Shown here piece by piece: positions 1 through 64,000 of a stretch of 64,000 bases of DNA. The number at the start of each line of letters is the position of its first letter. The first letter of the stretch is position 1. Source of the stretch: Minisyncoccota bacterium (GTDB lineage: Bacteria > Patescibacteriota > Minisyncoccia > Phycocordibacterales > SW-6-46-9); assembly GCA_040905385.1 (NCBI GenBank), contig JBBDRP010000002.1, forward strand, positions 459,526 through 523,525. Reading direction: 5' to 3'. The notes below the pieces were generated by a model. That model made no database searches. It worked only from the letters and a program-made list of their open reading frames with translations, and had not been told where the DNA came from. A program made the position numbers and the translations under genes.

Positions 1-547
1 CAACCGCATCTACAGAGAAAGCATCCGGCAGCGGCGAGATAACCACCGGATATCGCAGGTCCTTCAAAATTGCTTCATATAGCGTTACATCTGCTGCATC
101 ATAATTAGCAGCCAGTCGCCAGTACGGAATGGTCTTTACCCCGGTCTTACGCAGAATGTCACGGCGCTCCAGCTTTCCTGCTTCGCCGTAGCGAGTATGG
201 TAGTTACCAGTACTCGCCTTTTGATACTGCCGGCAGAGTTCCTGAATATAGCCGGCCTCCTTCCCTTTCAATGTATGAAAAACAATGCCGTCAAAATTTT
301 GCAGGAAATTCTCGATATCTATCGGCTGTCCATCAAGCTCAAAGCTGCCAGCGGGTGTCAGGTGAATATCACTGACATCATACGTATCACGAAGCGTGTG
401 ATACACGGACGATCCTGATGCCAGAGACGCCTCGCGGGCGTCGGGTGTAGTGCCACCACGGATGATGGCAATGGCTGGTGTTTCTAACGTACGATCCATG
501 TGTGCATTGTACCAAAGCTTTTCGTTTCGAAAGTAGTTGACAAACAT
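1..547 (-). CDS. ddl: D-alanine--D-alanine ligase, N-terminal portion; gene continues past window start
   Basis: Minus-strand ORF open to position 1 that is not in the supplied ORF track. ATG complement at 545-547, with an alternative ATG at 497-499. Translation MFVNYFRNEKLWYNAHMDRTLETPAIAIIRGGTTPDAREASLASGSS... matches the Ddl N-domain motif (IAVLxGGxSxEREVSLxSG) and the central KLxxKxxGxPxxPW segment. Confidence 0.6.
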   Translation of the reverse strand, partial: MFVNYFRNEKLWYNAHMDRTLETPAIAIIRGGTTPDAREASLASGSSVYHTLRDTYDVSDIHLTPAGSFELDGQPIDIENFLQNFDGIVFHTLKGKEAGYIQELCRQYQKASTGNYHTRYGEAGKLERRDILRKTGVKTIPYWRLAANYDAADVTLYEAILKDLRYPVVISPLPDAFSVDAV

Positions 548-621
548 ACTATAAGTGGTATTCTATTACTGAAGCACTTTTTATAAAAGAATAATTCAAA
601 ACAAATCATAAGGAGGAACTT

Positions 622-1755
622 ATGGAACTTACGAAAAGATACCCGAAATTCGGGCTCGTTATCGCAATCTTTACCCTCTTACTCCCTGTTCTCGTACAGG
701 CTCAGTATGGTTCTCACGGCCCTTACGGGGTTGGAGAGTTCAAAGAAGGAAAACACATACTTACAAAAGAAATGGAAACGCAGCTGAATGGCTTAGTTTC
801 TATGTTCGCACAAGAGTGTGCGAGGGGTAAAGTAATCGACGCAATTTCACACTCCGACAGCCTTCGATATAAAAACGTTTCGGAACACATGTCTAACCTG
901 TTGAATGCTAAATTAGCGTGGAGACGGGCTGATGAACCGATCCGGTATCTAGTGGATAAAGGAGTCGAGCAAGAATGCTTCGATGACATTCAGTGGAAAC
1001 CTGCCGACTCTAAAGATAGAGTTGTATCCTTTATGGTCAGACTCAGTAGAGATAAGCAAGCTGATTTAATTCTCGAGAACGAAGCAAGAATTGACTCAGT
1101 AGAAGCTGAAATCGCTGATCTGATTGAGAAAAATAAAGAACAGGACGAGCGTCTAGATGACCACCGAACGTGGATCGACGAGAATACTGTCTGGAATCAA
1201 AACCAGGATACAACACTGAACAATCATGAACAGCGCTTGCGATATCTTGAGAAGCAGAAGTGGGACGAGCAGCGAGATACTACAAGTATCGATGTTTCTG
1301 GCCATCTTGGTCTTAATGTCGAACACTTTGCCTCGCAGCTGGCACCGACGATTTCCGCCGGTGTACAGATTGGTCGTCTTGATTTGACTGGCTGGTACGG
1401 CTTTATGCCCAATACCGGAACAGTTGATCTCGATATCGGAACAGTCAATACCCGTCGTGAGACATACGGCGGCATGGCTACCTTGTATGTTCTTGATAAT
1501 AGTCGGATCTCTGTGGGTCCATCCATTGGGTGGGAGCACGGAGAAGATGCAATCGAGGGTCGTGGATCATACGTAAAAGTGTATGAATCCGCTCTCGTAG
1601 GAGCCTCAGCAGATATCAAGCTAATCGGCCCCCTGCATCTGAAAGTTAGTGCGGCTTACACACCTGTTATCAAGTCTTACAGTTACGACAACCAAGTACT
1701 GCAAGACGAAAGTAGCAACCTAAGACTCAGCGCTGGAATCAGCGTCACGTTTTAG
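622..1755 (+). CDS. secreted OmpA-like (peptidoglycan-associated) domain protein with coiled-coil and beta-rich C-terminus ending in Phe
   Basis: Signal peptide MELTKRYPKFGLVIAIFTLLLPVLVQAQ. Segment ISHSDSLRYKNVSEHMSNLLNAKLAWRRADEPIRYLVDKGV fits the OmpA/MotB C-domain consensus (GHTDxxG..N..LSxRRA..V..yL). Charged coiled-coil middle. The last about 150 aa show alternating hydrophobic residues and end ...LRLSAGISVTF. Confidence 0.75.
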   Translation: MELTKRYPKFGLVIAIFTLLLPVLVQAQYGSHGPYGVGEFKEGKHILTKEMETQLNGLVSMFAQECARGKVIDAISHSDSLRYKNVSEHMSNLLNAKLAWRRADEPIRYLVDKGVEQECFDDIQWKPADSKDRVVSFMVRLSRDKQADLILENEARIDSVEAEIADLIEKNKEQDERLDDHRTWIDENTVWNQNQDTTLNNHEQRLRYLEKQKWDEQRDTTSIDVSGHLGLNVEHFASQLAPTISAGVQIGRLDLTGWYGFMPNTGTVDLDIGTVNTRRETYGGMATLYVLDNSRISVGPSIGWEHGEDAIEGRGSYVKVYESALVGASADIKLIGPLHLKVSAAYTPVIKSYSYDNQVLQDESSNLRLSAGISVTF

Positions 1756-1791
1756 ACACTGTCACACAGAAATCGAAAACCAAATACAAAG

Positions 1792-4068
1792 GTGATAAAA
1801 ATGAAATACCGAATGATTAGATTGGTTCTCGTCCTGCTGGCAGTGTTAATTGCCGGTTGTGATGTAAACCAACCACATCAAGAACTAGAACAAGAACCAG
1901 AAGAACCCAAAATGGTACGGGCCTTTATCTGGGCACCCGAAATTGTTGAAGGTGACTCAGTGAGGGTTGAAACGGCGACAATAGTTGCTGACGGAGGTGA
2001 CTACAACCAAAAAGTTATCTCCACAAACGGCATCTTTGATGAGATGCTGATTGCACAGGATGTAGATGTAAAAATCTATGCCTACGCTGATGGATACAAA
2101 CCATCAGATACGCTGACAGTAAATCTAAACAGTGAGGTGAATGAAGCACTTGTTCTCGAACGTGAGGATGAGAAACCGGAACCAGAAGGTCCCGGTAAAC
2201 TTGAGTTCACTGCTGAGAGCTGTGCGGATGACGGATCAGTCGACAACGGTACACTGACTGTCACGGCTGAGAATGGATTCACTGCTATCCGACTTATCAA
2301 TGTTGAAAACAACGAAGTAGTAAAAGACATTGCTGAGTTAACGCCGAAAGAAAACCAGGAGTACACCTTTACCAGGGTACCTAATGGTGAGTACAAGGCA
2401 GTAGCAACACTGAACGAGCGCGAAAGCACTACGAAGGAAACGGTAACAGTTGACTGCGAAGCTCAGGAAGCACCTAATAAGGCTCCGAAAGCTAAGCTAG
2501 ACATCACAACTGATGGACTCACTGCGCTTTACGATGCTAGTGGCTCATCAGACACAGACGGTACGATCGAGAAGTACCTCTGGGACTTCGACAACGATGA
2601 TGAAATCGACGAAGAAACTGATGGCCCGACAATCGATAGAGAATTCAGTGAAGGTGGTAACTACACCGGACGAGTTGTGGTTGTCGACAACGACAGCGCA
2701 ACTGATGAAGCTACAGAAGACTTCATGCTGGAAGAACCGATGGGTCCTGGCATGATCAAGGAGCTGAAAACAGTATGTAGCGCCTTCGATGATGGCAAGA
2801 TCAAAATCAGAACCCGAAATGGGTTCTCCTCAATCAGCCTCATGCAGAACGGAACGCAGGTTCAGTACTATGACGAACTACCAGTCGAGGAGCATCAGGA
2901 GTTTACATTCACTGATGTCCCGGCCGGAACCTACAGCGTGATTCCTCAAATTAACAACCGCACCAACGAGAAGGTTGTTACGGTTAAGGCGTGCGAAAAA
3001 CCAAAAGCCCGCTTTACAAGCGAAGCTGATGGATTCACTGTACACTACGACGCAAGTGGGTCATCAAGTGAAAATGGTGACATTGTTACGTACGAGTGGG
3101 ACTGGACAGATGATGGTACCTTTGACGAGGAAACCACAGATCCACAACCATCCTTCGAGCATAATGAAGAAGGACCGATTCAGACTCGACTCCGCGTAAC
3201 CGACCTCAGAGGACTTACGGCCGAAACGACTGGCGAGGTTAATCCTTTCCAGCCGAACAAGGAACCGGTAGCTCATCTCGAGGATACTAACCATGGACTA
3301 ACAATTGTCTATGATGCCAGCGGGTCTTACGACCCTGACGGCGAGATCGTCGAGTATCGCTGGGACTGGATGAATGACGGGCAGATAGATTCTGTCACCA
3401 CTACTCCGATCGTTGAGTACACCTTTGATGATGAGGGTGATTTCTACACCCGCGTTGTTGTGGTGGATAATGACGGAGCTACCGCCGAGGCTACTACTCG
3501 GGTATGCCCAAAAGTCTTACTCAGCGACGAGTATCAGCATTGGATTACTTTTGGTGGTAATCGAGATATCTGGGTTTCAGATTATCAAAATAGACCAATC
3601 GATGATCTATTGAAGTTCGGAGAAGTACGACCTATCCTGTCGGATGAAAATCCTTACGGGCTCGTATATATAGAAAGCAAGTTCAAAGCTGATCCAAACA
3701 AAGACCAGCGATTTCTGCTTGAAATATACTACAACGAAGACGGGAGTGATGTATTTCGTACACCTATCTATCCGGATCAAACCGGTGTTGATGGCTGGAC
3801 AACAGCAACTACTTCGGTTGATGCTAGCAACTTTGCTGGCCACGCCAAGGACATTGCTGGAGTTAGAGTAATCCATGCCAATTCGCTGGATGAAAATGGC
3901 TCAACAGATCCTGACTCGGTATACTTCTCTACCGAAAACGACGAAGACGGAGAATTGTGGTTCAGATGGAGGGTTCAGTTGAACGGACCACAGAAAGCTC
4001 TTGCTCAGTCAACAGAATACGAATCAACTGTTACTGAAAGCGGCACGACAACACGTGCCTTAAATTGA
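1792..4068 (+). CDS. lipoprotein with four PKD-like repeats (cell-surface protein)
   Basis: Lipobox LLAVLIAGC. Four copies of YDASGSxDxDGxIxxYxWDxxxDGxxD...GxYxxRVVVVDNDGAT, the PKD-domain signature. Confidence 0.8.
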   Translation: MIKMKYRMIRLVLVLLAVLIAGCDVNQPHQELEQEPEEPKMVRAFIWAPEIVEGDSVRVETATIVADGGDYNQKVISTNGIFDEMLIAQDVDVKIYAYADGYKPSDTLTVNLNSEVNEALVLEREDEKPEPEGPGKLEFTAESCADDGSVDNGTLTVTAENGFTAIRLINVENNEVVKDIAELTPKENQEYTFTRVPNGEYKAVATLNERESTTKETVTVDCEAQEAPNKAPKAKLDITTDGLTALYDASGSSDTDGTIEKYLWDFDNDDEIDEETDGPTIDREFSEGGNYTGRVVVVDNDSATDEATEDFMLEEPMGPGMIKELKTVCSAFDDGKIKIRTRNGFSSISLMQNGTQVQYYDELPVEEHQEFTFTDVPAGTYSVIPQINNRTNEKVVTVKACEKPKARFTSEADGFTVHYDASGSSSENGDIVTYEWDWTDDGTFDEETTDPQPSFEHNEEGPIQTRLRVTDLRGLTAETTGEVNPFQPNKEPVAHLEDTNHGLTIVYDASGSYDPDGEIVEYRWDWMNDGQIDSVTTTPIVEYTFDDEGDFYTRVVVVDNDGATAEATTRVCPKVLLSDEYQHWITFGGNRDIWVSDYQNRPIDDLLKFGEVRPILSDENPYGLVYIESKFKADPNKDQRFLLEIYYNEDGSDVFRTPIYPDQTGVDGWTTATTSVDASNFAGHAKDIAGVRVIHANSLDENGSTDPDSVYFSTENDEDGELWFRWRVQLNGPQKALAQSTEYESTVTESGTTTRALN

Positions 4069-4102
4069 AATTCAATCTAGTTCCTCCCTAGAATATAACA
4101 AA

Positions 4103-4132
4103 AGGCCTGTCAGCAATTCAGCTGATGGGCCT
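4103..4132. terminator. 12-bp stem hairpin between convergent genes, probably the uvrC terminator
   Basis: aggcctgtcagc-aattc-agctgatgggcct. An A/T run on the minus-strand side gives TTTTGTT after the hairpin. Confidence 0.4.
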
Positions 4133-4231
4133 TTAAAATATCTACATATTATTAAAGAAATCGCTTGCGCCGATTTTAAATCTACTAGGTGTAATGACTT
4201 TCTAACATAAGTACCGGCCTGAGCCGTTCGA

Positions 4232-5464
4232 CTATTCTAAGAATCGCTTACGTCTTTTTTGCTTATGGAAGCTCTGGGCAAAGCGGTGCGACTCAGAGTT
4301 CACAATCTTAATCTCCTTCCCGTGTTCATGAATGATACTTTTTGGGCCTAAAATTGCCTTGGGCTTGTGCTTGTCGTCCTTTACCACCGAAACCACTGGT
4401 ATATCCACCTCTGCAGCCGCTAATTCGGCCTTTACGGCGTTTCGCTGGGCTTTGCCACCATCTATCACAAACACGTCTGGATACGGCCATTCTGGATGTC
4501 CGAGCCGGCGTCGCACTACCTCTGCTAGGGCGGCCGGATCATTCGCTCCGGATACACCTTTAATATTAAATTTACGGTAATCCTCCTTTCGGGCGTAGCC
4601 ATCCTCCAGCACCACCAGCGCGCCAACCATATCATCTGCGGCCAGGTGGGCGATGTCGTACCCCTCTAGTCGTAAATCTGCGCTATCCGCCGATACGGTG
4701 TCCTCCTCTATCAAGGCTACGTCATCAATATGATCAAGGGAGAATATCTGCCCCTTTATCTTTTGCGCTCGTTCGAACTGCTCAGCTTCGGCTGCAGCAT
4801 GCATATCTGCTTTCAGCTTGTCGCGAAGCTTATCAGTTTCTCCCTCCAGGAAAAGTGAGAGGTTACTGATGGTATCCGCGTAAGCCTTCTTCGTAATCTC
4901 GCTGGTGCAGACACCAGGACACAGCCCAATCTGATAAGAAAAGCAGGGCTTCTTATTTCCCTTCTCCTTTACTGGCGTGCACTTACGATCTCGGTATGGA
5001 AAAATCTTGCGAATTATCTTCAGAGCTGATTCTAGCTGACGACGACTCGGATATGGGCCAAAGGATTCCTCTATCTCATCAGGATCGATACTTGTCTGTA
5101 ACTCTCGCTCACGAACGATTCTGATCTGAGGAAACGTCTCATTCGTAAAGATAACAAAATTAGCTGATTTATTATCCTTCTCCTTCGTATTGTACGGTGG
5201 CTGTTTTTTGCCGATTAAATTGCGCTCCAGAATCAAGGCCTCAAGTACCGAGCCGGTCTCTTGATAATCCACCGACGTAGCCTCGGCAACCATCTTCTGA
5301 ATCAGCGGGCTACGGGTCTGCGCCAGATCATCGTTAAAGTAGCTCCGTACACGGTCGTGTAGCGATGTGGCTTTGCCGATGTACAATAACCTTTCTCCAT
5401 CCTTAAAGAAGTACACGCCAGGTGTATCGGGTAACTCCTTGATTTGTTCTTTGATATTAGACAT
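4232..5464 (-). CDS. uvrC: excinuclease ABC subunit C, short form lacking the C-terminal (HhH)2 domain
   Basis: N-terminal GIY-YIG (PGVYFFKDGERLLYIGKATSLHDRVRSYF). UVR domain (FERAQKIKGQIFSL). UvrC RNaseH-like endonuclease region. 410 aa. Confidence 0.85.
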   Translation of the reverse strand: MSNIKEQIKELPDTPGVYFFKDGERLLYIGKATSLHDRVRSYFNDDLAQTRSPLIQKMVAEATSVDYQETGSVLEALILERNLIGKKQPPYNTKEKDNKSANFVIFTNETFPQIRIVRERELQTSIDPDEIEESFGPYPSRRQLESALKIIRKIFPYRDRKCTPVKEKGNKKPCFSYQIGLCPGVCTSEITKKAYADTISNLSLFLEGETDKLRDKLKADMHAAAEAEQFERAQKIKGQIFSLDHIDDVALIEEDTVSADSADLRLEGYDIAHLAADDMVGALVVLEDGYARKEDYRKFNIKGVSGANDPAALAEVVRRRLGHPEWPYPDVFVIDGGKAQRNAVKAELAAAEVDIPVVSVVKDDKHKPKAILGPKSIIHEHGKEIKIVNSESHRFAQSFHKQKRRKRFLE

Positions 5465-5525
5465 GTGTGTATTTAGGATACCTAAATAAGAGTCGAAAGT
5501 TAAAAGTTTAAAGTAGAAAGAAGTC

Positions 5526-5550
5526 TATCTTTGTCTATTTGACAAAGATA
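5526..5550. promoter_or_regulatory. perfect 10-bp inverted repeat (tatctttgtc-N5-gacaaagata) in the divergent uvrC / 5607-ORF promoter region; candidate operator
   Basis: Seen directly. It overlaps a TTGACA hexamer at 5539-5544. Confidence 0.3.
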
Positions 5551-5606
5551 ATATAAAAGAGTACTCTTTACACAGAACTGAAATCATTATTAAATGGAGA
5601 TAGAAC

Positions 5607-5819
5607 ATGAGAAAGTTATCTTTTGTACTTGTAACGATTGCGATTGCGGTAACTTCAACTATCTTACTTTTACCAGAGACAATAACAGATATCGGAAACG
5701 GTACTGAGAGGGTTGTAAGGTATTTTGCAATTATCTTGAATATATTTGCAGGTGCCTTGATTGCCAGCAAACTTTTTCTCTCTTGGGAGGAAGATGTAGA
5801 AAAAGAAGCAGTAGCATAA
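5607..5819 (+). CDS. small membrane protein
   Basis: GGAGA Shine-Dalgarno 7 nt upstream. Hydrophobic N-terminal segment. Followed by a terminator. Confidence 0.55.
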   Translation: MRKLSFVLVTIAIAVTSTILLLPETITDIGNGTERVVRYFAIILNIFAGALIASKLFLSWEEDVEKEAVA

Positions 5820-5832
5820 CTACAAATTATGA

Positions 5833-5864
5833 AGCTCACAGAACATTATGATCTGTGAGCTTTT
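5833..5864 (+). terminator. rho-independent terminator
   Basis: agctcacag-N11-ctgtgagct 9-bp stem followed by TTTT. Confidence 0.65.
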
Positions 5865-5935
5865 CTATTATTGACAGTACACTTATATACATGTACTATC
5901 ATAAATAGCTAAAATGTTCATTCAATCCAAGACCG

Positions 5936-6337
5936 ATGACTAAAGATCATGAAGCCAAGACCAGTACCGACAAGATAAAATCGTGGTTGATCCAGATAAA
6001 AAAGAAACTTGTTCAGATGGGATCGTGGTTGAACCAGATGAGGAAGAAGGCTGCAGAGTATATCTCTGAATTCATGGCTGAAAAGCCAGAAGCATCAGCA
6101 GTAATAGTGGGTGTTCTTGCCTTCTTTATTGCCAATCAGTTATTTCTTTTCCCTCTATTCACTCCTGAATCAGTGGGACAACTGCAAATATCACGCAAAC
6201 TTGATGCTATGTACGGTCAAGAAGGCTCCTTTATGCTCTTCTCATTCTGGGCACATATAGGTGTTGCTTTAACAACCTATCTTGTCGCTAAATTCACCTT
6301 AGAGAAGTTGTATAAAGAGAAGCAAGGTAGTAACTAG
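5936..6337 (+). CDS. hypothetical membrane protein
   Basis: 133-aa ORF with two hydrophobic segments, followed by a canonical terminator. Confidence 0.55.
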   Translation: MTKDHEAKTSTDKIKSWLIQIKKKLVQMGSWLNQMRKKAAEYISEFMAEKPEASAVIVGVLAFFIANQLFLFPLFTPESVGQLQISRKLDAMYGQEGSFMLFSFWAHIGVALTTYLVAKFTLEKLYKEKQGSN

Positions 6338-6359
6338 TAATAAATCAATTTAATTAAAA

Positions 6360-6388
6360 GCCGACACACCTAAACGTGTCGGCTTTTT
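6360..6388 (+). terminator. rho-independent terminator
   Basis: gccgacac-acctaaac-gtgtcggc 8-bp stem followed by TTTTT. Confidence 0.7.
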
Positions 6389-6417
6389 CATATCTCTTGC
6401 ATCCTACCGTGTTGTGA

Positions 6418-6505
6418 GCTGGTGGTAATCTGCGTGCCTCGCGCAGTCCCGCGAACGCGGGATGTGCGGAGAGCTTGACTCATGCCAAGCAGATTACTAC
6501 CAGCG
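6418..6505. other. 88-nt GC-rich nested stem-loop immediately 3' of uvrA (structured RNA, REP-like element or att-like site)
   Basis: 16-bp outer stem gctggtggtaatctgc / gcagattactaccagc with one G-U pair. Inner hairpins include cccgcg-aa-cgcggg and cgcgca..tgtgcg. About 65% GC in an AT-richer context. Confidence 0.5.
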
Positions 6506-6508
6506 AAC

Positions 6509-9127
6509 TTACAATACGTCCTTCAAATACTCCCCCGTTACCGAATCCTTGTTCTCTACGAGCTGCTCGGGTGTTCCTTTAGCAACAATTTTTCCGCCGT
6601 GCTCACCACCACCTGGTCCCATATCAATCACGTAGTCGGCATTTTTTATAATATCTAAATTGTGCTCGATCACCATCACGGTGTTTCCCATATCCACCAG
6701 CTCCTGCAGAATGGTTGTCAGCTGGCGCACATCATCGTAATGCAGACCAACCGTCGGTTCATCCAGGAGGTAAATCGTTTTTTTGGTATGCCGACGATAC
6801 AACTCCGAAGCGATCTTGATTCGCTGTGCCTCACCACCGGAGAGTGTGGTTGATGGCTGGCCCAGCTCTAGGTACGACAACCCGACGCGCACCAGTGTTT
6901 CCAGTCGGTCGGCAATCGGCGGAATATCCTCAAAAAACTCAGCCGCTTCCTCGATTGTCATCGATAATACCTGGAAGATATTCTGCCCTTTATACGTGAT
7001 ATCCAGTGTGTCCTCGGTAAATCGCCGACCATTACAGACCTCGCACGGCACGTGCACCGTTGGCAGAAAGTGCATCTCGATCTTCTGCTCCCCTTTTCCT
7101 TTGCAGGCCTCACAGCGACCGCCGGAGGTATTAAAAGAAAATCGACTCTTGGTAAAACCACGCACCTTCGCCTGCTTGGTCTCGGCGAAGAGGTCACGAA
7201 TGTAATCAAAGGCACTGGTGTATGTAGCCGGGTTAGAACGGCTCGAACGTCCAATTGGCGACTGATCAATCATTACTGCTCGGGCTAGATACTCACTACC
7301 GGCAAATTCGCTACAGTTCACGGGATCCTGTGCGGCCGTCCGGTCATGGTAAATACGCTTGAGGTTCTTGTATAGAATATCGTACAGGAATGATGACTTG
7401 CCCGAGCCGGATACCCCACTAAGTGCGATTAGCTTCCCAAGCGGCAACTGCACATTAAGCCCGTTAATATTATGACGCTTGCCGCCTTTTATACGTAAAT
7501 GACCATTATTCTCCGTACGACGCTTCTCTGGGTACGGGGTAACCTCCTTGCCTTGTAGATACTTCAGGGTTAGCGATTTTTCGGCCGCCTTGTCATCCTT
7601 CATAAGCTCTTTTATTGGGCCATTTGCCATCACCTCTCCGCCATGCACACCAGCCCGTGGTCCAAGATCCAGTAGATGATCCGACGCCTCGATGGTCTGA
7701 CGATCATGTTCTACCACCAGGACAGAGTTACCAATATCACGGAGATTATGAAGTGTGCTAAGCAATCTGTCGGTATCGCGCGAGTGCAGACCAATGGTTG
7801 GCTCATCCAGTACGTACAGCGCACCAACCAACTTACTGCCTAGCTGGCTGGCCAGCCGAATTCGCTGCGCCTCACCACCAGACAGCGTATTGGCTCGGCG
7901 ATCCAGGGTTAGGTACTCAACACCAACATCCGCCATAAAAGAAAGCCGATCGGAAATCTCGCGTGAAACAACATCCACCACCTTCTGCTTGGATCCCTCG
8001 ATCTCAAGATCTGTATACCAGTCAAGCGCTCCTTCAACGGTTAGAGCGACAAACTCGGATATATTCAGCCGCTCATCACCGGCCGTAAGAAAGACGTTCC
8101 GTGCGGCCTCACGCAGTCGGGCACCTTCACAGTCTGGGCACGGCTTACTACCACGAAACTCAGTGGTACCAAGTCCATTACAGGTCGGGCAGGCGCCGTA
8201 TGGCGAGTTGAAGGAGAAAAGTCGTGGCTCAATCTCCGGAAATGAGTACCCATCATACGGGCAGGTAAACTGTGATGACATTAATTTTCCGATAGTATTC
8301 CTTCCTGAGTCGCTTGCCCCGTAGCCGGAGCCTTGCGACGTGGTACCGGGGCCTATCCAAACCCGTACGAGTCCTTCCGCTTCATTAAGAGATCGTTCAA
8401 CTGCTTCGGCCAATCGATCACGAACGTCCCCGCCGTCGCGGGATTTACCCTTACCGGAAAATTCCTCTAATGAAATTGCGTCCACGAGGACATCGATGTC
8501 ATGCGTAGTGTGCTTTTCGAGCACGATCTGTTCACGCAGGCGCTTGGTCTCACCATCAATCAGAACCTGGCTGTAGCCACGCTCGAGTAGATTGTATAGA
8601 AGCTGGTAGTACTCTCCTTTCCGACCACGCACAATTGGCGCGTAGATGTAAACTGCCAGATCGTCGGTGCTTTTCACTTCTTCAAGTTTCTCCTCTACCT
8701 GCTCCCCAATCAGTCGCTGTATTTCCTCGGCCGACAGCTTCTCAATCGGTCGACCACACTCAAGACAGTGTGGCGTACCGACACGTGCAAACAGGATTCG
8801 CAGATAATCATACGTCTCGGTGATGGTTGCCACAGTTGAACGTGGATTATTTGATCTTGACGATTGATCAATCGATATAGCTGGGCTTAATCCCGTAATC
8901 TCGTCAACATCCGGGCGCTGCATCCGGTCTAAGAACTGGCGAGCGTAGCTAGACAGTGATTCAACGTACCGTCGCTGCCCTTCGGCAAAGATGGTATCAA
9001 AAGCCAGAGATGACTTTCCAGAACCAGATACGCCGGTAATAGCCACCAACTCACCACGCGGAATCTCCACGTTTATATCTTTAAGATTGTGCGTCCGAGC
9101 CCCCTTAATTTTTATACTATCATTCAT
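6509..9127 (-). CDS. uvrA: excinuclease ABC subunit A
   Basis: Two ABC ATPase modules: [14 protein letters not shown] and a second GVSGSGKSS. Zinc-finger Cys pairs. N-terminus [32 protein letters not shown]. The in-frame upstream GTG at 9172 is an alternative start. Confidence 0.9.
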
Positions 9128-9229
9128 ATTATTCTGAGATTGAAGCTCCTTTTTACGTAGGGAATATAACACAAAAGGCGCACGCAGATAAACTGTACGC
9201 CGATATGTTTACTTCAGATTATGTATGCT

Positions 9230-9619
9230 TTACTTGGTACCGTGTTCAGCAATTAGTTCTCCAGTACGCTTTACAATCTCGTCCAGTGAGTGATTAGCCT
9301 TGACAATAAAATCAACTGCGCCGAGCTCCTTACCTTTTTCCACGTCCTCTTTTTGGCCAAGGTTAGACAGGAATGCAACTGGAATATCAGAGACTGATTC
9401 ATCACTCTTAAGCTTTTCGAGTATCTCGAATCCATTCATACCCGGAAGAATAATATCAAGCATGATAATGTCTGGATCCTCATCGTGAGCCTTTCGCAGA
9501 GCTTCTTTACCCTCACCAGCATGTACAACTCTGAAATTAGCAGCCTTAAACTTCTTTACGAGTATCTCGATAAGAAAGCTATCATCCTCAACTAGCAACA
9601 ATGTGTATTGGTTATCCAT
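9230..9619 (-). CDS. response regulator, receiver domain only (CheY-like)
   Basis: LLVEDDSFL...DIIMLDIILPGMNGFEILEKLK; 129 aa with no output domain. Confidence 0.8.
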   Translation of the reverse strand: MDNQYTLLLVEDDSFLIEILVKKFKAANFRVVHAGEGKEALRKAHDEDPDIIMLDIILPGMNGFEILEKLKSDESVSDIPVAFLSNLGQKEDVEKGKELGAVDFIVKANHSLDEIVKRTGELIAEHGTK

Positions 9620-9636
9620 AGTGATGTTATTTATGT

Positions 9637-11226
9637 TTAATCTTGTATTTGCGCGATTGGCAGCTGTATGTAAAAGGTTGTGCCTTCACCTTCTTGTGAC
9701 TCAAACCATATTGTACCATCATGCTCATCAATAATTTGTTTCGAGATGTAGAGACCAATTCCCGTTCCATCTGTTTTTATCTTGGTAGCATTATCAGCCC
9801 GATAAAACTTCGAGAAAATTTTGTCTTGTGATTGCGCCGGGATCCCGATTCCACTATCGGCGATTGATACCTGAACCATATCACTACCGTAATCATTGGT
9901 GACATGAACAGTAGCATCTATCTTTACAGTACCATCAGCTGGTGTGTATTTCAATGCATTATCAATCAAGTTACGAAGAACAATCTTGAGTTTTTCCTGA
10001 TCAGCCTTAACCTTCGGTAACGAATCTTCCGGCTGATGAAAGATAATATCTGCCTGTTCAAGAATTCGCTCATTAGCCCGTGCTTCTTCAACATAATCAT
10101 CAATCAATGTAACAATATCAGTAGGTTCGAAGTTATATCCATCCTCACCTGACTGCAGCCGATCAAGATTAAGGAGTGCGTTCACAATCTCAAGCATGTT
10201 TTGTGTACTACGGTAACCGCGTTGAGCAATCTTTTTTTGTTCTTCATCCTGAAGCTGGCTAGCCAGTATCTCCAACGACCAACGAATTGAGGAAAGTGGC
10301 GTCCGTATCTGATGAGCTGCTACAGTCACGAACGTAAGCTTCATATCCTCGATAAATTCGTCCTTGGTAATATCATGGAGCATTACCAAGGTGTAATTCT
10401 TCCCGTCTTCAGTTTGCGTCACTTCAACATCTACTTCAAATGTTTGTTTGTCAATCTTAATTTTTTCCGGCTTGTCTGGATTAGAGCGGATTAAACGAAT
10501 GAGATCTTTCAATTCCTCACGGCCATCAAGCGTATCAATTGACTTTCCACATATATTCGATCGATCTACAGACAGAACATCAGCCGCATGCGCATTAATG
10601 GTGTCTATTTTGTTTTCATGATCAATCACCAAAAGCCCATTGCGCATACCGTCTATGATTGCCAGCGTTTTTTGATGCTCGTACGCAGCTGTTCCAACGC
10701 ACATTACATCAGGGACGTTTTCTGTGTCTTTATCATTTTGGTCGTCCTCGCTTTGAATATCAAGTTTTTTGCCAGAAGTTGGAGCCGCTGGTAGCTGGAC
10801 AAGTATTGGAGATATACCAACATAATATCCAGTGAGATTATTATTAATATCTCGTCGTGGACCAATAGTGACCACAACATTCTTTGTTTTACCGCTTTCT
10901 GTCTTTAGGGTTAACTTTTTTTCTTCTGTACTGCTTGATGTTTGATCAGCCTTTTCCAAAAGAATTCGGAGCTGGTCCTTTTCTATAAAAAAATCGGACA
11001 GTAATGTGCCGCTAGATTGATTTTTTGTGTGACCAGAAATACGTGAAAAAGCTTTATTAACCTCGACAATGACCTGATTGCTATTAACAATGCAGACAGC
11101 TAGCGGAAGAAAAGCGGTAAACTCCTCCATATACGCCTCCAGATTATGCAGTTCATCAGCAAGATCTGCAGTGTCTATATTGTTACGAGGGTTAGTATCC
11201 ACGTTAAACATGAGATTAATTGCCAA
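9637..11226 (-). CDS. sensor histidine kinase with PAS domains (cytoplasmic)
   Basis: H-box HQIRTPLSSIRWSLEIL. HATPase_c motifs DSGIGIP and GTGIGLYISKQII. No TM segment. Confidence 0.8.
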   Translation of the reverse strand: MAINLMFNVDTNPRNNIDTADLADELHNLEAYMEEFTAFLPLAVCIVNSNQVIVEVNKAFSRISGHTKNQSSGTLLSDFFIEKDQLRILLEKADQTSSSTEEKKLTLKTESGKTKNVVVTIGPRRDINNNLTGYYVGISPILVQLPAAPTSGKKLDIQSEDDQNDKDTENVPDVMCVGTAAYEHQKTLAIIDGMRNGLLVIDHENKIDTINAHAADVLSVDRSNICGKSIDTLDGREELKDLIRLIRSNPDKPEKIKIDKQTFEVDVEVTQTEDGKNYTLVMLHDITKDEFIEDMKLTFVTVAAHQIRTPLSSIRWSLEILASQLQDEEQKKIAQRGYRSTQNMLEIVNALLNLDRLQSGEDGYNFEPTDIVTLIDDYVEEARANERILEQADIIFHQPEDSLPKVKADQEKLKIVLRNLIDNALKYTPADGTVKIDATVHVTNDYGSDMVQVSIADSGIGIPAQSQDKIFSKFYRADNATKIKTDGTGIGLYISKQIIDEHDGTIWFESQEGEGTTFYIQLPIAQIQD

Positions 11227-11284
11227 ATCTACTGTTCATTGTACCGTATGAGGAAGTATTAAAACAATATTACGTATAGGTAAC

Positions 11285-13417
11285 TTACTTCGCCTTCTTC
11301 TCTGACTTCATCTTCTCAAGTATAGCTATTTCGTCTCTAATTAAAGCGGCTGTTTCAAAATCAAGCTCCTTTACAGCGGAATTCATCTCCTGCCGTTTTT
11401 TAGTTATTATCGCATCAGGATCTGCATCAAAATCCTTTTTGTCAATTTGGATCATGGTATCGACGGCCTTGTCATGCTCTGTAAGTAAATTATCAGTGAT
11501 TGAACCGATTTTTTTCTCGATGGTTTTCGGGGTAATTCCATGCTCTTTGTTGTAGGCCAGCTGAATTTCTCGCCGACGCTCTGTCTCATCAATCGCTCGT
11601 TGCATTGATCCAGTTATCTTGTCTGCATACAGAATCACGCGACCATCAACATTACGAGCCGCGCGTCCCATCGTCTGAATCAAGGACGTCTCAGAGCGAA
11701 GAAATCCCTCCTTATCAGCATCAAGAATTCCAATCAAAGAAACCTCGGGAAGATCTAGTCCTTCTCGTAGTAGATTGACTCCGACCACCACATCAAAATC
11801 ACCGCTACGAAACCCGCGCAGAATTTTAATTCGCTCCATGGTTTTTATATCACTGTGAAGGTACTTAGCCTTGATTCCCGCCTCATCAAGGTACTGAGCC
11901 AGATCCTCGGCCATCTTCTTGGTAAGTGTGGTGATGATGATTCGCTGATCATTGGCAATTACCTTTTCGGCCTCGGCGATAATATCCTTTACCTGTCCCC
12001 TATACTGATTTGAATCAGTCGGGCGATCATTCCGCTTATCGCGGGATGATTTAGCCGGATAATCTTTATTAGAAACAACGGGACGGACGTCAATTTCAGG
12101 ATCAATTAGACCAGTCGGACGAATTATCTGTTCAACCACTGCGTCACAGCCCTCGAATCCTTCACCCGTCTCGGGCTCATGATCAGGACAGCACTTCTCG
12201 AGCTCGTACTTCCCTGGTGTGGCCGTGGTGTATATTGTCTGACTAACCCGCTCCTCAAACTCAGAAAACTGCAGCGGTCGGTTGTCCAGTGCGCTCGGGA
12301 GGCGAAAGCCATGCTCTACCAGATTCTCCTTCCGAGCCCGATCACCGGCATACATCCCACCAATCTGCGGGATGGTAACGTGCGACTCGTCAATTACGGT
12401 CAGGAAGTCGGGATTACCGTCACTATCCTTAGGAAAGTATGAAAGCAGCGTATCCGGAGCAGTTCCGGCGGCTTTACCGGAAAAGTGACGCGCGTAGTTC
12501 TCGATTCCATTACAGTAGCCAACCTCGCGAATTAGGGCTAAATCATGACGAGTACGCCGCTTGAGACGATCTGCCTCCAGTAGCTTACCATCATTATTCA
12601 GTACCTCCAGCCGCTCCTCGAGCTCGGCTTCAATTGACTCAGCAGCCCGAATAATCTCCTCCTCAGAAGAGACAAAGTGTTCAGCCGGAAAGAGAAAGAA
12701 ATTATCAACCGGGGTAATGATCTCACGAGTGGTGATATTAATCTTGTCGATTGCAGTTACTTCCCCGGCCATAAACTCCACACGATACATCACCTCCTCA
12801 TTGACCGGAACGACCTCAATATTGTTGCCGACCGCCCGAAAGGTACCTGGCTTGGGCGCGGTATCATTGCGCCGGAACTGCATATCAACCAGCGTCCGGG
12901 CTAGCTCCTGCCGGCCTAACTTCTGACCGACCTCGATACGCTGGTTTATCTCCTCGTAGCGCTCCGGTGAACCCAGTCCGTAGATACACGACACCGACGC
13001 CACAATAATGGCGTCATCACGCGTCAAGAGCGCCTGTGTCGAGGCATGCCGCAGGCGGTCAATCTCCTCGTTGATCTGGGCCTCCTTTTCAATATACGTA
13101 TCACTGCCGGATACATACGCTTCTGGCTGATAGTAGTCGTAGTAGGATACAAAGTAGTGCACCGCCGCCTCGGGAAAGAAGTCGCGATACTCCTGCGTCA
13201 GCTGGGCAGCCAGGGTCTTGTTGTGAGCAATTACCAGCGTTGGCTTCTGCACGTGCTCGATCACGTTCGCCATTGTAAAGGTTTTCCCTGAGCCGGTAAC
13301 ACCAAGCAGCGTCATGTCCTCTCGCCCGGCTGCTAGACCGTCTGTAAGTCCTTTGATTGCCTTCGGCTGGTCTCCCGCAGGCTCAAAGTCAGATTGTAAG
13401 TTAAATATATTACTCAT
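11285..13417 (-). CDS. uvrB: excinuclease ABC subunit B
   Basis: GDQPKAIKGL..., LLGVTGSGKTFTMANVIE, IRPTGLIDP, C-terminal UVR domain. Two short insertions relative to the canonical protein, one Cys-containing (CCPDHEPETGEGFEGC). Confidence 0.9.
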   Translation of the reverse strand: MSNIFNLQSDFEPAGDQPKAIKGLTDGLAAGREDMTLLGVTGSGKTFTMANVIEHVQKPTLVIAHNKTLAAQLTQEYRDFFPEAAVHYFVSYYDYYQPEAYVSGSDTYIEKEAQINEEIDRLRHASTQALLTRDDAIIVASVSCIYGLGSPERYEEINQRIEVGQKLGRQELARTLVDMQFRRNDTAPKPGTFRAVGNNIEVVPVNEEVMYRVEFMAGEVTAIDKINITTREIITPVDNFFLFPAEHFVSSEEEIIRAAESIEAELEERLEVLNNDGKLLEADRLKRRTRHDLALIREVGYCNGIENYARHFSGKAAGTAPDTLLSYFPKDSDGNPDFLTVIDESHVTIPQIGGMYAGDRARKENLVEHGFRLPSALDNRPLQFSEFEERVSQTIYTTATPGKYELEKCCPDHEPETGEGFEGCDAVVEQIIRPTGLIDPEIDVRPVVSNKDYPAKSSRDKRNDRPTDSNQYRGQVKDIIAEAEKVIANDQRIIITTLTKKMAEDLAQYLDEAGIKAKYLHSDIKTMERIKILRGFRSGDFDVVVGVNLLREGLDLPEVSLIGILDADKEGFLRSETSLIQTMGRAARNVDGRVILYADKITGSMQRAIDETERRREIQLAYNKEHGITPKTIEKKIGSITDNLLTEHDKAVDTMIQIDKKDFDADPDAIITKKRQEMNSAVKELDFETAALIRDEIAILEKMKSEKKAK

Positions 13418-13527
13418 GTTGTATATGAAGGTTGACCTGCCCCGCTTGCCTCGTGGCGAGTCCTGCGAGCTTTACGAGGTGTATTGTAGCGGGTTTGAGC
13501 TCGTATTGAAAATTGAGGTTTCTTTTT

Positions 13528-13556
13528 TTGACAAGTGTATTTGAAATATATATTAT
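13528..13556 (+). promoter_or_regulatory. sigma70-like promoter for the 13598 gene
   Basis: TTGACA, 17-nt spacer, TATTAT. An AAAGGTGA Shine-Dalgarno precedes the ATG. Confidence 0.4.
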
Positions 13557-13597
13557 CAATAACAGACTAATCGCAACAAAAAACAAAGGTGATGTAG

Positions 13598-14062
13598 ATG
13601 TTTCTATTTAAGAAAAAAAGTAGTATAAACGAAAAAGACTTAAGTCATGTAAAAGAGCTTATCAGATCTCTTAGTGATACGCTAAGTTATCGACCAGAGA
13701 TTTGGTGTGGAGTTTTTGGTTTACAACGAAAAAACGAAACTTCGGAATGGTTAGAAAAACAAATATATGATTTCAAAATAAGTCTGAAAGCAAGTATCGT
13801 ATTACGCCTTCCTGCTGCAACGTATGGCGAAACTCCTACGACCAAAGAAGTTGCAGAGCAAGCCTCTCTTTTGGAGAATAAAGTTCGTGAATTCATGAAA
13901 GAAGTCACAGAAGAGATCGAAGAGAAACACTGGATTACAGAGGAGATTCGCGAATTACTATCTGATAACCAATCTTTTGATGGTTTCCAAAAACTTGTAG
14001 ATGAAGCTGCGAAAGAACACATAGAAGAATCATTAGAATTCTATCTACGCTGGTGCAGGTAA
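13598..14062 (+). CDS. hypothetical protein
   Basis: 154-aa ORF with a promoter and Shine-Dalgarno upstream and a hairpin downstream. Confidence 0.6.
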   Translation: MFLFKKKSSINEKDLSHVKELIRSLSDTLSYRPEIWCGVFGLQRKNETSEWLEKQIYDFKISLKASIVLRLPAATYGETPTTKEVAEQASLLENKVREFMKEVTEEIEEKHWITEEIRELLSDNQSFDGFQKLVDEAAKEHIEESLEFYLRWCR

Positions 14063-14084
14063 GAAAATCATTAACTAAATTTAA

Positions 14085-14114
14085 AAGCCATTCCACCCTG
14101 GAGTGGCTTTTTTA
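14085..14114 (+). terminator. imperfect hairpin plus T6
   Basis: agccattcc..ggagtggct followed by TTTTTT. Confidence 0.45.
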
Positions 14115-14135
14115 TTACCTACCCCCTAAAGGCTA

Positions 14136-14996
14136 TTATCCAAGCTCTTGACGAAGCAGTTCTCGCCCACCAATCAGGCCAACATCATCCTGCAAGATAG
14201 CTCGCTGCAACGTTGGTACCTCCGGCAGTATCTTCACCTTTCGTTCCAGCGCCTTCTGCATGTAGGCAAAGGACAGAAACTCGTTACGAATAATCATCGA
14301 GCCACCAAGCACAATCACATCCGGCGCCCACATCACAATAATATTATTAAGCGCGGCAACTAGCCGATCCTGAAACTCGGCCCATAGCTGTTTATCCTTT
14401 ACCTCGACGGCATTCTGACCAGTGCGCTCCTCTATATTGTGGCCCGATAGAAAGTACTCAAGATGACCAGGAACATGCCCCTCATCGGGAAGATCATCAC
14501 CAGCAGCCAGGAAATCACCGATATCAACCACCTGATGACCCGGTTCAAAGCCAAACCGAGCCCGGTCAATCACCCCATCCACAATGCGACTACCACCAAC
14601 CCCCGTACCAACGGTAAAGTAGGCCGTAATGCCATCCGGACTTCCGGCCCCGTGATGGGCCTCACCCAGACCACCAAGCGCCGTATCATTGGCAATAAAT
14701 ATCTTTTCCGGACTCACAATATCAGCCAGAAATGGCCTTAAGGGTGTATCTATCCAGCCTGCAAGATTAGGGGCCCGCAGCAGCATTCCCTCTTCACCAT
14801 CGACCACGCCGGCGATTCCAATGGCGATACCGGCAACCGCTTCATCCAGGTCACTAATAATTCCCGCAATCTGGTTCATACCAGCCGCCGCCTCATCTGG
14901 TGTCGAAAACTTCTGTACAATATCCACTGGATCGTCAAAGTCATCGCACCGGCCGATACGTGTTTTGGTTCCACCAATATCAATAAAGATATACAT
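14136..14996 (-). CDS. ROK-family sugar kinase (glucokinase-like)
   Basis: MYIFIDIGGTKTRIG; GIAGVVDGEEGMLLRAPNLAGW. Confidence 0.7.
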   Translation of the reverse strand: MYIFIDIGGTKTRIGRCDDFDDPVDIVQKFSTPDEAAAGMNQIAGIISDLDEAVAGIAIGIAGVVDGEEGMLLRAPNLAGWIDTPLRPFLADIVSPEKIFIANDTALGGLGEAHHGAGSPDGITAYFTVGTGVGGSRIVDGVIDRARFGFEPGHQVVDIGDFLAAGDDLPDEGHVPGHLEYFLSGHNIEERTGQNAVEVKDKQLWAEFQDRLVAALNNIIVMWAPDVIVLGGSMIIRNEFLSFAYMQKALERKVKILPEVPTLQRAILQDDVGLIGGRELLRQELG

Positions 14997-14999
14997 AAA

Positions 15000-16316
15000 T
15001 TACTTGTTTTCCATCTTAGCACGGGCAATATCCTTGTACGTCTCTACCTGCGGCTGATTAAAGGTATTAATCTCTAGCAGGTGTCCGAGATACATCACGA
15101 TCAACTGCTCCAGCATTAGCAGCTTCCCTAGTGTCTCAGTATCAAACTGCGAAATTGTAATTTCCACAAACGGACGATCATTCTTGCGAAAGGACTCAAC
15201 CGTGGCTTCGCTAAGGGCTTGGTATACATCATACAGATCGTGGTTAGCCAGGTGTACCAGATCATCCACCAATAGCCCTTCATTGGTTATGGTCTCATTC
15301 AGATCGCCAATCTTTGCCTGCTGACGAATAAATATTGTAAAAAAGTTCTTCGGCCCACCTAACTGCAGCTGAAAATCAGCGTGGAGATCACGGGGTGCAA
15401 TGCTGGTAACAGGATACGCACCAGAGAAGACCGGCTCGCCACGACGATTTTTACGTTTACCGAGACTCTCAGCAAACAGCTGTCGGATCCAACTGCCAAG
15501 ACTCTCGGCCTGTGGCGTAAAGAAGTAGTGATTCAGAATTCGCTCTCCCTTTTGTATGTGGTCATAAATAATCGAAGCGAGCGCCGCGGCCGGATCGCTC
15601 GTTGGTCGACCAGACAAGCAGGCAGACCGTAGCGCCCGAGCTCCAGCAGTTAAGTCACTCGTTGCAATACCGACCAATGACAGTGGAAGTAAATTAGCTA
15701 GAGAAAACATACTGAAACGACCGCTTACCTGTTCTGGAACAGGTAGCGTCTTTATATCTCCTTCCTTGGCCTTTTTTTCAAGTGGACTTCCGGGCTTAGT
15801 AACTACTACAATTTGATTCAATACGGACTCCAGCGAAAAAATACTACCAAGCTTTTTAGCAAGCACGTTTGCATTTGCAATGGTTTCAACTGTTTTACCA
15901 GACTTGCTAATTACACAGATAGCAATCTGCGTAATATCAGGCTTCCTCTCCTGTAAAAGTGTCAGAAGATTCTTAATACTCTGGTCATCGATTGTATCAA
16001 TTGTATGCAGATCAGCCTGCGTCTGAAGAGACAGAAGATCATATACTGCTCGACTGCCACGAGCTGAGCCACCCATGCCCACCACAATCACATCAGTCAA
16101 CTCACTGTGTGAAAAGACAGCTTGCATATCTGTCAGTGCCGCAGTTATCTCTTCGTCATCGATTAAGGACAGAGCAGACTCCGGTGAATGATAACCGTCA
16201 TCCTCAAGTACCTTCTTGAGCTCATCACGGTAGGATGAGATATGCGAAATATGCGCCTGCATATCTGCATTGTTAACACCGCTGGTATGCACATGATTTA
16301 TTTCCATTCCAGCCAT
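15000..16316 (-). CDS. pgi: glucose-6-phosphate isomerase
   Basis: VVGMGGSARGS (the DxGIGGSxLG-type motif) and VISKSGKTVET (SKSGxTxET). Confidence 0.8.
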   Translation of the reverse strand: MAGMEINHVHTSGVNNADMQAHISHISSYRDELKKVLEDDGYHSPESALSLIDDEEITAALTDMQAVFSHSELTDVIVVGMGGSARGSRAVYDLLSLQTQADLHTIDTIDDQSIKNLLTLLQERKPDITQIAICVISKSGKTVETIANANVLAKKLGSIFSLESVLNQIVVVTKPGSPLEKKAKEGDIKTLPVPEQVSGRFSMFSLANLLPLSLVGIATSDLTAGARALRSACLSGRPTSDPAAALASIIYDHIQKGERILNHYFFTPQAESLGSWIRQLFAESLGKRKNRRGEPVFSGAYPVTSIAPRDLHADFQLQLGGPKNFFTIFIRQQAKIGDLNETITNEGLLVDDLVHLANHDLYDVYQALSEATVESFRKNDRPFVEITISQFDTETLGKLLMLEQLIVMYLGHLLEINTFNQPQVETYKDIARAKMENK

Positions 16317-16352
16317 TGATGGTTATCATTAATTGATAAAACAGATCTCTCC

Positions 16353-16661
16353 TTAGTTCGCATCAAAACCCATCGGCTCACTTGGAGGTCCATCGGCGTG
16401 ATCCGGAAGGTCAATGTCAGCCTCTCCGTCATCTAGAATTTCTATATCACACTCATCCTCAAGCATCTCTTTGAGCTCTTCAAGGCGCTCACGATCCTCC
16501 AGATCTTCTTTAGAGAGCGCAGCATCGTCAATGTCAGGGTTCATAAAATCATCCTCTTCAAGTCGACGTCGCAACGCCTGATACTCATCGAGTAATTCTT
16601 GGCAACGTGAATCAATATCAGCCATACGAAATAAGTTGATTAACTTTTTATAATCTCTCAC
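16353..16661 (-). CDS. hypothetical acidic protein
   Basis: 102-aa ORF, D/E-rich. Confidence 0.5.
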   Translation of the reverse strand: MRDYKKLINLFRMADIDSRCQELLDEYQALRRRLEEDDFMNPDIDDAALSKEDLEDRERLEELKEMLEDECDIEILDDGEADIDLPDHADGPPSEPMGFDAN

Positions 16662-16685
16662 AAAGGGCCACCTCCCCTTTGTACC

Positions 16686-17105
16686 TTATTTTTCGTCTGG
16701 CGCAATACTTTTAGAAATTTTCTCACTCCCCTTCTTAATCTCTTCGGCAGCTGCTGCTCGTAGTTCATCCCCGCGTTCCTCCACTGCTTTCTTGATATGT
16801 ACCCAATTCGACTTAAGTTCTTGGCGAATTACCTCAACCTCCTGCTCCTTTTTGGCTCGCCCAGTTGCAAACTTCTCTACCGCTGCATCCACTATTTCAT
16901 TGTATCGCTCCTTGGTGAGAGACTCGGCCTCCTCCAGCTTATCTAGCACCTCTCCTTTGGTCTTTAGAATCCAGCCACGAAAGTTATTTCGTCGGCGGTC
17001 TCCATCCGGACCATAAAAGTACATAGCACCGGCAGCCAAAGCAGCCGATAATCCTGCAACAATTCCCGTATGTGATTTTTTTTCTTCGTGGTTTTCCTCA
17101 GTCAT
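16686..17105 (-). CDS. hypothetical protein (N-terminal hydrophobic segment plus coiled-coil)
   Basis: 139-aa ORF. Confidence 0.55.
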   Translation of the reverse strand: MTEENHEEKKSHTGIVAGLSAALAAGAMYFYGPDGDRRRNNFRGWILKTKGEVLDKLEEAESLTKERYNEIVDAAVEKFATGRAKKEQEVEVIRQELKSNWVHIKKAVEERGDELRAAAAEEIKKGSEKISKSIAPDEK

Positions 17106-17131
17106 AATATTACGTATATTACATTACTAAT

Positions 17132-17425
17132 TTACTCATCCTGTTCATCCTTTTGTGGTTTTAGTATTCGTCGAATAAATCGGGCGGTTGTAACAGCTCC
17201 TAGCAAACCACTAAGTCGCGCGGCTTTGTGCCTCACATTACGACGAAATGCATCAATATCATCAATCACATCAACCGCTTCTTCTCGAACTATTTCCATT
17301 ATAATATAGATATCACGAATCAACTTAATAGCGTAAACGAGAAAAACCGCTAATAAAATTCCAACCACAATCATTACGACTGTAGTAACGAAAAAGAATA
17401 TGTCTGCTTGTAGAATTGATTCCAT
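17132..17425 (-). CDS. small membrane protein
   Basis: 97-aa ORF with one TM segment. Confidence 0.5.
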   Translation of the reverse strand: MESILQADIFFFVTTVVMIVVGILLAVFLVYAIKLIRDIYIIMEIVREEAVDVIDDIDAFRRNVRHKAARLSGLLGAVTTARFIRRILKPQKDEQDE

Positions 17426-17428
17426 ATT

Positions 17429-17911
17429 TTAACCTTTCGTGTAAACCTCAAACTCTTCTAAGTTTTCCCCTGGACCGACCTCCTGCAGGTTTAGCTCGAC
17501 ATCCTTACCGTTGTAGGTTGCGGAAATACTCGCATCCTCAGAGGCTTCGAACGTCACCTTGAAACGCTGTGTAGAGATCACCTGAGCACACACCTTATCG
17601 GGATCATCAACCTCACTGGCGAAATTTATTGACACCTGCTCCGGCAATGACTCAGCGATTGAGACATCATACGTAAGCAGATGACACGGTGTTGGAATCT
17701 CAGCCTCTCCAGCCACAATATGTACCCCTTCGTCTTCATTGTACTGGTGAGCCGCGGTTATAAGATTAGGAACAAATCCAGACTCACTTGATGTAGCCAC
17801 TCCACCAACATCAGCCGGAGAACCGGACTGATCTCCTGTCGTCAAGAAAACACCACCAACCACAATGGCAATAACCGCAACTCCGAGACTAATGAATGCT
17901 TTTCTGGACAT
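17429..17911 (-). CDS. membrane-anchored secreted protein
   Basis: N-terminal TM/signal anchor. Confidence 0.55.
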   Translation of the reverse strand: MSRKAFISLGVAVIAIVVGGVFLTTGDQSGSPADVGGVATSSESGFVPNLITAAHQYNEDEGVHIVAGEAEIPTPCHLLTYDVSIAESLPEQVSINFASEVDDPDKVCAQVISTQRFKVTFEASEDASISATYNGKDVELNLQEVGPGENLEEFEVYTKG

Positions 17912-17946
17912 AATTATATAGACAACTTAGTTGATAAAGCTGTAGC

Positions 17947-18621
17947 TTAACGACGAATTCCATCTCCGAATCGACGCTGACTGCCGCGTGATTCAGATCG
18001 CTTTCGACGAGTCACAAAATCCGTGTAACGACTTTCCAAAGAAGGAATCACGCTCATGTCATCAAGATCCTCCCGACGTCCGATGAGGGAAAAGCGTAAC
18101 TGAGTGCTGAAAAAGACAGCAATCAACAGTAGTGCCAACAGATAGAAACCAACTGTCAGTGCTGTGTCGGCGACAATTCCAGTCTCAGGAATCTCATTTA
18201 GTCCCACAGTCCCGGCAGCGGCTTCTTGATCATCATCACTCGTTGTAGACCCATCACTGTTCAGAATTGTGATGGAGATAGAATCAGTAGTAGTTCCACA
18301 ATCATTAGTGGCACTGAATTCAACCGTGTGATCACCTACCGCTTGCAGTGAAGGAATACCAGAGATTTGCCCATCACTGTAACTCAACCCAGCCGGCAGT
18401 GATGAATCGAGCTGATACGAGACACTGGTGCTAGTAACCACAAAGTAAGAAAAGTTCTCACCAGCAATCCCGAGCACACTATCGCTAGAGGTAATTTCAA
18501 AGTTCGGTACTTCACAGTCATTTTCGGCAGATTGCGCGTGCGTAACCTGCGGTGCGACAGCAAAGCTAAGTATGAAAAGTACCCCTAATACAAACGCCGG
18601 AATGTTACTAATGTATTTCAT
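17947..18621 (-). CDS. cell-wall-sorted surface protein with IPETG sorting signal
   Basis: Signal peptide. LPAGLSYSDGQISGIPS Ig-like motif. IPETG followed by a hydrophobic segment and a positively charged tail. Adjacent to a sortase gene. Confidence 0.7.
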   Translation of the reverse strand: MKYISNIPAFVLGVLFILSFAVAPQVTHAQSAENDCEVPNFEITSSDSVLGIAGENFSYFVVTSTSVSYQLDSSLPAGLSYSDGQISGIPSLQAVGDHTVEFSATNDCGTTTDSISITILNSDGSTTSDDDQEAAAGTVGLNEIPETGIVADTALTVGFYLLALLLIAVFFSTQLRFSLIGRREDLDDMSVIPSLESRYTDFVTRRKRSESRGSQRRFGDGIRR

Positions 18622-18678
18622 GTAAATGAAGCCTATCGGTTAATTGCCTGCATTATATCACGATTCATTGAAAGTCTT

Positions 18679-19359
18679 CTAAGACGATTGAATTTCTGCT
18701 TCTACTACCACCCTGTTTTCACGAGCACCGAAGGTAGTACAGGTTGAAATTGTTAACTTACCATATCCGGATTCAAACGAAACCAATCGATCATCCTCAT
18801 CAGCAATCTCAGTCGAGGTGACAACGTAAATCTGCTCCTGATCGTCTTCACCTGATACAACAATCTCATCCCCTACCTCCACATCGCTTAAGCCGTTAAA
18901 AGCTCGGTACGACTGATTACGAACCACTGGCAGCCGACTGGAGTGGCCAAAGAGAAACATCCGGCGCTCGCCACCAATACCACCAGAGCCTGGGTAGTGC
19001 ACGACTCCATCCTGCAGCGCGGCATCCAGCGTAGACACCGTAGCTTCAGCCGGAGTCGAGATATCGACATCGATTCCAACCGATTCAATTGCAATATGAG
19101 TCGGGCTAGCACCTACGATATCTTCATCAAGATCCTGGGGCGATGGGTTCGGTAGAATCGGTCGTGGCGGTCGCTTGTACGTAAGTCGATGCAGACTCGT
19201 TATCTCAGAAATCTGATTCTTTACCTGCTGATTAAACTCACTCACCTCGGTCGGAACCAATCCCAGCGATGATAAGAGAATATGCGTAGAGAAAAAAAGC
19301 ACCAAGATTAATACGATGGTGCCACGACTCATTCGTTTGTTTTCATCAGCAGTCTTCAT
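18679..19359 (-). CDS. sortase (transpeptidase)
   Basis: N-terminal TM. LFGHSS (His), LTISTCT (catalytic Cys, TLxTC motif), NRVVVEA (Arg). Confidence 0.75.
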   Translation of the reverse strand: MKTADENKRMSRGTIVLILVLFFSTHILLSSLGLVPTEVSEFNQQVKNQISEITSLHRLTYKRPPRPILPNPSPQDLDEDIVGASPTHIAIESVGIDVDISTPAEATVSTLDAALQDGVVHYPGSGGIGGERRMFLFGHSSRLPVVRNQSYRAFNGLSDVEVGDEIVVSGEDDQEQIYVVTSTEIADEDDRLVSFESGYGKLTISTCTTFGARENRVVVEAEIQSS

Positions 19360-19409
19360 GCGGAGTCATTGTAGTATAAAAATCCTACTTGTGCTCGAAG
19401 TTACGAACC

Positions 19410-19763
19410 CTACTGATCCATCTGTCGATACAGACGGCCAGTAAAAAGCAGCACGGCTAATCCAATGATGAGCAGTAAGCCGGGATTATCCTTGAAAAAG
19501 TCAATCTGTTGAATCACATCAGCAAATCCCTGCCAGGTTGCCACCAATCCAAACAGACCAAGTGTCGAGAAGAAGAAAGGATGCTTCTCAAAGGCCGTAC
19601 GCCGATGGCGGCGAAATACCTCGTGAACAGACTCGGGAATATCATGCATCAGATCCGCAACCCGGTGCTCGAGATTATGCAGGTAGTTGTGAGCCTCCTC
19701 GTCATAGGCCTCCTCAGGCTCTTTCAGATCGTCAATTAATGATTCATCTTTTTCTTCTGGCAT
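19410..19763 (-). CDS. small membrane protein
   Basis: 117-aa ORF with two hydrophobic helices. Confidence 0.5.
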   Translation of the reverse strand: MPEEKDESLIDDLKEPEEAYDEEAHNYLHNLEHRVADLMHDIPESVHEVFRRHRRTAFEKHPFFFSTLGLFGLVATWQGFADVIQQIDFFKDNPGLLLIIGLAVLLFTGRLYRQMDQ

Positions 19764-19775
19764 ATTTCTTTATGT

Positions 19776-20804
19776 TTATTCGCTAAAGGATCCCTGGTCA
19801 GCCTGGGTGTTATTCTTCAGCCGCTGGATAAACTCCTCGCGGGCCGCCGAGAGATTTGCATCATCACCGCCCCACACATCCAGTACCGGCTGCTGAATTG
19901 CCCGGGCAAACGAGAAGGCCAGCTCAAACGGTAGTGGCTCTAGCTTGGCGATTTCATTGAGATGCGCAGTTGCCTCGTCCGGCTCCTGACCACCAGAGAG
20001 AAATACCACACCAGCCATCTCCGGAGATACAGCCGACTTCAGAACACGAACCGTCTCCTCGGCAATCACTTTATCCTCGACCTCCTCGCCACTTTCTCTT
20101 CCGGGTAGCACCATCGAGGTCTTAATGATGGCCGTCCCACAATCAACGCGGAAGCGATCCATCTGGTAGCAGACCTCCTTCAGCACTGCTTCTGTTACTG
20201 CCGCCGAGCGAGCAAAGGAGTGATCACCGGCATAGATAACCTCCGGCTCTACAATCGGTACGTAACCGCGCTCCTGGGCAATCTTGGCGTAGCGGGCCAG
20301 AATGACCGCATTGGCGTGAATGGCTTCTGGTGTCGGGATATCCTCACCGATCGTGATCACCGCCCGCCACTTGGTAAAGCCGGCTCCGGAATCGCGGTAG
20401 CTTTCCAGCCGATCCCCTAGTCCATCCAGACCTTCTGTCACCACCTCACCATCGAAGCCCGGCAGCGGAACGGTGCCCAGATCAACCTTCACACCCGGAA
20501 TGATTCCCTTCTCATCAAGCAACTTTGGAAACAGCACGCCCTCGTCACTTTTCTGCTCTAGCGTTTCGGTGTACAGAATCACGCCGGAAAGGTACTCACC
20601 AATTCCTTCGGTGTTTAAAAACAGGTTACGATATCGCCGACGATTCTCTTCGGTATTCTCTAGACCAACGGAATCCAGACGCTTTCCGGCGGTGGAGTTG
20701 CTTTCATCTGCGGCCAGAATTCCCTTGCCCGGTGTCATCAGCTGCTCGGCAACATCGCACAGTTTGTTGTGATATTCATTCATTGTGCTTTTAGTATACA
20801 TCAC
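19776..20804 (-). CDS. fba: fructose-bisphosphate aldolase class I
   Basis: GKGILAADESNSTAGKRL...ENRRRYRNLFL is the class-I FBA signature. Confidence 0.85.
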   Translation of the reverse strand: MMYTKSTMNEYHNKLCDVAEQLMTPGKGILAADESNSTAGKRLDSVGLENTEENRRRYRNLFLNTEGIGEYLSGVILYTETLEQKSDEGVLFPKLLDEKGIIPGVKVDLGTVPLPGFDGEVVTEGLDGLGDRLESYRDSGAGFTKWRAVITIGEDIPTPEAIHANAVILARYAKIAQERGYVPIVEPEVIYAGDHSFARSAAVTEAVLKEVCYQMDRFRVDCGTAIIKTSMVLPGRESGEEVEDKVIAEETVRVLKSAVSPEMAGVVFLSGGQEPDEATAHLNEIAKLEPLPFELAFSFARAIQQPVLDVWGGDDANLSAAREEFIQRLKNNTQADQGSFSE

Positions 20805-20880
20805 ATCCAGACTTCACAGATGTGGATATTTTCTGTCTTCTATCAGATTTTCATGCTACTTACCTCGTTATCCTCGCCGT

Positions 20881-20912
20881 GCTAAATAACTCAACCGGTT
20901 GAGTTATTTAAC
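20881..20912. promoter_or_regulatory. 32-nt palindromic element, copy 1 (second copy at 42368-42399)
   Basis: gctaaataactcaaccggttgagttatttaac. 13-bp stem. Overlaps the stop codon of the HTH gene and lies about 75 nt upstream of the fba start. No T-tract. Confidence 0.4.
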
Positions 20913-21203
20913 CTCGTAGTGCACGGAGCGGCCGCTGGTACCGATTTGCTCGATTAGATCCTCGTCTTCAAGCGCATCCAGGTACCGGGTCGCCGTCGCG
21001 TGCGAGACATCCAAAAGCGCCTCGACATCATCATTAGTGATGGTGTCCCGGTCTCCTAGGTACGCAACCAGCCGCTCGAGATTATCCTCCTTCCCTGTCT
21101 GGCTGCGCTGGATCAATGATCCATCCTCACCGGCGCCACTTATCTGTAAAAATATCAGCGCACCACCAATCCCGACAATTATTCCCATGAAAAAGTAAAG
21201 CAT
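20904..21203 (-). CDS. membrane-anchored winged-helix DNA-binding protein
   Basis: N-terminal TM plus VEALLDVSHATATRYLDALEDEDLIEQ HTH. Confidence 0.6.
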   Translation of the reverse strand: MLYFFMGIIVGIGGALIFLQISGAGEDGSLIQRSQTGKEDNLERLVAYLGDRDTITNDDVEALLDVSHATATRYLDALEDEDLIEQIGTSGRSVHYEVK

Positions 21204-21243
21204 AACAGTTTTATTATATCAGTTTAAAAATATATTGATTTTT

Positions 21244-21534
21244 TCATTCTCCCACACTATTTGAAGTAGACTCTAGCTGATTAAACTGACTTTCATCTAA
21301 AAGAAAAGTCTGAGAGATAGTTTGAGAAATCCAGATTGGGACCAGAACCGAAGCTATTAACGCAAATACTGATACTATGATGGCAAATTTAGAAAGTTTC
21401 TTAGCTTCTTTAGATACCCTCCTTGTTAATTTTAACTCTTTATAATCAAGATACTTAAAATAAGCATCATAACTAACAATGTATTTATTATCACCAGCCC
21501 TATAATTATCCCTACAAGGTAATCCTACCAGCAA
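21244..21534 (-). CDS. small membrane protein (last gene of fic-mod-X-res operon)
   Basis: 96 aa, one TM. Overlaps the upstream ORF by 10 nt. Confidence 0.45.
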   Translation of the reverse strand: MLVGLPCRDNYRAGDNKYIVSYDAYFKYLDYKELKLTRRVSKEAKKLSKFAIIVSVFALIASVLVPIWISQTISQTFLLDESQFNQLESTSNSVGE

Positions 21535-21764
21535 AATGGAGTTTCGATATTACTGTTATGTTCAAGAAGCTTCGTCTGTCTTGCATTTAAGTATGCACTA
21601 TGTAAATACTTTCCGATAATCTTTTTCTTCCACTCGTTAGACTCTTCTTTTAAATTTAAGGATTTAATGATTTCCATATATGTAAATCCTTCAGGATGCC
21701 TCATTCCAAATTCTATAGCACGCAGAAAAATATTCTCCTCTATTTTTTCTTCAAGATTACTCAT
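21525..21764 (-). CDS. small hypothetical protein coupled to res
   Basis: 79 aa. Start codon 1 nt after the res stop. Confidence 0.45.
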   Translation of the reverse strand: MSNLEEKIEENIFLRAIEFGMRHPEGFTYMEIIKSLNLKEESNEWKKKIIGKYLHSAYLNARQTKLLEHNSNIETPFCW

Positions 21765-21765
21765 C

Positions 21766-24402
21766 TTAACTACTTATTACGTCATCCCATTTTTCTTCAA
21801 ACTTTTCGTTCACGTCCTCGGTATAGAATGGCATGCCGACGAGTCGATAATCTTTGTCTTCGTAAACTGTCTTCAGATCATACTCTTCTTCGATTTCTTT
21901 TAAAAATTCTTCCTTCCATTTCTCTCCTTCACGCAGGTGCTCACCTTTCGGCTCAATGAAAAGCTGATAATGCACGTCTTTCTTGCCAGAATCACGTAAA
22001 AATAGCACAAAGTCGGGCTCAAGTGGCTTACCGTCAGAAAAGCGATACAGCTGAAACAGCTTCTGATTTCTCAGCAAGTAAATCTCTTCGTACTTTTTCC
22101 GTAACTCCTGCTCAGCATCACTGATAAACTGCACCAAAGACTTCTCTTCTGATGTTCCGTAATTTTTGTCGTAGACGTACCAGTCCTTCTCATCAAGATC
22201 CATCTGATGAAGCGATTGTGACTCCCGCATTTCCACACCGCGCTGCTGATCACCAGATTCATCCAGCGATATCTTCATTTCCTTATCCTTCACAACCACC
22301 TTAATCGCCTTCGGCACAAACTTCTTTGTTCCTTTATACTCAGTAATCTCTTTCTTTACATTATCCAAAACTTGCTTCAACACCCCTTTAGCAATATCAA
22401 ACTTATCCTGCTGTGAAAGATCTCCATAGATACGCTCCTGTAACCCTTTCACAGAAACTTTAACTGAAGCCAGAAACGTATCACTAGAGATAAATTCTTC
22501 CCGGCTTACAAGCTGCGGAAAGCGCTTCTTGAGCGAATGAAAATCAAACCCCTCCAAGCTATCCATGGCCGCTCGGATAACGTGGTCACCTAGATCACTA
22601 AGCTTCATCGGTCTGCTGCTAACTTCTCGGACAACCTGATCTTCTTCAAACGCAGTCTGCTCCTGCGTATCTCCACTGTATATACGATATGAATACTCTT
22701 CAGCAGAGAAATCAAATTCATCATCGGAAAAAACATCCTCCGGCAGACGTTCACGTTTCTCATTCACCCATAAAATACCCTTCTTCCAGAACGGAGTTTT
22801 CTTTATCTCTTCTTTAACTTTTAGAAATACCTCTTTTGAATTATCTGGGATTATTCCTACATCCTTAAGTGCCTGCTTCAGCTCTGAAATATATCTCACA
22901 TTCGAAGCACTATGATAATGTAACTCCTCTAAAATCCGCAAATCATTATTAATATCTTCATCATATTTACGCCTTCCTCTTTCTTGATCTTTGTCGACTT
23001 GAAATGGGTAATAACGAGCCCCCCGACCAATCAGCTGTGCTTCCTGGACTGTAGTTTGTCCAGGAACACCCTCTCTCGCATCACGACTGTCATAAAGTCG
23101 AACAATGTCGAAAAGATTCAAAACATCCCAACCTTCATTAAGTGCCTCCACAGCAAAAACTACTCTGATTTCGTTATCTTCATCCTCAAGCGAGTTGATA
23201 ACTATCTGCTTTTCCCCTTTGTCTTTTTTTGTATCTGAATCTACAGAAATAGCTCTCTCTTCCCCAAACTCAACCTTTAATTCTTTTATCAAGTTTCCTA
23301 ATGCAACATTTTGTTCATTAAAATAAACAAAAGCTTCTTCAACAACCCCATCTGCCTTATTTCTTATTTCTTGTAAATCCTTGACAGTCAATTTATTCAA
23401 TTTTTCGTAGAATTTTTTTCTAAACTCAGATGAAACTACTTTAGTCTTAGGATCAGGAGTTGTAGGCGTATTTACATAGTTTGACTTAAACATCACTACC
23501 GGCTTAAGTGCAATTCCATGATCTTCCGCTACCTTACGTCTATACTGACTTACGACAATTGCCTGCAATGCTCGCTTAATTGCAGGTAAATCAGTTTGTA
23601 GTAACTGAATTTCTTTAGAAAATTTATCGATACGAAACTCCTTAAGAGAGTATCGAAATAATAACTTATCCTCATACTTCTCCGCTACAGATGAATGAGA
23701 TAAATTGGCGGTTGCAGTAAATTCCAACAAAATATTTTCCTTATTTAAATTAAGTATTTCAATAACAGTACCCTCCCAAGACCTCTCTTCTTTTTCTTCT
23801 TTTTTGGTCAACTTAGACTTCGTTAAAGCATCGAGATTATGTGCCTCATCTGCAATTAAAGCTGTTTTACTTCTGCTTAATTCATCAAAAGTTATTTCAT
23901 TCTCTTTAGGGAAATGACGCCTTCTATGTAAAGAAGATGTTGTAGTAAAGATAATATTGATATCATCCTTATTTACGCCTTCAAAATTATCAACTGATTG
24001 AATGTTAATATGCTTGCCATCGATCACGATTTGGTCATTAAAAAGATATTTATTTCCCGCAGAATTCAAGAAATTTTCCTTTGTCTTCTCAATAATATTC
24101 CCAAGTCGAGTAAAAAAGATAAAGTTTCGGTAGCCTCGCTTGTAGAGCTGGAGAATATTTGCCGCCATGACGAGCGTCTTTCCCGACCCTGTCGCCATCT
24201 CATACAAAAGTTGAGTCGGCTTCTGACGCAGATTTTCGTGATCCATATAGAAATCAAAGCGACCTATCGCCTCCTTCTGATACTTCCGCAGTTCAAAGTC
24301 AGACCGGAGATTATCTGCTACCACATCACCAACCCGTGATGTGAAGATATCCGGACCTTCTATATCATGATAGCTATTCAGTTTTTCATTCAATGTTGGC
24401 AT
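21766..24402 (-). CDS. res: Type III restriction enzyme Res subunit (helicase-nuclease)
   Basis: Motif I MATGSGKTLV, motif II IADEAHNL (DEAH), C-terminal PD-(D/E)xK (EPDFVLF ... FIEPKG). 878 aa. Confidence 0.8.
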   Translation of the reverse strand: MPTLNEKLNSYHDIEGPDIFTSRVGDVVADNLRSDFELRKYQKEAIGRFDFYMDHENLRQKPTQLLYEMATGSGKTLVMAANILQLYKRGYRNFIFFTRLGNIIEKTKENFLNSAGNKYLFNDQIVIDGKHINIQSVDNFEGVNKDDINIIFTTTSSLHRRRHFPKENEITFDELSRSKTALIADEAHNLDALTKSKLTKKEEKEERSWEGTVIEILNLNKENILLEFTATANLSHSSVAEKYEDKLLFRYSLKEFRIDKFSKEIQLLQTDLPAIKRALQAIVVSQYRRKVAEDHGIALKPVVMFKSNYVNTPTTPDPKTKVVSSEFRKKFYEKLNKLTVKDLQEIRNKADGVVEEAFVYFNEQNVALGNLIKELKVEFGEERAISVDSDTKKDKGEKQIVINSLEDEDNEIRVVFAVEALNEGWDVLNLFDIVRLYDSRDAREGVPGQTTVQEAQLIGRGARYYPFQVDKDQERGRRKYDEDINNDLRILEELHYHSASNVRYISELKQALKDVGIIPDNSKEVFLKVKEEIKKTPFWKKGILWVNEKRERLPEDVFSDDEFDFSAEEYSYRIYSGDTQEQTAFEEDQVVREVSSRPMKLSDLGDHVIRAAMDSLEGFDFHSLKKRFPQLVSREEFISSDTFLASVKVSVKGLQERIYGDLSQQDKFDIAKGVLKQVLDNVKKEITEYKGTKKFVPKAIKVVVKDKEMKISLDESGDQQRGVEMRESQSLHQMDLDEKDWYVYDKNYGTSEEKSLVQFISDAEQELRKKYEEIYLLRNQKLFQLYRFSDGKPLEPDFVLFLRDSGKKDVHYQLFIEPKGEHLREGEKWKEEFLKEIEEEYDLKTVYEDKDYRLVGMPFYTEDVNEKFEEKWDDVISS

Positions 24403-24412
24403 GGCTACGTAT

Positions 24413-25900
24413 TTAATTTCTTCGATAATTCACTTTAATAATAGGTTTATATCCTGCATTTTGAACCTCTTTTTTCCAATCGACTAATTTCATTAGAAAA
24501 ATAAGTGACTTAGTATCCGAAATGTTTTCTAGATCTTTCTTTTTATCTAAAACTATCCAAAGGCAAATATTCTTCACTTGCTTTTTTTGACCGTCAATTT
24601 CTATTTCATTATCATTGTGTTGTAACAACCTTAATGTATTCATCGATTGATCTACTACATAATTCATCTTTCCAGTTTGACCCACTTTGACAAAGTATAT
24701 TGTTTCACCTTTGTATAAATCCATCTTTTCAACTGAATACCTATCGCCAATTTGCTCTACAGTAGTGTGAGTGCTTAGATAATCATTATTCTCAAGCATT
24801 TCTATGAATTCATCCTCTCCTACTCCTGAAGATATATCATGTTCTGCGCCATACTCTAGGTCGATTTTATCAACTTCACTTTTTAAGGAATCTAAGTAAG
24901 ACTCATTAAATTTGTACCACCTTCCGTCAACCAAACAATTGCGTTCATCGTCAGAATAATCGAGTAATTCTTTTATGGATTTTGTAAACTGATTTCCAGT
25001 ATCTTTAAATACTTTCACTTTAATCTTTGAAAAATCACGAGGTATTTCCATATCATTAGATGACACAAAGTCCTGTAAATCTTTTATACTGATGTCACCA
25101 GCCTCTGACTCATTAACCTCCTGATAAACTTTATATAATTTATATCTATAATCTGACTGAAAAATAAAATTAACTCCCAAAACAGAGAATTCATCCATAG
25201 AAATATCTGCTTCCATGATTTTTTCCGCCAGTTTCTTATCTAGTTCTTCTATTTCACGTTCTTCCGTTATCTTTTGTGCTCTAGGAATGGAAAAAATCGG
25301 ATCCTTTTTTAGGTCCTTTCTAATATTATCTAAAACTTCAGGAAGTTCTATTAATGTAATATCGAGGCTGAATTTAGCAGAAGTTCCACAATGCACCTTA
25401 CTTCCATACTTTTCTTCATCATCTGGAATGCCTTTTAAATACCCTATAGACTCTCCACTATCAAACGTAATTATAGACTCAGAAATATAGCTGGTAATAG
25501 TCTTGCTTTTGATGCTCTTATAAAACTTTGAGTTTTTCATCTTTATCGACTCCGGATCAAGTATTCTTTCTGCAAAATTCAAACCGAAGTCCGGATCGCA
25601 AAACTGCTGTAAATAAAAATATGTTTTACCAAAAGAGACCACATAATACTCATCTTCTTTTTCAGCAACAAGAGCTCCGAATTGGGATTTATTTTTGTAA
25701 TCCCCCTGATCTTCAAGGAAATCTTCACATAAATCAAGCCACCATACCTCACTGGGATCCGGGTTCTTTGAGATGTAGAAAGTCATGGAATATCCTCCCA
25801 GATTGTTATTTTTTTGTTTTTTAAGACCTACTTTAGAAAACTTTTTAAATAAATCCTGTATATTCTCTTCTGAAATTTTGTATATATTAAATGTTGCCAT
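24413..25900 (-). CDS. uncharacterised 495-aa protein encoded between Type III mod and res
   Basis: No recognisable motif. About 30% GC. Start overlaps the mod stop by 14 nt. Ends 10 nt before the res start. Confidence 0.7.
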   Translation of the reverse strand: MATFNIYKISEENIQDLFKKFSKVGLKKQKNNNLGGYSMTFYISKNPDPSEVWWLDLCEDFLEDQGDYKNKSQFGALVAEKEDEYYVVSFGKTYFYLQQFCDPDFGLNFAERILDPESIKMKNSKFYKSIKSKTITSYISESIITFDSGESIGYLKGIPDDEEKYGSKVHCGTSAKFSLDITLIELPEVLDNIRKDLKKDPIFSIPRAQKITEEREIEELDKKLAEKIMEADISMDEFSVLGVNFIFQSDYRYKLYKVYQEVNESEAGDISIKDLQDFVSSNDMEIPRDFSKIKVKVFKDTGNQFTKSIKELLDYSDDERNCLVDGRWYKFNESYLDSLKSEVDKIDLEYGAEHDISSGVGEDEFIEMLENNDYLSTHTTVEQIGDRYSVEKMDLYKGETIYFVKVGQTGKMNYVVDQSMNTLRLLQHNDNEIEIDGQKKQVKNICLWIVLDKKKDLENISDTKSLIFLMKLVDWKKEVQNAGYKPIIKVNYRRN

Positions 25901-27845
25901 AAAATTCTTTATTTAGATCTTTGTCATCCTCACTGATTTCATATCGTTTATCAGCGATATCGCCATAGTTTACGTAGAGGTGGTTGTTATCAAGCACATC
26001 TAGGAGGAACTTTTGCATGTCTTCTTTAAGAAGATCATTGAAGCTTTCAGCTTCCTCATTGATTTTCTCCAGGTCAACCTGCCAGGAGAGAAAGCCGTTC
26101 TCCTGGATCTCCTTCCAGATCTTCTTAAGCTCAGATACCTTGGCTGACTTTATCTGCTCGCGATACTCCTGATTCGATTTTGCAAGCTCAGCGAATACAA
26201 CATCACCGCCACCCTCCCACTGAACATCAGAAGATACACCGCTCTCCTCTCCTTCAATTACATTCTTAAGACGAGATCTCATCTTTTTTATATGGCTACT
26301 TAATTGCTCCACCATAATATATTTACGAGACATTTTGTGAGCAACAGCACCAGTTGTTCCAGATCCTGCAAAAAAGTCCATTACAATGTCACCCTCATCG
26401 GTAGCCAAATCTATAATTCTTTTTAAAAGCTTTTCTGGCTTTTTCCCAAACCTTAGGTCAACTCCTCCTTCGTTTGCTAGATTATTGATACCGATATCAG
26501 TCCATATATCACCAAGTGCTTCGACTGGAGTTTTTTTACCTCTTATAGTTTGCACCTTATCTGCAGCAAATACCACATCCTCTCCCTTATAAACAAAGTA
26601 ATATGAATCATCTAAATTTGTCACTTTGGAAAACTTATCACTAGGCAAATTTGAATAATCTGCACCTCTATTACGAGCTGTTCGAAATATCTTATCGGCA
26701 TTATCTAATTTAAACTGATTCACCTGAGACTCATTATTTGAATCTATGTCTGCACGCTTTATTGCTTGATTTAATGTGATTATCTCCCATTTTTCACAGT
26801 CTTTTTCATTAAACCCTTTTTTATTAATAAAAGAAGTGTATCTATCAAGCGCATCATCCCAAGATGCAGGGCTGTATTGAGGTGTGATTTGTGGATTATC
26901 TGACTTTGAATACATTAGTATATATTCTTTTATTTTAGGAATTTTTTTATCCTTATGAGCCATTTTTACACCACTTAAATAAGACATTTGAACGCAAATA
27001 TTTGTCTGAAAAGATTTTCTCTGAAACACTTCATCACATAAATTCTTTAAATAACTTTGTTCAATGTCATCTATTTGTATAAATATAAATCCATCATCCG
27101 AAAGAAGTTTATCAGCCACATCTAATCTATTCCTCATAAATGTTAGCCAAGTAGAGTGATTAAAGCTATCATTATAAGAGAAGTTGTCTCTATCTGTGTT
27201 GTAAGGTGGATCAATATAAATAAGCTTCACCTTGCCCGCAAAACGCTCTTTGAGTGAATGTAGCGCCAGCAGGTTATTGCCCTGGAGAACAAGATTCTCC
27301 TCCAGATTACCCTTATCATCTTCCTTCAGCTCCTCAACCTCATGCTCGCCGTCTTTGTCGATTCGCTGCCAGTCTGTGAGTGCCTTTGGTTCGAAAAGGC
27401 GGCGGATCTCATCCGGAGCCAGAGTTTCGTTCCAGAAGATTTCATCACGCTTGGCGTCTTCTTTGGTCTGTCCACCTTCAAGCACGCAGTCTTTGTATGG
27501 CCAGGAGAGCACAACTTCGTTTGAGCGGGAGATAAAGTCGCCGCGATCATTTGTCAGCCCGATCTTGTTTTTGAAGCTTGTGTAGCTGTCGGGGAGAAAA
27601 TCCTTGTTGTGTACAAAAGAGGTGAAGGCATCGACATCAAAAATAGTCGTATCACCGATATCTTTAAAGAACCGCTCCTTTGTCGCCTTATTTTTCAAGA
27701 GTAGCGTAATTAGATCCTCATCAAGCTTTCGCGCCAGCTCGGCAACCTTATTCTTCAGAAGTTTGTCATCCTCAGACACCAGCCGCTCATCCTGGCGGAG
27801 GATATCCTTAATCTCATTCATTGATTGTTTCTGTGATTGCGGCAT
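25887..27845 (-). CDS. mod: Type III R-M Mod subunit (N6-adenine DNA methyltransferase, beta class)
   Basis: Motif IV LIYIDPPYNT precedes motif I VMDFFAGSGTTG. 652 aa. Confidence 0.85.
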   Translation of the reverse strand: MPQSQKQSMNEIKDILRQDERLVSEDDKLLKNKVAELARKLDEDLITLLLKNKATKERFFKDIGDTTIFDVDAFTSFVHNKDFLPDSYTSFKNKIGLTNDRGDFISRSNEVVLSWPYKDCVLEGGQTKEDAKRDEIFWNETLAPDEIRRLFEPKALTDWQRIDKDGEHEVEELKEDDKGNLEENLVLQGNNLLALHSLKERFAGKVKLIYIDPPYNTDRDNFSYNDSFNHSTWLTFMRNRLDVADKLLSDDGFIFIQIDDIEQSYLKNLCDEVFQRKSFQTNICVQMSYLSGVKMAHKDKKIPKIKEYILMYSKSDNPQITPQYSPASWDDALDRYTSFINKKGFNEKDCEKWEIITLNQAIKRADIDSNNESQVNQFKLDNADKIFRTARNRGADYSNLPSDKFSKVTNLDDSYYFVYKGEDVVFAADKVQTIRGKKTPVEALGDIWTDIGINNLANEGGVDLRFGKKPEKLLKRIIDLATDEGDIVMDFFAGSGTTGAVAHKMSRKYIMVEQLSSHIKKMRSRLKNVIEGEESGVSSDVQWEGGGDVVFAELAKSNQEYREQIKSAKVSELKKIWKEIQENGFLSWQVDLEKINEEAESFNDLLKEDMQKFLLDVLDNNHLYVNYGDIADKRYEISEDDKDLNKEFYGNI

Positions 27846-27847
27846 AT

Positions 27848-28984
27848 TTATTCGCTAAAGGCTTTAAGATAGCGCTTGTACTCGAAGCGACGATCGTAGT
27901 TTTTATCTTTGTCTTGTTGCTCTAGTATACCAATATCAACTAATACATCCACAAGCTCGTTGGCAGTTGTTCGTGATAAACCAGTCCAGCTCTCTACTTT
28001 TTTTACACTCACGATCGGCAGCTCATACAGCTTGTTTAGCACAGTTGTTGCATTATCAGCCCGGCGACCGAGCGACTCGGCTTTTTCGAGGTCTTCTTTG
28101 CGAATTTCATGAATAGTGCGCGCAGTTTTAATAGCATCTTCAGATACTTCGGCAATACCACGCAAGAAAAACCGTAACCATGACACGAAATCACCGTCAT
28201 TATGATAGCGGTTAATCAAATCAAAATACCCTTCGCGGTGTTTGCGTAGGTATGCTGATAAATACAATACCGGCTTGTCCAAAAGCTCGAGCTGACACAG
28301 ATAAAATGTAACAAGTAGCCGACCAACCCGCCCGTTGCCGTCAAGAAACGGGTGAATTGTCTCGAACTGAGCATGAGCCAGTGCGGTTTTAACAAGTGGA
28401 GAAGTAACATCATCAGCATGGAGAAATTCTTCTAGGTCACTCATGGCATCTCCAATATGGTCAGCTGGAGGCGGTACAAATTTAGCAGTATCAGGTGAGT
28501 TACCGCCGATCCAGTTCTGACTGGTGCGAAATCTTCCTGGTGTTTTTCCTTTTCCGTCCTCTGTCCCCTCCATCAAAGTTTTGTGGATTTCTTTTATCAA
28601 ACGACTTGATAGCGGCAGATCAGACAATTTACCCAACCCCTCATTCATTGCCTGAATGTACTTACTAATGTTCTCGACATCTTTAGGAATATCTCCCTCA
28701 ACATCAGCATCGACTTTAATAGAGTCGGCCATAGTTGCCATGGTGCCTTCAATCTCAGCAGAATAAGCTGCCTCTTTTCGTACGTACATAAAAATGAAAA
28801 AATCAAGATCTGGAAGAACCTGTGTAATGCCGTCTAACTTACCAAGCGAAAAAAATGCGCGGTCATGCAAAGACTGTAAATCTTCATCAAGAGTAGGAAG
28901 ATTCTTGGGTGGAAACTTTTTAGGTACAAACGCCGTGTACCCTTGGGGTTGTTTGATAAATGTGCCGATATCCATAACATTCAA
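27848..28984 (-). CDS. fic: Fic/DOC family protein (class II, N-terminal inhibitory motif)
   Basis: HPFLDGNGRVGRLL Fic motif. SAEIEG inhibitory helix motif near the N-terminus. C-terminal winged helix. Confidence 0.85.
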   Translation of the reverse strand: MNVMDIGTFIKQPQGYTAFVPKKFPPKNLPTLDEDLQSLHDRAFFSLGKLDGITQVLPDLDFFIFMYVRKEAAYSAEIEGTMATMADSIKVDADVEGDIPKDVENISKYIQAMNEGLGKLSDLPLSSRLIKEIHKTLMEGTEDGKGKTPGRFRTSQNWIGGNSPDTAKFVPPPADHIGDAMSDLEEFLHADDVTSPLVKTALAHAQFETIHPFLDGNGRVGRLLVTFYLCQLELLDKPVLYLSAYLRKHREGYFDLINRYHNDGDFVSWLRFFLRGIAEVSEDAIKTARTIHEIRKEDLEKAESLGRRADNATTVLNKLYELPIVSVKKVESWTGLSRTTANELVDVLVDIGILEQQDKDKNYDRRFEYKRYLKAFSE

Positions 28985-29047
28985 TGTTTACTTGTTAGGA
29001 TTATAGCACTAAAACCTAACAAGTGCAAAGGGGTTGTTAGGTTTTAA

Positions 29048-29683
29048 TCACGTTACACTCTCCCACTCTGATTCAGATACAATAACGTGATCAACTAACG
29101 AAATACCTAAAATTTCCCCGGCTTTTTTGAGCTTTTTAGTTATTTCCTTGTCTTCCTGTGATGGCGTAGTGTCTCCCGACGGATGATTATGCGCCAGGAT
29201 TATACTGGACGCCCGATCGGTCACCGCATCAGCAAAGACTTCTCGTGGGTGCACCAAGCTTGCATCAAGTGTACCAACAGAGATCGTGCGCTGACTGATA
29301 ACGCGCCCGGCGCCATCAAGGCTGATGGCTTGTAAGTATTCTCGCTTTTTATTGCGGATATCTGAAAGCAATGGTAAGACATCTTTTGCTTTCTGAATGC
29401 GGGTCACGTCCTCGCGCACAAAGCGATTCGCGATTTCTAGCGATGCCAAGATGCGCGATGCACTGGCTGAACCAACGCCTTTTATCTCCAAAAGCGCATC
29501 TAATGTAATAGCATCTGTGCCACTTTCTAGTTTTTCTAAAATGGCTTCGGCGATATCTGCCACCAGCGAGCCAGGAACACCGCTACCAACGACAATTTGC
29601 AAAAGCTCTGCATCCGACAGTGCTTTTACACCCTTTGCTTCAAGCTTTTCACGAGGGCGATCAACTTTTGGAACATCCTTCAT
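29048..29683 (-). CDS. radC: RadC-like JAB domain protein
   Basis: ILAHNHPSGDTTPSQEDKEIT JAMM motif. N-terminal HhH. Confidence 0.8.
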   Translation of the reverse strand: MKDVPKVDRPREKLEAKGVKALSDAELLQIVVGSGVPGSLVADIAEAILEKLESGTDAITLDALLEIKGVGSASASRILASLEIANRFVREDVTRIQKAKDVLPLLSDIRNKKREYLQAISLDGAGRVISQRTISVGTLDASLVHPREVFADAVTDRASSIILAHNHPSGDTTPSQEDKEITKKLKKAGEILGISLVDHVIVSESEWESVT

Positions 29684-29840
29684 GTTATTTAAATCTTACC
29701 ATCCACACCACCCGAAACGAAGCGGGGTAATGCGCAAAGCAGCCACCACTCTCCTGCTTGTCTCGGTCGGTCTCACTAATTGGTTGCCTTTTAGCGACTC
29801 GAAACAATGTTAATTGTGTCCAGCCTCAACACCTGTCATA

Positions 29841-30665
29841 TTACTCCAATAGATCAAGTGTCAAGCAGTGTGGTCCACCACCCCCTTTAATAAACTCGGA
29901 AAGGTCGATCGTCTGTACCCCATACCCTAGCTTCTCGAGGGCTTGCTGAGTAGCTGTAGATACTGATGTAGTAATAATAGTATCATCAACCTCTATAATA
30001 TTTGCGCCAAAATATTCTGTTTCCGCATCAAGCTCAATAACTGTGCGGCCGTCCCATAATTCAGAAGAACGCCATGTTTCACCCAAATGCAATGCGGGTG
30101 GATACACCAACACTCCACCTTGACACAAAAACGATACTGCCATATCTAAATGCAGATACTTGTCATTTGGTAGACGTGCAAATATCACCTCAATCGTGAG
30201 ACCAGTTTGTTGGCGATAAAATTCAATAAGCCATTGGTATGCCTCCACATTTTCACCTGGTTTGTAGCCCGCCACCAATGTCTGTTCATCTCGCCACATC
30301 AAGTTACCGCCCTCTAAATGCATACCTCGAGGTAACTGGTGGATTTCGTAGTCATGTTGCTTGAACCATCGCTGCAACAACTTTGGCTCGCGCATTCCCC
30401 GTGGACCAACGCTTCGTAGCAGTAATACTTTTCCAGGAGCATAAACCCAAGCATTGTCACGTGTATACACCATCGCTGAATCTCGAGCAGAAGGTTCGAT
30501 TTCCTGGACAACACCACCTGCAGCCACAATGGCGCACCGTAAGGTGCGCCATTGTTCCATTGCGAGATCTCGATCTACCGTCTCGTCGATGGTCAGCCAA
30601 GCGTTGAAGAGAAAGTGAGCATCAAAGTAATCAGGTGGACATAATAGAAAAGCACGCTGCTCCAT
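29841..30665 (-). CDS. DDAH/amidinotransferase-superfamily enzyme (dimethylarginine dimethylaminohydrolase-like)
   Basis: C-terminal SEFIKGGGGPHCLTL resembles the DDAH catalytic-Cys end (SEYRKIDGGVSCMSL). YLHLDM His motif. Start taken at MEQRAFLL (ATG complement at 30663-30665), 7 nt after the upstream stop. About 58-60% GC. Confidence 0.7.
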   Translation of the reverse strand: MEQRAFLLCPPDYFDAHFLFNAWLTIDETVDRDLAMEQWRTLRCAIVAAGGVVQEIEPSARDSAMVYTRDNAWVYAPGKVLLLRSVGPRGMREPKLLQRWFKQHDYEIHQLPRGMHLEGGNLMWRDEQTLVAGYKPGENVEAYQWLIEFYRQQTGLTIEVIFARLPNDKYLHLDMAVSFLCQGGVLVYPPALHLGETWRSSELWDGRTVIELDAETEYFGANIIEVDDTIITTSVSTATQQALEKLGYGVQTIDLSEFIKGGGGPHCLTLDLLE

Positions 30666-30672
30666 ATTACGA

Positions 30673-31197
30673 TTACTGAATCGGATCTTGTAGAGATACA
30701 CCCTTAGTAGACTGTAGCTGCGCATCTAATTCCGGTGTATCTCCTGGTTTTAGCATGCGGGCACGCACGCGACGCAGGGCACGACGAGCGTAGCGACCCT
30801 GCACTTTACCTGCTCGGGCACTTATTCGAGCCCGGACACGTCCCAAAACATACCGTGGACTCACTCGACGTCCAAGTCGTGGAACTGCTCTTGCAGACGC
30901 CCGAGCACCTGGCATCAACATAAACATACCCATCACACCAGCTACAACTGCTACGCCTATACGCCGCGACAGCAAGCGTACCTTATCCATGAGCGTTGGA
31001 GTGGCATCCTGTACCAAACGAGGGTCCATTCCCAAGTTCACAAGTTGTCGAGCATCACCCGATTGCACAGCCTGAAGCTCTGTATCTGTAAGGCCATAAC
31101 GCTTCTTAACGGCCGCGGCATCATCACGCAACTCTTGTTGTAATGTAGAACTGAAATATAATTTCTTAATAACACGATCAAGTACTTTATTTTGCAT
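30673..31197 (-). CDS. Nif11-like N-terminal domain protein with TM segment and extremely Arg-rich C-terminal tail
   Basis: VLDRVIKKLYFSSTLQQELRDDAAAVKKRYGLTDTELQAV resembles the Nif11/RiPP leader pattern (sLQekL...akaaGfsit.edL). Tail ARASARAVPRLGRRVSPRYVLGRVRARISARAGKVQGRYARRALRRVRAR. GC-rich. Confidence 0.55.
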   Translation of the reverse strand: MQNKVLDRVIKKLYFSSTLQQELRDDAAAVKKRYGLTDTELQAVQSGDARQLVNLGMDPRLVQDATPTLMDKVRLLSRRIGVAVVAGVMGMFMLMPGARASARAVPRLGRRVSPRYVLGRVRARISARAGKVQGRYARRALRRVRARMLKPGDTPELDAQLQSTKGVSLQDPIQ

Positions 31198-31404
31198 AGT
31201 AGAATTAAATTACTTATATGTCTTAAGTTTAGCATGTAGTAGCAACACTAAGCAATCCGCTATAATGACTTTTGCAGTTTGATTGGTTGAGAAAAATTAC
31301 ATGACATTATTGAAATATAATTATTTAAACGAAGACAAAATAGTGAAGAACAAGTCAAAGCTAAGATAGCGTCGCAAATAGACGCGTTATTTTTTCTCTC
31401 GCAG

Positions 31405-31836
31405 TCAGCCTTTATTTTCTTGAAGTATTACTACGGGGTCGGAGTTTGGCGGTTCAACTGTAGTAAAAAGATTTTTCTCATGAAAAATAACTACAGGATC
31501 GCTGTTTGGCGGTTCAACTGAAACCAGAACCCCGTCACCACCAGCCTGTATGTCAATCCCAACAGGATTTGTAAACTCATGTTCAGGAGAGCTTTCACCC
31601 TCACGAAATTCCGGGTCAGCGTGACCATCTCCGTCGTCATCACTATCCTCGTCACGAACAGAGGTCGGCTTATTCGAGCGCGTCGCGTTATAGTCTTGAG
31701 CTTGCGTCGCTCCTGGTGGTGAGTTTACTTTAATTATTTCGCCAACTTTTGAGGCCTCGGCCACGGGTATGGTAGAAATTACCAGACCCACAAAAGCGAA
31801 CGAGACGATACTAAATATTGCTATTTTTCTATACAT
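31405..31836 (-). CDS. secreted protein with internal 20-aa repeat, sharing a module with the tandem-HU protein
   Basis: Signal peptide. 60-nt direct repeat encoding TVEPPNSDPVVI twice. Shares YNA(T/S)RSNKPTS plus an Asp/Gly-rich tract with the 31917 gene. Confidence 0.55.
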   Translation of the reverse strand: MYRKIAIFSIVSFAFVGLVISTIPVAEASKVGEIIKVNSPPGATQAQDYNATRSNKPTSVRDEDSDDDGDGHADPEFREGESSPEHEFTNPVGIDIQAGGDGVLVSVEPPNSDPVVIFHEKNLFTTVEPPNSDPVVILQENKG

Positions 31837-31916
31837 AATGAAAATTATTAGTTATCCTATTTCTCCGACTATGGTGGGAAACTGTGGAGTGCCACACCCT
31901 TCAGCACGGGAACTTT

Positions 31917-32894
31917 TTAATTGACGGACTTTGAAAGTTCTGCGCCGGCTTTGAACTTAACCACGTTCTTAGCGGCTATTTGAATTTCTTTGCCTGTTTG
32001 TGGATTGCGACCGGTGCGTGCAGATCGTTTGCTGATACTGAATGATCCGAAGCCAATGAGTGAGATTCTATCACCCTTTTTGAGCGCTCTCGTTGTTGCG
32101 TTAGTAAAACCTTCAAGTGCTTTTTTGGCATCCGCTTTTGAGAGACCTGCTTTACTTGCGATCTCGTCGATAAGTTCAGCTTTGTTCATTCTTTCCTGTA
32201 TATCATTGTCGTCTCCATCATCCCCGTCGGCATCAACGGGTGATTTAGATGTAGGTTTGTTTGAACGAGACGCGTTATAGCCTTTAGCAGGTGCTACGTT
32301 CTCTCCGCTATTAGATGAACCGTCGTCATCAATACCCTTGATGCCGGGGCCGCCTTTAAATTCGTCAATTTTGCCTCGCGTCGCCTCTGTTTCGCTATCA
32401 CGCCCACCGTGACCAATTTGTGGATTGCGTCCGGTGCGTGCAGATCGTTTGCTGATACTGAATGAACCAAATCCAATCAATGAAATACGATCTCCTTTTT
32501 CCAAAATTTCCGTTGTTACGTTAGTAAAACCTTCAAGCGCTTTTTTTGCATCGGCTTTTGAGATCTTTGCGTCACTAGCGATCGCGTCGATAAGTTCAGC
32601 TTTGTTCATTCTTTCCGATATATCGTCATCCCCGTCGTCACCTCCACCTGATATCTCCGGAAGTTTCTTTTTAAGAATGCGCATGATTTCGTCGCCGTTA
32701 GGAGTATCCTTTTCTGCCTCCACAGCTTGCTTTCCTCTAACAAACTCACCGATTGTTCCGCCGTCATCTCCTCGTTCTTTTTCTTCAGGAGGATTATCAA
32801 TTGAGCGAGCTTCTGCGCTCATAGGCGTCGTGACGGTTAATACTCCAACAATCACAAGAACAATAGCGAATGTAAAGTAATAAAAATATTTCAT
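31917..32894 (-). CDS. secreted protein with two tandem HU/IHF-type DNA-binding domains
   Basis: Signal peptide MKYFYYFTFAIVLVIVGVLTVTTPMSAEA. Two copies of MNKAELID(A/E)IASxAxxSKADAKKALEGFTNxTTxxLxKGDRISLIGFGSFSISKRSARTGRNPQ (HU fold). Confidence 0.75.
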   Translation of the reverse strand: MKYFYYFTFAIVLVIVGVLTVTTPMSAEARSIDNPPEEKERGDDGGTIGEFVRGKQAVEAEKDTPNGDEIMRILKKKLPEISGGGDDGDDDISERMNKAELIDAIASDAKISKADAKKALEGFTNVTTEILEKGDRISLIGFGSFSISKRSARTGRNPQIGHGGRDSETEATRGKIDEFKGGPGIKGIDDDGSSNSGENVAPAKGYNASRSNKPTSKSPVDADGDDGDDNDIQERMNKAELIDEIASKAGLSKADAKKALEGFTNATTRALKKGDRISLIGFGSFSISKRSARTGRNPQTGKEIQIAAKNVVKFKAGAELSKSVN

Positions 32895-33214
32895 AAAAAT
32901 GTGTTTATATTAGAATGTTTAATAATAGTATAATTATGGCATATATATTTATCTCGCACAATGAATATTCAGTTGTTTTTTAAAGTATCATCTGAAATTA
33001 AGAAAATAAATACGCCATTGAGATCAAATATTATTGCCTTCTTCATGAAAGTAGTATATTAAATACCTTTGATATTAAAACTAATCATTGGTATTATACT
33101 GAGGATTCTACTGCCGGATCGCCCGGCCTTCGCACAAGGCTTCGGCGGATAAATATCAATAGCTTCGATTTAGAAATATTTTGAAGTCATTGTTTAATCG
33201 GCTGTGAACAATTT

Positions 33215-33285
33215 TGCCGGATCGTCTAATGGTAGGACGCATGGTTCTGGTCCATGTAATCTAGGTTCGAGTCCTAGTCCGGCAA
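33215..33285 (+). tRNA. tRNA-Gln (anticodon CTG)
   Basis: Cloverleaf folds by hand: acceptor TGCCGGA/TCCGGCA, anticodon stem CATGG/CCATG with loop TTCTGGT, T-arm CTAGG-TTCGAGT-CCTAG. Confidence 0.8.
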
Positions 33286-33463
33286 CAAATTAAACGAAGT
33301 GCGATTTGGTGCCGGAAGCGAGTGCATTTCTGCACTCGCGTCAGGATTCGAAAGCCGCAGTGATGTCTGCGTTTGGCGTAGCCAAGGCGCAGACCACGAG
33401 GCGGGGTCGCGGAATTTTCTTGTCAGAGAAAATATCTGTGACCGAGTCCTAGTCCGGCAACAA
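33286..33463 (+). mobile_element. non-coding insertion downstream of tRNA-Gln ending in a 21-nt direct repeat of the tRNA 3' end
   Basis: cgagtcctagtccggcaacaa occurs at 33268-33288 and 33443-33463. The internal core 33358-33442 is about 75% identical to 52846-52922. Confidence 0.35.
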
Positions 33464-33521
33464 TTCAATACAGCTCTCGCAAACGCTCAAGCTTTACTCA
33501 GTATTTGATATACTAAAATAC

Positions 33522-34040
33522 ATGAATTTCTCAGAACAATTTGATGGTCCAGATAAGCCAGATGATGACAACGAAAACCATGACAGCTACTTAAGCGCAG
33601 AATTTCGGTATTGGGCCTCAGAATTTAAAGATGAGCTTGAGATGCACGGACTGCAGTGGATCCAAAAAGGTGGTGGTGACAGTGATCAATGTCAAGTCAG
33701 GATCAAAAAGGAGTCAGGTTTTGGTAGACAATTTACCGGAGAGGGACAAGGTTGGAAGGAGGCGTTTGAAGATGCTATGGATAAGTACCGCAAACATCTG
33801 GAAAGTCGACCTAAAACCATCTCAGCCAAAGGTCTTTCCTCTGATGAGATAGAGAGAGTGCAGAAGGGTGGAGAAAAAGAATATAGAAAAATAGCGTACG
33901 AAAAAGTACGTGATGCAGCGAAAGTCTCAAAGTTTGGTGAGGTAGAAACAAATTTTTTAAAAATATTTCTTAATGATTTAAAAGAAGAAGATTACGAGAT
34001 TGCAGAAAAAGTAGACAAAGAACTTAAAAGTAGAAAGTGA
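33522..34040 (+). CDS. hypothetical protein (acidic N-terminus)
   Basis: 172-aa ORF. Confidence 0.55.
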   Translation: MNFSEQFDGPDKPDDDNENHDSYLSAEFRYWASEFKDELEMHGLQWIQKGGGDSDQCQVRIKKESGFGRQFTGEGQGWKEAFEDAMDKYRKHLESRPKTISAKGLSSDEIERVQKGGEKEYRKIAYEKVRDAAKVSKFGEVETNFLKIFLNDLKEEDYEIAEKVDKELKSRK

Positions 34041-34151
34041 TAAGCTTACTTTGCTTAAGAAAAGTAAGCAATTCTAGTCTTCACGGTAAAATAATCCTGT
34101 AAACCGAATCTCTGCCCATCCTATGTCAATGAACTGATATTATGCTTACTA

Positions 34152-34592
34152 ATGAATAAATCATCTACAATATATTTCTACGGTGGTGGCTATAACTGTC
34201 TCTCGAACTTTGCCGCCTATCAAGTTGTGTATGACGATAGAATCTGGATGACGGCCGAGCACGCTTATCAGGCACATAAGTTCAATGACACAGATATTCA
34301 GGATGAAATTCAGTCCTGTGCCTCAGCCCATGCTGCCAAACAATTAGCCCATGAATACGGAAACCACGTACGTGAAGACTGGTTTGATATAAATGTTGAA
34401 ATTATGGAGAACATACTACGCGCAAAGCTTTCTAAGCACCAACACATTCAGCAGAAGTTACGGGTGTCAGCGGAAAAAGAACTAGTTGAAGACTCTGATG
34501 ATGAGTTCTGGGGTTGTGGTGAAAATAGAAACGGGAAAAATATGCTTGGAAAACTATGGATAAAGTTACGAAATGAGCTACTAAAGACATAG
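34152..34592 (+). CDS. NADAR (YbiA-like, DUF1768) domain protein
   Basis: IYFYGGGYNCLSNFAAYQVVYDDRIWMTAEHAYQAHKF ... DDEFWGCGENRNGKNMLGKLWIKLR. Confidence 0.75.
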   Translation: MNKSSTIYFYGGGYNCLSNFAAYQVVYDDRIWMTAEHAYQAHKFNDTDIQDEIQSCASAHAAKQLAHEYGNHVREDWFDINVEIMENILRAKLSKHQHIQQKLRVSAEKELVEDSDDEFWGCGENRNGKNMLGKLWIKLRNELLKT

Positions 34593-34667
34593 CTACCACC
34601 CAGTCATAAACTGCCTTGAATTAAACCTTTGCTATACTGATACGTAGACATCCTTAAATTTAGATAA

Positions 34668-35654
34668 ATGGAAATTCTATACTCATTTTTAATAATCTTC
34701 GTAGGCGTCTTTTTTATGATTCAGGCCGGCAAGGTCGTTGTCCGGTCGCTTGGTATCACGGCCCGTTTTCTGCGACTGTCTGAGTATGTCTTATCATTTA
34801 TTCTCATCGCCCTGGCCACGTCTCTTCCGGAGCTTGCTGTCGGCGTAAACTCAGCGATCCTCGGCATTCCAGAACTTTCGCTTGGAGACATTATCGGAAC
34901 CAACATAGTAAACTTCAGCTTAATTCTCGGAGTCGTGGCTATAGTCGGAAGCAATGTAGAATTAAAGGACTACGATCACTTCAAGAAAAATAGATTGTTT
35001 CTGATGTTGGCTGTACTGGCACCAATGATCCTGATTCTGGACGGTACGCTCTCAAGAATTGACGGAGGAGTACTTATCCTGCTTTTTGTGTGGAATATCA
35101 TCAGGCTTCTTGATCTAGATGACATACTTCTCGGCAGAAAAGTTCTGCGACCGCATTTAAGTAAATATGTACACGATAGCGTTGCTACATGGAAAGAATT
35201 CTTAAAACACCTCTTCTTGCTACTAAGTGGGGCGGCTGTATTAATAACCTCTGCCCTATTTATTGTTAGAGCGGCTGAGGATATATCCATAGCCCTAGGT
35301 GTATCTAGCGCGCTAATTGGGGTGCTCGTCATCGCGGTGTGCACAAGTTTGCCTGAGCTCATTGTGGGACTGCGAAGCGTGCGAGCAGACAAAAGCAGCA
35401 TAACGCTCGGTGACATCCTTGGTTCGGCGACGATTAACTCAACCTTGGTTCTTGGTATTGTGACGCTTATATCACCAATTACGTTACAGAATCAAGCGAT
35501 TGTCTGGGTGGGGATACTATTTACTATTGCTTCGCTACTTATGATCTTTTATTTTCTCAAAAGCAAACACTCGATATCGCGCAAAGAGGGGTATTTCCTT
35601 TTCGGGCTCTACATCCTTTTTGTACTAACGCAGCTCGGTATAAATTTCTATTAG
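34668..35654 (+). CDS. Na+/Ca2+ exchanger (CaCA/YrbG-like) membrane transporter
   Basis: Two alpha-repeat regions: GITARFLRLSEYVLSFILIALATSLPEL and a second LGVSSALIGVLVIAVCTSLPEL. Confidence 0.8.
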   Translation: MEILYSFLIIFVGVFFMIQAGKVVVRSLGITARFLRLSEYVLSFILIALATSLPELAVGVNSAILGIPELSLGDIIGTNIVNFSLILGVVAIVGSNVELKDYDHFKKNRLFLMLAVLAPMILILDGTLSRIDGGVLILLFVWNIIRLLDLDDILLGRKVLRPHLSKYVHDSVATWKEFLKHLFLLLSGAAVLITSALFIVRAAEDISIALGVSSALIGVLVIAVCTSLPELIVGLRSVRADKSSITLGDILGSATINSTLVLGIVTLISPITLQNQAIVWVGILFTIASLLMIFYFLKSKHSISRKEGYFLFGLYILFVLTQLGINFY

Positions 35655-35670
35655 CCTAAATCGATTAAAA

Positions 35671-35695
35671 AAATCCCTGGGTTACCCAGGGATTT
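35671..35695. terminator. bidirectional rho-independent terminator
   Basis: aaatccctggg-tta-cccagggattt 11-bp stem flanked by an A-run and a T-run. Confidence 0.75.
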
Positions 35696-35700
35696 TTTAA

Positions 35701-36159
35701 TTAAGTATCATATTGTGGTAATAATTTTTGATTTAGTTGGATATGCCTTGAAATGATATCAGCACATTTTGGATCTCGTTTATCACGGGCGTAAGCTAAT
35801 GCTGCTTTATTACCTGCATCATGAATGCTGGCATTGGCACCATGCTTACACAGAAATCTAACGACATCGGTACGATTCTCTTCTGCTGCAAGAATCAGCG
35901 CTGTTTTGCCAGTTACAGAAGTTTTTTGATTTAAATAACTCTTGGAATATCCATGCAGCGCTGCTAACTGCTTGACCTTTTCAAGGTTACCACTCCTAGC
36001 TGCTTGTAGAAGATTCTGCTCTTTACGGTAATCATGATGACTGAGTCCAACATACTCTGAAGTTGGTTTTGTTTGAGCCATGAGAATAAATTTTGAAGGT
36101 TCAAATTTACCATCAATATAAAGTAGAATACCTCTATAAGCAACCAAATATGTTGACAA
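35701..36159 (-). CDS. ankyrin-repeat protein
   Basis: TGKTALILAAEENRTDVVRFLCKHGANASIHD ANK repeats. Confidence 0.75.
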   Translation of the reverse strand: MSTYLVAYRGILLYIDGKFEPSKFILMAQTKPTSEYVGLSHHDYRKEQNLLQAARSGNLEKVKQLAALHGYSKSYLNQKTSVTGKTALILAAEENRTDVVRFLCKHGANASIHDAGNKAALAYARDKRDPKCADIISRHIQLNQKLLPQYDT

Positions 36160-36219
36160 AACACGGTCGCTTCTCTACTATCGAACCAGAAACCACAACT
36201 CAAACCAAAGCTAAATGCC

Positions 36220-36765
36220 ATGGAAGAAACAGCTGTTCATTCACATCCACAGTCTGGTAAAAACTTTTTATCACAAATACAGAAAATAACCGAAGAAGGT
36301 AGAAAAAAACGAAAAGATGCCCGAAGGAAAGCCCGAGCGAAACTGTTGAGGAGTTTCTACAGGGAATGCCGGCAAACCGTAGCTCATGAAGTAGAATTAA
36401 TCGAGAGAAGAATAACGCGGTACGCGCAGGATGGTAAAAATGTCTATTTTAGACCCTTTTCTATCCATCATAAGAAACTGTACGAAAACAGATCATCTAT
36501 TGATTCAGTTCCCCATCTTTTACTAAGCAAAAACAAAGCAAGAAAAGAGAAGGTTATCTCGAATTATCTTGATCTCGACTTCATTGATTCAAGATACGCA
36601 TATCTTATGAACAAAAGAGTTTATTACGAAATCGCACTGCACTTCCTCAATAAGAACCTCAGCGTTTATGATGGAACTGCGGAAATTTACCTTGATCCTG
36701 ACTACGCCCGCAGTCACAACTACAAACTTAATGTAGAAATACACCTCCTGGTCATTCGCTGGTAA
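36220..36765 (+). CDS. hypothetical basic protein
   Basis: 181 aa, K/R-rich N-terminus. Confidence 0.5.
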   Translation: MEETAVHSHPQSGKNFLSQIQKITEEGRKKRKDARRKARAKLLRSFYRECRQTVAHEVELIERRITRYAQDGKNVYFRPFSIHHKKLYENRSSIDSVPHLLLSKNKARKEKVISNYLDLDFIDSRYAYLMNKRVYYEIALHFLNKNLSVYDGTAEIYLDPDYARSHNYKLNVEIHLLVIRW

Positions 36766-36777
36766 TATCACTTAACT

Positions 36778-36809
36778 AAACCCTTAGAAACAGCTGTTTC
36801 TAAGGGTTT
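36778..36809. terminator. bidirectional terminator (perfect 16-bp palindrome)
   Basis: aaacccttagaaacag|ctgtttctaagggttt followed by TTTT. Confidence 0.7.
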
Positions 36810-37792
36810 TAATCTCGTACTACCACCTCGGTTCCTTCTGGTGTCCAGGCATACAACTGCATCGCCTTTTCTGGCGGGAGGTTTACGCACCCGTGCGACC
36901 AGTTTCTGCCAAATTTATCATGCCAGTAGGCGCCATGAATCACCGCGCCCTGCTCGGTAAAGTAGAGATTCCACGGCACCCCAGGCAGATCGTAATCATC
37001 ATCTGTGATGCCCGGAATCGGCCCCTGCATATAGCGGCTGGGCGTACGGTAGAAGACCGTGAAAGTCCCCCGTGGCGTAAGGGCACCAATAACACCGGTC
37101 GACACCTCCTCTTCCATATATATATCATCGCCCTCGTAGGCATACAGCTTCTGTTCAGACAAATTAATCACAATACGTTTCGGGCTTGAGGTACTTGATG
37201 CCGATTCGGTAAGTGTATTCGGATCAACAGCGCGAACGTACTCAGCCGCTACATACCAGTCCCCGTTCAGCCGTTCGGGATGTCGCAGCCACTCGTCAAA
37301 AACAACCTTGTACCACACCAACCCTTCGGCCTGTACCCTATCCTCAACCTTTAGTACCTGACCGTTGCGTAGCTTGTCCTGAATCTCAGCAGCTGTTGAG
37401 GGCGCTGCGCGCACATTCAGGCAATCTCCTTCGTAGTAAGGACCGCAGGCATCTGTTACCTCGATATAGGTAGGCAGCTGAGTTTCCTCTTCATCATCTT
37501 CTGATTCTTCCGGACTCGTTTCAGTTTCTGTATCACTTGAGGTTAATTGTGCCTCCTCTTCCTCCTGTTGCGCCTGGTCTCGTCGGATATCCGCGAGCTG
37601 TTCTTCAGGCATTATGTTCTCTATATCCGACTCCAGCACAACTCGTGATGAAGTGGAAGATTCTTTAATAGTAATGCTCTCCGTATGCTCCCACTGAGCC
37701 GTCAAAAGCGTAAATGTAGCTGCCATGGCAACAACAAGCAATACAATCTTTGTGATTAAAGATGATTTCATTTCCTCCATTATACGTGACAT
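36809..37792 (-). CDS. L,D-transpeptidase (YkuD domain) with N-terminal TM
   Basis: HGCVNLPPEKAMQLYAW catalytic His-Gly-Cys motif. Confidence 0.8.
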   Translation of the reverse strand: MSRIMEEMKSSLITKIVLLVVAMAATFTLLTAQWEHTESITIKESSTSSRVVLESDIENIMPEEQLADIRRDQAQQEEEEAQLTSSDTETETSPEESEDDEEETQLPTYIEVTDACGPYYEGDCLNVRAAPSTAAEIQDKLRNGQVLKVEDRVQAEGLVWYKVVFDEWLRHPERLNGDWYVAAEYVRAVDPNTLTESASSTSSPKRIVINLSEQKLYAYEGDDIYMEEEVSTGVIGALTPRGTFTVFYRTPSRYMQGPIPGITDDDYDLPGVPWNLYFTEQGAVIHGAYWHDKFGRNWSHGCVNLPPEKAMQLYAWTPEGTEVVVRD

Positions 37793-37828
37793 ATCAGCAT
37801 TCGCTGCTAATTTTCAAAAATAATTTAT

Positions 37829-38563
37829 CTACTTCGCCGTCCAGCCACCATCCACATACAACACCTCACCCGTAACATATACTGCTTCGTCTGACGCCAG
37901 GTAAACAGCGGCATTTGCAATATCATCCACAGCACCAACATGACCAAGGGGCGTAGAAGATTCGACGAAATTACGAAAGTCATCATTTTCGAGCATTTCT
38001 CTGGTCATTGCCGTCTTGATAAAGCCCGGCGCAATCGCGTTGACGCGAATTTCATTATCAGCCAGATCCAAGGCACCAGCATGCGTTAGCTGCACAACAC
38101 CTCCCTTTGAAGCACAGTACGATAGGGCCCCAGCAAATCCTACCTTACCTAAAATTGAGCTCATATTGATGATTGCACCACCTTCCTGCTGCATCGCTTT
38201 GGCCGCCTCGCGCATACCGTACATCGTTCCGGATAGGTTAACACCGATAACTCTCTCCCAATTTTCATCTGTTACATCTGCTATCCCTTGTGCATCCCCA
38301 ACACCAGCATTATTCACCATCACATCAAGCTGACCATACGAATCAATCGTCTGCTGGACTAGGTCACGAACTGCCCCTGAGTCAGACACATCACACTGTA
38401 CGTACGACGTATTTTCGGATGACATGTCGATACCTTCTGATGGTTCCTCAGCAATATCTGAAAAAACTACCTTAGCACCTTCTTCGAGAAAGCGTTCGCA
38501 AATACGCTTCCCAATTCCTGAATTAGAGCCCGTGACAACAGCTACTTTATTTTCTAGTCGCAT
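37829..38563 (-). CDS. SDR-family oxidoreductase (FabG-like)
   Basis: VAVVTGSNSGIGKRI, NNAG, YCASKGG. Confidence 0.8.
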   Translation of the reverse strand: MRLENKVAVVTGSNSGIGKRICERFLEEGAKVVFSDIAEEPSEGIDMSSENTSYVQCDVSDSGAVRDLVQQTIDSYGQLDVMVNNAGVGDAQGIADVTDENWERVIGVNLSGTMYGMREAAKAMQQEGGAIINMSSILGKVGFAGALSYCASKGGVVQLTHAGALDLADNEIRVNAIAPGFIKTAMTREMLENDDFRNFVESSTPLGHVGAVDDIANAAVYLASDEAVYVTGEVLYVDGGWTAK

Positions 38564-38613
38564 AATATTTGATATTAAAATTAATTCCCATAATCAGCAT
38601 ACTGATTATCTAG

Positions 38614-39651
38614 CTACTTTTTTTCAGTCAGCGAAATGATCGCCAGTTCAAGTGGCAGATGACCGAGCGTCTCGGCAGACAGCTTGTTGTGATGCGATAG
38701 CAGCGTATGCAGCGTTTTGGCATGTAGGTTAGAATCACCACCAGCATCAGCGGCTTTCTTGATCTTGCTATACAGCTGCTCGCCGACTGACTCCTTTATC
38801 CCCTCTCCGAGATCAGGAGCAAAGCGAAGCAGCAGCACCTGCCGTACCGTCTGGATAACTCGCGCAAACAGTCGCGCTGGATCGATATTTTTGTCGGCTG
38901 CCTTTTGTAGTGCCGTAAGCGCCGCGGCCGGCTCTCCATCTGCAATTCCATCAAAGACGATCTTCTCGATCAGCCCATTGGCCGGGATACCGGTGATCTC
39001 GGCGGCGAGCTCTCCGGAAATGTGCTTCTCTTCTGCGGCGCGCATACACTTCTCTAGCAAGCCAAACGCGTCACGAAAGGATCCATCAGCCGCCTGCGCA
39101 ATTGTCGTGGCTGCCGCCTCATCAATCGTGTACTTTTCAGCAGCGGCTGTGTCCTGCACAGCTTTGGCAAGTACGGTCATTGATGGCTGCTGGAACTCAT
39201 GCGTCTCACATCGGCTGATGATCGTCTCTGGAAGCCTGTCCAGCTCGGTGGTAGCCAGAATAAAGATCACAAACTCTGGCGGCTCCTCAAGCGTCTTCAG
39301 AAGCGCGTTAAAGGCCGGTGTTGTCAGCATGTGCACCTCGTCGATGATGTAGACCTTGTAATCGGACTCATACGGAAGACTACCGACCGCCTCCTTCAAC
39401 TCGCGAATGTCGTCAATCCCGCGGTGGCTGGCGGCGTCAATCTCGTAGATATCACGCTCGGTTGTACCGAGCTCCTTGGCGAGAATGCGAGCCACACTGG
39501 TCTTGCCAATGCCGCGTCGACCACTGAATAGATATGCGTGGGCCACCTGTCCATCCTTAGCACCGCCTGCCAGCACCTTGGTGATGTGCTCCTGACCGCG
39601 AACATCGGAAAATGATTCTGGACGGTAGCGTCTGTAGAGGGCTTGGGTCAT
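38614..39651 (-). CDS. dnaX: DNA polymerase III subunit gamma/tau (short form)
   Basis: YRPESFSDVRGQEHI...AYLFSGRRGIGKTSVARILAKEL AAA+ clamp-loader motif. 345 aa. Confidence 0.8.
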   Translation of the reverse strand: MTQALYRRYRPESFSDVRGQEHITKVLAGGAKDGQVAHAYLFSGRRGIGKTSVARILAKELGTTERDIYEIDAASHRGIDDIRELKEAVGSLPYESDYKVYIIDEVHMLTTPAFNALLKTLEEPPEFVIFILATTELDRLPETIISRCETHEFQQPSMTVLAKAVQDTAAAEKYTIDEAAATTIAQAADGSFRDAFGLLEKCMRAAEEKHISGELAAEITGIPANGLIEKIVFDGIADGEPAAALTALQKAADKNIDPARLFARVIQTVRQVLLLRFAPDLGEGIKESVGEQLYSKIKKAADAGGDSNLHAKTLHTLLSHHNKLSAETLGHLPLELAIISLTEKK

Positions 39652-39913
39652 AAGTTCATTCTACTACATACTTTAATTATCGAAAATTTTTGCCGACTTG
39701 GTCCAGGAATATTGTCATATCAATGACAATATTCGGACATAAATTCGCACAACCGTTCTTTTATCTCACCTTAGTGAGATAAAAGATATCGGGTGCTCAT
39801 TCAAGTCGTTCGATTAATTAATTGTTTGCGAGATAAGAGATTTAACTCTAGAAGCCGCGAGCACTCGAAAAACTCGATGCACTCGCTTTATCTGCCGGCT
39901 TAGTCAAGATAAA

Positions 39914-40480
39914 TTACTCGAATATGACGTCAATTAGCTCCAGGAATTCCTCTGTCCCCATATCACCGTACGTAAAGTGACCTCGATCCTTGAATCTTGT
40001 TACTGAAACATTCTTTATTTTTTTCTCTATTATCTTTAGGCTATCTAAGGAGTCAGCATCATCATCCTCAGAAATAAAAATGTGAATCCCGTCTGTTTTA
40101 CCTACAAGCTCGGGATCGATTTGAAAATCGAAAAAATCATTATCAACTTCACCATCTGGATCAAGCCAAGGTGCCACTAGAACCACCCTTCCAACCTTGG
40201 TATTATTTTCACTTAACCAGCGTATCAGAAAGCCACCTCCGCAGCTGTGACCGATAAGTATAGTGTCTTCATCGATATGAAACTGCTCGAAAGTTCGTTT
40301 CCAGTCCTCATAAACTGGTTCGTAAGGAGTTGGTAGCTCTATCGCCTGGGCTAGAACATTCTTCAGAATAAGTTGTCGCTGTACCCACGGAAGCCAGTGT
40401 GAGTTTGATTGCGCTTCGCGTTCTGGGTCAAAGTAACCTTCCTTTGACGGCATACCGTGTAAAATAATGGCAGTTTTCAT
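39914..40480 (-). CDS. alpha/beta serine hydrolase (YdeN/RBBP9-like)
   Basis: ILHGMPSK...HWLPW, GHSCGGG nucleophile motif. Start taken at MKTAIILHG to avoid overlap. Confidence 0.65.
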   Translation of the reverse strand: MKTAIILHGMPSKEGYFDPEREAQSNSHWLPWVQRQLILKNVLAQAIELPTPYEPVYEDWKRTFEQFHIDEDTILIGHSCGGGFLIRWLSENNTKVGRVVLVAPWLDPDGEVDNDFFDFQIDPELVGKTDGIHIFISEDDDADSLDSLKIIEKKIKNVSVTRFKDRGHFTYGDMGTEEFLELIDVIFE

Positions 40481-40499
40481 ACCTAGATTATAGCAAACT

Positions 40500-41522
40500 T
40501 TAATTACTGCTGAGGTAGCGCTCGACAATATCTGCCACCTCTTCACTATCGTCTGCCTCCATCAACTCATCGCGGAGCTCGTTTGATGCCGGCAATCCTG
40601 AGGTATACGCCTTGAAGTGCTTACGCATTATGGCGAAGTGCTGATTTGGCAGCAGTTCGTCGAACGTGCGCGCGTGCTCAACCATCACACCAAGCCGATC
40701 TTCGGCACTCAAATCATCATAGTTAATATTCGGGTTGAAAAACCACGGATTCCCAAAGGCGCCGCGGCCGACCATAATGCCCTCTACACCCGTTTCCTGG
40801 GCTCTATTTTCGCCTTGCTCAAGCGAGGTTATATCACCATTACCGACAATCAGCGTTTCGCTTTCCAGCTGGTCGCGGATCTCAACCACGCGCGCAATCT
40901 CGTCCCAGTCATTGGGTACCTTCGACATCTGCTTGCGTGTGCGTCCGTGCATGATCAATACTGCCGGTTTCGCAGATAAAAGCTGCGGGACCCAGTCCTC
41001 TATCTGAGACTCGTTGAAGCCCGTGCGGGTCTTGACCGAGACCGGTACCTCTCCCGCCCCTTCCTTGGCGGCCCTAATTAAATCCTGGGCCAACTCAGGG
41101 TTGCGTATCAGATCACAGCCGCAGCCGTTGCTGACCACAGTACTCGACGGACAACCCATGTTGATATCAATCCCATCAAAGCCCAGCTCCACACACAGCT
41201 TGGCCGCCTGCATCATCCGATCGGGATGTGCAGAGAAAAGCTGCACGACGATTGGTCGCTCATTCTCTTCATAAAAAAGCTGGTGCTTCAGCCGCTCCCA
41301 GCCACCCTTCAGCAGACCATCGGCCGAGGTGAACTCGGTCCACAGCACATCTGGCCCACGGAGGTTTCCGTCGGCACTTGCCCGATCATCGCTAGATGAT
41401 TTAGGGTCTTTATAACGCCCGTGGCGGGCAAACATCTGCCGGAAAGCGATGTCAGTAACATCCTCCATCGGCGCCAGCGCCCAAAAAGGCCGCGGTAAAT
41501 TTTCCCAGAATCCTAAGTTCAC
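40500..41522 (-). CDS. dus: tRNA-dihydrouridine synthase
   Basis: WALAPMEDVTDIAFRQM, INMGCPS catalytic Cys. Confidence 0.8.
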   Translation of the reverse strand: MNLGFWENLPRPFWALAPMEDVTDIAFRQMFARHGRYKDPKSSSDDRASADGNLRGPDVLWTEFTSADGLLKGGWERLKHQLFYEENERPIVVQLFSAHPDRMMQAAKLCVELGFDGIDINMGCPSSTVVSNGCGCDLIRNPELAQDLIRAAKEGAGEVPVSVKTRTGFNESQIEDWVPQLLSAKPAVLIMHGRTRKQMSKVPNDWDEIARVVEIRDQLESETLIVGNGDITSLEQGENRAQETGVEGIMVGRGAFGNPWFFNPNINYDDLSAEDRLGVMVEHARTFDELLPNQHFAIMRKHFKAYTSGLPASNELRDELMEADDSEEVADIVERYLSSN

Positions 41523-41617
41523 AGTGCTAATACTGTATCATTTTTTACCAATTAGAGTAATAAAAAAGCACCGAATTTTTCGATGCTCTTTTGGATGATC
41601 AATTTAACTGTTATTTC

Positions 41618-42010
41618 TCAATTATGTAGAATTTTAAAATCAACCCTAGGAGGATTATTAAATTCCTCTCGAGGTATGATTTTTTGGAAAAGAGAATCTT
41701 CTGTTTCCCACCTAAAAGATAAATCATCTCCATCCGGATCATATGCACTAAATTCAATTTCTCTAGTTATTGTCGTACTGGCACCTGCACTATCCACGAC
41801 AGTGAGAAAAGTCCTTATTTTGGTTGAATCCAGATTATCTGCAAAATTGAATGATTCAACAGATTTATCTTGAACCATTGGTTCTGTATCTGAATCAGCA
41901 ATAAAATAATTTATGGCGACTAATGCCCCCAAAATAACTGTGAGTAGTAGCACAGATAGTTTAAGCTTTCTGTTTCGATTATTTCTGGAATTCAGGTTTA
42001 CTTCAATCAT
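41618..42010 (-). CDS. secreted hypothetical protein
   Basis: N-terminal TM. YDPDGDDLSFRWE motif. Confidence 0.5.
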   Translation of the reverse strand: MIEVNLNSRNNRNRKLKLSVLLLTVILGALVAINYFIADSDTEPMVQDKSVESFNFADNLDSTKIRTFLTVVDSAGASTTITREIEFSAYDPDGDDLSFRWETEDSLFQKIIPREEFNNPPRVDFKILHN

Positions 42011-42167
42011 TACGATATGTATTTAGTTGTGAATATTCTATTTTCCGCTTCTGAGTATAATTGTACATATCATACTAACTTTGTCAAATAAATGGCAGGA
42101 CATGCGTCCGAGAATACTCCTAATATTTGCAGATACTGCTAATATTAGCCATTTATTTGTTTATCTG

Positions 42168-42305
42168 CACTTCGTTCGGACATAAATACAAGTGTTTATA
42201 TCACTCACTTCGCTTGATGAGCAGATTTAGCAATCTGCCTCCCGGCGCTCCGTTCGGACATGCAAGTAAACTTGCGTATCACTCACTTCGCTTGGTAGTC
42301 AAGTA
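42168..42305 (+). repeat. two tandem roughly 58-nt direct repeats in a long non-coding region
   Basis: cacttcgttcggacat...atcactcacttcgcttgatga versus cgctccgttcggacat...atcactcacttcgcttggtag. Flanked by related hairpins gcagatactgctaatattagc (42130), gcagatttagcaatctgc (42221) and gcagatactgtcaatattgct (42341). Confidence 0.45.
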
Positions 42306-42367
42306 TAAACCTAGAAGATATGTCAAGAGGCTTGTAACGGGCAGATACTGTCAATATTGCTAAAAAT

Positions 42368-42399
42368 GCTAAATAACTCAACCGGATGAGTTATTTAGC
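42368..42399. promoter_or_regulatory. 32-nt palindromic element, copy 2
   Basis: gctaaataactcaaccggatgagttatttagc; 30 of 32 nt identical to 20881-20912. Confidence 0.4.
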
Positions 42400-42675
42400 T
42401 TGAATCAATATCTGATCTTCTTCTTCCTACCTCAAAGGCGGCAATCTATGATTGCCGCCGCTATCTCCACTTACCCGATATAAGGGGGCTTTAGCGTGCC
42501 TCGTTCCCGATTTGTAACTTTGTAAAAGTTGCAAATCGCTGATAGTGAAGAGCTAATTCTCTTCTGTCTACCTCTCGGAAGATAATTTGCATGGTTTCGA
42601 GCTTTGCGAGAAAAATTATCTGAGAGTGAATGCGATTTCCCGCTGGGAAATCGACATGTGTAAGCAGAAGAGAAA

Positions 42676-43542
42676 TTAGCGATAGAACACCTTGTTTTCA
42701 AACCGCAGATCAATATACTCCAGTGAAAATGGTGATATCGGTTGATCCATCCCATTTTCACTCGGCTCTGCAGCTACGAATGACCGACTGTTGATGGCCG
42801 ACCGTAGGTTCGAAGCAATCTGTGGCAGCTCCTGATACATATTAATTCTAATATCAACCTCACCTCCCTGTTCGGTATCCGTATTTGATGCCGAAACCAC
42901 CCGCAGCGTGACATCACCGGCAGGCTGGAGATCAACCCGATTTGTCTCTATTTCCATCTCATCAATCGCTCCGATAAATGAGCGAAGAGCGACAAAGCGA
43001 TGTACCGGCAGTAGCTGCGTGCCGGATCGTGGTGGCTCCATCGTGGTATAGGTCAACAGATCCGTCCCGTCACCATTTGCCTGAGCAAAGATGAAGCCGT
43101 TCTCATCGACTAGATAACAGTCTGAGCTTGTACCGGCCGCATTCTGACAGGCCTGCGCCACCGGCTGACGATTCCCTATCGTTATGTCTACACTTTGGAG
43201 TCCAGAGAGACTAACATCAACCTCCTTGATCCGTGTTGAAACTGCTCTAATCTGACGAGTAATATCGGCGCGTGGCAACAGAAGGATGTTATCTCTACGC
43301 ACCGCTCCCAGAAGCCAGGACTGATCGATGGTTGTCGCTGCCAGCTCCAGAATAAGCTCCGCTTCTAGATTCGAGTCAGTCTCAACCTCGACATCAGTAA
43401 TCTGGACGGCGTTGAGATGTGTCACACCACCCAAAATAGCCAAGATAAATACAGCGAAAACTGCGTACAGCTTCAGCTGACGAATCCGCGCCTCGCGACG
43501 CTTCCGGGCATGCTTTTTAGAGCGAATTTTTCTGGCAGCCAT
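42676..43542 (-). CDS. ftsQ: cell division protein FtsQ/DivIB-like
   Basis: Basic N-terminus, single TM, POTRA-like region. Gene context not diagnostic. Confidence 0.5.
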   Translation of the reverse strand: MAARKIRSKKHARKRREARIRQLKLYAVFAVFILAILGGVTHLNAVQITDVEVETDSNLEAELILELAATTIDQSWLLGAVRRDNILLLPRADITRQIRAVSTRIKEVDVSLSGLQSVDITIGNRQPVAQACQNAAGTSSDCYLVDENGFIFAQANGDGTDLLTYTTMEPPRSGTQLLPVHRFVALRSFIGAIDEMEIETNRVDLQPAGDVTLRVVSASNTDTEQGGEVDIRINMYQELPQIASNLRSAINSRSFVAAEPSENGMDQPISPFSLEYIDLRFENKVFYR

Positions 43543-43545
43543 GTG

Positions 43546-44808
43546 TTAGTAGATTACCTTCTTGTTCATGAATGGATGCAGGACCTCTGGGATCGTGATG
43601 CTGCCGTCGGCCTGTTGGTTATTCTCCAAAAGCGCCACCAGAACTCGTGGTGTGGCAATGGCCGTTCCGTTCAGAGAATGCACGTAGCGCTTCTCTCCTT
43701 CCTCGTCCTGATACTTAATATTAAAGCGTCGGGTCTGAAAATCATGATAGTAGGACATGCTAGCAATCTCTCGATACCGTTCCTCGGACGGGACCCACAG
43801 CTCGAGATCGTAGCTTTTTACCTGGCTTTTTTTCAGGTCGCCACCACAAATAATCACCTGTCGGTACGGCAAGCCGAGTGATTGCAAGAACTTTTCAGTC
43901 AGCTCGGTGATTTCTTCATGTAGTCGCACCGACTCCTGATGGGTCCCCTCGCACAGCATTAGCTGCTCGAGCTTGTAGAACTCATGAACACGCATCAGCC
44001 CCTTGGTGTCCTTGCCGTGGCTACCGGCCTCGCGCCGATAACACGGAGAGAAAGCCAGGTAACGCTTGGGTAGCTCGGACTTATCCAGTACCTCATCAGC
44101 ATGGTATGCCATCATCGGAATCTCAGCCGTACCGGACAGATAGTCCTCATCCTGGGTCTCATAGAGATCCTCGGCCTCGCTGGGAAGATGACCGGACCCA
44201 TACAGAAACTGCTTGCGTACAATCGCTGGGGCGATAAAGTTCTCAAAGTTTTTCTCACCGAAAAACCGCCGGGCGTAGTTCCAGATTGCCCAGGACAGCT
44301 CGGCACCATCGCCTTTCAGGAAGTAGCCGCGAAAGCCGTGCACCTTGGTGCCACGCTCGAAGTCGGCCATGCCCCGTTCCTTCATTAGCTCGACGTGATC
44401 CTTGGGTTGGAAATCAAAGCTTGGCTTCTCTCCCCAGGTTTTCAGCTCCTGGTTATCCTCCTCGCTCTCTCCTTCCGGAACCGACATATCAGGAATATTT
44501 GGCACCTGAAGCATCAGCGCCTGCCATTCTTTTTGTACCTCCTTGAGCTTCTCTTCTTTTTCCTGTAGTTTCTCCTTCAGTTTTTGGGACGTCGTGATAA
44601 GATCCTGGCGCTTTTCGTCAGTATCAGCTACACCGATCTGGCTAGAAAGCTCGTTTTTCTCGGCGCGTTGTTTGTCGACGGCCGTCTTCAGCTCGCGACG
44701 CTTTTCGTCTGTCTCTAGTAAATTATCAATATCAAATTCCGTGCGCTTAATCTCGATCGCCCGCTCTACTAATTCTTTGTTGTCGCGTATGAAGTTTATA
44801 TCTAACAT
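43546..44808 (-). CDS. serS: seryl-tRNA synthetase
   Basis: N-terminal coiled-coil MLDINFIRDN.... Class II core. C-terminal RVLVALLENNQ. Confidence 0.9.
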   Translation of the reverse strand: MLDINFIRDNKELVERAIEIKRTEFDIDNLLETDEKRRELKTAVDKQRAEKNELSSQIGVADTDEKRQDLITTSQKLKEKLQEKEEKLKEVQKEWQALMLQVPNIPDMSVPEGESEEDNQELKTWGEKPSFDFQPKDHVELMKERGMADFERGTKVHGFRGYFLKGDGAELSWAIWNYARRFFGEKNFENFIAPAIVRKQFLYGSGHLPSEAEDLYETQDEDYLSGTAEIPMMAYHADEVLDKSELPKRYLAFSPCYRREAGSHGKDTKGLMRVHEFYKLEQLMLCEGTHQESVRLHEEITELTEKFLQSLGLPYRQVIICGGDLKKSQVKSYDLELWVPSEERYREIASMSYYHDFQTRRFNIKYQDEEGEKRYVHSLNGTAIATPRVLVALLENNQQADGSITIPEVLHPFMNKKVIY

Positions 44809-44849
44809 ATGTGCTTTCTATTTTACCAGACATGCTAGCATGAATACAC

Positions 44850-45695
44850 ATGAAGACCTTGTACTCACAAGATTTTCCGGAGAAACTGGCAGAAATTTCG
44901 GATCCACCAAAGAAGTTATACCTGGCCGGCCGAATTCCACACCGTCGGCGCTACCTGGCAGTGGTTGGATCTCGTAAGTACACAAAGTATGGCAAAGGCA
45001 TCTGCCAGAAGCTTATGCAGGAGCTGGCTGGTTCTGATATCTGCATCGTCTCGGGACTGGCTCTGGGAATTGACGCCATCGCGCACAAAGCCGCGCTCGA
45101 GGCCGGGCTGGATTGCTTGGCGATTCCTGGCTCGGGGCTGGACAAGCGCGTGCTGTATCCGAAGACCAATCGACCACTGGCCGAGAAGATTCTGAAGGCT
45201 GGTGGCGGCTTGCTATCTGAGTTCGAGCCGGACTTCAAAGCACGGGCCTGGAGCTTTCCGCAGCGCAATCGCATCATGGCCGGATTAAGTGATGCGGTGC
45301 TGGTCATCGAAGCCACGGAAAAATCCGGCACCTTAATTACTGCTCGACTCGCCAGCGAGTACAGCCGCGATGTCTTTACCGTCCCCGGATCCCTAAAATC
45401 AGCCTCTACCACCGGGCCGCATATGCTAATTCGCCAGGGTGCTGCCTTGATCCGCAACGGTAGTGATATCCGCAAGGAGCTCGGTCTGGAGCCACTTGGT
45501 GAGAATACAGATAAAAGCACTGATCATCTCACAAACGCCGAAAGAGAGATTATGGAGATCCTGTCAGAGCCCCGTAGCAAGGATGACGTTATCACCATGG
45601 CAGATCTACCTGCCAACAAAATCAACATCATTCTTTCCCAGATGGAGCTGAAGGGGCTGATTGTCGAGTCTAATGGCCGAATCGAGAAAAAATAA
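44850..45695 (+). CDS. dprA: DNA processing protein DprA (Smf)
   Basis: GLALGIDAIAHKAAL...VLVIEATEKSGTLITARLASEYSRDVFTVPG. Confidence 0.8.
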   Translation: MKTLYSQDFPEKLAEISDPPKKLYLAGRIPHRRRYLAVVGSRKYTKYGKGICQKLMQELAGSDICIVSGLALGIDAIAHKAALEAGLDCLAIPGSGLDKRVLYPKTNRPLAEKILKAGGGLLSEFEPDFKARAWSFPQRNRIMAGLSDAVLVIEATEKSGTLITARLASEYSRDVFTVPGSLKSASTTGPHMLIRQGAALIRNGSDIRKELGLEPLGENTDKSTDHLTNAEREIMEILSEPRSKDDVITMADLPANKINIILSQMELKGLIVESNGRIEKK

Positions 45696-45908
45696 CAAGC
45701 GTTCGCCACTTTTATTTGAATCCTGTGCAACACTTAGTGTTGCACAGATAGCGAGGAGGTACTCCTGGGGTGCGATAAATAGCTGAGATGAGATGGGTTC
45801 GCTTAGATAGCAACCACAGTCTACGGCTGTGGTTTTAATAATGTGTAATGCTTATAAATAAAAAAAGCCCGCCATGATGTGGCGAGCTTTACGATTATAT
45901 TTTTTAAT

Positions 45909-46364
45909 TCAAGACTCAAGAATTTTGAGCCCTTCTTTTATGATTTTCTCAATGTCTTTTTCGGTGACTATTATACCTCGTCCAAGGTACGATAATTCAT
46001 CAGACATTATTTTTTTAGATATTTCTCCCCAATGAACATCGCACATTATTTCAATAGCTTTTTCATGAAGGTTATGAATTTTCTCCCGATTCTTCTTATG
46101 ATAGAAAGAATACAGAGGTTCTGTAAACTTTAGATCTGTTAAACGGCCGGTAAAACCAATTTCGCTAAATGCCACATTAACTGACTTAGCGGTCACCACG
46201 CCAACAAGATTGTCTATTTTTTTGCACGTGTATCCATCCAGGAAAAAATGATAAACCTTGAAAATTTTCTGAGACTGGAGGTTGTAAATTTGTCTTGTTG
46301 TAAGTATCGGCAAATCTTCAATATCCCACTGTAGAAACGTTGAGGTTTGTGTTCTTGTTTTCAT
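45909..46364 (-). CDS. hypothetical protein
   Basis: 151-aa ORF. Confidence 0.5.
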   Translation of the reverse strand: MKTRTQTSTFLQWDIEDLPILTTRQIYNLQSQKIFKVYHFFLDGYTCKKIDNLVGVVTAKSVNVAFSEIGFTGRLTDLKFTEPLYSFYHKKNREKIHNLHEKAIEIMCDVHWGEISKKIMSDELSYLGRGIIVTEKDIEKIIKEGLKILES

Positions 46365-46441
46365 CTGTTTTATTCTTTTTTTAAAAGTTCAGTTCATACC
46401 GTGCAGTATTATAGTAAATATATTCCTCTTGTCAATTTAAA

Positions 46442-46462
46442 AGCCCGCTATCTAGCGGGCTT
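46442..46462 (-). terminator. terminator hairpin for the 46479 gene
   Basis: agcccgcta-tc-tagcgggct. A T-run follows on the minus strand. Confidence 0.55.
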
Positions 46463-46478
46463 GATATTTAATTTTTAG

Positions 46479-47195
46479 TTAATCTCGAAGTAACTTATTT
46501 TTGGCAATATCTATAATTGGCCATATTAGCCCTACACCAGGAAGACCAGCAGCTTCGGCCGCGACACACGGGTCAACATTTCCCCACTCGCGCTGCTCAA
46601 GTAGCAAGACTTCATTTATATCTAAGCGAGCAGAATGCTGAAGATCATAGAGACGGTAGATCATGGTTGAATCTGCTTCCGAGACTTGGAGTCCGGGTAG
46701 ATCAAGGCGCTTCAAGCTTGAATCTAGTGCAACCACATCATGCTCAGTAGCACCCGCCGCCAAACAAACGCTAGTTGTTAGTTTCAAACGATAAACATCG
46801 CGAACCCGTTCTACGCTTCCTCGACTTTCCAAAATCTGCCGCACCATAGGTGGAATATCCAGTACTTCGATGGGTGCATTAAGTGGATTTTCGAGCAATC
46901 CTTTTGTGCTCACACCAAGTTGCTCACAGGCAGTTTGTATCGTAGCTAGCTTATTCCTAATACTATCTTGTCTGATTTTCGTCTCTCGCAACTGCAATCG
47001 AGACTTTTTGGTTCTCATTCCAGTTATGAAAATAAGAACTTGGTCCTTTTCTGAAAGCAGCGGTAGTAGGTTTCTAACATCGTCCGGGGTAATCTTATGG
47101 GTTCCTGTACTCATCTGTTCTCCTTTTTTGTGAAAGATTATAGCTACTATTAGTATGCAATTTCTAATGTTTTCTAGCAAGCCCCTAAATTGCAA
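46479..47195 (-). CDS. hypothetical protein
   Basis: 238-aa ORF. A later start at MSTGTHK (47114) is possible. Confidence 0.5.
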   Translation of the reverse strand: MQFRGLLENIRNCILIVAIIFHKKGEQMSTGTHKITPDDVRNLLPLLSEKDQVLIFITGMRTKKSRLQLRETKIRQDSIRNKLATIQTACEQLGVSTKGLLENPLNAPIEVLDIPPMVRQILESRGSVERVRDVYRLKLTTSVCLAAGATEHDVVALDSSLKRLDLPGLQVSEADSTMIYRLYDLQHSARLDINEVLLLEQREWGNVDPCVAAEAAGLPGVGLIWPIIDIAKNKLLRD

Positions 47196-47237
47196 ATTCT
47201 TGCGTAATAAAGATTTGTACGCTATTCTCGCAATTGT

Positions 47238-49496
47238 ATGAAATTAGCTATTGTAGAGTCGCCATCAAAGGCCAAGACAATTAAAAAGTATCTCGGAGAC
47301 GACTACGAGGTCGAGGCGTCCGTCGGTCACGTGCGTGATTTACCGAAGTCTGCCAAGAACGCGATTGATATCGAGGCCGGCTTTGTTCCTAACTACGAAA
47401 TCCCGGAAAAGAAGAAGAAGGTTGTCGAGAAACTCAAAAAGATGTATAAGAAGGCCGATGAAGTCATCCTTGCCACTGACCCCGATCGTGAGGGTGAGGC
47501 CATCGCCTGGCATGTTGGTGAGGTGCTTGGGCTTGATTACGACTCGCCTAACGTAAAGCGCATTACCTTCAACGAGATTACAAAAGAGGCCGTCCAGGAG
47601 GCGCTTAAAAACGCCCGCAAGATCGACACCGACCTACGGCATGCTCAGGAGGCCCGCCGGGTACTGGACCGCATCTTCGGCTACGACCTATCTGAGCTGA
47701 TCTGGAAGAAGGTTCGTTACGGACTGTCGGCTGGTCGGGTACAGTCCCCTGCCCTGCGGATTATTATGGAGCGCGAGCGAGAAATTCGTGCCTTTGATCC
47801 GGAGGACTACTGGGTTATCTCGGCTGACCTACTTGCAAACAAAGATGATCTGACGGTCGTGTGCGTGGATGAACCCCGTGATGAAGACCGGGTAAAGGAG
47901 ATTCTAAAGGCCGGAAAAGCCCATAATTGGATCGTGGCTGATGTAGAGGAAAGCAACCGCAAGCGTAATCCTCGACCACCCTTCAAGACCTCTACCCTAC
48001 AGCGAGCCGGCTCGACCCGACTTAACTTCTCGCCATCCCGAACCATGCGGGCCGCACAGATTCTTTACGAAAAGGGTCACATTACGTACATGCGAACCGA
48101 CTCGACTACGCTGAGCTCCAACGCACAGAAACAGATTGTCGCCTTCCTTTCAGACAAGTACGACAAAAAGTACCAAAATCCACAGCAGTACAAGACAAAG
48201 GATAAGTCGGCTCAGGAGGCGCATGAGGCCATTCGTCCAACCACCATTGCCAAGCAGACGGTTGGTGGTGACAAGGATGCCAAAGAGCTATATGACCTTA
48301 TTTGGAAGCGGGCAGTTGCCAGTCAGATGGCTCCGGCAAAGCTCAAGCGCACAAAGATCGTGGCCCACATCCTGGACAATGGTGACAAAACTACACTACC
48401 GGCATTCACCGTTACCGGCACACGCACCATCTTTGACGGATGGTTTGCGGTTCATCCTGGGGCGCGTGGTGACGATGTAGAGCTCCCGGATGTTTCCAAG
48501 GGTGATGAACTAGAGCTAAAGGACATCACTTCCGAAGCCAAGGAAACCCAGCCGCCAAATCGCTACACAGAGGCCGGACTTATCAAAGAGCTTGAGGATC
48601 GTGGTATCGGCCGCCCGAGCACGTACGCGACAATTATTGATACGTTAGAGAATCGACGGTATATAAATAAAGAAGGACGAACGCTGTATCCAACCGATAC
48701 TGGTGATGTTGTTAGCTCCTTTCTAGAAGAGCACTTCGAGAAATATGTTAGCGACACCTTCACGGCCGAGCTTGAAGACAAGCTAGACCACATCGCCGCT
48801 GGTGAGGCCGAGTACAAGAAAATTCTCACTGACTTTTACGGCCCCTTTGAAAAGCAGCTGGAAAGCAAAAAAGATATAGATAAAATTACCACTCTTGGCC
48901 CGGCGCCAAATGGAGACAAATGCCCAGAATGCGAAAGTGATATGGTTATCAAGCTCGGTCGGGCCGGAAAATTCCTTTCCTGCTCTAAGTTCCCTGATTG
49001 TGAAGGTGCTCGCACCATGGACGGTGAATCACTGGCTGATACGCCGATTGGCATCCACCCTGATGAGGACAAGAACATTTACGTAAAGAGCGGTCCGTAT
49101 GGTCCGTACATTCAGCTCGGTGAGGATGATGAAAAAGGTAAAGGCAAGCCAAAGCGCGTCAGCATTCCGGACGACCAGGATCCAAAGGAGGTAGACATGG
49201 AGAAAGCGCTGAAGTACCTGGAGATTCCGCGTGATCTAGGAGAGCATCCAGAAACCGGTGAAAAGATTGTTGCCAGCATCGGTCCCTACGGCCCGTATGT
49301 TAAGCACGGAAAGAAGTTTCAGTCACTGAAAAAGTTCGAGCAGTACAACGTGTACGAAATCACCCTTGATGAGGCCGTAAAAGTCATCGCCGAAGGTAAG
49401 AAGAAGTCAAAGAAAAGCAAGAACCCTTCTTCGGGCAAGGGAAAGAAAGGAAGTAAAGGAAAGAATAGTAAGTCCAAGAAAGGTAAGAAAAATTAA
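47238..49496 (+). CDS. topA: DNA topoisomerase I
   Basis: MKLAIVESPSKAKTIKKYLG TOPRIM. Active-site Tyr region. Zn-ribbon CPECES. Lys-rich tail. Confidence 0.9.
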   Translation: MKLAIVESPSKAKTIKKYLGDDYEVEASVGHVRDLPKSAKNAIDIEAGFVPNYEIPEKKKKVVEKLKKMYKKADEVILATDPDREGEAIAWHVGEVLGLDYDSPNVKRITFNEITKEAVQEALKNARKIDTDLRHAQEARRVLDRIFGYDLSELIWKKVRYGLSAGRVQSPALRIIMEREREIRAFDPEDYWVISADLLANKDDLTVVCVDEPRDEDRVKEILKAGKAHNWIVADVEESNRKRNPRPPFKTSTLQRAGSTRLNFSPSRTMRAAQILYEKGHITYMRTDSTTLSSNAQKQIVAFLSDKYDKKYQNPQQYKTKDKSAQEAHEAIRPTTIAKQTVGGDKDAKELYDLIWKRAVASQMAPAKLKRTKIVAHILDNGDKTTLPAFTVTGTRTIFDGWFAVHPGARGDDVELPDVSKGDELELKDITSEAKETQPPNRYTEAGLIKELEDRGIGRPSTYATIIDTLENRRYINKEGRTLYPTDTGDVVSSFLEEHFEKYVSDTFTAELEDKLDHIAAGEAEYKKILTDFYGPFEKQLESKKDIDKITTLGPAPNGDKCPECESDMVIKLGRAGKFLSCSKFPDCEGARTMDGESLADTPIGIHPDEDKNIYVKSGPYGPYIQLGEDDEKGKGKPKRVSIPDDQDPKEVDMEKALKYLEIPRDLGEHPETGEKIVASIGPYGPYVKHGKKFQSLKKFEQYNVYEITLDEAVKVIAEGKKKSKKSKNPSSGKGKKGSKGKNSKSKKGKKN

Positions 49497-49542
49497 TTCC
49501 CACACTTTACCTAAACTCAAAAGCAACGTACACTTATATACT

Positions 49543-51069
49543 ATGAATAAGTCACTTGAAAATGTTGCTGATCCCAGCAGTATCATACGCCACATCTGGT
49601 CTCCCTCAGAGGAAGATACGAGACTTATCCGTAAAGCCTACGATATGGCGGTGGAGGCACACAATGATCAAGGTCGACACTCCGGCCGACCGTACGTTCA
49701 CCACGTGATTGAAACAGCTATTATTCTGGCCGATCTTGGCATGGACACAAAATCTATCGTCGCCGGCCTACTGCACGACACCATCGAGGACGGTCATCTG
49801 ACTGCCGGGGAAGTCGAGGATGCTTTTGATGAAGAGGTCTTATTTTTAGTACAAGGAGTCACCAAGCTTGGGCACGTTCGCTACCAAGGCCTCGAGCGAC
49901 ACACCGAAAGTCTACGCAAGCTTTTTGTGGCCACCTCTCAGGATGTTCGTGTTCTGATCATTAAGCTGGCTGACCGCCTGCACAACATGCGAACACTGCA
50001 GCATATCCCGGAACGTAAACAGGAACGCATCGCCACTGAAACACTAGAGGTATATGCCCCAATTGCTCAGCGACTCGGAATTGGTAAAATTTATAAAGAG
50101 CTCCAGGATCTAGCCTTTCCCTTTGTGGCTCCTGAGGAGTACGAAAAAGTTAAGAAGCTATCGGATGAAAAGTATGACCAGGCAGTAACTACAATTAAAC
50201 GCCTACGAAAGAAGCTGATTGTCGAGCTTGATAAGGATGAGCAGCTGAAGGACACAACAGTCGACTACCGACTCAAGCACCTGTACAGTCTGTATCAAAA
50301 ACTGAAACGAAAGGATATGGATATTGATCGCATCTACGACATTGTTGCTCTGCGCATCATTGTTAATAGCGCAGAGGAGTGCTATCGCGTTTTAGGTATC
50401 GTTCACGGCATCTGGCGACCACGCCCGGATCGAATGAAGGATTACATTGCCAGCCCGAAGCCAAACGGCTATCAGAGCCTACACACCACCATATTCACCG
50501 GTGATGGAAGTATGGCTGAAATTCAGATTCGTACAAGGAAGATGCATCACGAAGCCGAGTACGGTGTGGCTAGTCATGTGCGTTACAAAGACAAGGATGA
50601 GGATGGTAGTAAACTCAAGTGGTTTGAAAAGTTTATTTCTAATATTCGCTCTTCCGGCATCTCGGAAGATAGAGCCATTGATAATGTCCCGAACTGGATA
50701 AAGGAAATGGCCACAGAGCAGGAAGATACGACCGACCCAACCGAGTTCATGAAGAATCTACAAACAGACTTTTTCGAGGACCGTATTTTTGTATTTAGCC
50801 CAAAAGGTGACGTAATCGATCTCCCGGTTGGATCCGGACCGATCGATTTTGCGTATCATATACACTCTCAGCTTGGAGACCATATCTCAGGCGCCCGTAT
50901 CAACCAGAAATTCTCCTCACTTGATACCGAGCTGCACAGTGGTGATGTAGTAGAAATTATCACCGATAAATCAAACCATCCAAAGCGAAAGTGGCTGGAT
51001 TACACCCGAACCACCCTTGCCCAGGGTCGAATCAAACGAGCAATTCGCCAGCAAAACGAAGATAATTAG
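49543..51069 (+). CDS. bifunctional (p)ppGpp synthetase/hydrolase (RelA/SpoT), short form without ACT
   Basis: HD domain HHVIETA...LLHDTIEDG. Synthetase domain RIIVNSAEECYRVLGIVHG. TGS domain. Confidence 0.8.
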   Translation: MNKSLENVADPSSIIRHIWSPSEEDTRLIRKAYDMAVEAHNDQGRHSGRPYVHHVIETAIILADLGMDTKSIVAGLLHDTIEDGHLTAGEVEDAFDEEVLFLVQGVTKLGHVRYQGLERHTESLRKLFVATSQDVRVLIIKLADRLHNMRTLQHIPERKQERIATETLEVYAPIAQRLGIGKIYKELQDLAFPFVAPEEYEKVKKLSDEKYDQAVTTIKRLRKKLIVELDKDEQLKDTTVDYRLKHLYSLYQKLKRKDMDIDRIYDIVALRIIVNSAEECYRVLGIVHGIWRPRPDRMKDYIASPKPNGYQSLHTTIFTGDGSMAEIQIRTRKMHHEAEYGVASHVRYKDKDEDGSKLKWFEKFISNIRSSGISEDRAIDNVPNWIKEMATEQEDTTDPTEFMKNLQTDFFEDRIFVFSPKGDVIDLPVGSGPIDFAYHIHSQLGDHISGARINQKFSSLDTELHSGDVVEIITDKSNHPKRKWLDYTRTTLAQGRIKRAIRQQNEDN

Positions 51070-51074
51070 AGATC

Positions 51075-52502
51075 TTAGATCGAGAAGTTAGATACGGCAT
51101 AAATCTCCTCTTCATCCTCGTCGGCTTCAGAAGTTTCCTGCTCATCAAGATGAGTTTCTTTTTCTCTATTTTCGACATCTTCTTCATTTGCAGATGCTTC
51201 GGTTGTAATTTCTGATGTGTCGGTTTCCTGTTCGACTGAAGGTTCCTTAGTGTAGTCGCTTTGCTGCTCGCTCATGCTGTCTTCTGATGACTGGATTTCT
51301 TGTGGCTGCTCGGCGATTCTTTTATCCGATTGATTCTGTGTAGCATCGATGGTTCTTTTGTCTGTATTACTGCTAGCTGATTCGTTATTGTTATTTACCA
51401 TCTCAGATTCAGCCCCTTCAGAAACTGCATCGTTTGCGACTGTAGTGTGTGAGGTTGATTCTTCATTCACCTGCTCTGTCACATCATTATCACCGGTTTC
51501 TGCAGCGTGCTGCTGGCGAGCAGCGGCAATCATAGTTCCGAGTGTTTCGGCAATAGTTTTTCCTTCTGACTCACTCTCCATTATCTCTTCGGAGTTACTA
51601 CTTTCTCCAGTCTCCTCATCCTCATTCATATTTTCAACGTACTGCTCCATCATGTCGCCTACCTCCATATCACCTCCTGCCTGTACCAGCTTGATAATAT
51701 TTTCTAAATCCTCTTCGGAGAAGAAGTCAATCACCAGCTTACCGCCGACATCGCGCTCCTCAATCTTGACGCGAGTACCGAACGTATCCGACAACCGGTC
51801 CTCGAGCTGTTTGGTTTTTGGTGTAATTTTATTCTTCTTTTTTCGTACCTTGTCCTGTGCATCTCGACGAGCAATTGATTCGGCCTCGCGGACGGTGAGG
51901 CCTTTGTGTATCACCTCTTTAAAAAGAGTCTCCTGCTCCTGTGGTTTGTCTCGAAGCATCATGATCGGACGGGCGTGACCTTCGGTCATCTGGCCGTTAA
52001 TAACTGCCTGCTTTATATCCTCTGGAAGCTTGAGAAGTCGCATGCTGTTGGAGACATACTCGCGACTTTTTCCGATTTTTTTGGCTATTTCTTTATGTGT
52101 AAAATCAAACTCGTTAGCCAGTTGATCAAAGGCTTCGGCTCGCTCGATTGGGTTTAGATCCTCTCGCTGCAGGTTCTCAATAATTGCCAGCTCTAGCTTG
52201 ACCTGGGCATTTTCTTCACCACTGCGGATAATGACCGGAACTTGAGACAGGTTCGCCAACTGTGAGGCGCGGTGGCGGCGCTCACCAGCAATCAGCTCGT
52301 ACTCTACCTTTAGTCCCCCGTCCTCTTTGACATGCTCTTTACGGGTAACGGTAAGTGGCTGCAGAATTCCGTACTGGCGAATTGACTCGGCCAGATCACG
52401 AAGGCGTTCTTCGTTAAAGTCGCGTCGTGGTTGGTATGGATTGGGTTTGATTTTCTCTACCTCAACCCAAAAAATTGCGTCGTTTTGAAATTTAGATGAC
52501 AT
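51075..52502 (-). CDS. parB: ParB/Spo0J-like protein with long acidic low-complexity C-terminal tail
   Basis: KIKPNPYQPRRDF...ILQPLTVTR...LIAGERRHRAS. About 230-aa S/E/D-rich tail. Confidence 0.8.
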   Translation of the reverse strand: MSSKFQNDAIFWVEVEKIKPNPYQPRRDFNEERLRDLAESIRQYGILQPLTVTRKEHVKEDGGLKVEYELIAGERRHRASQLANLSQVPVIIRSGEENAQVKLELAIIENLQREDLNPIERAEAFDQLANEFDFTHKEIAKKIGKSREYVSNSMRLLKLPEDIKQAVINGQMTEGHARPIMMLRDKPQEQETLFKEVIHKGLTVREAESIARRDAQDKVRKKKNKITPKTKQLEDRLSDTFGTRVKIEERDVGGKLVIDFFSEEDLENIIKLVQAGGDMEVGDMMEQYVENMNEDEETGESSNSEEIMESESEGKTIAETLGTMIAAARQQHAAETGDNDVTEQVNEESTSHTTVANDAVSEGAESEMVNNNNESASSNTDKRTIDATQNQSDKRIAEQPQEIQSSEDSMSEQQSDYTKEPSVEQETDTSEITTEASANEEDVENREKETHLDEQETSEADEDEEEIYAVSNFSI

Positions 52503-52702
52503 TGTGGCTGTGGGTTACACCTCACTTGTTCCTCTGCATTTTAACACAAGGATGATTTCTTAATATGTTGATAAATATGCCCTGTTCGCGTAATCTAAAG
52601 ACGTTAGCTGGGATGGCGGCCCCGTACGGGATAACCTGGCTTCGCCAGAACCACATTACGGGGTAAAAACTGGTAGATTGCTTTAACAATATAATTAAAT
52701 AA

Positions 52703-52786
52703 GCCGGGATGATGGAATTGGTAGACATGCAGCACTCAAAATGCTGTGAGCTTACGCTCGTGAGAGTTCAAATCTCTCTCCCGGCA
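52703..52786 (+). tRNA. tRNA-Leu (anticodon CAA), class II
   Basis: GCCGGGA acceptor, AATTGGTAGA D-loop, anticodon stem CAGCA/TGCTG with loop CTCAAAA, long variable arm, GAGTTCAAATCTC T-arm. Confidence 0.8.
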
Positions 52787-52942
52787 CATCGGGACTAATG
52801 CAAATTTATTTGCATTAGTTGAGATTTGAAAGGCACAGTGATGTTTCTGTTTGAGCGTAGTGAAAGGCAGAAACCACGAGCCGGGGTCGAGAAAAATTTG
52901 CGTCAGAAAATTTATTCGTGACCAAATCTCTCTCCCGGCACA
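52787..52942 (+). mobile_element. non-coding insertion downstream of tRNA-Leu(CAA) ending in a 20-nt direct repeat of the tRNA 3' end, 2 nt before tRNA-Leu(CAG)
   Basis: caaatctctctcccggcaca occurs at 52769-52788 and 52923-52942. Core 52846-52922 is homologous to 33358-33442. Contains the palindrome ctaatgcaaat-tt-atttgcattag. Confidence 0.35.
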
Positions 52943-52944
52943 CT

Positions 52945-53028
52945 GGGCGAGTGGCGGAACTGGTAGACGCGCACGGTTCAGGGCCGTGTGAGCTCACGCT
53001 CATGGGAGTTCGACTCTCCCCTCGCCCA
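52945..53028 (+). tRNA. tRNA-Leu (anticodon CAG), class II
   Basis: GGGCGAG acceptor, anticodon stem CACGG/CCGTG with loop TTCAGGG, T-arm GGGAGTTCGACTCTCCC. Confidence 0.8.
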
Positions 53029-53049
53029 CAATAATGTAAGATCTTATAT

Positions 53050-54069
53050 TTAGGATACGTAATTTGGCTCGCGTTCCAAAACGATACCAAACATATCTTC
53101 CACTCTCTTCTTTATCTCTCCCTGAACAGACAGGAGCTCTGTCGTTGTACCTCCACCATCATGAATCAGCACCAAGGCATTGTCGGCTGAGGTGCGGAAA
53201 TTACCGAAGGACTTCCCTTTCAGACCTGCCTTCTCTATCAACCAGCCAGCCGGGATCTTGACCTGACCATCTTTGAGATCAAAGCGAACGAGGTCTGGAA
53301 ATTTATCTTCCAGCTCATCAGCCTGACTTCGATCGATGACGGGATTGGTAAAGAAGGACCCAGCATTGGGTGTCGTCTCTACATTCGGAAGACGGCTTGA
53401 TCGCACCGCGACAATTGCGTCTCTGATTTCTGTTAGATCAGGATTTTCAATACGATTCTTCTCAAGATACGCCTGCAGCGAACCGTAGTCAGGAGCTGAC
53501 GGAGATTGATCCACCTGAAGCCGAAGCTTAAGCTCGGTAATGAAAAATCGGGCAAACTGGCGCTTGAAAAGACTGTTTCGATAGGAAAAATCACAATCAC
53601 TAGGCGTAAATTCACGAAACTCACCATGCTCTTTATCCCAGGCCGTGAGTGAAACAAACGTATCGGCCAGCTGGGCTCCATAAGCACCAATATTCTGGAC
53701 CGGTGCGGCACCAACCGTGCCCGGGATACCCGAAAGCGCCTCGATACCGCTAAAACCACCGGCAACTGCTTGCTTTACCAACTCATCCCAGCTTTCACCA
53801 GCCGCTGCAGTTACGATAACCTCATCTCCGATCTCTTCAAAGGAGATACCACACAACTGATTTCTCACAACAAGTTTATCAATGACGCCATCGGCAAAAA
53901 TTGTATTGGAACCGCCGCCGAGCATAAACACCTCAACCTCACACTCCTTAGCAAATCTAAAGACATTGGAGACATCGGATGTCTCCGTAAGCGTAGCGAA
54001 GTATCGGGCCGATCCGCCAAGCTTGAGCGTGGTGTGTGGAGCCAGCGGAATGTTTTCCCTAATCTGCAT
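53050..54069 (-). CDS. murB: UDP-N-acetylenolpyruvoylglucosamine reductase
   Basis: PLAPHTTLKLGGSARYF...FMLGGGSN FAD-binding motif. Confidence 0.85.
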   Translation of the reverse strand: MQIRENIPLAPHTTLKLGGSARYFATLTETSDVSNVFRFAKECEVEVFMLGGGSNTIFADGVIDKLVVRNQLCGISFEEIGDEVIVTAAAGESWDELVKQAVAGGFSGIEALSGIPGTVGAAPVQNIGAYGAQLADTFVSLTAWDKEHGEFREFTPSDCDFSYRNSLFKRQFARFFITELKLRLQVDQSPSAPDYGSLQAYLEKNRIENPDLTEIRDAIVAVRSSRLPNVETTPNAGSFFTNPVIDRSQADELEDKFPDLVRFDLKDGQVKIPAGWLIEKAGLKGKSFGNFRTSADNALVLIHDGGGTTTELLSVQGEIKKRVEDMFGIVLEREPNYVS

Positions 54070-54129
54070 AAAATATTGATTTAATTATCAACAGTTACCC
54101 TTTGGGTAGTATATCAAATATGATATAAC

Positions 54130-55659
54130 GTGTGCATGAATACACAAACCGGACAGGAAAAAATCGGACAGTTTATTAAGGATCTTCGTCTGCGCAAGCA
54201 GCTAACGCAGACCGAGTTTGCCAAAGCACTTGAGACATCGCAAAGTGCCGTCGCCCGCATTGAAAGCGGTAACCAGAACTTGACCACTTCCCTGCTGGAG
54301 AAGATCAGTGATGCACTTAATCACAAGATCGTCTCGCTGTCGGACAACACGCTGGACTTTCGCATTACCGGCGGCAAGAAGCTTTCTGGAAGCATTCAGA
54401 CCAACACCTCCAAGAACGGCTCTGTTGCACTACTGTGTGCGTCGCTCCTGAATAAAGGCACCACTACACTGCACGGCATCGCCCGGATCGAAGAGGTTTA
54501 CCGGGTTATTGAGATCCTTCAGAGCATAGATATCGATGTAAAGTGGACGGATGATAATATCCTCAGAATTTCCCCACCCAAAGAGTTTGCTATGGATGAG
54601 CTGGATATCGAAGCTGCTCGCCGCGTGCGTTCATCGCTCATGATGATTGGCCCGCTCTCACACGCCCTAGATACTTTTAATCTTCCCCATGCTGGTGGGT
54701 GCAAGATGGGTGAGCGCACCATTGCTGCCCACAAGCACGTCTTCGAGTCGCTAGGACTCGCCATCAGTACCAATGAAGATGACTACGAGATAACCCACAC
54801 CCAGGAGGATCCAGTAGATGAAGTTATTATGTACGAGGCCAGCGATACCGCCACCATCAACGCCCTTCTGCGGGCTGCACGTCTCGAAAGAAAAACGAAG
54901 ATTAGCTTCTGCACCCCTAACTATCAAGTACAGGATATCTGCTTCTTTCTGGAGAAGCTGGGCGTAGAGATAGATGGTATTGGCACCTCTACTCTTATCG
55001 TTCATGGCGTGAGTGATATTGACACAGATGTGGTTCACGAGAATAGTGAGGATCCGATAGAGTCGATGATGTTTATCTCTGCTGCACTGGTTACTAACTC
55101 TGAACTAGAGATTACTCGCTGCCCAATCGACTTTCTGAAACTTGAGCTTCTTAAACTGGAAAAGATGGGCGCGGAGATTGAGCAATCCGATGAATACACC
55201 AGCACAAACGGACGTACAAAGCTGGTTGACCTGACCGTTCACCCATCTGAGCTGAAGGCATTGGACGTAAAGATTCACGCTCTGCCCTACCCCGGGATTA
55301 ATGCCGACAATCTGCCTTTCTTTGTACCGATTGCTACCCAGGCCGAAGGAACCACAAAAATTAACGACTGGATGTGGGAGAACCGAGCCATCTACTTCAC
55401 CGAGCTCAATCGCTTCGGAGCTGATATTGAGCTGGCTGATCCACACCGCGTCTACATCAATGGGCCAACCGAGTTTCGGGCCAGTCAGGTTGTCTGTCCG
55501 CCAGCGCTACGACCATCGGTCATTATTCTGATTGCAATGCTGGCGGCAGAAGGTACCTCTGTGCTGCGTAATGTTTACTCTATCCAGCGCGGCTACGAAA
55601 ACATCGCCGAGCGTCTGAATGATATCGGTGCTGATATTGAGATAATGCACAATATTTAA
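54130..55659 (+). CDS. murA: UDP-N-acetylglucosamine 1-carboxyvinyltransferase with N-terminal XRE-type HTH domain (fusion)
   Basis: aa 13-70: IGQFIKDLRLRKQLTQTEFAKALETSQSAVARIESGNQNLT (HTH_3). From aa about 78: FRITGGKKLSGSIQTNTSKNGSVALLCASLL. Catalytic Cys in PHAGGCKMGERTI. Confidence 0.8.
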   Translation: MCMNTQTGQEKIGQFIKDLRLRKQLTQTEFAKALETSQSAVARIESGNQNLTTSLLEKISDALNHKIVSLSDNTLDFRITGGKKLSGSIQTNTSKNGSVALLCASLLNKGTTTLHGIARIEEVYRVIEILQSIDIDVKWTDDNILRISPPKEFAMDELDIEAARRVRSSLMMIGPLSHALDTFNLPHAGGCKMGERTIAAHKHVFESLGLAISTNEDDYEITHTQEDPVDEVIMYEASDTATINALLRAARLERKTKISFCTPNYQVQDICFFLEKLGVEIDGIGTSTLIVHGVSDIDTDVVHENSEDPIESMMFISAALVTNSELEITRCPIDFLKLELLKLEKMGAEIEQSDEYTSTNGRTKLVDLTVHPSELKALDVKIHALPYPGINADNLPFFVPIATQAEGTTKINDWMWENRAIYFTELNRFGADIELADPHRVYINGPTEFRASQVVCPPALRPSVIILIAMLAAEGTSVLRNVYSIQRGYENIAERLNDIGADIEIMHNI

Positions 55660-55753
55660 AATCATCAAGTATCGACTTCTAACCATAATTTGACAAATAT
55701 GCATAAATAACTATAATATCGTAAGATAAAATCACAAAAAAATGAGGATATAA

Positions 55754-56173
55754 ATGTCAAAAAATCTTGTTCTTTTTGCAGGTGCAGTACTATTATCACT
55801 ATTGGCAGCTTGGGGTGCGTATGAATTTTACGACAGCTCGAACTACACGATCATTATTTCCGTGGCATTATTCTTTCTTGTGGGTATATGGAAATGCCTG
55901 CTGTCTTACTTTCCACGAAGGCGAGACATAAAGGAGACATGCACAGAAATAATGCAGCTTATAGTATATGCCAGCGTATTAATAATTATGCTACTTATAC
56001 TTATTACATGGCTTCAAGAAGACATGTACTCAACTGCGAGTGACTGGTTTCGAATTAAAGAAGCCATATCTCAAACCGGAATAAAACTAGTTCTCTTCCT
56101 CTTTGGCTGCGGTACTTCATTTGTAATTGGTTACTCAATTACCGCTAAAATAAGACGTAAACTATCTATTTAA
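55754..56173 (+). CDS. hypothetical membrane protein
   Basis: 139 aa with four hydrophobic segments. Confidence 0.5.
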   Translation: MSKNLVLFAGAVLLSLLAAWGAYEFYDSSNYTIIISVALFFLVGIWKCLLSYFPRRRDIKETCTEIMQLIVYASVLIIMLLILITWLQEDMYSTASDWFRIKEAISQTGIKLVLFLFGCGTSFVIGYSITAKIRRKLSI

Positions 56174-56184
56174 CCAACAGTGTA

Positions 56185-56217
56185 AAGCCATCACGTATAA
56201 TACACGTGATGGCTTTA
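56185..56217 (+). terminator. rho-independent terminator
   Basis: aagccatcacgt-ataat-acgtgatggctt followed by TTTAATTTT. Confidence 0.65.
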
Positions 56218-56236
56218 ATTTTACACAAAGCACTCC

Positions 56237-57133
56237 ATGAATAAACTACTTACAATCTGTGGCCCCACCGCTGTCGGAAAGAGTTCGCTAGCAGTTGATG
56301 TAGCTCAGGAATTCGACGGTGAGGTTATTTCCGCCGATAGTCGCCAGGTGTATCGAGATCTAGATATTGCTACCGGGAAAATTACCGCCGAAGAGATGCA
56401 GGGTGTTCCCCACCATCTACTTGATGTTGCTGATCCGCAGGAAGATTTTTCTGTAGCTGATTTTAAGGAGCTGGCTGATAAAGCCGTGTCTGAAATTCAT
56501 AGCCGTAGTAAACTACCGATACTATGCGGCGGAACTGGATTTTACATCCAGGCAATCGTTGATGACCTGGTGTTACCAGATGTAGAGCCAGATCGGACAT
56601 TGCGAGAGAGACTTTCAAAAAGAAGCACCGATGACCTTTTCTCCGAGTTACAGCAAAAGGATCCACGCCGAGCGGACGAAATTGATCCCGATAATCCACA
56701 CCGACTCATTCGTGCGCTGGAGATTGTTGCCGAAATAGGCGAAGTACCGAAGTTAGATAAAAAAGAGCGCTTCGACACCTTCCAGATAGGACTGGATCTA
56801 CCTGACCAAGAACTCAAACATCGTATTATAAGACGAACAAAAGAGCGATTTGAAAGCGGCATGATTCAAGAGGCTGAGGATTTATACAGAAATGGATTAT
56901 CACTAGAACGAATGCGCGAGCTTGGGCTTGAGTACGGACATTTGGCCGATTTTATTGACGGAAAGATAGATAAAGAGGCTGTATTTAAAAATATTGTTCA
57001 GAGTGACTGGCAGTACGCTCGCCGCCAGCGTACGTGGTTTTATAAAGATGATCGAATCAACTGGTTTAATCCGCTCGAAGAGCGTGGAGATATTGAAAAA
57101 AGAGTAGAGGCCTTTCTGGAGCTGAAAAAGTAA
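56237..57133 (+). CDS. miaA: tRNA dimethylallyltransferase
   Basis: LLTICGPTAVGKSSLAVDVA...ISADSRQVYRDLDIATGK. Confidence 0.85.
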   Translation: MNKLLTICGPTAVGKSSLAVDVAQEFDGEVISADSRQVYRDLDIATGKITAEEMQGVPHHLLDVADPQEDFSVADFKELADKAVSEIHSRSKLPILCGGTGFYIQAIVDDLVLPDVEPDRTLRERLSKRSTDDLFSELQQKDPRRADEIDPDNPHRLIRALEIVAEIGEVPKLDKKERFDTFQIGLDLPDQELKHRIIRRTKERFESGMIQEAEDLYRNGLSLERMRELGLEYGHLADFIDGKIDKEAVFKNIVQSDWQYARRQRTWFYKDDRINWFNPLEERGDIEKRVEAFLELKK

Positions 57134-57163
57134 GTACCTACTGTCTGTTAGCAGTAGGTACTA
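57134..57163. terminator. 11-bp stem hairpin between miaA and the convergent 81-aa gene
   Basis: agtacctactg-tctgttag-cagtaggtact. T-run on the minus strand. Confidence 0.5.
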
Positions 57164-57173
57164 GATATGCGTT

Positions 57174-57419
57174 TTAAGATTTAGGAAATATTTTTTTATA
57201 CTTCCCGTTAATATACTGGTAAGCATGTGCATGAACATCTTCTTCTCCTCTTTCTTTTTCATTAGCTATTTTTAAGGCTGACTGCTTGGACGAAATATTA
57301 CGAAGTATTGTGCGACGACCATCTTTACTACGAACAATACTAACGTAAAATTCACCATGCTGTGGATCTTTCTGCGTCGTCGTGCTGGTTTTTTTAAATA
57401 CTGCTTTTGACTTTACCAT
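57174..57419 (-). CDS. small basic hypothetical protein
   Basis: 81 aa. Strong GGAGGAG Shine-Dalgarno 6 nt upstream. Confidence 0.55.
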   Translation of the reverse strand: MVKSKAVFKKTSTTTQKDPQHGEFYVSIVRSKDGRRTILRNISSKQSALKIANEKERGEEDVHAHAYQYINGKYKKIFPKS

Positions 57420-57515
57420 TATAATTCTCCTCCTTGCGGAATTTTGATTGTTAAGGTGCTAGTGTATTTCTAGTATAGCAGAGTTAAAAATGCACACGTA
57501 ATAACTTATAAAACA

Positions 57516-57584
57516 TTCTCGCCGTCGCGATCTTGGCGGGTTTTACCCGCAGAAGTCCCGCTAAAGCGAGACGAAGGCGGGCCC
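57516..57584 (-). repeat. direct repeat copy A (distal) of the tRNA-Trp 3' end plus structured trailer
   Basis: First 40 nt are identical to 57921-57960. Overall about 90% identical to 57921-57987. Both copies end with cgggccc. Confidence 0.6.
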
Positions 57585-57673
57585 CTGCCGTCGCATAACC
57601 CATTCTTTGCGTAAAGCTACGAAGGGCAAAGAGCTATGGCAGGCACGGCACAGGGAAAATATTTGGTCACCAG

Positions 57674-57913
57674 TCATAAAAAGTGCCTGTTCATGAAAGC
57701 TCTTCCAGAACCAGACTTTAAATATTTTTCAAAATCAAAAGCCTTGTATTTTTCCTTGAAAGAAATATACATAACTAGGTCAATCGGAAGACGGTCAGAT
57801 GTTGCGGGTACATGACCATTCCTATGTCTGTGAAGACGTTCTTTCAAATCAGATGTGCAGCCGATATATGGTTTACCATCAGCACAACTGAGAATGTATA
57901 CATCGTAATTCAT
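57674..57913 (-). CDS. small GIY-YIG nuclease (YhbQ/UPF0213-like)
   Basis: DVYILSCADGKPYIGCTSDLKERLHRHRNG ... KSGSGRAFMNRH. 79 aa. Confidence 0.75.
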   Translation of the reverse strand: MNYDVYILSCADGKPYIGCTSDLKERLHRHRNGHVPATSDRLPIDLVMYISFKEKYKAFDFEKYLKSGSGRAFMNRHFL

Positions 57914-57920
57914 GACTAGG

Positions 57921-57987
57921 TTCTCGCCGTCGCGATCTTGGCGGGTTTTACCCGCAGAAGCTCGCTATGGCGAGCGAAGGCGGGCCC
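57921..57987 (-). repeat. direct repeat copy B: tRNA-Trp 3' end plus trailer hairpins
   Basis: Overlaps the tRNA-Trp 3' terminus (57981-57987). Contains hairpins gctcgc-cata-gcgagc and gcggg-taaaa-cccgc on the transcribed strand. Confidence 0.6.
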
Positions 57988-58053
57988 ACAGGGATTTGAA
58001 CCCCGAACTGAGGTTTTGGAGACCTCTGTTTTGCCAATTGAAACTATGGACCC
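57981..58053 (-). tRNA. tRNA-Trp (anticodon CCA)
   Basis: Reverse complement GGGTCCA-TA-GTTT-CAATTGGCA-AAAC-A-GAGGT-CTCCAAA-ACCTC-AGTT-CGGGG-TTCAAAT-CCCTG-TGGGCCC-G. Confidence 0.8.
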
Positions 58054-58140
58054 TAAATTAAAATCAAAGATTTTAATTGGGCGATCATCCCGACCTTAAG
58101 TCGGGATGATTTAGCCCAGCACCTTTGTTAGTATAGCAAA

Positions 58141-58842
58141 TTATCCAGCGGATGCAGCTTTTCTTCGATACATTCGATGCTCACGAACATGCATTACAAC
58201 ATCGGCAGCCGTCTTCATGATCAGAAATAGTAGTAACATATTTCCAGCAAAGGAACCAAATATAATAATAAAGTGCATCGGAAGAATTCTGATATACGGA
58301 TAAAACGCTACTTTACCAATATTCTGACCATGTGTTTCCTTTTTGTGATTATAAACATATGAAAATAAGTGACTAAAGAAGAATACTGCAACTACAACCA
58401 GAATAAGACCAAAATCGGGAGACTGAATTGTGCTACTAGCTGAAGATATAAATCCCTCTCTTCGTGAAAAAGTAAATCCTCCAGCTAAGCTGCTCTGAAA
58501 ACTACTTACGAGGAGAAAAAGTCCGTAAAATGTGTGAAAGAAACCGTAGTGAAAAAGAAAGAAAAAAGCAGTAAAATACCGCGTAAAGTTAGTTGGTTCA
58601 ACCTCTTTTCCGTTTATCCTGAAGCCCTCTGTAGAAAAATTCTTCAACTGAAGAATACGGACAAAGTTAAACAGGCCAATAATCACACTCTGAAACCAGT
58701 AAATCCACAGTATCGTCGAGAGCGCCCAACCACCAGCAACTGCCAGGTAAATCGTAATCACGTTGGACGCCAGAAGCATCCACATTGAGTAATCTGCCAA
58801 TATACTGTAGCGATTGCTTTTCATACAATGTATATCTTCCAT
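58141..58842 (-). CDS. polytopic membrane protein of unknown function
   Basis: 233 aa, about six TM segments. Confidence 0.55.
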   Translation of the reverse strand: MEDIHCMKSNRYSILADYSMWMLLASNVITIYLAVAGGWALSTILWIYWFQSVIIGLFNFVRILQLKNFSTEGFRINGKEVEPTNFTRYFTAFFFLFHYGFFHTFYGLFLLVSSFQSSLAGGFTFSRREGFISSASSTIQSPDFGLILVVVAVFFFSHLFSYVYNHKKETHGQNIGKVAFYPYIRILPMHFIIIFGSFAGNMLLLFLIMKTAADVVMHVREHRMYRRKAASAG

Positions 58843-58887
58843 TATATCAAAAAGCCCGACCTAGAGGCCGGGTTCTTCTTCGTAATG

Positions 58888-58969
58888 TGCGCCGGGCAGG
58901 ATTCGAACCTGCGTAGGCTGTGCCACTGGATTTACAGTCCAGCCCGTTTAACCACTTCGGTACCGACGC
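58888..58969 (-). tRNA. tRNA-Tyr (anticodon GTA), long variable arm
   Basis: Reverse complement GCGTCGG..CTGGA-CTGTAAA-TCCAG-TGGCACAGCCTAC-GCAGG-TTCGAAT-CCTGC-CCGGCGC-A. A terminator hairpin plus TTTTT lies at about 58845-58885. Confidence 0.8.
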
Positions 58970-58974
58970 TAATT

Positions 58975-59604
58975 TTACTTATATTCACTAATCCACTTTT
59001 TGAGCAAAGTGAGCAACTTTTTGTCGTGATAACGGACGTGAATTAACCCATGAGGCATTCTGTCAATCTTTTCGATATCATAATCCTCACGAACATAAGG
59101 TTTTATGAATTGCTCTAAATCCACATCTGTTTTTTGTGACCAAAACCTCTTTAATTTACCTACATCATGATTTGCATAGCAATAAAGCAGAATTCGTAAC
59201 TTAGACTCGTCAATACCACAAATTGTCCGAAGAAAATCTAAGAACAAACATATCATCGCTACATCGCTATTTGCAAAATCAACAGTTCTTCCTTTTTTAT
59301 ACTTTGCTCCTTCGGCCCAGTATAGCATTATTCCGGCGACTTTCAATTTTTCTTCAGCAGTTGATAGTTGATCTTTCAGAATAAAAGAAGAGTCCCTGCT
59401 ATCAAATCTTACCCTATTGGCCTGAGACGCATTTCGACGTTCAAGTCCATTTTTACGCATGAAGTAACAGACAGCATCTAGACTGACTCCAAAATTATCA
59501 GCAATTTCTTGCATGCTAAGTGATTCATCATAATACAGCTTCCTAACATCAGAGACTCTTGAGTCTGAAATACTTGCCATGCATATACATGTTATATTAA
59601 ACAC
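58975..59604 (-). CDS. HTH-domain protein of unknown function abutting tRNA-Tyr
   Basis: N-terminal helix-turn-helix (LSMQEIADNFGVSLDAVCYFMRKNGL). C-terminal about 130 aa unassigned (AGIMLYWAEGAK segment). Confidence 0.55.
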   Translation of the reverse strand: MFNITCICMASISDSRVSDVRKLYYDESLSMQEIADNFGVSLDAVCYFMRKNGLERRNASQANRVRFDSRDSSFILKDQLSTAEEKLKVAGIMLYWAEGAKYKKGRTVDFANSDVAMICLFLDFLRTICGIDESKLRILLYCYANHDVGKLKRFWSQKTDVDLEQFIKPYVREDYDIEKIDRMPHGLIHVRYHDKKLLTLLKKWISEYK

Positions 59605-59746
59605 ATATACAAAACAAATGAAGTAGTACTTTGGACAATTTTAGTTTGAAACGAGCGGGGTATGAATTGAAAACTGAGAATAAACTTGCATATGGTCAAA
59701 GAAGGACGAAGTGTTTATGTGAAGGTCCTGCCCGTCTCACAACAAA

Positions 59747-59778
59747 AAACACCGCGTCATTGACGCAGTGTTTTTTTT
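59747..59778 (-). terminator. clpB terminator (bidirectional hairpin)
   Basis: acaccgcgtca-t-tgacgcagtgt, flanked by AAAAAA on one side and TTTTTTTT on the other. Confidence 0.6.
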
Positions 59779-59804
59779 GACTTTCTAGTTTAGACTTTCA
59801 ACTT

Positions 59805-62537
59805 TCACACACCCGCCGGCTCTAGCTCTGAGGGATCAGTGATAACCTCATCAAAAACCTGCTCTTCACCCTTCTTGGTTACATCAAGATTAATCTCTCC
59901 GTCTCGCATATTGATTGATATCTTTCCGCCCTCAAACACGCCACGATCAACCATCAAATTCGCAATCGGTGTCAATACTTCCTGCTGGATGACTCGCTTT
60001 AGCGGACGAGCTCCATACTGCGGGTTGTACCCCTTCTTGGCCAAATAATCATAAACCGGCTCGGTAATATCAAGCGTGAGATCTTTTTTCTCTAGGCGTT
60101 TCAGCACGCGCTCCATCTGAATAGTGACAATTTCGCGCACCGCCTCCTCTGACAGAACATTAAAAATAATGATGTCATCGAGTCGGTTCAGGAACTCTGG
60201 GCGAAACTCTTCTTTTAGCTCATCACGCACTTTATCCTTGGCCTGCTCGTACTCGTCCATGGTTTCACCATGAGAGAAGCCGAGCGTCTTCATCTTATCA
60301 ATATGTTGTGCCCCAACATTAGAAGTCAAAACAATAATAGTATTTTTAAAGTTTACCTTGCGACCCTTGGAGTCGGTAAGATGTCCGTTGTCCAGGACCT
60401 GCAAAAGGATGTTAAAAACATCTGGATGTGCCTTCTCTATCTCATCAAACAATACGACTGAGTACGGACGGTGCCGCACCTTCTCGGTGAGATTTCCCGA
60501 CTCTTCGTGTCCAACGTATCCAGCTGGTGCACCAACCATTTTTGATACCGAGTGGCGTTCCATGTACTCGGACATATCCACGCGAATCAACGCCTCTTCG
60601 TCCGCAAACATGAACTCGGCCAGACTCTTGGTAAGCTCGGTCTTTCCGACACCAGTTGGGCCAAGAAAGATGAAGGATCCAATCGGCTTGTCTGGATCGG
60701 CAATTCCGACCCGGGACCGCTTCACTGCATCCGAAATCTTCTTGACCGCCTGATCCTGACCAACCACCCGCTCTTCAAGTGTCTCCTCCATACGTGAAAG
60801 CTTCTGGGCTTCAGCCTCGAGCATACGATTGACCGGAATACTGGTCCAGCCGGCCACGACCTCGGCCACGTCACGCTCGCGCACCTCTTCCTTGAGAATA
60901 CGGCGATGTGACTGCAGCTCCTTCAGGCGTTGCTGCTTGTCTTCTAGCTCCTTTTGTAGACGTGGCATCTCACCGTATCGAATCTCGGCCGCCCGGCCCA
61001 GATCAGCCATAGCCTCAGTGTTCTCTGCCTCAACGCGAAGCTTGTCCATCTTCTGCTTTATCTCTTTGATGGCATCAATCGTCTCCTTCTCGTTCTTCCA
61101 CTTCAGCTCCAGCTCAGACGTTGTCTCCTTGAGCTCAGCAATGTCACGCTCGATATCATCAATACGCGTCACGACATCTTTGTCCGGTTCACCTTCGCTT
61201 TCATCGGCTTCCTTGGAAAGTGCCTGCTTTTCAATCTCCAGGCGCATTATCTTTCGGTGTGCCTCCTCAAGCTTCTTGGGCTTGTTCTCCAGCTCCATTC
61301 GCAACGCAGAGCAGGCCTCATCAATCAGATCGACGGCCTTGTCGGGCAAAAAGCGGTCAGCAATATATCGACTGGACAGCTCGGCAGCGGCAACAACAGC
61401 TTCGTCCAGAATCTTTACCCCATGGAAAAGCTCGTACTTTTCCTTGAGTCCACGCAGAATCGCAATCGCGTCATCAATGGATGGCTCCTCGACATGAACC
61501 GGCTGGAATCGCCGTGTAAGAGCCGGATCCTTCTCGATGTGCTTCTGGTACTCATTGAGGGTTGTGGCCCCAATAGCACGCAATTTACCGCGTGCCAGGG
61601 CAGGTTTCAGCATATTGGACGCATCCATAGCACCCTCAGCAGCACCCGCACCTACAATGGTGTGAATTTCGTCAATGAAAAGAATTACATCCCCTTGTGA
61701 ATTCTCGATCTCCTTCATGATAGCCTTTAGACGCTGCTCGAATTCTCCGCGATACTTGGTACCGGCAATCAGAGACCCAAGGTCCAACGACACGAGATCC
61801 TTCTCCTTCAGTGATTCCGGCACGTCACCTTTAGCCATACGTTGAGCCAGTCCTTCGGCGATGGCTGTTTTACCAACACCGGCCTCACCGATCAGAATCG
61901 GATTGTTTTTGGTACGTCGAGAGAGAATCTGAATGATACGATTTACCTCCTTGTCACGTCCGATTACTGGATCTAACTCATTCTCTCGGGCCATGTCTGT
62001 TAGGCTACGGGTGTATTTATTTAGCGATCTATTTTGTGGCCCGGCATTCTGCGGTGTCTCCCCATTCTCTCGCAGTTCGTCCAACACCTTCATTACCGCG
62101 TCCTTTGTAATATCAAACTCGTCCAGAAGTTCGCTAGCATCAGAATCCTGCGAAAGAATTGAAAGAAAGAGATGCTCGGTCGAGACGTACTCATCATCAA
62201 GCTCCTGAGCAATGCGGGTCGACTCCTCGAGTGTCTTGGCCAGCTCCGGCGTAAGATAGATCTGGTAGGCCGGTGACTCGGACGCTACATCACCACCTTC
62301 GGCCTCGCCTAGAAGCTGCAGTGTCTGGTCGGAAAAAAGCTCAGTATCAATCTCTAGCTTATCTAAAATTGAGTAAACAATACTCTCCTGTTGCTCGACA
62401 AGTGCCGCCAGCAGATGATTAGGGTTTACATGATTCTGGTCTCGCTCGACGGCCAGCTCATGCGCACGACGAATAGCCTCGCGAGCCTTCGCGGTAAATC
62501 GATTGAATGGTGGTTGTCCTTCGTCTGATTCTGGCAT
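59805..62537 (-). CDS. clpB: ATP-dependent chaperone ClpB
   Basis: Clp N-domain. Two AAA+ modules ([10 protein letters not shown] and [10 protein letters not shown]). Long middle coiled-coil. 910 aa. Confidence 0.9.
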
Positions 62538-62633
62538 GATATATGAAAATATTACTGACTATTACACCTCATACTCGTATCCACTGATTGAACTCTATTT
62601 TACCGCAAACAGACAGTTACTTCAACGGGCTTA

Positions 62634-63368
62634 CTAATCCAACTCGGCGGTCCTGATATGCTCTGTACCCAGAAAAGCACCAGAAGAAGAACCGAAGACA
62701 CCTAGAAGTTCGCCAGAATCACTAAAAAGCAGGCTGGTTGCAGGCAGCTCGCCGGCAGATGTCTGAATTTCCTCATTACTAACTTCGGTGATGGTTACGT
62801 GAACAATTTCCGGGCGCTGAGTTAGTGGAACCACAAAGGCGCCACTGCCGACCTCAGGAACATCCTCAGTAAGTGAAAGTGGATAAATCGTGTTACTGGC
62901 AGCAATTACCTGTAACCAGGAGAAATTATCTGATTTAGCTATAACCTCCAGATCAACCACGACCCCGTCTTCAAACAATCCTTGTGCTTCCAATGGATAA
63001 TTAGCCGCTGATGTTATCACCAGATCGCCGCTAGCGACCGACAACAAGACACCCGCCTGCGGCGAGAGATCTACCGCCTTCACTCGAGCCACAGCGCCAA
63101 CCGCCTTTTCCAGAATCTTGTCCCGAGACATATCTCTAGCAGCATCTGTTGCTGATTCTCCATTATTATTTGCTACATCCTTCATCGTTCCCGTAGCCGC
63201 TGTTGAGGTTGCCTCTGACGAAATCAAGTGTTCACGAATCTGAATCACATCTTTTGGTGCATCCTCCAGAAGAAAAATAACCACAATCGCCGTCATTAAT
63301 GCTGTTACAAAGCTAATTAATAACGCTGTATAGATCAGATCTGTTTTAGAGAAGTTTTCGATATCCAT
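62634..63368 (-). CDS. membrane-anchored hypothetical protein (possible degenerate trypsin-like fold)
   Basis: N-terminal TM. SDSGELLGVFG weakly resembles the serine-protease GDSGGP motif. Low confidence in function. Confidence 0.5.
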   Translation of the reverse strand: MDIENFSKTDLIYTALLISFVTALMTAIVVIFLLEDAPKDVIQIREHLISSEATSTAATGTMKDVANNNGESATDAARDMSRDKILEKAVGAVARVKAVDLSPQAGVLLSVASGDLVITSAANYPLEAQGLFEDGVVVDLEVIAKSDNFSWLQVIAASNTIYPLSLTEDVPEVGSGAFVVPLTQRPEIVHVTITEVSNEEIQTSAGELPATSLLFSDSGELLGVFGSSSGAFLGTEHIRTAELD

Positions 63369-63393
63369 AATTGCCTTTAGTATAGCACCACAG

Positions 63394-64000
63394 TTACAAA
63401 ATCTCTTCTAGTACCGCGAGTACACTATCTAGTTCTGCTCTCTTTGTCTCAATTCCAATCGATATACGAATAGCCTCATCCTGCTGAAGATGCTTTAAAA
63501 TCTCTGATCCATGTGACTTGTCAGCCTGGCAAGCGCTGGTGGTTGCCACCGCAATGCCAAGCGTATCAAGCCTTGTCGCTAGATAATCATGATCTGTATC
63601 GGGAAAAGTAATGCTGATATTGTGAGCAATACGATTTTTTTGACTACCGTTGATAATCACGTCAGGAAAGAGATCTTTTAGCAATGAGATAAAGTTATCA
63701 CGCTGAGCGATAACTTTCTTCTTGTGTTTCTGACGATGCTCAGCGGCCCAAGACAATGAATCCGCAAATCCAACAATTAGTGGTGTAGCTGGTGTACCGG
63801 GCCGCAGACGTTGGTAATCCCCTACCTGTCGCCGGCTGGAAGAGATAAAAAGCGATGCCAGCGGCGTACCCCTTCGAACCCACAACATCCCGACCCCTTT
63901 GGGACCATACATTTTCTGTCCGTTCAGTGTTAGAAGATCTATTCCAAGCGCTTCTGGTCGAACCGTCTCATACAGCACACTTTGACTGGCATCAACATGA
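63394..64000 (-). CDS. cysteine desulfurase (IscS/NifS-like), C-terminal part; gene continues past window end
   Basis: NGQKMYGPKGVGMLWVRR (PLP-Lys region) and ATTSACQ (active-site Cys loop). ORF is open to position 64000. Confidence 0.7.
   Translation of the reverse strand, partial: HVDASQSVLYETVRPEALGIDLLTLNGQKMYGPKGVGMLWVRRGTPLASLFISSSRRQVGDYQRLRPGTPATPLIVGFADSLSWAAEHRQKHKKKVIAQRDNFISLLKDLFPDVIINGSQKNRIAHNISITFPDTDHDYLATRLDTLGIAVATTSACQADKSHGSEILKHLQQDEAIRISIGIETKRAELDSVLAVLEEIL

Follow-up and report, generated by a model that had tools for sequence, protein, structure and literature searches.

A DUF6119 gene between mod and res: a probable mosaic of SoFic, a Type III restriction-modification system and an embedded defence candidate

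The locus lies in a window of 64,000 nucleotides (the whole stretch of DNA analysed here) from a Minisyncoccota bacterium and comprises six open reading frames, all on the minus strand. In 5' to 3' order, these are fic (27848-28984), which encodes a SoFic-type Fic protein, the Type III gene mod (25887-27845), a DUF6119/TIGR04141 gene termed X (24413-25900; 1488 nt, 495 aa), the Type III gene res (21766-24402) and two short frames of 79 aa (o79; 21525-21764) and 96 aa (o96; 21244-21534). An ORF check confirmed the coordinates and the tight spacing reported in a previous sequence-only reading: fic and mod are separated by 2 nt, mod overlaps X by 14 nt, X ends 10 nt before res, and res is followed after 1 nt by o79, which overlaps o96 by 10 nt. 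The motifs named in that reading were likewise recovered, namely HPFLDGNGRVGRLL and SAEIEG in Fic, LIYIDPPYNT ahead of FAGSGTTG in Mod, and GSGKT, DEAH and EPDF...EPKG in Res, and family searches back the identities of all three proteins (SoFic, 1e-109; MTase_III, 4e-185; REase_III, 2e-138). The gene spacing alone suggests that the modules are probably transcribed together. Just upstream of fic, a promoter-like site on the minus strand (29000..29029; TTTGCA, an 18-nt spacer and TG-TATAAT) shows 10 of 12 consensus matches and an extended -10 element and achieves the top score in the region 20500-29800. Because the total number of promoter-like matches in this region is not above that in shuffled sequence, the site is weak evidence for a promoter and is treated here as a candidate operon promoter. 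No tRNA gene was found adjoining the island, and searches for direct or inverted repeats at its ends or around X yielded only short pairs that probably arose by chance.

The Fic protein contains Fic_N (PF13784, 4e-18) and Fic (PF02661, 9e-22) domains and resembles SoFic in its match to the full-length PADLOC model (1.2e-109; residues 15-377 on model positions 5-359 of 361), its active-site motif HPFLDGNGRVGR, which follows the pattern HPFx(D/E)GN(G/K)R, and its SAEIEG inhibitory motif. It differs in its score against the NCBIfam SoFic equivalog (protein adenylyltransferase), which at 159.6 bits stays under the cut-off of 550, and in its location, with only 2 nt between it and a Type III mod, with which it is probably co-transcribed. 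The true start of fic may be the ATG at 28975. SoFic genes also occur directly upstream of hsdM in two other loci (L052, L069) and near mod in a third (L076). Since SoFic-type Fic proteins have been described separately as a single-gene system, the proposal that fic is a component of a larger system does not stand.

Mod is a beta-class N6-adenine methyltransferase, with motif IV (DPPY) preceding motif I (FxGxG), and possesses the Type III N-terminal domain (PF12564, 1e-21; PF01555, 2e-43; PADLOC MTase_III PDLC03635, 3.7e-185). Res combines an SF2 helicase with a C-terminal PD-(D/E)xK nuclease (PF04851, 3e-26; HI_1054 families; PADLOC REase_III PDLC03651, 2e-138), and its Walker A motif (G72-T76), D185-E-A-H188, D797, E817 and K819 are all present and invariant in 24 relatives. 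Both proteins are full length and keep every catalytic motif, so that, as far as can be judged from sequence, the restriction-modification system is apparently ordinary and intact. It shares with EcoP15I-like Type III systems (HI_1054-type Res, TypeIII_RM_meth Mod) the beta-class order and N-terminal domain of Mod, the variable centre of Mod that constitutes its target-recognition domain, the SF2 helicase motifs and C-terminal PD...ExK nuclease of Res, and the placement of mod first, in the same orientation as res. It departs from the canonical arrangement, in which res directly follows mod, by the unrelated 495-aa gene between the two, and further by its flanks, where the SoFic gene precedes mod by 2 nt and a small membrane-protein gene follows res after 1 nt. 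The claim made at the outset, that mod and res are separated by a gene of unknown function, is upheld, and we likewise agree that the gene order is not that of any named system.

The base composition of the locus is uneven. The values initially estimated (about 50% GC for fic and the 5' half of mod, about 30-33% for the 3' half of mod, X and res, and about 45-50% for the backbone) proved roughly right, except for fic, which measures 43%. The mean of the 64-kb window is 45.2%. X has a GC content of 32.1% and holds the lowest 1-kb stretch of the entire window, and res averages 38.9%, dipping to ~32-35% in eighths two to four and reaching 41-46% in the 3' portion. In mod, the eighths read.44,.51,.42,.27,.33,.36,.43 and.40 from 5' to 3'. 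Its low-GC part is the central target-recognition domain (about aa 260-460; 26466..27068, minus strand), with values of 0.27-0.36 as compared to 0.40-0.51 in the flanks. In this central region, Mod shows 11-23% identity to four relatives, as against 44-92% at the N-terminus; its C-terminal identity to the L073 protein is 85%. What had been taken for a chimeric mod is thus a swapped target-recognition domain, the centre of the protein being variable among the four relatives compared. The view that this is a defence locus of odd composition, acquired horizontally, holds.

X, described at first as motif-less, matches two families above their curated cut-offs, PF19614 (DUF6119; 129.4 bits, cut-off 27, 2e-37, residues 4-485) and TIGR04141 (99.4 bits, cut-off 35, 1.7e-28). 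In keeping with the initial reading, it is neither a transposase nor a split Res, nor does it belong to the named Type III accessory proteins. Leaving aside the protein of the window itself, 59 homologues were found, with identities of 27-44%, and 15 residues are invariant across 32 homologues. The family occurs in Patescibacteria, Bacteroidota, Cyanobacteria, Firmicutes, Actinobacteria and Proteobacteria and is scarce on plasmids (2 records) and phages (3 records). PADLOC gave no match for X, DUF6119 being missing from its v2 models. A structure model of the whole protein (pLDDT 80.7) retrieved nothing from the PDB with Foldseek at E <= 0.001, and the DUF6119 profile produced only chance matches to PDB sequences (E about 1). 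Nuclease-fold matches were obtained for the C-terminal domain (aa 340-495; 24416..24883, minus strand), which is a candidate for a restriction-endonuclease-like (PD-(D/E)xK) fold; E362, E391, D394, K405, D417 and Q418 are conserved in it, with D394, K405 and Q418 invariant. The N-terminal part, comprising roughly 340 residues, is without recognisable relatives. The residue two positions before the invariant K405 is F, A or S in the family (here F403-V-K405), which leaves the (D/E)xK motif without its usual acidic residue, so that catalysis would need E391 or D417. In active sites of the Cfr10I/NgoMIV type, conserved residues elsewhere substitute for the usual acidic one, and the conserved residues E391, D417 and Q418 of X could act as catalytic substitutes in a similar way. 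X could also be inactive or act in DNA binding only, and we regard it as probably a nuclease-type protein. The tables of DefensePredictor (2026) list TIGR04141/DUF6119 as a 'Predicted novel defense gene', with log-odds of about 10-14 (PMC13092281). Full-text literature searches for DUF6119 and TIGR04141 returned nothing relevant beyond these supplementary tables and no record of an experimental test of DUF6119 in defence.

The position of X gains meaning from the relatives of Res, which were sampled from viral contigs, encoding-contig look-ups and plasmids. All six of the closest distinct relatives with a visible mod (53-76% identity) carry other genes between mod and res: a pair encoding proteins of 276 aa and 320 aa (L073), ATPases of 935-961 aa whose C-terminal ~120-135 residues match PADLOC Ppl (L074, L115, L116; 4e-21 to 3.5e-38), the Shedu protein SduA (L075/L076; 5e-103) and a PDC-S06/AAA_13 protein (L114; 6e-203). 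Among relatives with 35-48% identity, mod and res are mostly adjacent, with small inserts in L077 (192 aa), L100 (229 aa) and L125, although this contrast mixes sources, as the closest relatives come from general assemblies and the majority of the distant ones from viral contigs. Both non-viral distant relatives that were checked, L123 (48%) and L126 on a Thioclava plasmid (43%), have adjacent genes. Conserved fic-mod-X-res synteny was not observed, since in combination with this Mod/Res family the order is unique to this genome in our sample. Because close relatives carry other defence genes at the same position, DUF6119 is a good candidate for a phage-defence gene.

The genomic neighbourhoods of DUF6119 suggest a gene that mostly stands alone. 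No same-strand neighbour was found within 60 nt in 42 of 67 loci; restriction genes form the largest group of tight partners in the other 25, with ResIII in 8, N6_N4_Mtase in 5 and Type I sets in 3 loci. Altogether, about 11 of the 67 copies are located within or next to Type I, Type III or Type ISP-like systems. Three of them (L009, L011, L035) separate the mod and res genes of another Type III family (MTase_III PDLC03638, 1e-228 to 1e-279), with overlaps of 8-14 nt. L010 is placed likewise on a contig that is cut inside res, with mod not visible, and in L013 DUF6119 comes after res; copies in or beside Type I loci are found in L001, L007, L052 and L069. The restriction-linked copies are scattered across the DUF6119 tree and therefore point to repeated insertions. 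The nearest neighbours of the restriction-unlinked copies showed no clear defence-island enrichment of the classical kind, as they were varied and often housekeeping genes.

Taken together, we consider it probable, on balance, that three modules are combined here in a mosaic, namely SoFic, a Type III system and, embedded in the latter, DUF6119 as an autonomous effector, and, as part of the same reading, that the mod/res junction of this Type III lineage is a slot in which defence genes replace one another. It is not a new six-gene system: the closest Mod/Res relatives hold other genes at this position, and the homologues of X are mostly unlinked, which argues against the coupled composite module that had been proposed. 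In such a mosaic, Mod would methylate host sites, and Res, as an ATP-dependent helicase-nuclease, would cut unmethylated incoming DNA. The DUF6119 gene would have been inserted at the mod/res junction and the SoFic-type gene placed directly upstream of mod, with junction genes presumably exchanged through recombination. DUF6119 would most likely act as an autonomous effector, its C-terminal restriction-endonuclease-like domain cutting nucleic acid and its N-terminal roughly 340 residues sensing or regulating, and embedding could provide for its co-expression and co-transfer with the restriction system and thereby add a second layer of defence. That defence genes can be embedded in other systems has been reported before: 'guilt-by-embedding' was surveyed for Hma, BREX, DISARM and Type I, not for Type III systems (Payne et al., 2024; bioRxiv 10.1101/2024.01.29.577857), and DUF6119 was not found in the supplements of that study. 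Genes identified in this manner are nested in defence systems on the same strand, vary between related hosts and are often unannotated; similarly, X lies between core defence genes, on the same strand, at a position whose content differs in related systems. A further parallel is Shedu (SduA, DUF4263), a defence gene that can function without partners and whose product joins a variable N-terminal part to a PD-(D/E)xK nuclease at the C-terminus; it fills the same position in L075/L076. X itself is not recognisable as a Shedu protein, as it has no PADLOC SduA match and its C-terminal profile aligns with two Shedu proteins at an hhalign probability of 0.3%.

The tight embedding of X, with its 14-nt overlap with mod and its end 10 nt short of res, also fits the idea that it guards the restriction enzyme in the way of PrrC (PMC12707154), being held inactive on Mod/Res (or a Type I enzyme) and freed as a toxic nuclease once an anti-restriction protein of the phage knocks out the enzyme, such that the infection is aborted. 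PrrC in Type Ic loci and RloC among the rlo genes of Type I/III loci are likewise non-restriction genes that lie within restriction operons and share their orientation, and in L114 an RloC-like AAA_13 (PDC-S06) gene is found at exactly the place that X takes here. DUF6119 recurs in Type I as well as Type III loci, the R subunits of which have the SF2 helicase-nuclease design in common, and the linked minority of about 11 in 67 is close to the 8 in 73 reported for RloC, which like PrrC is linked to Type I/III systems (PMC2610378). However, the majority of DUF6119 genes are not next to a restriction system, whereas PrrC is almost always embedded, and the linked copies do not form one clade. Moreover, X has no domain in common with either PrrC or RloC: no profile match to AAA_13 or an ABC ATPase and no P-loop among the conserved columns were detected, the HEPN-like Arg-Glu-His triad of the anticodon nucleases is absent, and the conserved C-terminal domain has a candidate restriction-endonuclease-like fold instead. 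A guard function of X therefore appears unlikely. Its generalisation, in which DUF6119 represents a new class of restriction guards, latent nucleases on Type I/III R subunits fired by phage anti-restriction, and the mod/res junction a site of guard exchange that includes Shedu, PDC-S06 and Ppl-like proteins, is similarly unlikely.

A selfish nature of X, as a mobile gene that landed between mod and res by chance and brings the host no benefit (for example a homing-type or addiction nuclease), is improbable. The sporadic distribution of the family, its single-gene insertions between housekeeping genes, the extreme low GC and nuclease-like fold of X and the large serine recombinases adjoining DUF6119 in L012, L025, L033 and L035 would suit such an element, but the only repeat pairs around X and the island are short and probably due to chance, X has the orientation of mod and res and is fitted closely between them, validated or candidate defence genes (Shedu, PDC-S06) take its place in relatives, and it is rare on plasmids and phages. 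Very improbable, finally, is an integral third subunit, for instance a nuclease or DNA-recognition module required for restriction: although X is translationally coupled to mod and res, and the HTH-mod-X-res order is kept with 8-14-nt overlaps in L009, L011 and L035, whose X proteins form a tight clade as co-evolution predicts, Res retains its complete own nuclease and helicase motifs, the closest Mod/Res relatives work with quite different inserts and slightly more distant ones without any, and most X homologues are unlinked to their neighbours.

These findings do not overturn current understanding. Should DUF6119 prove to be a defence effector, a family spanning many phyla would gain a function. 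Our survey points to the mod/res junction of one Type III lineage as a place to look for new defence genes; with it, the embedding approach published for Type I, BREX, DISARM and Hma systems would be extended to Type III. Immediate candidates are the 276-aa and 320-aa pair (L073), the 192-aa and 229-aa proteins (L077, L100) and the 935-961-aa ATPases (L074, L115, L116).

The two short frames downstream of res, initially read as separate genes, represent a single, frameshifted gene of about 173 aa (21244..21764, minus strand). They correspond to the N-terminal (o79) and C-terminal (o96) halves of proteins of about 150-185 aa. A search with o96 yielded 114 homologues (E <= 0.001), matched through their C-terminal parts, and it is this search that identifies o79, for which a word-index search returned the o79 protein alone. 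The frameshift maps to a run of four T residues (21533..21536, minus strand) that has lost one base relative to T5; its context reads GAAACTCCATTTTGCTGGTAGGA, and one additional T gives ETPFLLVG, in line with ETPFLL in the homologues. The repaired 173-aa protein aligns end to end with 11 homologues and is 46% identical to P0188. The product is a small protein with a hydrophobic stretch predicted to span the membrane, and belongs to an unnamed conserved family without a significant Pfam or any PADLOC match; the 185-aa gene that follows res in L073 is unrelated to it. In a further locus (L118), an intact homologue of the split gene is located 9 nt downstream of a Shedu gene.

The locus is best understood as a mosaic, in which an intact Type III system with a SoFic gene directly upstream and a split small gene directly downstream harbors an embedded, autonomous DUF6119 gene. 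Re-reading of the window DNA bore out the six minus-strand ORFs of the sequence-only reading, including their coordinates, spacings and motifs. Family searches identified the product of fic (27848-28984) as a SoFic-type protein (PADLOC, 1.2e-109) with Fic_N and Fic domains, that of mod (25887-27845) as a Type III methyltransferase (PDLC03635, 3.7e-185; PF12564 and PF01555) and that of res (21766-24402) as a Type III restriction enzyme (PDLC03651, 2e-138; ResIII and HI_1054 families). The 495-aa protein encoded between mod and res (X; 24413-25900) had been considered motif-less, but it matches DUF6119 (PF19614; 129 bits, cut-off 27) and TIGR04141 (99 bits, cut-off 35), a family named 'sporadically distributed protein', while giving no match to the PADLOC v2 models. 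An imperfect 28-nt inverted repeat (28975-29039; 71% complementary, 9-nt spacer) overlaps the promoter-like site upstream of fic and might represent an operator.

The two ORFs downstream of res (o79, 79 aa, 21525-21764; o96, 96 aa, 21244-21534), previously counted as separate genes, constitute a single gene split by an apparent frameshift. A word-indexed search with o79 returned only o79 itself. An exhaustive HMMER search with o96 yielded 114 proteins of ~150-185 aa, every one of them matched via its C-terminal part, and the N-terminal halves of these proteins resemble o79. At the junction (GAAACTCCATTTTGCTGGTAG), the addition of one T to the run at 21533-21536 produces the sequence ETPFLLVG and a 173-aa protein, which aligns end-to-end with its family and shares 46% identity with an intact homolog, P0188. 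The family has no significant Pfam match and no PADLOC match. In one of the loci compared (L118:6798-8555), the P0188 gene comes 9 nt after a Shedu (SduA_C) gene, an arrangement that may represent a two-gene Shedu variant; two further members of the P0188 family are found in unrelated contexts. Close to the split gene, the window also contains a minus-strand 99-aa ORF (20904-21203; GC 52.7%) that has its own TATAAT. Its product is hydrophobic at the N-terminus and includes a winged-helix domain with weak similarity to the C-terminal domain of SoFic (PADLOC SoFic, 2e-6). A perfect 14+14-nt palindrome (20883-20910) overlaps the stop codon of this ORF.

The proposed compositional step, from about 50% GC in fic and the 5' half of mod to 30-33% in the remainder of mod, X and res, holds only approximately. 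With a window mean of 45.2%, it describes X well (32.1%, including the lowest-GC 1-kb stretch of the whole window) but fic (43%) and res (38.9%) less so. The GC content of mod, taken by eighths, is.44,.51,.42,.27,.33,.36,.43 and.40, and its low-GC part coincides with a divergent center: the identity of Mod to four relatives is 44-92% in the first 40% of the protein, falls to 11-23% in the center and is 49-85% in the last tenth. The suspected chimerism of mod thus comes down to a region that is variable among the four compared relatives and that, judging from the sequence, is a swapped-in target-recognition domain.

The position occupied by X was compared in the six closest distinct Res relatives with a visible mod, taken from a very large Res family. 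The closest (L073, Res 76% identical) carries an unannotated coiled-coil pair of 276 and 320 aa (L073:2887-4685) between mod and res. At 55% identity, the intervening gene encodes either a 937-aa ATPase whose C-terminus matches the PADLOC Ppl model (L074) or Shedu (L075/L076; SduA, 5e-103), and at 54% a PDC-S06/AAA_13 protein (L114; 6e-203) or Ppl-like ATPases of 935 aa (L115) and 961 aa (L116). A further relative (L117, 53%) was left out, because a contig edge cuts off its upstream side. Among Res relatives with 35-48% identity on viral contigs, mod and res are mostly adjacent, as they are in a chromosomal Anaerolineae locus and a Thioclava plasmid. Small inserts coding for 145-229 aa separate the two genes in L077, L100 and a Chryseobacterium plasmid (L125). 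Given the differing inserts in the closest relatives and the adjacency in distant ones, the junction behaves as a variable slot, with the two identity classes drawn largely from different collections. Two of the small inserts are unannotated proteins without any match (192 aa, L077:972-1550; 229 aa, L100:7245-7934); the third (145 aa, L125:5564-6001) is similar to a portion of a Type II restriction enzyme (PADLOC, 2e-18). Fic recurs near these operons (L076, L078, L052 and L069), and the small genes that follow res in different loci are unrelated. In two related Type III loci on viral contigs, mod itself is split, by two extra ORFs that may represent an IS (L080:1470-2900) or by two ORFs of 556 and 497 aa that may encode recombinases (L101:4239-7395).

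DUF6119 genes were surveyed in 71 genome loci, 67 of which carry X on a usable ORF. In 42 of these 67, there is no same-strand neighbor within 60 nt; among the tight partners in the remaining 25, restriction components form the largest group (ResIII 8, N6_N4_Mtase 5, Type I sets 3). The order HTH-Mod-X-Res, with overlaps of 8-14 nt, is found in L009, L011 and L035, and L010 shows X followed by res on a contig that is cut such that mod falls outside its visible part. The Type III family in these loci differs from that of the window (MTase_III PDLC03638, 1e-228 to 1e-279). Other orders include Mod-Res-X (L013), hsdM-hsdS-hsdR-X (L001), hsdS-hsdR-X (L007) and Dcm/Type ISP-like/Vsr/X (L031), as well as SoFic-hsdM-hsdS-192aa-X-hsdR (L052), which L069 resembles in layout. 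The latter two loci, from Clostridia (L052:5260-14508; L069:316-6192), have one or two small genes between hsdS and the DUF6119 gene, which is followed by hsdR in L052. Their three components, SoFic, a restriction system and DUF6119, are those seen in the window, except that the host system is Type I and X is only distantly related (28% identity). In Membranihabitans maritimus (L003:5196-11518), a DUF6119 gene lies 3 nt beyond a Qat-like set (KAP NTPase, 284-aa gene, QueC-like gene, TatD).

Accessory genes within Type I loci, and in occasional cases within Type III loci, have been on record since PrrC and RloC (PMC2610378; review PMC12707154). That X guards the restriction enzyme as PrrC does is less likely than the mosaic, as is the idea that X serves as a third subunit of the Type III enzyme. 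In a neighbor-joining tree, restriction-linked DUF6119 copies are scattered, which points to repeated independent insertions; copies without such linkage have varied nearest neighbors, frequently housekeeping genes. A long branch leads to the window's X, whose neighbor in the tree is L012, a 4.4-kb contig without adjacent restriction genes. Four loci (L012, L025, L033 and L035) have large serine recombinases next to X. The family is scarce on plasmids and phages. A third alternative, that X is a selfish mobile gene, is also less likely than the mosaic.

Within the mosaic, the DUF6119 protein is plausibly a nuclease-type defense effector. In an alignment of 32 X homologs, W54, Y86, G91, D102, G149, E150, G172, S174, P206, L220, W328, N332, D394, K405 and Q418 are invariant. 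As read from the secondary structure rather than a superposition, D394 would precede one strand, K405 would lie in the next and D417-Q418 in the following helix. The position two before K405 is occupied by F403 in place of the usual acidic residue, so that, provided the site is active at all, it would depart from the canonical pattern. For X, neither Foldseek against the PDB nor a profile search of the sequences in that database returned a match; its N-terminal ~340 residues gave no informative structural match, and profile similarity to Shedu is absent. 'Guilt-by-embedding' has been formalized on Hma, BREX, DISARM and Type I systems in a study whose text and supplements do not include DUF6119 (bioRxiv 10.1101/2024.01.29.577857). 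DefensePredictor lists TIGR04141/DUF6119 proteins among predicted novel defense genes (log-odds ~10-14), with neither term appearing in its tables of tested systems (PMC13092281).

Elsewhere in the window, a minus-strand 325-aa ORF (31917-32894) combines a hydrophobic N-terminus with two near-identical repeats (MNKAELID...GRNPQ), which look HU/IHF-like by eye and are separated by acidic linkers. It adjoins a 143-aa ORF on the same strand (31405-31836) with a repeated VEPPNSDPVVI motif.

Follow-up and report, generated by a model that had tools for sequence, protein, structure and literature searches.

A pentein-fold hydrolase encoded beside an arginine-rich, leader-bearing protein: a candidate peptidyl-arginine modification unit from Candidatus Paceibacterota

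Results

Two closely spaced genes in a Paceibacterota window

The window—the whole 64,000-nt stretch of a Candidatus Paceibacterota contig analyzed here—carries two adjacent genes on its minus strand, which an earlier note on this DNA had already placed at these positions. Gene 1 (30673..31197, minus strand) encodes a putative substrate or partner protein of 174 aa (WD335_02405; “hypothetical” at NCBI, with a 100% identical NCBI protein). Gene 2 (29841..30665, minus strand) encodes a 274-aa hydrolase with the fold of guanidino-modifying enzymes, annotated by NCBI as “arginine deiminase family protein.” The TAA stop of gene 1 and the ATG of gene 2 are separated by the 7-nt spacer TCGTAAT (30666..30672, minus strand), the distance originally described. 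An alternative, longer gene 2 ORF starts at 30725, but 30665 is the probable start, being favored by homologue N-termini and by the 274-aa protein at NCBI. A terminator scan, which performed no better than on shuffled sequence, found no terminator between the two genes. Upstream of gene 1 lies a promoter-like site (TTCACT, 16-nt spacer, AATAAT; 31320..31347, minus strand) that matches the consensus weakly, and promoter-like sites are no commoner at the locus than in shuffled sequence.

Base composition does not set the pair apart. The earlier note had contrasted a 58–60% GC module with a 45–50% backbone; the pair has 48.0% GC (gene 1, 50.5%; gene 2, 46.5%) against 45.2% for the window. GC reaches 62% only in the 153-nt arginine-coding stretch (30751..30903), because of its CGN codons. 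We therefore rejected foreign origin or horizontal transfer as argued from GC. The adjoining AT-rich block is indeed a restriction–modification island, of Type III and 37% GC. Genes for SoFic and RadC also lie beside the pair in the window.

Conservation of the pair across loci and phyla

Enzyme and partner genes lie side by side on the same strand, in either order, in all 21 loci with readable DNA, which include the window, L001–L003, and L010–L025. The intergenic gap at these loci is 7–17 nt, or the genes overlap. The linked enzymes form 10 clusters at 70% identity, and the pair spans at least two phyla: the window belongs to Paceibacterota and one locus to a Gaiellaceae (Actinomycetota) metagenome-assembled genome. 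The survey for the gene pair in other genomes that the earlier note had proposed thus returned the two genes together throughout. Flanking genes are unrelated between loci, with no third conserved gene; the neighborhoods inspected show no conserved gene for a dedicated protease or transporter. Distant enzyme homologues (P0013 and P0015; 30–33% identity) occur in metabolic contexts without a partner. One locus, L021, shows an apparent enzyme–partner fusion, for which an internal deletion or an artifact of assembly is the more probable explanation.

The setting in the window invites a reading as a toxin–antidote or defense module, in which the enzyme would deiminate arginines in proteins of the cell or of phages, with the arginine-rich partner serving as decoy or inhibitor. 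Type III restriction–modification, SoFic, and RadC stand beside the pair here, and the tight coupling or overlap of the genes recalls toxin–antitoxin systems. Elsewhere, however, the neighbors are of a housekeeping kind—glyA and upp at L015 and L020, molybdopterin and mutase genes at L023 and L024—PADLOC matches neither protein, and a folded leader-type domain with a hydrophobic segment would be unusual for an antitoxin. We regard a defense role as very unlikely.

The partner N-terminal domain resembles a folded RiPP leader

Residues 1–65 of gene 1 (31003..31197, minus strand) comprise, by AF2, Foldseek, and profile searches, a putative docking domain of five helices, probably of the NHLP clan and of the LigA/SonA-BBD type. 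Its AF2 model (pLDDT 84–91) places the five helices within aa 4–54. The top Foldseek matches are SonA chains (target-normalized TM 0.73–0.76; rmsd 2.0–2.1 Å), and the partner-family N-domain profile matches the RiPP precursor SonA at E = 1.1e-9. The N-terminus is accordingly a LigA-like bundle of five helices, probably of the NHLP clan, that shares homology with the SonA leader domain; five-helix fold and sequence homology together assign it to the SonA-type borosin binding domains (BBD). A borosin pathway is not indicated: the locus carries no methyltransferase, and the adjacent enzyme has a pentein hydrolase fold.

Profile models support the same clan and correct the earlier family name. NF038399 (NHLP clan) matches nine of 11 partner homologues (best E = 2.6e-16). 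For gene 1 itself the score is 21.9 bits (E = 1.4e-4), under the cutoff of 40; of six relatives scanned singly, five pass it (56.5, 54.9, 51.5, 42.5, and 41.6 bits) and the sixth, P0184, reaches 39 bits. The Nif11 model TIGR03798 gives no match at E ≤ 0.1 for gene 1 or its approximately 10–11 homologues. What had been called a Nif11-like leader therefore retains its leader resemblance, through NF038399 and SonA, and loses its Nif11 identity, which we rejected in favor of probable membership in the related NHLP clan. A weak TIGR03798 match came only from P0206, an unrelated short family member. NF038399 (“Os1348 family NHLP clan protein”) and TIGR04509 (“NHLP-related RiPP peptide”), which match the partner-family N-domain, are domain-level models without assigned chemistry; other members of this type, such as P0213 and P0206, have neither hydrophobic segment nor arginine tail.

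The same domain admits a different role for the partner. It could be a non-substrate subunit whose LigA-like domain caps the enzyme or anchors it at the membrane, the complex hydrolyzing a small guanidino compound with no free α-amino acid part (agmatine, for example, or a guanidino acid or lipid). Pfam LigA matches 10 of 11 partners, LigA and DesB are among the fold matches of the gene 1 N-domain, and in LigAB dioxygenases a domain of the LigA type serves as an enzyme subunit that is not itself a substrate; homologues of the BBD reportedly form caps over the active sites of dioxygenases (PMC8429565). In both comparisons, nonetheless, LigA is a far more distant match than the true substrate SonA: the partner-family profile search returned no significant LigA match, and the LigA fold match has a TM of only 0.32.

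A hydrophobic segment, an arginine-specific tail, and a conserved C-terminus

The docking domain is followed by a 19-residue hydrophobic segment (aa 80–98, IGVAVVAGVMGMFMLMPGA; 30904..30960, minus strand) identified by hydropathy, with RLLSRR standing just before it. It may be either a membrane-spanning helix or a signal-peptide h/c-region. In 106 family members the residues follow one order—Leu-rich core, Pro/Gly, Ala-rich stretch, first Arg—and it is in this positional order that the segment resembles a signal peptide; the Ala-x-Ala (−3, −1) signal-peptidase rule holds in 100 of 106 members against 94.7 expected from same-residue shuffles, a difference that is not significant. The label “membrane protein” is uncertain because the segment equally resembles a signal peptide and a membrane anchor: the single hydrophobic segment reported earlier as “one TM helix” stands, and membrane anchoring does not follow from it.

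The tail beyond this segment (aa 99–149; 30751..30903, minus strand), the proposed modification site, contains 17 Arg in 51 residues (33%), in agreement with the one-third first noticed, together with one Lys and no acidic residue. Arginine is preferred to lysine in this part of the protein: in low-GC members, R/(R+K) is 0.61–0.86 in the tail against 0.25–0.42 in the N-domain or the enzyme of the same locus. The bias recurs across the partner family, even in Lys-rich genomes, and R-to-K exchanges are absent among the close homologues. The arginine-rich stretch is also retained in two members, P0117 and P0118, that have no hydrophobic segment. Its predicted structure is of low confidence (AF2 pLDDT approximately 50). 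A role of the partner as a mere enzyme subunit leaves unexplained both this selective use of Arg rather than Lys across phyla and GC contents and the persistence of the stretch in P0117 and P0118.

The protein ends in an acidic/polar segment (aa 150–174; 30676..30750, minus strand) that closes with the conserved motif ...LQDPIQ. DPIQ, DPIE, or DPVE is again the terminal motif in the closest relatives, and endings of the P-[IVF]-[DE] type are seen in the family at large.

The enzyme keeps its catalytic residues and has lost its substrate-backbone binders

Gene 2 ends in ...SEFIKGGGGPHCLTLDLLE. This terminus, ascribed from the outset to the catalytic cysteine of the amidinotransferase superfamily, carries Cys267 (codon 29865..29867, minus strand; placed by alignment and codon check) of the catalytic triad, and PF02274 matches gene 2 over threshold at 31.4 bits. 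The AF2 model (pLDDT 91) aligns with ArgZ (6JV0) at TM 0.88 and 27–28% identity and with Pseudomonas aeruginosa DDAH at TM 0.79–0.81; the profile match to ArgZ has E = 4e-75. An α/β-propeller fold, a Cys-His-Glu triad, and acidic guanidino clamps identify gene 2 as a member of the pentein superfamily (Pfam clan CL0197). In a tree, the partner-linked enzymes form an exclusive monophyletic clade, sister to the ArgZ-type arginine dihydrolases.

Residue roles were transferred by alignment from the DDAH1 and NnhA papers, those of DDAH1 from PMC10958460 and further ones from PMC11659421; the numbering of the human DDAH1 sequence in the alignment reproduces the Asp73, Asp79, Arg98, Asp127, Arg145, His173, and Cys274 of PMC10958460. 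The residues for catalysis and guanidino binding are kept in gene 2 (Cys267, His172, Glu118, Asp70, and Asp174), and these positions are conserved across all linked enzymes, with Glu or Asp at 118. The residues that hold the α-amino and α-carboxylate groups of the substrate in human DDAH1—Asp73, Arg98, and Arg145 (PMC10958460, PMC11659421)—are replaced by Ala64, Gly90, and Gly137. At the Asp73 position all 16 linked enzymes have A, P, or E vs. D in 89/98 unlinked ones, and at the Arg98 position all 16 have G vs. R in 98/98. The Arg145 position falls in a remodeled “KPG” loop, mostly Gly and never Arg in linked enzymes; in the reference rows and a sample of the 98 unlinked ones, human DDAH1, ArgZ, and P0013–P0075 have Arg there. 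A further position, corresponding to Asp130, holds N in all 17 linked enzymes vs. D in 98/98 unlinked.

These replacements bear on the NCBI annotation, under which gene 2 would be an ordinary free-arginine deiminase, DDAH, or dihydrolase and its neighbor unrelated. The Pfam ADI match over threshold, the best NCBIfam matches (arginine dihydrolase and Mycobacterium tuberculosis-type DDAH), and the close fold match to ArgZ all favor such an enzyme. The NCBIfam equivalog scores, however, fall far under their cutoffs: 133.8 bits vs. 450 for NF052232 (arginine dihydrolase), and 122, 63, and 36 bits for the DDAH models NF045658/59/60, with cutoffs of 300–450 (122 vs. 300). PF19420 (DDAH) gives 20.3 bits vs. 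23, and the ArcA model TIGR01078 gives 27.7 bits vs. 489 over the C-terminal 58 residues only, gene 2 having 274 aa vs. approximately 410 for an ArcA with its helical insertion domain. An ArgZ-type residue pattern is also absent, gene 2 having Asp70 for Asn71 and Ala64, Gly90, and Gly137 for Asp, Arg, and Arg, so that all three backbone binders are replaced. The 64,000-nt window contains no arcB, arcC, or ornithine cyclodeaminase partner, and with the two genes together at 21/21 loci, adjacency by chance is ruled out. The idea of an arginine-modifying enzyme acting on its neighbor was to be given up if gene 2 proved a bona fide free-substrate DDAH or deiminase; with the backbone-binding residues replaced in the linked enzymes, it survives, and we consider a free-substrate metabolic enzyme highly improbable. 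The models for known peptidyl-arginine deiminases, PF03068 and PF04371, do not match gene 2 at E ≤ 0.1.

Loss of the α-amino and α-carboxylate binders would also follow if the enzyme had turned to a small guanidino substrate that is not an amino acid: NnhA has lost the same Asp and Arg residues alongside such a substrate (PMC11659421). The non-substrate-subunit explanation, with the tail and the closeness to SonA weighed against it, we judge unlikely overall.

Discussion

A proposed leader-guided modification of the arginine tail

We favor, with somewhat better than even confidence, a reading in which the gene 2 enzyme hydrolyzes peptidyl-arginines in the partner tail under guidance of the leader, with citrulline as the probable product; it draws on comparative sequence analysis and predicted models. 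Because the enzyme is without the residues that hold a free amino acid and its neighbor is packed with arginines, it would most likely edit the arginines of that neighbor. The core idea of the earlier note, a guanidino-modifying enzyme acting on an arginine-rich, leader-bearing neighbor, withstands the three refuting conditions which that note had set, and its interpretation as a whole is partly supported. The pair may be a self-contained protein-modification unit. Gene 2 would be a cytoplasmic Cys-His-Glu hydrolase of pentein fold, descended from free-arginine dihydrolases, on which the partner N-domain would dock as the equivalent domain of SonA does on SonM. The docked enzyme would then work along the tail, its presumed substrate, hydrolyzing Arg side chains. 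Citrulline would be the likely product because the enzyme has the Asp of single-step deiminases where ArgZ has Asn71; the presumed role of Asn71 draws on general background and the title of PDB entry 6JUZ. Up to approximately 17 positive charges could be removed from the tail, with effects that are a matter of speculation. In the papers searched, we found no description of such a system.

Topology constrains the order of events. Should the hydrophobic segment cross the membrane while the N-domain and enzyme stay in the cytoplasm, the tail would be placed on the far side, beyond the reach of the enzyme, unless modified before insertion. One extension, which we hold to be distinctly unlikely, would turn this constraint into a gate. 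The partner would be a pre-protein whose topology signals conflict, both flanks of its signal-peptide-like h-region being positively charged; only after the docked cytoplasmic enzyme had turned tail Arg into neutral citrulline would Sec translocate the tail, and signal peptidase would then cut at a site resembling Ala-x-Ala. The product released would be a citrulline-rich peptide bearing the conserved acidic C-terminus, with the docking domain left behind. Deimination-gated export, if true, would be a RiPP-type pathway needing no dedicated protease or transporter, and a third independent origin of peptidyl-arginine deiminase, ranging from a small-genome candidate phylum, Paceibacterota, to soil Actinomycetota.

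Relation to known systems

The closest solved structure, from the sister clade of gene 2, is the dihydrolase N-domain of ArgZ/AgrE (6JV0, 6JUY, and 6LRF). The two share the α/β-propeller, the Cys-His-Glu triad, and an HxD guanidino clamp. ArgZ, unlike gene 2, has free L-arginine as its ligand, retains the Asp and the two Arg residues that hold its backbone groups, has Asn71 where the linked clade has Asp, and is fused or adjacent to an ornithine cyclodeaminase-type domain rather than accompanied by a partner protein.

For the proposed docking, the nearest parallel is the split borosin SonM–SonA (7LTR, 8T1S, and 9CH7). SonA, like the partner, has a folded five-helix leader (BBD, annotated LigA), and its enzyme binds it mainly through this N-domain (PMC8429565). 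SonM modifies the C-terminal part of SonA iteratively, as gene 2 might act on the tail; it is, however, a SAM-dependent backbone N-methyltransferase of unrelated fold, and SonA, of approximately 70 aa, has neither hydrophobic segment nor arginine-rich tail.

Leader-guided chemistry on arginine also has precedents. Peptide arginases of the OspR family remove the guanidino group from Arg of precursors with NHLP-type leaders (PMC12703449). They act on NHLP/Nif11 precursors with a binuclear-Mn arginase fold, releasing urea and forming ornithine, whereas gene 2 is predicted to be a metal-independent Cys hydrolase of pentein fold. Citrulassin PAD (PF03068) and Porphyromonas PPAD (PF04371), members of the guanidino-modifying superfamily, convert peptidyl-arginine to citrulline (bioRxiv 10.1101/2020.07.16.207027). 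Both belong to families other than that of gene 2 within the superfamily, and citrulassin PAD, whose gene lies apart from that of its substrate, targets one Arg only, unlike gene 2 beside its arginine-rich partner. We know of no leader-docking partner for enzymes of either family. To our knowledge, bacterial peptidyl-arginine deiminases comprise only these two lineages, each modifying single residues.

Implications and distribution

If the proposed modification of the tail is true, the linked enzymes would constitute a third peptidyl-arginine deiminase lineage, derived from free-arginine dihydrolases and provided with a dedicated substrate of approximately 15–25 arginines. The SonA/LigA-type folded leader would also recruit an enzyme class unrelated to methyltransferases. 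The enzyme would represent a clean substrate switch, with three backbone binders lost and the catalytic residues kept, and this residue-loss signature could be used to re-annotate metagenomic “arginine deiminase family” genes.

Reference genomes contain almost nothing of the family: one match was found among 185,579 species representatives, yet a profile search finds 409 metagenome protein clusters that share the partner N-domain. A locus search with the narrower partner alignment A5 gave one genome locus and 10 metagenome loci, and the full partner architecture is present in about half of the 147 clusters inspected.

A Two-Gene Unit Bordering a Defense Island

The pair comprises a partner gene encoding a putative substrate (gene 1, 30673..31197, minus strand; 174 aa; NCBI WD335_02405, hypothetical protein) and a gene for a guanidino-modifying enzyme (gene 2, 29841..30665, minus strand; 274 aa; NCBI "arginine deiminase family protein"), each in single copy within the window, which is part of a 784-kb metagenome-assembled contig of Candidatus Paceibacterota. 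As first reported, only 7 nt (TCGTAAT) separate the gene 1 TAA from the gene 2 ATG; a longer gene 2 ORF is possible from 30725, but homologue N-termini line up at MEQRAFLLCPP. A scan of the intergenic DNA found no terminator-like site between the genes, and a weak promoter-like site lies upstream of gene 1 (31347..31320). The earlier note had called the module GC-rich (58–60%), which does not hold: The module is 48.0% GC vs. 45.2% for the window, and only the 153-nt Arg-rich coding stretch (30751..30903) reaches 62%, because 24 of the 25 Arg codons in gene 1 are CGN; the remainder is 44–47% GC.

The AT-rich restriction-modification island described beside the pair is indeed present, as a 37% GC Type III block followed by SoFic and RadC (21766..29683, minus strand throughout). 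It encodes a restriction subunit (res, 21766..24402), a methylase (mod, 25887..27845), a DUF6119 protein inserted between them (24413..25900), SoFic (27848..28984; PADLOC 365 bits), and RadC (29048..29683). This neighborhood in the window is the one observation that points to a defense or toxin–antitoxin module, a reading we consider quite improbable; flanking genes at related loci from other genomes and metagenomes vary from locus to locus, including SET-domain and VanY-like genes (L001), a GGDEF/EAL gene (L003), glyA and upp (L015 and L020), and molybdopterin and mutase genes (L023 and L024).

Conservation of the Pair

Close homologues of gene 1 are rare, with only three among 5.8 billion clustered proteins; seven further homologues came from an alignment-based search. 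The pairing recurs elsewhere: At every partner locus with readable DNA, a gene 2 homologue is directly adjacent on the same strand. The partner precedes the enzyme in the window, L001, L002, L010, and L011, and follows it, often with overlap, in L003, L012, L013, and L014. A partner-family profile run against 1.84 billion representative proteins returned 409 matches at E ≤ 1e-3 (72 at E ≤ 1e-10); among the 147 new proteins listed from these matches, 77 combine the N-domain, a hydrophobic segment, and an Arg-rich tail. A search with a narrower N-domain alignment of wider partner relatives (A5) recovered 10 soil-type metagenome loci plus a single genome locus, which belongs to a Gaiellaceae MAG (Actinomycetota); the enzyme lies immediately upstream of the partner in 11/11 (truncated in L021). 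Linked enzymes, those adjoining a partner gene, form 10 clusters at 70% identity. Across the loci compared there is no conserved third gene, in particular no protease and no transporter. Chance adjacency of partner and enzyme is effectively excluded.

Two loci look irregular. In L021, one open frame (749..1468) joins the first ~60 enzyme residues to a full partner protein, owing to an internal deletion or else to an artifact of assembly. In L014, too, the enzyme gene that precedes the partner seems disrupted. P0117, a short partner variant, comes directly after a 265-aa gene lacking Pfam annotation, a candidate for the enzyme.

A Putative Folded NHLP-Clan Leader

The gene 1 N-domain (aa 1–65) is predicted to form a five-helix bundle (pLDDT 84–91), followed by a linker (aa 66–79) ending in RLLSRR. 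The Nif11-like leader originally proposed was not borne out, as TIGR03798 matched neither gene 1 nor its ten homologues; NHLP-clan profiles matched instead. Among the 11 partner members, NCBIfam NF038399 ("Os1348 family NHLP clan protein") matches nine (best E = 2.6e-16), Pfam LigA ten (best E = 2e-6), Frankia_peptide seven, and TIGR04509 ("NHLP-related RiPP peptide") six. Five of six relatives scanned singly pass the NF038399 cutoff (42–57 bits; P0184 scores 39), and window gene 1, at 21.9 bits, is under it.

In Foldseek comparisons the N-domain aligns with SonA chains at TM 0.73–0.76 (target-normalized), rmsd 2.0–2.1 Å, and 27–30% identity, with LigA and DesB ranking lower. An N-domain profile from wider relatives (A4) likewise matches SonA (E = 1.1e-9), as well as an 85-aa nitrile-hydratase-alpha-like chain (6LK7; 4.6e-9). 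SonA is a split-borosin RiPP precursor whose leader, the five-helix "borosin binding domain," is the main SonM-binding determinant, and structural homologues of this domain cap dioxygenase active sites (PMC8429565); both known roles of the fold are therefore partner-enzyme binding. Four further proteins of 280–380 aa (P0213, P0216, P0225, and P0227) carry the same N-terminal NHLP-clan domain, then Asp/Gly/Thr-rich "GTRAVHD"-type repeats, with neither hydrophobic segment nor Arg tail.

Active-Site Remodeling in the Linked Enzymes

Assignment of gene 2 to the amidinotransferase superfamily is upheld by a Pfam ADI match over threshold, an AF2 model (pLDDT 91) superposing on ArgZ 6JV0 at TM 0.88, and retention of Cys267. 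ArgZ and AgrE are the nearest solved structures (profile E = 4e-75). The best NCBIfam scores, 134 bits for arginine dihydrolase (cutoff 450) and 122 bits for Mycobacterium tuberculosis-type DDAH (cutoff 300), are under their cutoffs and therefore place gene 2 outside every curated equivalog. A neighbor-joining tree groups the 18 linked or signature-bearing enzymes in a clade of their own, sister to ArgZ-type dihydrolases.

Residue roles were mapped onto human DDAH1 numbering, and linked enzymes were compared with 98 unlinked homologues (P0013–P0110). The catalytic triad and guanidino clamps (window Cys267, His172, Glu/Asp118, Asp70, and Asp174) are kept in both sets, the Asp70 position being Asn in the ArgZ-like subgroup of the unlinked homologues. 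In DDAH1, Asp73 binds the alpha-amino group and Arg98 and Arg145 the alpha-carboxylate (PMC10958460). The Asp73 position is Ala, Pro, or Glu in 16/16 linked enzymes whereas it is Asp in 89/98 unlinked ones, and Arg98 is Gly in 16/16 vs. Arg in 98/98. At Arg145, linked enzymes have a remodeled "KPG" loop, mostly Gly, with the aligned position never Arg; for the unlinked column, Arg was read from reference rows and a sample of homologues, short of a count over all 98. Asp130 is Asn in 17/17 linked and Asp in 98/98 unlinked enzymes. The general residue pattern of ADI and DDAH is taken from PMC11659421, where the same backbone-binding residues are also shown to be missing from NnhA, an enzyme that binds no amino acid.

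The replacements thus leave the linked clade with its chemistry and guanidino recognition but with no hold on a free amino-acid backbone. The replaced Asp73, Arg98, and Arg145 equivalents and the position outside curated equivalogs speak against a free-substrate DDAH, the alternative raised earlier. Two homologues at about 30–33% identity, P0013 and P0015, do occur without a partner in metabolic contexts, beside a saccharopine-dehydrogenase-N gene or an amino-acid ABC transporter; that gene 2 is itself a free-arginine metabolic enzyme beside an unrelated neighbor is highly improbable and effectively excluded.

Loss of the backbone binders would be expected if the substrate had become peptidyl-arginine, and equally if it had become a small guanidino compound other than an alpha-amino acid. 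The main rival reading, in which the partner is a LigA-like nonsubstrate subunit of a small-molecule guanidino hydrolase, is possible though unlikely.

DDAH-type enzymes stop at citrulline. The ArgZ Asn71 position is Asp in all linked enzymes and in the DDAH-type homologues of the alignment, and PDB entry 6JUZ is ArgZ(N71S) trapped on a reaction intermediate; we therefore lean, with modest confidence, toward citrulline over ornithine as the product.

An Arginine-Selected Tail behind a Signal-Like Segment

The gene 1 hydrophobic segment (aa 80–98, IGVAVVAGVMGMFMLMPGA) precedes a tail (aa 99–149) with 17 Arg, 1 Lys, and no acidic residue, consistent with the roughly one-in-three Arg content noted before, and a polar, acidic C-terminal end (aa 150–174) finishing in LQDPIQ. 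In low-GC members, R/(R+K) is 0.61–0.86 in the tail vs. 0.31–0.42 in the N-domain of the same proteins, and 0.25 in the L010 enzyme; among the four closest homologues no Arg is exchanged for Lys. P0117 and P0118, which lack the hydrophobic segment, still retain an Arg run together with an acidic "EPIDL" terminus. Selection on the tail thus acts on arginine itself, beyond positive charge.

Across 106 family members, the uncharged stretch (median 22 residues) runs from a Leu-rich core through Pro/Gly and Ala at −4/−3/−1 to the first charge, contributed by Arg in 75% of cases. The segment resembles, at sequence level, the h- and c-regions of a Sec signal peptide, with no enrichment for the Ala-x-Ala rule over shuffles of the same residues. 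Net charge in family members is +2.4 in the 10 residues before it and +4.4 in the 15 after; both flanks being positive, topology is unreadable from sequence. The single TM helix proposed earlier corresponds to this hydrophobic segment, which may be a membrane anchor or part of a signal peptide.

Short variants of 83–100 aa (P0117, P0118, and P0224) share the Arg run and an "EPIDLL" ending and lack the hydrophobic segment. Some family members (P0134, P0148, P0166, P0181, P0182, and P0217) have paired Cys at their ends, adjoining the acidic C-terminal motif, as in CPGDICIDVDG, CDDCIVIAID, and CEFKCEGFELVP, which hints at a further conserved C-terminal element.

Proposed Leader-Guided Guanidino Hydrolysis

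Linkage, homology, active-site remodeling, and composition make leader-guided guanidino hydrolysis along the partner tail the best-supported reading, one we hold to be somewhat probable; from these we infer the modification itself. The folded leader would dock on the cytoplasmic enzyme, which would hydrolyze guanidino groups along the tail and largely erase its charge. Rather doubtfully, deimination might also render the tail fit for export and cleavage by the general Sec and signal-peptidase machinery; if true, this would account for the lack of a protease or transporter alongside the pair. We classify the pair as a putative leader-guided, RiPP-like modification that would combine an unusual substrate architecture with a new enzyme lineage. 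The bacterial peptidyl-arginine deiminases known so far are members of PF03068 and PF04371, neither of which gene 2 matches. Peptide arginases that modify NHLP or Nif11 precursors are analogous in function but differ in fold and chemistry. Full-text literature searches found no such enzyme–partner combination.

Other Genes near the Pair

Upstream of gene 1, a 143-aa protein (31405..31836, minus strand) with a signal-peptide-like N-terminus and two copies of VEPPNSDPVVI has no match in Pfam or NCBIfam; it shares the motif YNA[ST]RSNKPTS with a neighboring 325-aa protein (31917..32894, minus strand). The latter has an N-terminal hydrophobic signal/anchor and two tandem HU (PF00216) DNA-binding domains joined by acidic, Gly-rich linkers, and has the look of a double HU that is exported or membrane-anchored, unusual for the HU family. 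The wider surroundings of the pair include a sortase gene, no more than about 11 kb away in the window (18679..19359, minus strand) and some 3 kb away in L001 (8744..9370), the closest related contig; this is probably a coincidence of cell-envelope gene content. Directly after a 172-aa protein that matches DUF4326 faintly (33522..34040, plus strand) comes a NADAR-domain protein (34152..34592, plus strand).

Follow-up and report, generated by a model that had tools for sequence, protein, structure and literature searches.

A family of small structured units without reading frames at the 3' ends of tRNA and protein genes of Patescibacteria, proposed to be RNA-guided homing elements

Two units without open reading frames, located behind tRNA-Gln(CUG) and tRNA-Leu(CAA) in a 64,000-nt stretch of Minisyncoccota DNA (the window), were assigned to a previously unannotated family that, judged by sequence comparison, extends across the Patescibacteria. 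The reading favoured here, with a probability of roughly 0.6, is that the family consists of site-specific homing elements in which an RNA guide pairs with the target. A unit comprises a copied 3' end of its target gene, a linker and/or hairpin, one or two short guides and a core ending in GUGAC, with the guides complementary to the start of the carried gene end. Units are oriented in sense and lie where a conserved gene ends, and those in the window break the T-loop of tRNA-Gln and tRNA-Leu(CAA) between T55 and C56. Because the element provides the missing gene end, the host gene would remain intact, while the native 3' end would be displaced downstream and form the second repeat.

The last 18 nt of tRNA-Gln(CUG) fall within the left repeat of the first unit, and the exact 21-mer cgagtcctagtccggcaacaa recurs with a start-to-start spacing of 175 nt (Table 1), as given in the initial annotation, which had also noted the hairpin within the insert. 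By analogy with the filled tRNA-Tyr site of a related genome and its empty counterpart in the window, the left repeat is probably the copy brought by the element. The sequence CAATTC... that follows the right repeat is presumably the native trailer; an element-free tRNA-Gln with an identical 3' half has the trailer CAATTAC. The linker motif AAACGAAGTG was seen again in other elements of the T-loop class (L024, L030 and L048), and the CAAAT/ATTTG sequences enable guide X to pair back onto the left repeat as well. Guides X and Y jointly pair 15 of the 18 nt of positions 56–73, and the hairpin P0 is conserved in position and variable in sequence across copies.

Table 1. Features of the two units and of the empty target site, in window coordinates
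Feature	Position	Strand	Basis or remark
tRNA-Gln(CUG), intact	33215..33286	+	ARAGORN; Rfam tRNA 60.9 bits
Left repeat H, tRNA C56-A73 + CAA	33268..33288	+	exact 21-mer
Linker with motif AAACGAAGTG	33289..33309	+	sequence; compared with L024, L030, L048
Guide X, tgccgga	33310..33316	+	complements acceptor 3' strand tccggca of the repeat; 7/7 paired in minimum-free-energy fold
Hairpin P0, gcgagtgca-tttc-tgcactcgc	33318..33339	+	branch separating guides X and Y
Guide Y, aggattcg	33343..33350	+	pairs with repeat C56-U63, 8/8; 5' strand of P1
Three-way-junction core of Gln unit	33351..33442	+	covariance model 83.4 bits; RNAalifold; pair counts; G.U vs A.C
Gln core parts: J12 AAA; P2a gcc/ggc; internal loop gca/ga; P2b gtg/cac + AU bulge; P2c hairpin; J23 ggg; P3 gtcgcgg.../...ctgtgac			
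Core end GTGAC (Gln)	33438..33442	+	
Right repeat (tail), displaced tRNA 3' end	33443..33463	+	3' strand of P1 + acceptor-like helix
tRNA-Leu(CAA), intact	52703..52787	+	ARAGORN; Rfam; bears left repeat 52769-52788
Leu unit, 5' part	52789..52828	+	guide X tcggga 52789-52794; P0 52794-52819; guide Y gagatttg 52821-52828
Leu unit, core	52829..52922	+	end GTGAC at 52918-52922; covariance model 77.7 bits
Right repeat of tRNA-Leu(CAA) 3' end, C56-A73 + CA	52923..52942	+	exact 20-nt repeat
tRNA-Tyr(GUA), empty target site	58887..58969	-	L048 orthologue carries family unit

Beside tRNA-Leu, the initial annotation had recognised a core of about 75% likeness. This value was confirmed (70 of 93 aligned bases, or 75%, counted from the junction ahead of the first core stem as far as GTGAC), and the surrounding architecture, which had been missed, includes an exact 20-nt repeat on either side. 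The likeness of the two cores is far beyond chance: two core patterns had two exact matches each in the window, where 0.17 and 0.01 would be expected, and the covariance model scored the two units at 83.4 and 77.7 bits, with 8.7 bits for the next best match in the window. The Leu core is 90% identical to the core behind tRNA-Tyr of the sister genome L048.

A local tandem duplication of the tRNA gene with decay of the second copy, named in the initial annotation as a possible source of the repeat, would account for a guide X that equals positions 1–7 of tRNA-Gln and a tail that equals positions 56–73. However, guide Y exactly complements positions 56–63 and is not the T-stem 5' strand, the Leu guide Y reads gagatttg versus gagagtt in the tRNA, neither core in the window resembles a D or anticodon arm, and the same core recurs behind at least 17 tRNA types and within protein genes. 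The targets in protein genes, the synonymous divergence between the topA repeats and the empty orthologous tRNA-Tyr site, all given below, also contradict the duplication, which is hardly credible.

Copies were collected by a pattern scan and a covariance model. The scan returned 109 matches, almost all in metagenome-assembled genomes (MAGs) of Patescibacteria, and the model 136 matches in 716 kb (133 at E <= 1e-6). The idea of a miniature, ORF-less, tRNA-targeting family flanked by the duplicated tRNA 3' end was thus borne out by more than 130 copies and by presence/absence polymorphism. A tRNA gene lay on the same strand less than 400 nt upstream in 88 of 110 copies (17 amino-acid types); the 3' ends of topA (seven copies) and rpsI (two copies) are protein-gene targets. 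Throughout the family the repeat starts at C56 (T-loop class) or N72 (acceptor-end class). Units are about 110–190 nt long, and longer where the repeat is long. Repeat length ranges from 3 nt to 53 nt or more; every copy has a flanking duplication, which invariably matches the end of the gene. Repeats of the acceptor-end class measure just 3–9 nt, and its guide pairs no worse with the 3' end and trailer of the tRNA itself (6.3 of 8 pairs) than with the downstream tail (5.9 of 8), a point against the homing reading. Some genomes hold six or more copies, and one tRNA cluster carries an element behind every tRNA.

Searches of Rfam 15 at the gathering threshold returned tRNAs only for the window and eight related loci; cmscan of 33150–33550 at E <= 10 added only a chance tfoR match of 11.8 bits. 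A full-text literature search found no published account of such an element. Megablast of 32000–35000 against phage records gave nothing. Matches of the strict core pattern in IMG/VR were rejected as chance matches in GC-rich coding DNA, and a loose pattern yielded 80 candidate loci with one true model match (L146); the family is nearly absent from viral contigs, which weighs against the homing reading.

The sense strand of the units is well supported as a structured RNA motif, absent from Rfam 15, with a conserved three-way-junction core of ~90 nt (about 90–110 nt across the family) that ends in GUGAC. The Gln unit folds with z = -8.8 and -7.8, and the Leu unit with z = -4.3. In 44 aligned copies, the share of cells that pair is 91.8%, versus 36.8–45.0% after sliding, and 23 pairs covary, with changes in both partners; with 500 shuffles, the observed values were reached by none on four of five measures and by one on the fifth. 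A G.U pair is present in every copy (44/44), and a second one in 38/44. The core helices of 133 copies contain 246 G.U cells versus 15 A.C, an excess which indicates that it is the sense strand that folds. About 30 positions are invariant across phyla; the junction purines AAA and GGG are likewise invariant, the internal loop GSA/GA is conserved, and an AU bulge is present. The non-coding insert of the initial annotation is thus more fully described as a strongly conserved sense-strand RNA fold with 5' guides that pair with the repeat.

The guide and the repeat meet in helix P1 (guide Y with the tail), which begins directly at the last base of the element with no linker between. All eight pairs form in both copies of the window, and the inner four are 73–91% paired family-wide, with a covariation across 44 copies that is confounded because guide and repeat share their origin in one target sequence. 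The P1-forming start of the tail (7–10 nt) is preserved even where the remainder has diverged (L015, L038, L042 and L045). Copies of the T-loop class additionally form an acceptor-like 7-bp helix stacked on a 7–8-bp T-like helix, with a discriminator; the acceptor-like helix is missing from several copies. A kink-turn or box C/D reading of GUGAUG/CGAG was rejected, since a covarying 3-bp helix (16–64) sets a different register and subfamilies have other pairs in place of GUGAUG/CCAC.

This architecture would also suit a module for RNA processing, for instance an RNase target or a self-cleaving ribozyme of a new kind, in which a cut at GUGAC|N sets tRNA or mRNA transcript 3' ends and the repeats are a by-product of module acquisition. 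The compact junction with its invariant purines, conserved internal loop, AU bulge and invariant G.U pair fits this proposal, as does the linker-free start of the guide-tail helix; however, no Rfam 15 ribozyme was matched even at E <= 10, and processing alone leaves the imported gene ends and the range of targets unexplained. As a complete explanation it is quite improbable, although such an activity could be the catalytic step of the homing reading.

A cellular, non-selfish family of small-RNA genes, co-transcribed with tRNAs and freed by RNase Z and RNase P, is unlikely but carries some weight. The tRNA-end repeat would then exist only to meet the need for a minihelix, and copies would have spread through ordinary duplication. 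Consistent with this are the invariant positions, the strong sense-strand fold, the preservation of the P1-forming tail, and the presence of copies within tRNA operons; tRNA-Leu(CAG) begins at 52945, 3 nt after the end of the Leu unit, so that the two nucleases would free an RNA of ~157 nt. Four stand-alone copies (L016, L068, L073 and L091) share a conserved promoter-like upstream sequence, which suits a plain cellular RNA gene no less than a master copy; no tmRNA or other RNA gene upstream was called by Rfam in L016, L073 and L091 or by ARAGORN in all four. By contrast, the topA repeats of 53 nt or more and the rpsI repeats exceed the structural need of ~8 nt, the acceptor-like helix is lost in several copies, and the signs of import, mixed arrays, remnants, decayed right copies and the empty site described below point away from this reading. 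A cellular role and mobility can coexist.

Mobility of the homing units is indicated by the tRNA-Tyr gene. In the closest genome of the set (L048; MurA 89% identical) this gene is filled, whereas tRNA-Tyr of the window is empty, which establishes, at the level of sequence, an insertion/deletion polymorphism. The right repeat in L048 is followed by a homologue of the native trailer and terminator of the window's tRNA-Tyr. The hairpin and 5' arm of T-loop-class units had been considered as a native tRNA trailer, and this was rejected because in L048 the native trailer adjoins the right copy and not the left. The difference could reflect precise loss between the 20-nt repeats instead of gain. For tRNA-Gln, a metagenome search for the exact empty allele retrieved just a non-orthologous, element-free tRNA-Gln(UUG), and an identical-protein look-up for a relative with an empty site returned the same strain.

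The protein-gene targets bear on the source of the repeats. The two topA repeat copies of L013 differ by 12 synonymous versus 4 non-synonymous codons (3, 2 and 15 differences at codon positions 1, 2 and 3), and those of L064 by 14 versus 2 (4, 3 and 16). Divergence that is mostly synonymous points to import of one copy from another lineage, and the foreign origin of one repeat copy is, within the reach of such comparisons, demonstrated. The guide of L013 pairs perfectly with the left copy, whereas its pairing with the right copy includes two G.U pairs, and the right copies of L008 and L088 are frameshifted or decayed.

The distribution of the cores likewise suggests movement. Cores 90–99% identical were found at different targets (various tRNAs, topA and rpsI), and the nearest core lay in the same genome for just 6 of 73 copies from multi-copy genomes. 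As a difficulty for the homing reading, near-identical cores bear different guides and hairpins, so that exchange of modules or templating by the target would be needed. Tandem arrays combine unlike subtypes, and one unit is a 32-nt remnant (L021). With regard to SINE-like retroposition by target-primed reverse transcription, the repeats vary in length, and short 3'-terminal fragments were found in L045, L050, L068 and the L021 remnant; fragments of the 3' part appear frequent under a BLAST search biased to the long, conserved 3' strand of P3.

The initial annotation had interpreted the repeats as a footprint of site-specific integration, or the unit as a remnant retaining an att arm. In this form, a tyrosine recombinase acting in trans would mobilise an integrase-dependent miniature element or a CIME-type att relic, with the core as the bound arm region. 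Integrases that target tRNA genes act at T-loop and acceptor-end positions, where the repeats of the family start, and the elements e14 and phage 21 in icd bring a replacement gene end, as these units appear to do. The tRNA 3'-end repeats uphold the footprint, but no recombinase was found near the copies and nearly identical cores occupy different targets. When ORFs lying up to 3.5 kb from 110 copies were clustered all against all, no ORF family extended to more than nine loci, and no integrase-like family appeared among the recurrent neighbours; the top 20 clusters look housekeeping on inspection of their sequences, with topA alone confirmed by Pfam (in the window's own copy), and none was recognised as reverse-transcriptase-like. 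A recurrent ORF with a weak HTH match lies upstream of tRNA-Ile or tRNA-Trp, outside the element. Targets comprising at least 17 tRNA types, topA and rpsI are too many sequences for one site-specific integrase. Base pairs are conserved rather than sequence, with G.U pairs in the sense strand, unlike double-stranded protein-binding arms, and the apparent homology of the element end to the tRNA left of C56 (an ATCT match in Gln) was dismissed as chance (permutation p = 0.85), leaving the end unlike the target left of the junction. Integrase dependence is therefore very improbable, and the att-remnant version is contradicted by the conserved RNA fold, the guides that pair with the repeat and the lack of an associated integrase.

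In the homing reading, transcription from the host gene would read through the unit. The sense RNA would fold so that P1 abuts the last base of the element and closes the junction, and in the T-loop class the fold would also form a tRNA-like acceptor/T minihelix. The helix between guide and target would pick the insertion point, amounting to RNA- or single-strand-guided homing. The joining step may fall to the RNA itself, through reversible cleavage and ligation followed by reverse transcription and recombination; alternatively, a trans-acting recombinase or reverse transcriptase may perform it. The boldest form, a protein-free, RNA-guided mobile ribozyme whose core cleaves and ligates reversibly at GUGAC|N, where the guide-target helix starts, is on balance unlikely. 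Such an RNA would enter transcripts or single-stranded DNA of genes with a 3' region that fits its 8–16-nt guide, and the insertion would be made heritable by a generic reverse transcriptase and homologous recombination.

If the homing reading is true, the reduced CPR genomes harbour an abundant, hitherto unannotated class of mobile elements, with a small structured RNA and a spare target-gene end as the whole element. They would offer a natural system in which an 8–16-nt guide appears to set the insertion site without an element-borne recombinase gene, and the minimal size of an RNA-guided insertion system would become directly testable. The ribozyme form, if true, would be a minimal programmable, self-repairing homing element apart from introns, transposons and integrase-based elements. 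The tRNA loci of Patescibacteria MAGs would become open to proper annotation, and the repeated gene ends may add to assembly breaks. Read conservatively, a tRNA-linked small-RNA family that spans a bacterial superphylum and numbers more than 130 copies still merits description.

Among known systems, tRNA-targeting integrative elements, e14/phage 21 and CIMEs share with the family the sense orientation, the placement in the 3' part of a conserved gene, the block of identity from the T-loop or acceptor end, a gene that stays functional and a displaced end as second repeat. Unlike them, the units are 110–190 nt long and ORF-less, and tRNA 3' repeats occur without a recombinase nearby or a single att core; one core family serves more than 20 target sequences, and its conserved part is a single-strand fold whose guides complement the repeat. 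Mobile group I and II introns (including ORF-less ones and group I introns of bacterial tRNAs) are likewise structured RNAs with a short internal guide that are co-transcribed with a host gene and home to conserved sites. However, the units match no intron model, their core has ~90 nt, pairing of the guide is confined to the downstream flank, and the host gene is rescued by a duplicated end instead of splicing, the upstream tRNA being already complete; the right copies of L104 and L113 carry inserts of 5–8 nt and are thus unusable as exons.

The bridge/seek RNAs of IS110/IS1111 and the TnpB omega RNA of IS200/IS605 are similar as end-encoded non-coding RNAs with a programmable, target-matching segment, and the omega RNA scaffold directly precedes the target-identical flank, as in the family. 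These units differ in the missing recombinase or nuclease gene, in a three-way junction in place of two internal loops or a TnpB scaffold, in the lack of an Rfam match, in a flank sequestered by an internal guide and in long, variable repeats; in addition, the flanking duplication is always present and the sequence left of the junction varies, unlike in IS200/IS605 elements with PATE/omega RNA. The resemblance to MITEs, REP/REPIN sequences, SINEs and retrozymes (tiny, ORF-less and multi-copy, with direct repeats on both sides and reliance on functions in trans) is set against the absence of terminal inverted repeats, strict site and orientation, and a guide-target helix within a three-way junction; the inverted repeats of the units in the window are all internal (P0; guide X/repeat), and the duplication has no fixed length. 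The family also departs from diversity-generating retroelements (DGRs) and retrons, with no RT-like neighbour among the top 20 clusters and topA differences that lie mainly at third codon positions and, when the aligned copies were inspected, showed no restriction to adenines. None of the known self-cleaving ribozymes (hammerhead, hairpin, HDV-like, twister, twister-sister, pistol, hatchet and hovlinc) was matched in the cmscan of 33150–33550.

A complement of the tRNA 3' end that reaches into the T-loop recalls the primer-binding site of retroviruses and LTR retrotransposons; here, the complement is split by a hairpin, lacks the CCA part and is satisfied in cis by a DNA-encoded copy, with neither LTRs nor reverse transcriptase and with targets other than tRNAs. 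Finally, the acceptor-like helix on a T-like helix in the T-loop class resembles the tRNA-like domain of tmRNA, YrlA and viral tRNA-like structures, and ARAGORN detected no tmRNA or extra tRNA in the window. Unlike these RNAs, the units have the core in place of a T-loop and no tag reading frame, the acceptor-end class forms no minihelix, and the sequence of the helix mirrors whichever gene lies upstream.

The 21-nt direct repeat of the tRNA-Gln 3' end reported in the initial annotation was located in two exact copies and comprises tRNA-Gln positions C56 to A73 plus CAA. The hairpin described between the repeats was likewise present, and the core was 75% identical (70/93 bases) to its proposed partner, which lies behind tRNA-Leu(CAA). 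Overlooked at that stage was that the Leu copy shares the overall design of the Gln unit (Table). Both units lack an open reading frame and start with repeat H, the tRNA 3' end. Guide X is separated from this repeat by a 21-nt linker in the Gln unit and abuts it directly in the Leu unit. It is followed by hairpin P0, guide Y, three unpaired A residues and a core of two stem-loops with a GGG joint, whose terminal GUGAC is immediately followed by the second repeat. Two core patterns each gave two exact matches in the window (0.17 and 0.01 expected), and a covariance model detected these two copies and no others there.

Table. Coordinates of the two units in the window.
Feature	Gln unit	Leu unit	Remarks
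tRNA gene	33215-33286		tRNA-Gln(CUG), intact (ARAGORN and Rfam)
tRNA-Gln 3'-end repeat	33268-33288 and 33443-33463		cgagtcctagtccggcaacaa, 21 nt, exact
tRNA-Leu 3'-end repeat		52769-52788 and 52923-52942	20 nt, exact, begins at C56
Guide X	tgccgga, 33310-33316	tcggga, 52789-52794	complements acceptor 3' strand
Hairpin between repeats	33318-33339
Guide Y	aggattcg, 33343-33350	gagatttg, 52821-52828	complements positions 56-63
GUGAC at core 3' end	33438-33442	52918-52922

Several other features of the window were recorded. One of them covers 33112-33121 (and 33069-33097), where tRNA-Gln positions 1-10 recur exactly (TGCCGGATCG) about 95 nt upstream of this tRNA, a short distance past a promoter-like site (TTGATA-17-TATTAT with TG); no notable structure was seen in the region 33098-33214 (z = -1.55). 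The sequence immediately preceding the tRNA-Gln locus (31917-32894, minus strand) encodes a 325-aa protein that has two HU-type (Bac_DNA_binding) domains. The segment 22000-28000, with a GC content of 0.34-0.40 (about 0.46 in the rest of the window) and a strongly negative GC skew, may be a horizontally acquired block.

Folded as RNA, the Gln unit reached -83.7 to -86.7 kcal/mol (z = -8.8 and -7.8) and the Leu unit a z of -4.3. Both guides were predicted to pair with the downstream repeat, giving a three-way junction closed by a tRNA-like acceptor/T minihelix. The window copies differ by compensating stem changes (gtctgcg/cgcagac versus gtttctg/cagaaac), and the differences between their guides match exactly those between their two tRNAs. 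In an alignment of 44 copies, 15 of the 27 predicted pairs of the consensus structure were changed on both sides. With helix P1 (guide Y with the right repeat) added, 91.8% of cells were paired, compared with 36.8-45.0% for slid partners; 23 pairs showed changes on both sides. Shuffles matched the observed values in 0/500 cases on four of five measures and in 1/500 on the fifth. A 3-bp GNC/GNC helix covaried (GC, CG, AU), and core stem-loop P3 contained one G.U pair in 44/44 copies and another in 38/44. Since the core helices of 133 copies held 246 G.U but only 15 A.C cells, the fold belongs to the sense strand, as is expected for an RNA that would be read through from the host gene. The guide-repeat helix starts at the last base of the element, without a linker.

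No match to the unit was found in Rfam 15, even at E <= 10, and a full-text literature search returned no description of such an element. Scanning one genome per species for an exact pattern yielded 109 loci (L-numbers below denote loci from pattern scans), including one chance match (L101, Gemmatimonadota). For six of the 109, the source MAG was labelled Bdellovibrionales, Gammaproteobacteria or Chitinophagales, and in five of these cases the contig was shorter than 8 kb; some carried generic labels such as 'bacterium', and the remainder had Patescibacteria/CPR names. The element was almost absent from viral contigs. Three matches to a loose P3 pattern, two in tandem (L124, 10229-10471; L184, 292-337), share one 106-kb viral contig (IMG/VR 3300031754_000002); none is a covariance-model hit, and they represent some other repeat. 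Covariance-model searches of two overlapping sets of 100 sources, the second made up of the window and 99 of the 109 loci, gave 136 and 133 copies. Subfamilies have other pairs in place of GUGAUG/CCAC and retain the GSA/GA internal loop, the AU bulge, the GGG junction and the P3 base. The window genome is Paceibacterota-like, and its closest relative in the set is L048 (MurA 89% and a neighbouring protein 86% identical). This MurA (EPSP_synthase domain; 54130-55659, plus strand) carries a fused XRE-type HTH_3 domain at its N-terminus, and the fusion is kept in L048 at 89% identity.

A same-strand tRNA of one of 17 amino-acid types lay <400 nt upstream of 88/110 copies. In the T-loop class, which includes the window copies, the repeat begins at C56, and in the acceptor-end class, the majority, at N72; its 3' limit is 2-3 nt beyond the discriminator. 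Acceptor-end copies have one guide; together with the 3' end and trailer of the tRNA itself, it also makes up a long hairpin, in which a large subfamily conserves a CGUUAAG/UAG internal loop and a CUGC loop. Seven copies occupy the topA 3' end, where the left repeat supplies the rest of the reading frame and the displaced end forms the right repeat, and two occupy the last codons of rpsI. Four loci (L016, L068, L073, L091) have no upstream gene end and share a conserved promoter-like sequence, TTCAAA-N18-TAAAAT followed by ACACCAC|AAACGTTAAG; these could represent independent transcription units or master copies. An origin of the repeats by local tRNA duplication is contradicted and was given practically no weight. 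The initial annotation had interpreted the Gln insert as an attL/attR footprint, left by a miniature tRNA-targeting element or a remnant; mobility at tRNA genes is supported, but an att relic dependent on an integrase is very unlikely given the number of targets, the lack of an integrase in the unit and among the genes recurring within 3.5 kb of 110 copies, and the RNA-type conservation. Separately, an ORF of about 220-230 aa recurs in L013, L055, L081, L090 and L099, ending 10-35 nt ahead of a same-strand tRNA-Ile(UAU) or tRNA-Trp. Its Pfam matches are limited to weak N-terminal HTH ones, and it contains a LAGLIDADG-like stretch (IAGFFLYWGEG); possibly it is a homing-endonuclease-like gene that stands alone and is associated with these tRNAs.

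Comparisons between loci gave evidence of insertion and turnover. The window tRNA-Tyr is directly followed by its own trailer and terminator (an empty site); its orthologue in L048 carries a unit, and homologues of this trailer and terminator follow the 20-nt right repeat. The L048 core and the window Leu(CAA) core share 90% identity, so that one subfamily occupies different tRNAs in close relatives. In L078 (4534-6410), a unit stands behind every tRNA gene of a five-gene cluster (Cys, Leu-UAA, Lys, Leu-UAG, Leu-CAG), with two variant core subfamilies lacking the GUGAUG/CCAC motif; the counterparts of its tRNA-Cys and tRNA-Leu(UAA) in L021 have none. In multi-copy genomes, the nearest core was in the same genome for only 6/73 copies, and cores 92-99% identical could differ in their target tRNA, in class, or in having topA rather than a tRNA as target. 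Tandem arrays combine unlike subtypes and remnants; adjoining one of them, ARAGORN reported a tRNA with anticodon UUA ('tRNA-Stop'; L019, 7127-7200, minus strand), possibly a suppressor-like tRNA.

The topA repeats of L013 and L064 encode the same peptide with different codons (synonymous versus non-synonymous differences 12 versus 4 and 14 versus 2; by codon position [3,2,15] and [4,3,16]), indicating that one copy evolved as coding sequence in another lineage. The right topA copy is frameshifted in L008 and L088, and in L036 the two copies match throughout the 53 nt available before the contig ends. Right copies in L104 and L113 contain 5-8-nt inserts and are therefore not exons awaiting splicing. 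The L013 guide pairs perfectly with the element's own topA copy and via two G.U pairs with the resident copy, as would be expected if a synonymous variant were recognised through base pairing. A purely cellular small RNA family linked to tRNAs is an unlikely alternative: it accounts for the conservation, for the location of copies in operons and for those bearing promoters, but leaves imported coding repeats, the empty site and decayed copies unexplained.

The element folds on the sense strand, carries a spare gene end and is specific in site and orientation, and its copies turn over. The guide-repeat helix would determine where the element inserts, and insertion would be harmless owing to the spare gene end, so that homing into tRNA genes, topA and rpsI would become possible. 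Nearly identical cores bear different guides and hairpins, which implies either that copies swap guide, hairpin and repeat or that the target serves as a template for these parts. The anatomy of the unit is consistent with two routes: the RNA itself might cleave and ligate reversibly at GUGAC|N, followed by reverse transcription and recombination, or a recombinase or reverse transcriptase acting in trans might recognise the fold. Among ORFs within 3.5 kb of 110 copies, no protein family recurred in more than nine loci. A processing ribozyme, improbable as an explanation of its own, is compatible with the mobile-element reading and could constitute its catalytic step. We assign a probability of about 0.6 to the overall statement of a mobile family with an RNA fold and guide-helix targeting; mobility with a conserved fold is held with good confidence, and targeting by the guide helix is proposed tentatively. 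That the element forms a category of its own, as a protein-free, RNA-guided mobile ribozyme, appears rather unlikely. Although it fails the defining tests of tRNA-targeting integrative elements, mobile introns and guide-RNA transposons alike, the element is akin to site-specific mobile elements at tRNA genes and to mobile structured RNAs: it carries a replacement gene end, as do tRNA-targeting integrative elements and e14 in icd, and its conserved RNA includes a segment that pairs with the target, as in mobile introns and guide-RNA transposons.

Follow-up and report, generated by a model that had tools for sequence, protein, structure and literature searches.

Integrative elements that target tRNA genes, and their CIME-type remnants, use the tRNA 3′ end as their site, are bordered by tRNA-tail repeats beginning within the T loop, leave the tRNA intact and accrete in tandem. 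Other RNAs travel as passengers in tRNA-type transcripts, among them mascRNA/MALAT1, the tRNA-miRNA units of MHV68, plant tRNA-snoRNA genes and engineered tRNA scaffolds, in which a tRNA-like fold could recruit RNase P, RNase Z and the CCA-adding enzyme. SINEs and R2 non-LTR retrotransposons are short, non-coding, multi-copy sequences with tRNA-related ends that are co-transcribed with a host RNA gene and lie between flanking duplications, one boundary being fixed and the other less so. Y RNAs (YrlA) and viral 3′ tRNA-like structures unite a protein-binding stem and a tRNA-mimicking module in a small RNA, and H/ACA guides and IS110 bridge RNAs carry two target-complementary segments around an internal hairpin. 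The RNA family reported here resembles each of these systems in the traits just named, and departs from each of them in others. To our knowledge, its hosts, the CPR/Patescibacteria, represent a large share of bacterial diversity with tiny genomes, and almost no non-coding RNAs have been characterised in them.

We analysed a stretch of 64 kb of patescibacterial DNA (hereafter the window), in which a tRNA-Leu(CAA) gene and a tRNA-Leu(CAG) gene are separated by an insert. The 20-mer CAAATCTCTCTCCCGGCACA was found exactly twice in the 64 kb, both times on the + strand, and no third copy was detected in the window with up to three mismatches (chance expectation 0.01), in agreement with the exact duplication described in the initial annotation. 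The first copy is the 3′ end of tRNA-Leu(CAA), and tRNA-Leu(CAG) begins 2 nt after the second copy ends. The approximately 135 nt between the repeats contain no credible ORF. The features of the locus are as follows.

52703 to 52787, + strand: tRNA-Leu(CAA), the gene preceding the putative cassette (ARAGORN; Rfam tRNA, 56.2 bits); its last 20 nt are DR1.
52769 to 52788, + strand: DR1, from T-loop C56 to 2 nt past the discriminator of tRNA-Leu(CAA); exact 20-mer with two copies in the window.
52789 to 52794, + strand: anti-acceptor strand TCGGGA, reverse complement of the repeat's TCCCGG; its partner in the predicted tRNA-like fold is 52934-52939.
52795 to 52818, + strand: hairpin H0, 24 nt, with a 10-bp stem and a UUUA loop, located exactly at the acceptor/T-stem boundary of the reverse-complement arm.
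52821 to 52828, + strand: anti-T strand GAGATTTG, reverse complement of CAAATCTC, the first 8 nt of the repeat.
52829 to 52922, + strand: conserved core (covariance model CM R1, 109.4 bits, E=4e-28; no Rfam family).
52923 to 52942, + strand: DR2, the second copy of the tRNA 3′ end, predicted to form the 3′ strand of the T-like and acceptor-like helices.
52945 to 53029, + strand: tRNA-Leu(CAG), 2 nt past DR2 (ARAGORN, Rfam tRNA match).

The palindrome noticed earlier in the insert thus corresponds to the 24-nt hairpin H0. A feature missed at that stage is the reverse complement of the repeat inside the insert. Its anti-T pairing, TTCAAATCTC with GAGATTTGAA, is 100% complementary and constitutes helix 1 of the covariation count given below. 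Within the core, AAAGGCACA is followed by the hairpin GUGAUG..CCAC (H1), then GAGCCGG, then the long hairpin GGGGUCG..UUCGUGAC (P4). The neighbouring genes have housekeeping functions (RelA/SpoT, ParB, MurB and MurA), and MurB is 100% identical to a 'Candidatus Paceibacterota' MAG protein.

The same layout was found behind tRNA-Gln(CTG), where CGAGTCCTAGTCCGGCAACA occurs at 33268-87 and 33443-62 and has no third copy. The direct repeat matches at 21/21 positions here and at 20/20 in the Leu locus, and the tRNA gene is intact at both loci.

33215 to 33286, + strand: tRNA-Gln(CTG) (ARAGORN); its 3′ end, 33268-33288, is DR1 of the Gln copy.
33289 to 33442, + strand: Gln insert, composed of spacer, arm, H0, arm and core (CM R1, 103.6 bits).
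33310 to 33316, + strand: anti-acceptor strand TGCCGGA, reverse complement of the repeat.
33318 to 33339, + strand: H0, the hairpin that splits the reverse-complement arm.
33343 to 33350, + strand: anti-T strand AGGATTCG, reverse complement of the repeat.
33351 to 33442, + strand: core, aligned to the Leu core at 52829-52922.
33443 to 33463, + strand: DR2, the second copy of the tRNA-Gln 3′ end.

Genes for an HU fusion, a NADAR protein and a Na/Ca exchanger surround this locus, and no signs of a prophage or island were seen among the neighbour genes of either locus. When the two inserts were aligned without their repeats, the local alignment score was 69, compared with a mean of 16.3 ± 2.3 and a maximum of 25 in 1000 dinucleotide shuffles (z=23), and mean column identity was 77%. 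The proposed homology of the two inserts, which an alignment no better than shuffled controls would have contradicted, is therefore well supported.

To look beyond the window, we searched a genome set with one member per prokaryotic species for the gapped core pattern GTGATGT..CCACGAGNCGGGGTC. Of the 32 matching loci, 22 proved to be genuine copies, every one from a Patescibacteria MAG (Saccharibacteria, Parcubacteria/Paceibacteria, Nomura-, Wolfe-, Zambryski- and Yonathbacteria). The other 10 were discarded as GC-rich coding sequence from Actinobacteria and other phyla. CM R1, built from 24 cores, recovered 30 copies in the 22 loci, and in the window only the two already known, even with filters off; further copies elsewhere, whose absence would have counted against an element family, do exist. 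All but three of the 30 lie on the same strand as a tRNA and just 3′ of it, either immediately or as one of the subsequent units in a tandem array. The preceding tRNAs comprise four Leu isoacceptors, two Gln, and Tyr, Ser, Val, Cys, Ala, His, Glu, Arg, Lys and Ile. Among the three copies without an upstream tRNA, the one at locus L026 is preceded by a promoter-like TCGAAA-17-TAGAAT with an extended -10. Since the core, at 44-98% identity, is found again in the 22 loci after tRNAs of more than 12 identities, the earlier suggestion that it derives from the element and not from the tRNA is borne out for the shared core. It does not hold for the left part of the inserts (52789-94 and 52821-28; 33310-16 and 33343-50), which is reverse-complemented tRNA end. 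Two further counts concern the repeats: a strict type-B pattern (see below) matched only three loci in a metagenome scan, two of them from the organism of locus L036, and a copy of at least 10 nt of the tRNA tail was found within 600 nt downstream of 18 of 56 tRNAs in this biased set of loci.

None of the described families that we searched accounts for these RNAs. Rfam 15 covariance models, run on the 64-kb window and on the locus plus 11 related loci in gathering and E-value modes, returned tRNAs only, although the models include tRNA-like RNAs, Y RNA/YrlA, tmRNA, RNase P, SRP, 6S, self-cleaving ribozymes, Drum, ROOL and GOLLD. No plausible non-tRNA match was obtained over 52650-53080 with a threshold of E≤10, or in three related loci with E≤0.1, and ARAGORN reported no tmRNA in the window. 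Our literature search on the RNA family, in which the conserved motifs were included as text, retrieved nothing relevant. The RNA family and the assembly of its handle from the neighbouring tRNA therefore appear not to have been described previously, and the ingredients, namely tRNA-tail repeats, tRNA mimicry and hitchhiking on tRNA transcripts, each have precedent.

Core similarity did not follow taxonomy: the Leu core is 91% identical to a Saccharibacteria copy and 77% identical to the Gln copy of its own genome. In a syntenic Cys-Leu-Lys-[element]-Leu cluster found in Saccharibacteria and Zambryskibacteria MAGs, the core is 94% identical and the tRNAs 77-92%, which indicates that the core is under constraint at least equal to that of the tRNAs. 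This apparent constraint speaks for a functional RNA whose paralogous subfamilies are old, and makes recent transfer harder to argue.

The core of approximately 95 nt is a covarying RNA with two hairpins and single-stranded motifs between them. RNAalifold predicted 31 pairs from the 24 cores, 17 of them with compensatory changes, so that the covariation across copies, proposed earlier as a check, was strong. With the closing helix included, 90.8% of the cells were paired, compared with 42-51% when partners were slid by 1-3 columns, and 23 pairs had changed on both sides; the observed values were reached in 0/500 shuffles. The predicted elements are a helix P2 (GGC/GCC, which becomes GCC/GGC in 7 of the 24 sequences), an internal loop, hairpin H1 and the long hairpin P4 (GGUCG..YGUGACC). 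Several G·U pairs lie on the tRNA-sense strand, one of which (columns 86-143) is invariant in 24/24 sequences. As a G·U pair on this strand would be an A·C mismatch on the opposite one, the tRNA-sense transcript is indicated as the folded molecule. The motifs GCAGUGAUG, CCACGAG, CGGGGUCG and GUGAC, situated between the helices, are invariant or nearly so.

We compared this structure with those of known small RNAs. The GGUC/GACC base of P4 resembles the Ro-binding helix. Unlike Y RNA and YrlA, however, the family gave no Rfam Y_RNA or YrlA match even at E≤10, no rsr gene was seen, and the topology is reversed, the ends of the RNA being the tRNA-like part and no T loop or D loop being present. 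On inspection by eye, a hammerhead was rejected because GAAA and CUGAUGA-like motifs occur in the wrong order and spacing, and a C/D box or K-turn because variant cores do not keep GUGAUG and the covariation of GGC/GCC is that of an ordinary helix. SRP RNA, 6S RNA and RNase P RNA have no motifs in common with the element, which is multi-copy, and a group II intron domain V, an HDV-like ribozyme or a TnpB/IscB guide RNA would not fit the lack of an ORF and the left flank (both judgements also by eye).

The copies fall into types that differ in how the core is closed. In type B copies (n=10, including Leu and Gln), the right flank is a direct copy of the last ~20 nt of the tRNA, and in 10/10 of them the left arm is the reverse complement of this duplicated end. 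A conserved H0 of 9-10 bp normally splits the arm exactly between the complements of the acceptor strand and the T strand, and homologues of H0 are present in other copies. Three tRNA-specific segments are thus interleaved with the conserved 5′ spacer AGUGAA..GAACGAG, H0 and the core, an arrangement that rules out simple fold-back synthesis at the junction. Nor is the arm a copy of the tRNA's own 5′ strands, as in a degenerate duplicated tRNA: at G·U stem positions it is the Watson-Crick complement in 4/4 cases (Tyr, Val, Ala and Gln-TTG), and its complementarity extends to T-loop bases 54-60 and, in part of the copies, to the trailer or an encoded CCA.

Given that the arm is complementary to the downstream repeat, the transcript is predicted to fold as a tRNA-like three-way junction, in which H0 follows an acceptor-like helix at the point from which a real tRNA would extend its D and anticodon arms, and the core takes the position of the T loop. 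The acceptor-like helix stacks on the T-like helix with the discriminator and trailer at its end, and the closing helix covaries; the D arm is missing. This junction was the unconstrained minimum free energy (MFE) structure in 9 of the 10 type-B copies, including Gln (-85.5 kcal/mol, z=-7.8), and lay 2.7 kcal/mol above the MFE in the Leu copy. The 20-mer is therefore a duplicated tRNA end, as first annotated, and not a mere target-site scar, since its second copy provides the 3′ strand of the predicted acceptor-like and T-like helices. Both target-complementary segments of the family match one strand and are already paired in cis with DR2 in this prediction, unlike those of H/ACA guides and IS110 bridge RNAs. 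As further differences, no ACA box at fixed spacing was apparent by inspection, no Cbf5-type partner or IS110 recombinase accompanies the copies, the bases of the target left unpaired are inconsistent between copies, and a 20-nt duplication is foreign to both systems.

Type A copies instead carry a conserved 5′ hairpin of their own, terminator-like in form, start directly after the discriminator, end in GTGAC/CACA (the slash marks the junction) and have a repeat of 3-10 nt only. Other cores were found within the same layout of arm, hairpin, arm, core and repeat: those of L028 (Leu-TAG) and L039 (Ser), those of L048 (Glu) and L057 (Trp), and hairpin-only mini cores. In decayed copies, the arm remains perfect to the real tRNA and DR2 has drifted (21/21 versus 14/19 in L047, Lys; likewise in L054, Ala, and L046, His). 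Either selection that maintains pairing to the tRNA or its gene, or correction of a quasipalindrome formed by the nearby inverted repeats, could produce this pattern.

These observations lead us to favour, with moderate confidence, a structured-RNA cassette that piggybacks on tRNAs, is co-transcribed with them and is cut out by tRNA-processing enzymes. No promoter-like or terminator-like site was found within 52703-53029 or between tRNA-Gln and its insert. With none between the two Leu genes, and with tRNA-Leu(CAG) starting 2 nt past the repeat, the insert would have to belong to the tRNA precursor and hence to be removed when tRNA-Leu(CAG) matures; we infer both co-transcription and removal from this gene layout. 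In type B, the cassette would be closed by a tRNA-like handle made of the tRNA-tail copy and its complement, and by such mimicry RNase P and the tRNA 3′-end enzymes might, speculatively, excise the RNA and protect its ends, as happens in the engineered scaffolds. The invariant core motifs may bind a CPR protein or be catalytic. The unit of tRNA-tail copy plus insert may be duplicative or mobile, to judge from its gain and loss at different tRNAs and its tandem amplification through the flanking repeats.

The family differs from the known tRNA-linked non-coding RNAs in having a bacterial host, a mimic put together from a copy of the adjacent tRNA's tail and the complement of that tail, a passenger that occupies the place of the T loop, and processing that is conjectural. 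Several points weigh against the cassette reading. The T loop and the D arm, which are normal contacts of RNase P and the tRNA enzymes, are absent from the fold, and type A copies have no tRNA-derived helices, so tRNA mimicry cannot be essential to the core. A scaffold closed by DR2 fits the decayed copies less well than does pairing with the tRNA itself or correction of quasipalindromes. Finally, the cassette reading does not account for the matching of three interleaved tRNA-specific segments to each of more than 12 tRNAs.

A different use of the same complementarity would be a cis-acting module of the tRNA operon, in which the arm base-pairs with the upstream tRNA over its 3′ half, DR2 acts as a decoy, and the core serves as the sensor or protein-binding part of a switch that controls maturation, termination or turnover. 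DR1 and the arm are close inverted repeats that could form a long hairpin (including the trailer in the Gln copy), the arm is perfect to the real tRNA where DR2 has decayed, and type A copies have their terminator-like hairpin between tRNA and core. However, pairing of the arm must compete with the tRNA's own folding, standalone copies lack an upstream tRNA (the one at L026 having its own promoter-like site), the same tRNA works in relatives without an insert, and quasipalindrome correction can neutrally yield perfect complementarity to DR1. On balance, we regard such a switch as quite improbable.

We then considered how copies arise. The right junction of type B always reads GTGAC/C56; at least 10 copies, located at different tRNAs, show it. 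The left junction lies mostly +2 to +4 past the discriminator, and at +12 to about +40 in some copies. Across the family, the duplication ranges from 3 to about 47 nt. The repeats hold the unprocessed trailer and no CCA, indicating that they were copied from DNA or from a precursor and not from mature tRNA. A MITE, which would have terminal inverted repeats common to the family and a short duplication of fixed length, was rejected, as the inverted arms copy the local tRNA and differ at every tRNA, and the length of the duplication is not fixed; ends of IS200/IS605 or IS91 elements were also rejected, since these do not make a 20-nt duplication.

Direct repeats of a tRNA 3′ end starting in the T loop are the classic signature of an integrative element. 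The inserts could accordingly be scars of elements integrated by a tyrosine recombinase at the T loop, with the tRNA-end duplication as attL and attR, later deleted to ~135 nt. Such elements are known to form tandem arrays at a single tRNA, and the repeats of L048 and L056 extend into a diverged trailer, as expected of a foreign attP. Nevertheless, a ~95-nt core kept at 30 sites, with covariation and G·U pairs on the sense strand, is not expected of random deletion remnants. The family's inserts measure 115-185 nt, contain an internal reverse complement of the repeat that is foreign to integrative elements, and have no recombinase, with no integrase gene in or near any copy. Where attR would show a T-stem-like inverted site, all copies have the conserved GTGAC of P4 before DR2, and no core-type site at the junction. 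Distant blastn against 50,697 phage and 72,556 plasmid records gave no match, and two scans of viral contigs, with a core 16-mer and with the gapped pattern, yielded chance or coding matches only. We therefore consider a scar highly improbable.

A right junction fixed at C56 combined with a variable left one is also a boundary trait of SINEs and retroposons, and an att-type block of identity fits it equally well. Such junctions would suit an RNA-guided or retro-type homing element, a reading that we judge unlikely. Here the arm would be a bipartite guide for the sense strand of the tRNA gene and DR2 would anneal to the other strand; two staggered cuts, one in the T loop (between positions 55 and 56) and one shortly beyond the end of the tRNA, would allow a trans-acting enzyme to copy the RNA by target priming, and in this way the element would be inserted and exactly the segment between the cuts duplicated. 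Besides the junctions and the DNA-level nature of the repeats (trailer present, no CCA), homing would accommodate the Watson-Crick arm and its complementarity to T-loop and trailer bases, the closer match of the Leu core to a Saccharibacteria copy than to the Gln core, and the occurrence of one architecture with different cores. Unlike SINEs and R2, the family ends in GUGAC with no A-rich or other 3′ tail, has no Pol III promoter logic, and in its tRNA-related parts copies the local target and not an ancestral tRNA. All-against-all clustering of ORFs in 24 loci revealed no recurrent ORF family near the copies, be it a reverse transcriptase, a recombinase or another enzyme, only syntenic housekeeping genes. 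Moreover, a guide for one tRNA cannot account for the spread to more than 12 tRNA identities, and synteny across CPR classes together with a core as conserved as the tRNAs points to old vertical copies.

A bolder reading, which we rate as distinctly unlikely, is a programmable, tRNA-mimicking mobile RNA that would home into tRNA genes by means of a split guide against their 3′ part and a matching priming copy, served by an enzyme in trans and with its matched segments regenerated from the target at each jump. If true, tRNA genes of bacteria would have an RNA-guided parasite that is SINE-like and ends 3′ in the manner of a 'genomic tag', and this would be categorically new.

Comparison with related genomes bears on both homing and the cassette. 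Locus L057, whose MurB is 65% identical and which has the same MurA-MurB-tRNA-tRNA-ParB order, carries its two tRNA-Leu genes 3 nt apart with no insert, and thus provides the unoccupied site that the initial annotation had proposed to look for in relatives. Its own family copy follows tRNA-Tyr, behind which the window has none, and its tRNA-Trp is followed by an insert with a different core. Such reciprocal occupancy would be in line with homing. Between the window and L057, tRNA-Leu(CAA) is 69% identical, tRNA-Leu(CAG) 100% and tRNA-Trp 96%, and the whole tRNA-plus-insert segment appears to differ. In L061, a more distant relative, a diverged copy is present at tRNA-Leu(CAA) with an almost identical H0 (18/20 by eye), so that the empty site in L057 may be due to secondary loss through the 20-nt repeats. 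Such a possible loss by repeat recombination, in place of an ancestral empty state, is a further point against the cassette reading as a unit that is gained. Three identical 185-nt units lie in tandem behind tRNA-Ser in L070; arrays of this kind can arise by unequal crossing-over alone, which lessens their weight for homing.

A real molecular partner is likely for a multi-copy RNA whose core is conserved like tRNAs and lies outside Rfam. The RNA is unusually constructed in that the tRNA-like handle is made from the neighbouring tRNA's own tail and the complement of that tail. If the handle is a processing signal, as in the favoured cassette, it would be a natural equivalent of the engineered scaffolds. 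A guide function of the complement would represent a new way to target tRNA genes. For annotators, the covariance model covers DNA that is presently called intergenic.

Small GIY-YIG genes were observed as a separate tRNA-adjacent cassette with its own conserved leader. A GIY-YIG gene as autonomous partner of the RNA was considered and set aside as unproven, the sole link being a GGTGAC/CAAAT junction at the window's tRNA-Trp. The tRNA genes of CPR bacteria are thus hot spots for at least two hitchhikers, these RNAs and the small GIY-YIG genes.

The gene for a small GIY-YIG protein, together with its leader, is a second tRNA hitchhiker, this one protein-coding. In the window it lies behind tRNA-Trp, where the following features were annotated:

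57979-58053, minus strand: tRNA-Trp
57516-57987, minus strand: cassette region downstream of tRNA-Trp
57674-57913, minus strand: GIY-YIG ORF of 79 aa (Pfam E=8e-12)
57918-57985: GIY-YIG leader site at tRNA-Trp

More than 1000 homologues of the small protein, 76-132 aa in length, were found (most of them 77-82 aa; 64-81% identical). Among the 120 matches listed, almost all named sources were Patescibacteria, with one Phaeodactylibacter MAG. The gene adjoins tRNA-Ser in all four homologue loci examined (L071, L073, L074 and L076). Both in these four loci and at the window tRNA-Trp, a conserved leader of about 60 nt, rich in hairpins (TTCGCTCGCCnnAGCGAGCTnCGGCGGACAnnGTCCGC..GATCGCGAAGGAGAG), precedes the gene; it begins directly after a tRNA end ..CGCC. 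At L073, this tRNA end is a remnant, and an intact tRNA-Ser lies downstream. A further locus, L041 (250-474), carries a GIY-YIG ORF within a 5' partial tRNA duplication; here the junction falls in the D loop.

Following the stop codon of the window GIY-YIG gene, we found GGTGAC/CAAAT..CCCTGTG..GGGCCCGCC. The GTGAC/C56 junction, at which GTGAC meets base 56 of the tRNA T loop, is common to this site and to the structured RNA elements inserted behind other tRNA genes. Beyond it lies a 3' half of a tRNA-Trp, interrupted by insertions of 6 nt and about 68 nt. We also observed an imperfect direct repeat of about 70 nt (tRNA-Trp tail plus trailer) on both sides of the ORF, including exact blocks of 40/40 (57516-57555 and 57921-57960) and 13/13 nt (57572-57584 and 57975-57987). 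At 62-135 in L057, a relative with the same MurA-MurB-tRNA-tRNA-ParB order, the tRNA-Tyr tail copy 3' of the element is itself split: a 6-nt duplication (CCTACC) brackets an insertion of 37 nt. The decaying repeats therefore gain further small insertions.

In the window and CPR loci, most tRNA genes carry CA or CAA directly 3' of the discriminator (..N73-CA..), as opposed to an encoded CCA. The motif CACAA after the discriminator marks the start of type A elements, which have their own 5' hairpin.

At 3920-4279 in L026 (minus strand), the standalone element copy was noted just 5' of a tandem-CsrA-like ORF of 119 aa with, by eye, two LILTRR..IGV-type repeats. No obvious GGA-loop pattern was seen in the element core, and this proximity is probably coincidental.

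Finally, two fragments about 50 nt apart 5' of the window tRNA-Leu(CAA) (52606-52679), GCTGGGATGGCGG and AACTGGTAGA, resemble the 5' part of this tRNA in relatives (GCCGGAGTGGCGGAACTGGTAGA in L057). These fragments may be left over from a native tRNA whose place was taken by the present tRNA-Leu(CAA), 69% identical, and its insert. The first 10 nt of tRNA-Gln (TGCCGGATCG, 33215-33224) recur exactly 103 nt 5' of the gene (33112-33121); this 10-mer, short enough to arise by chance, may represent a 5' partial duplication as in L041.
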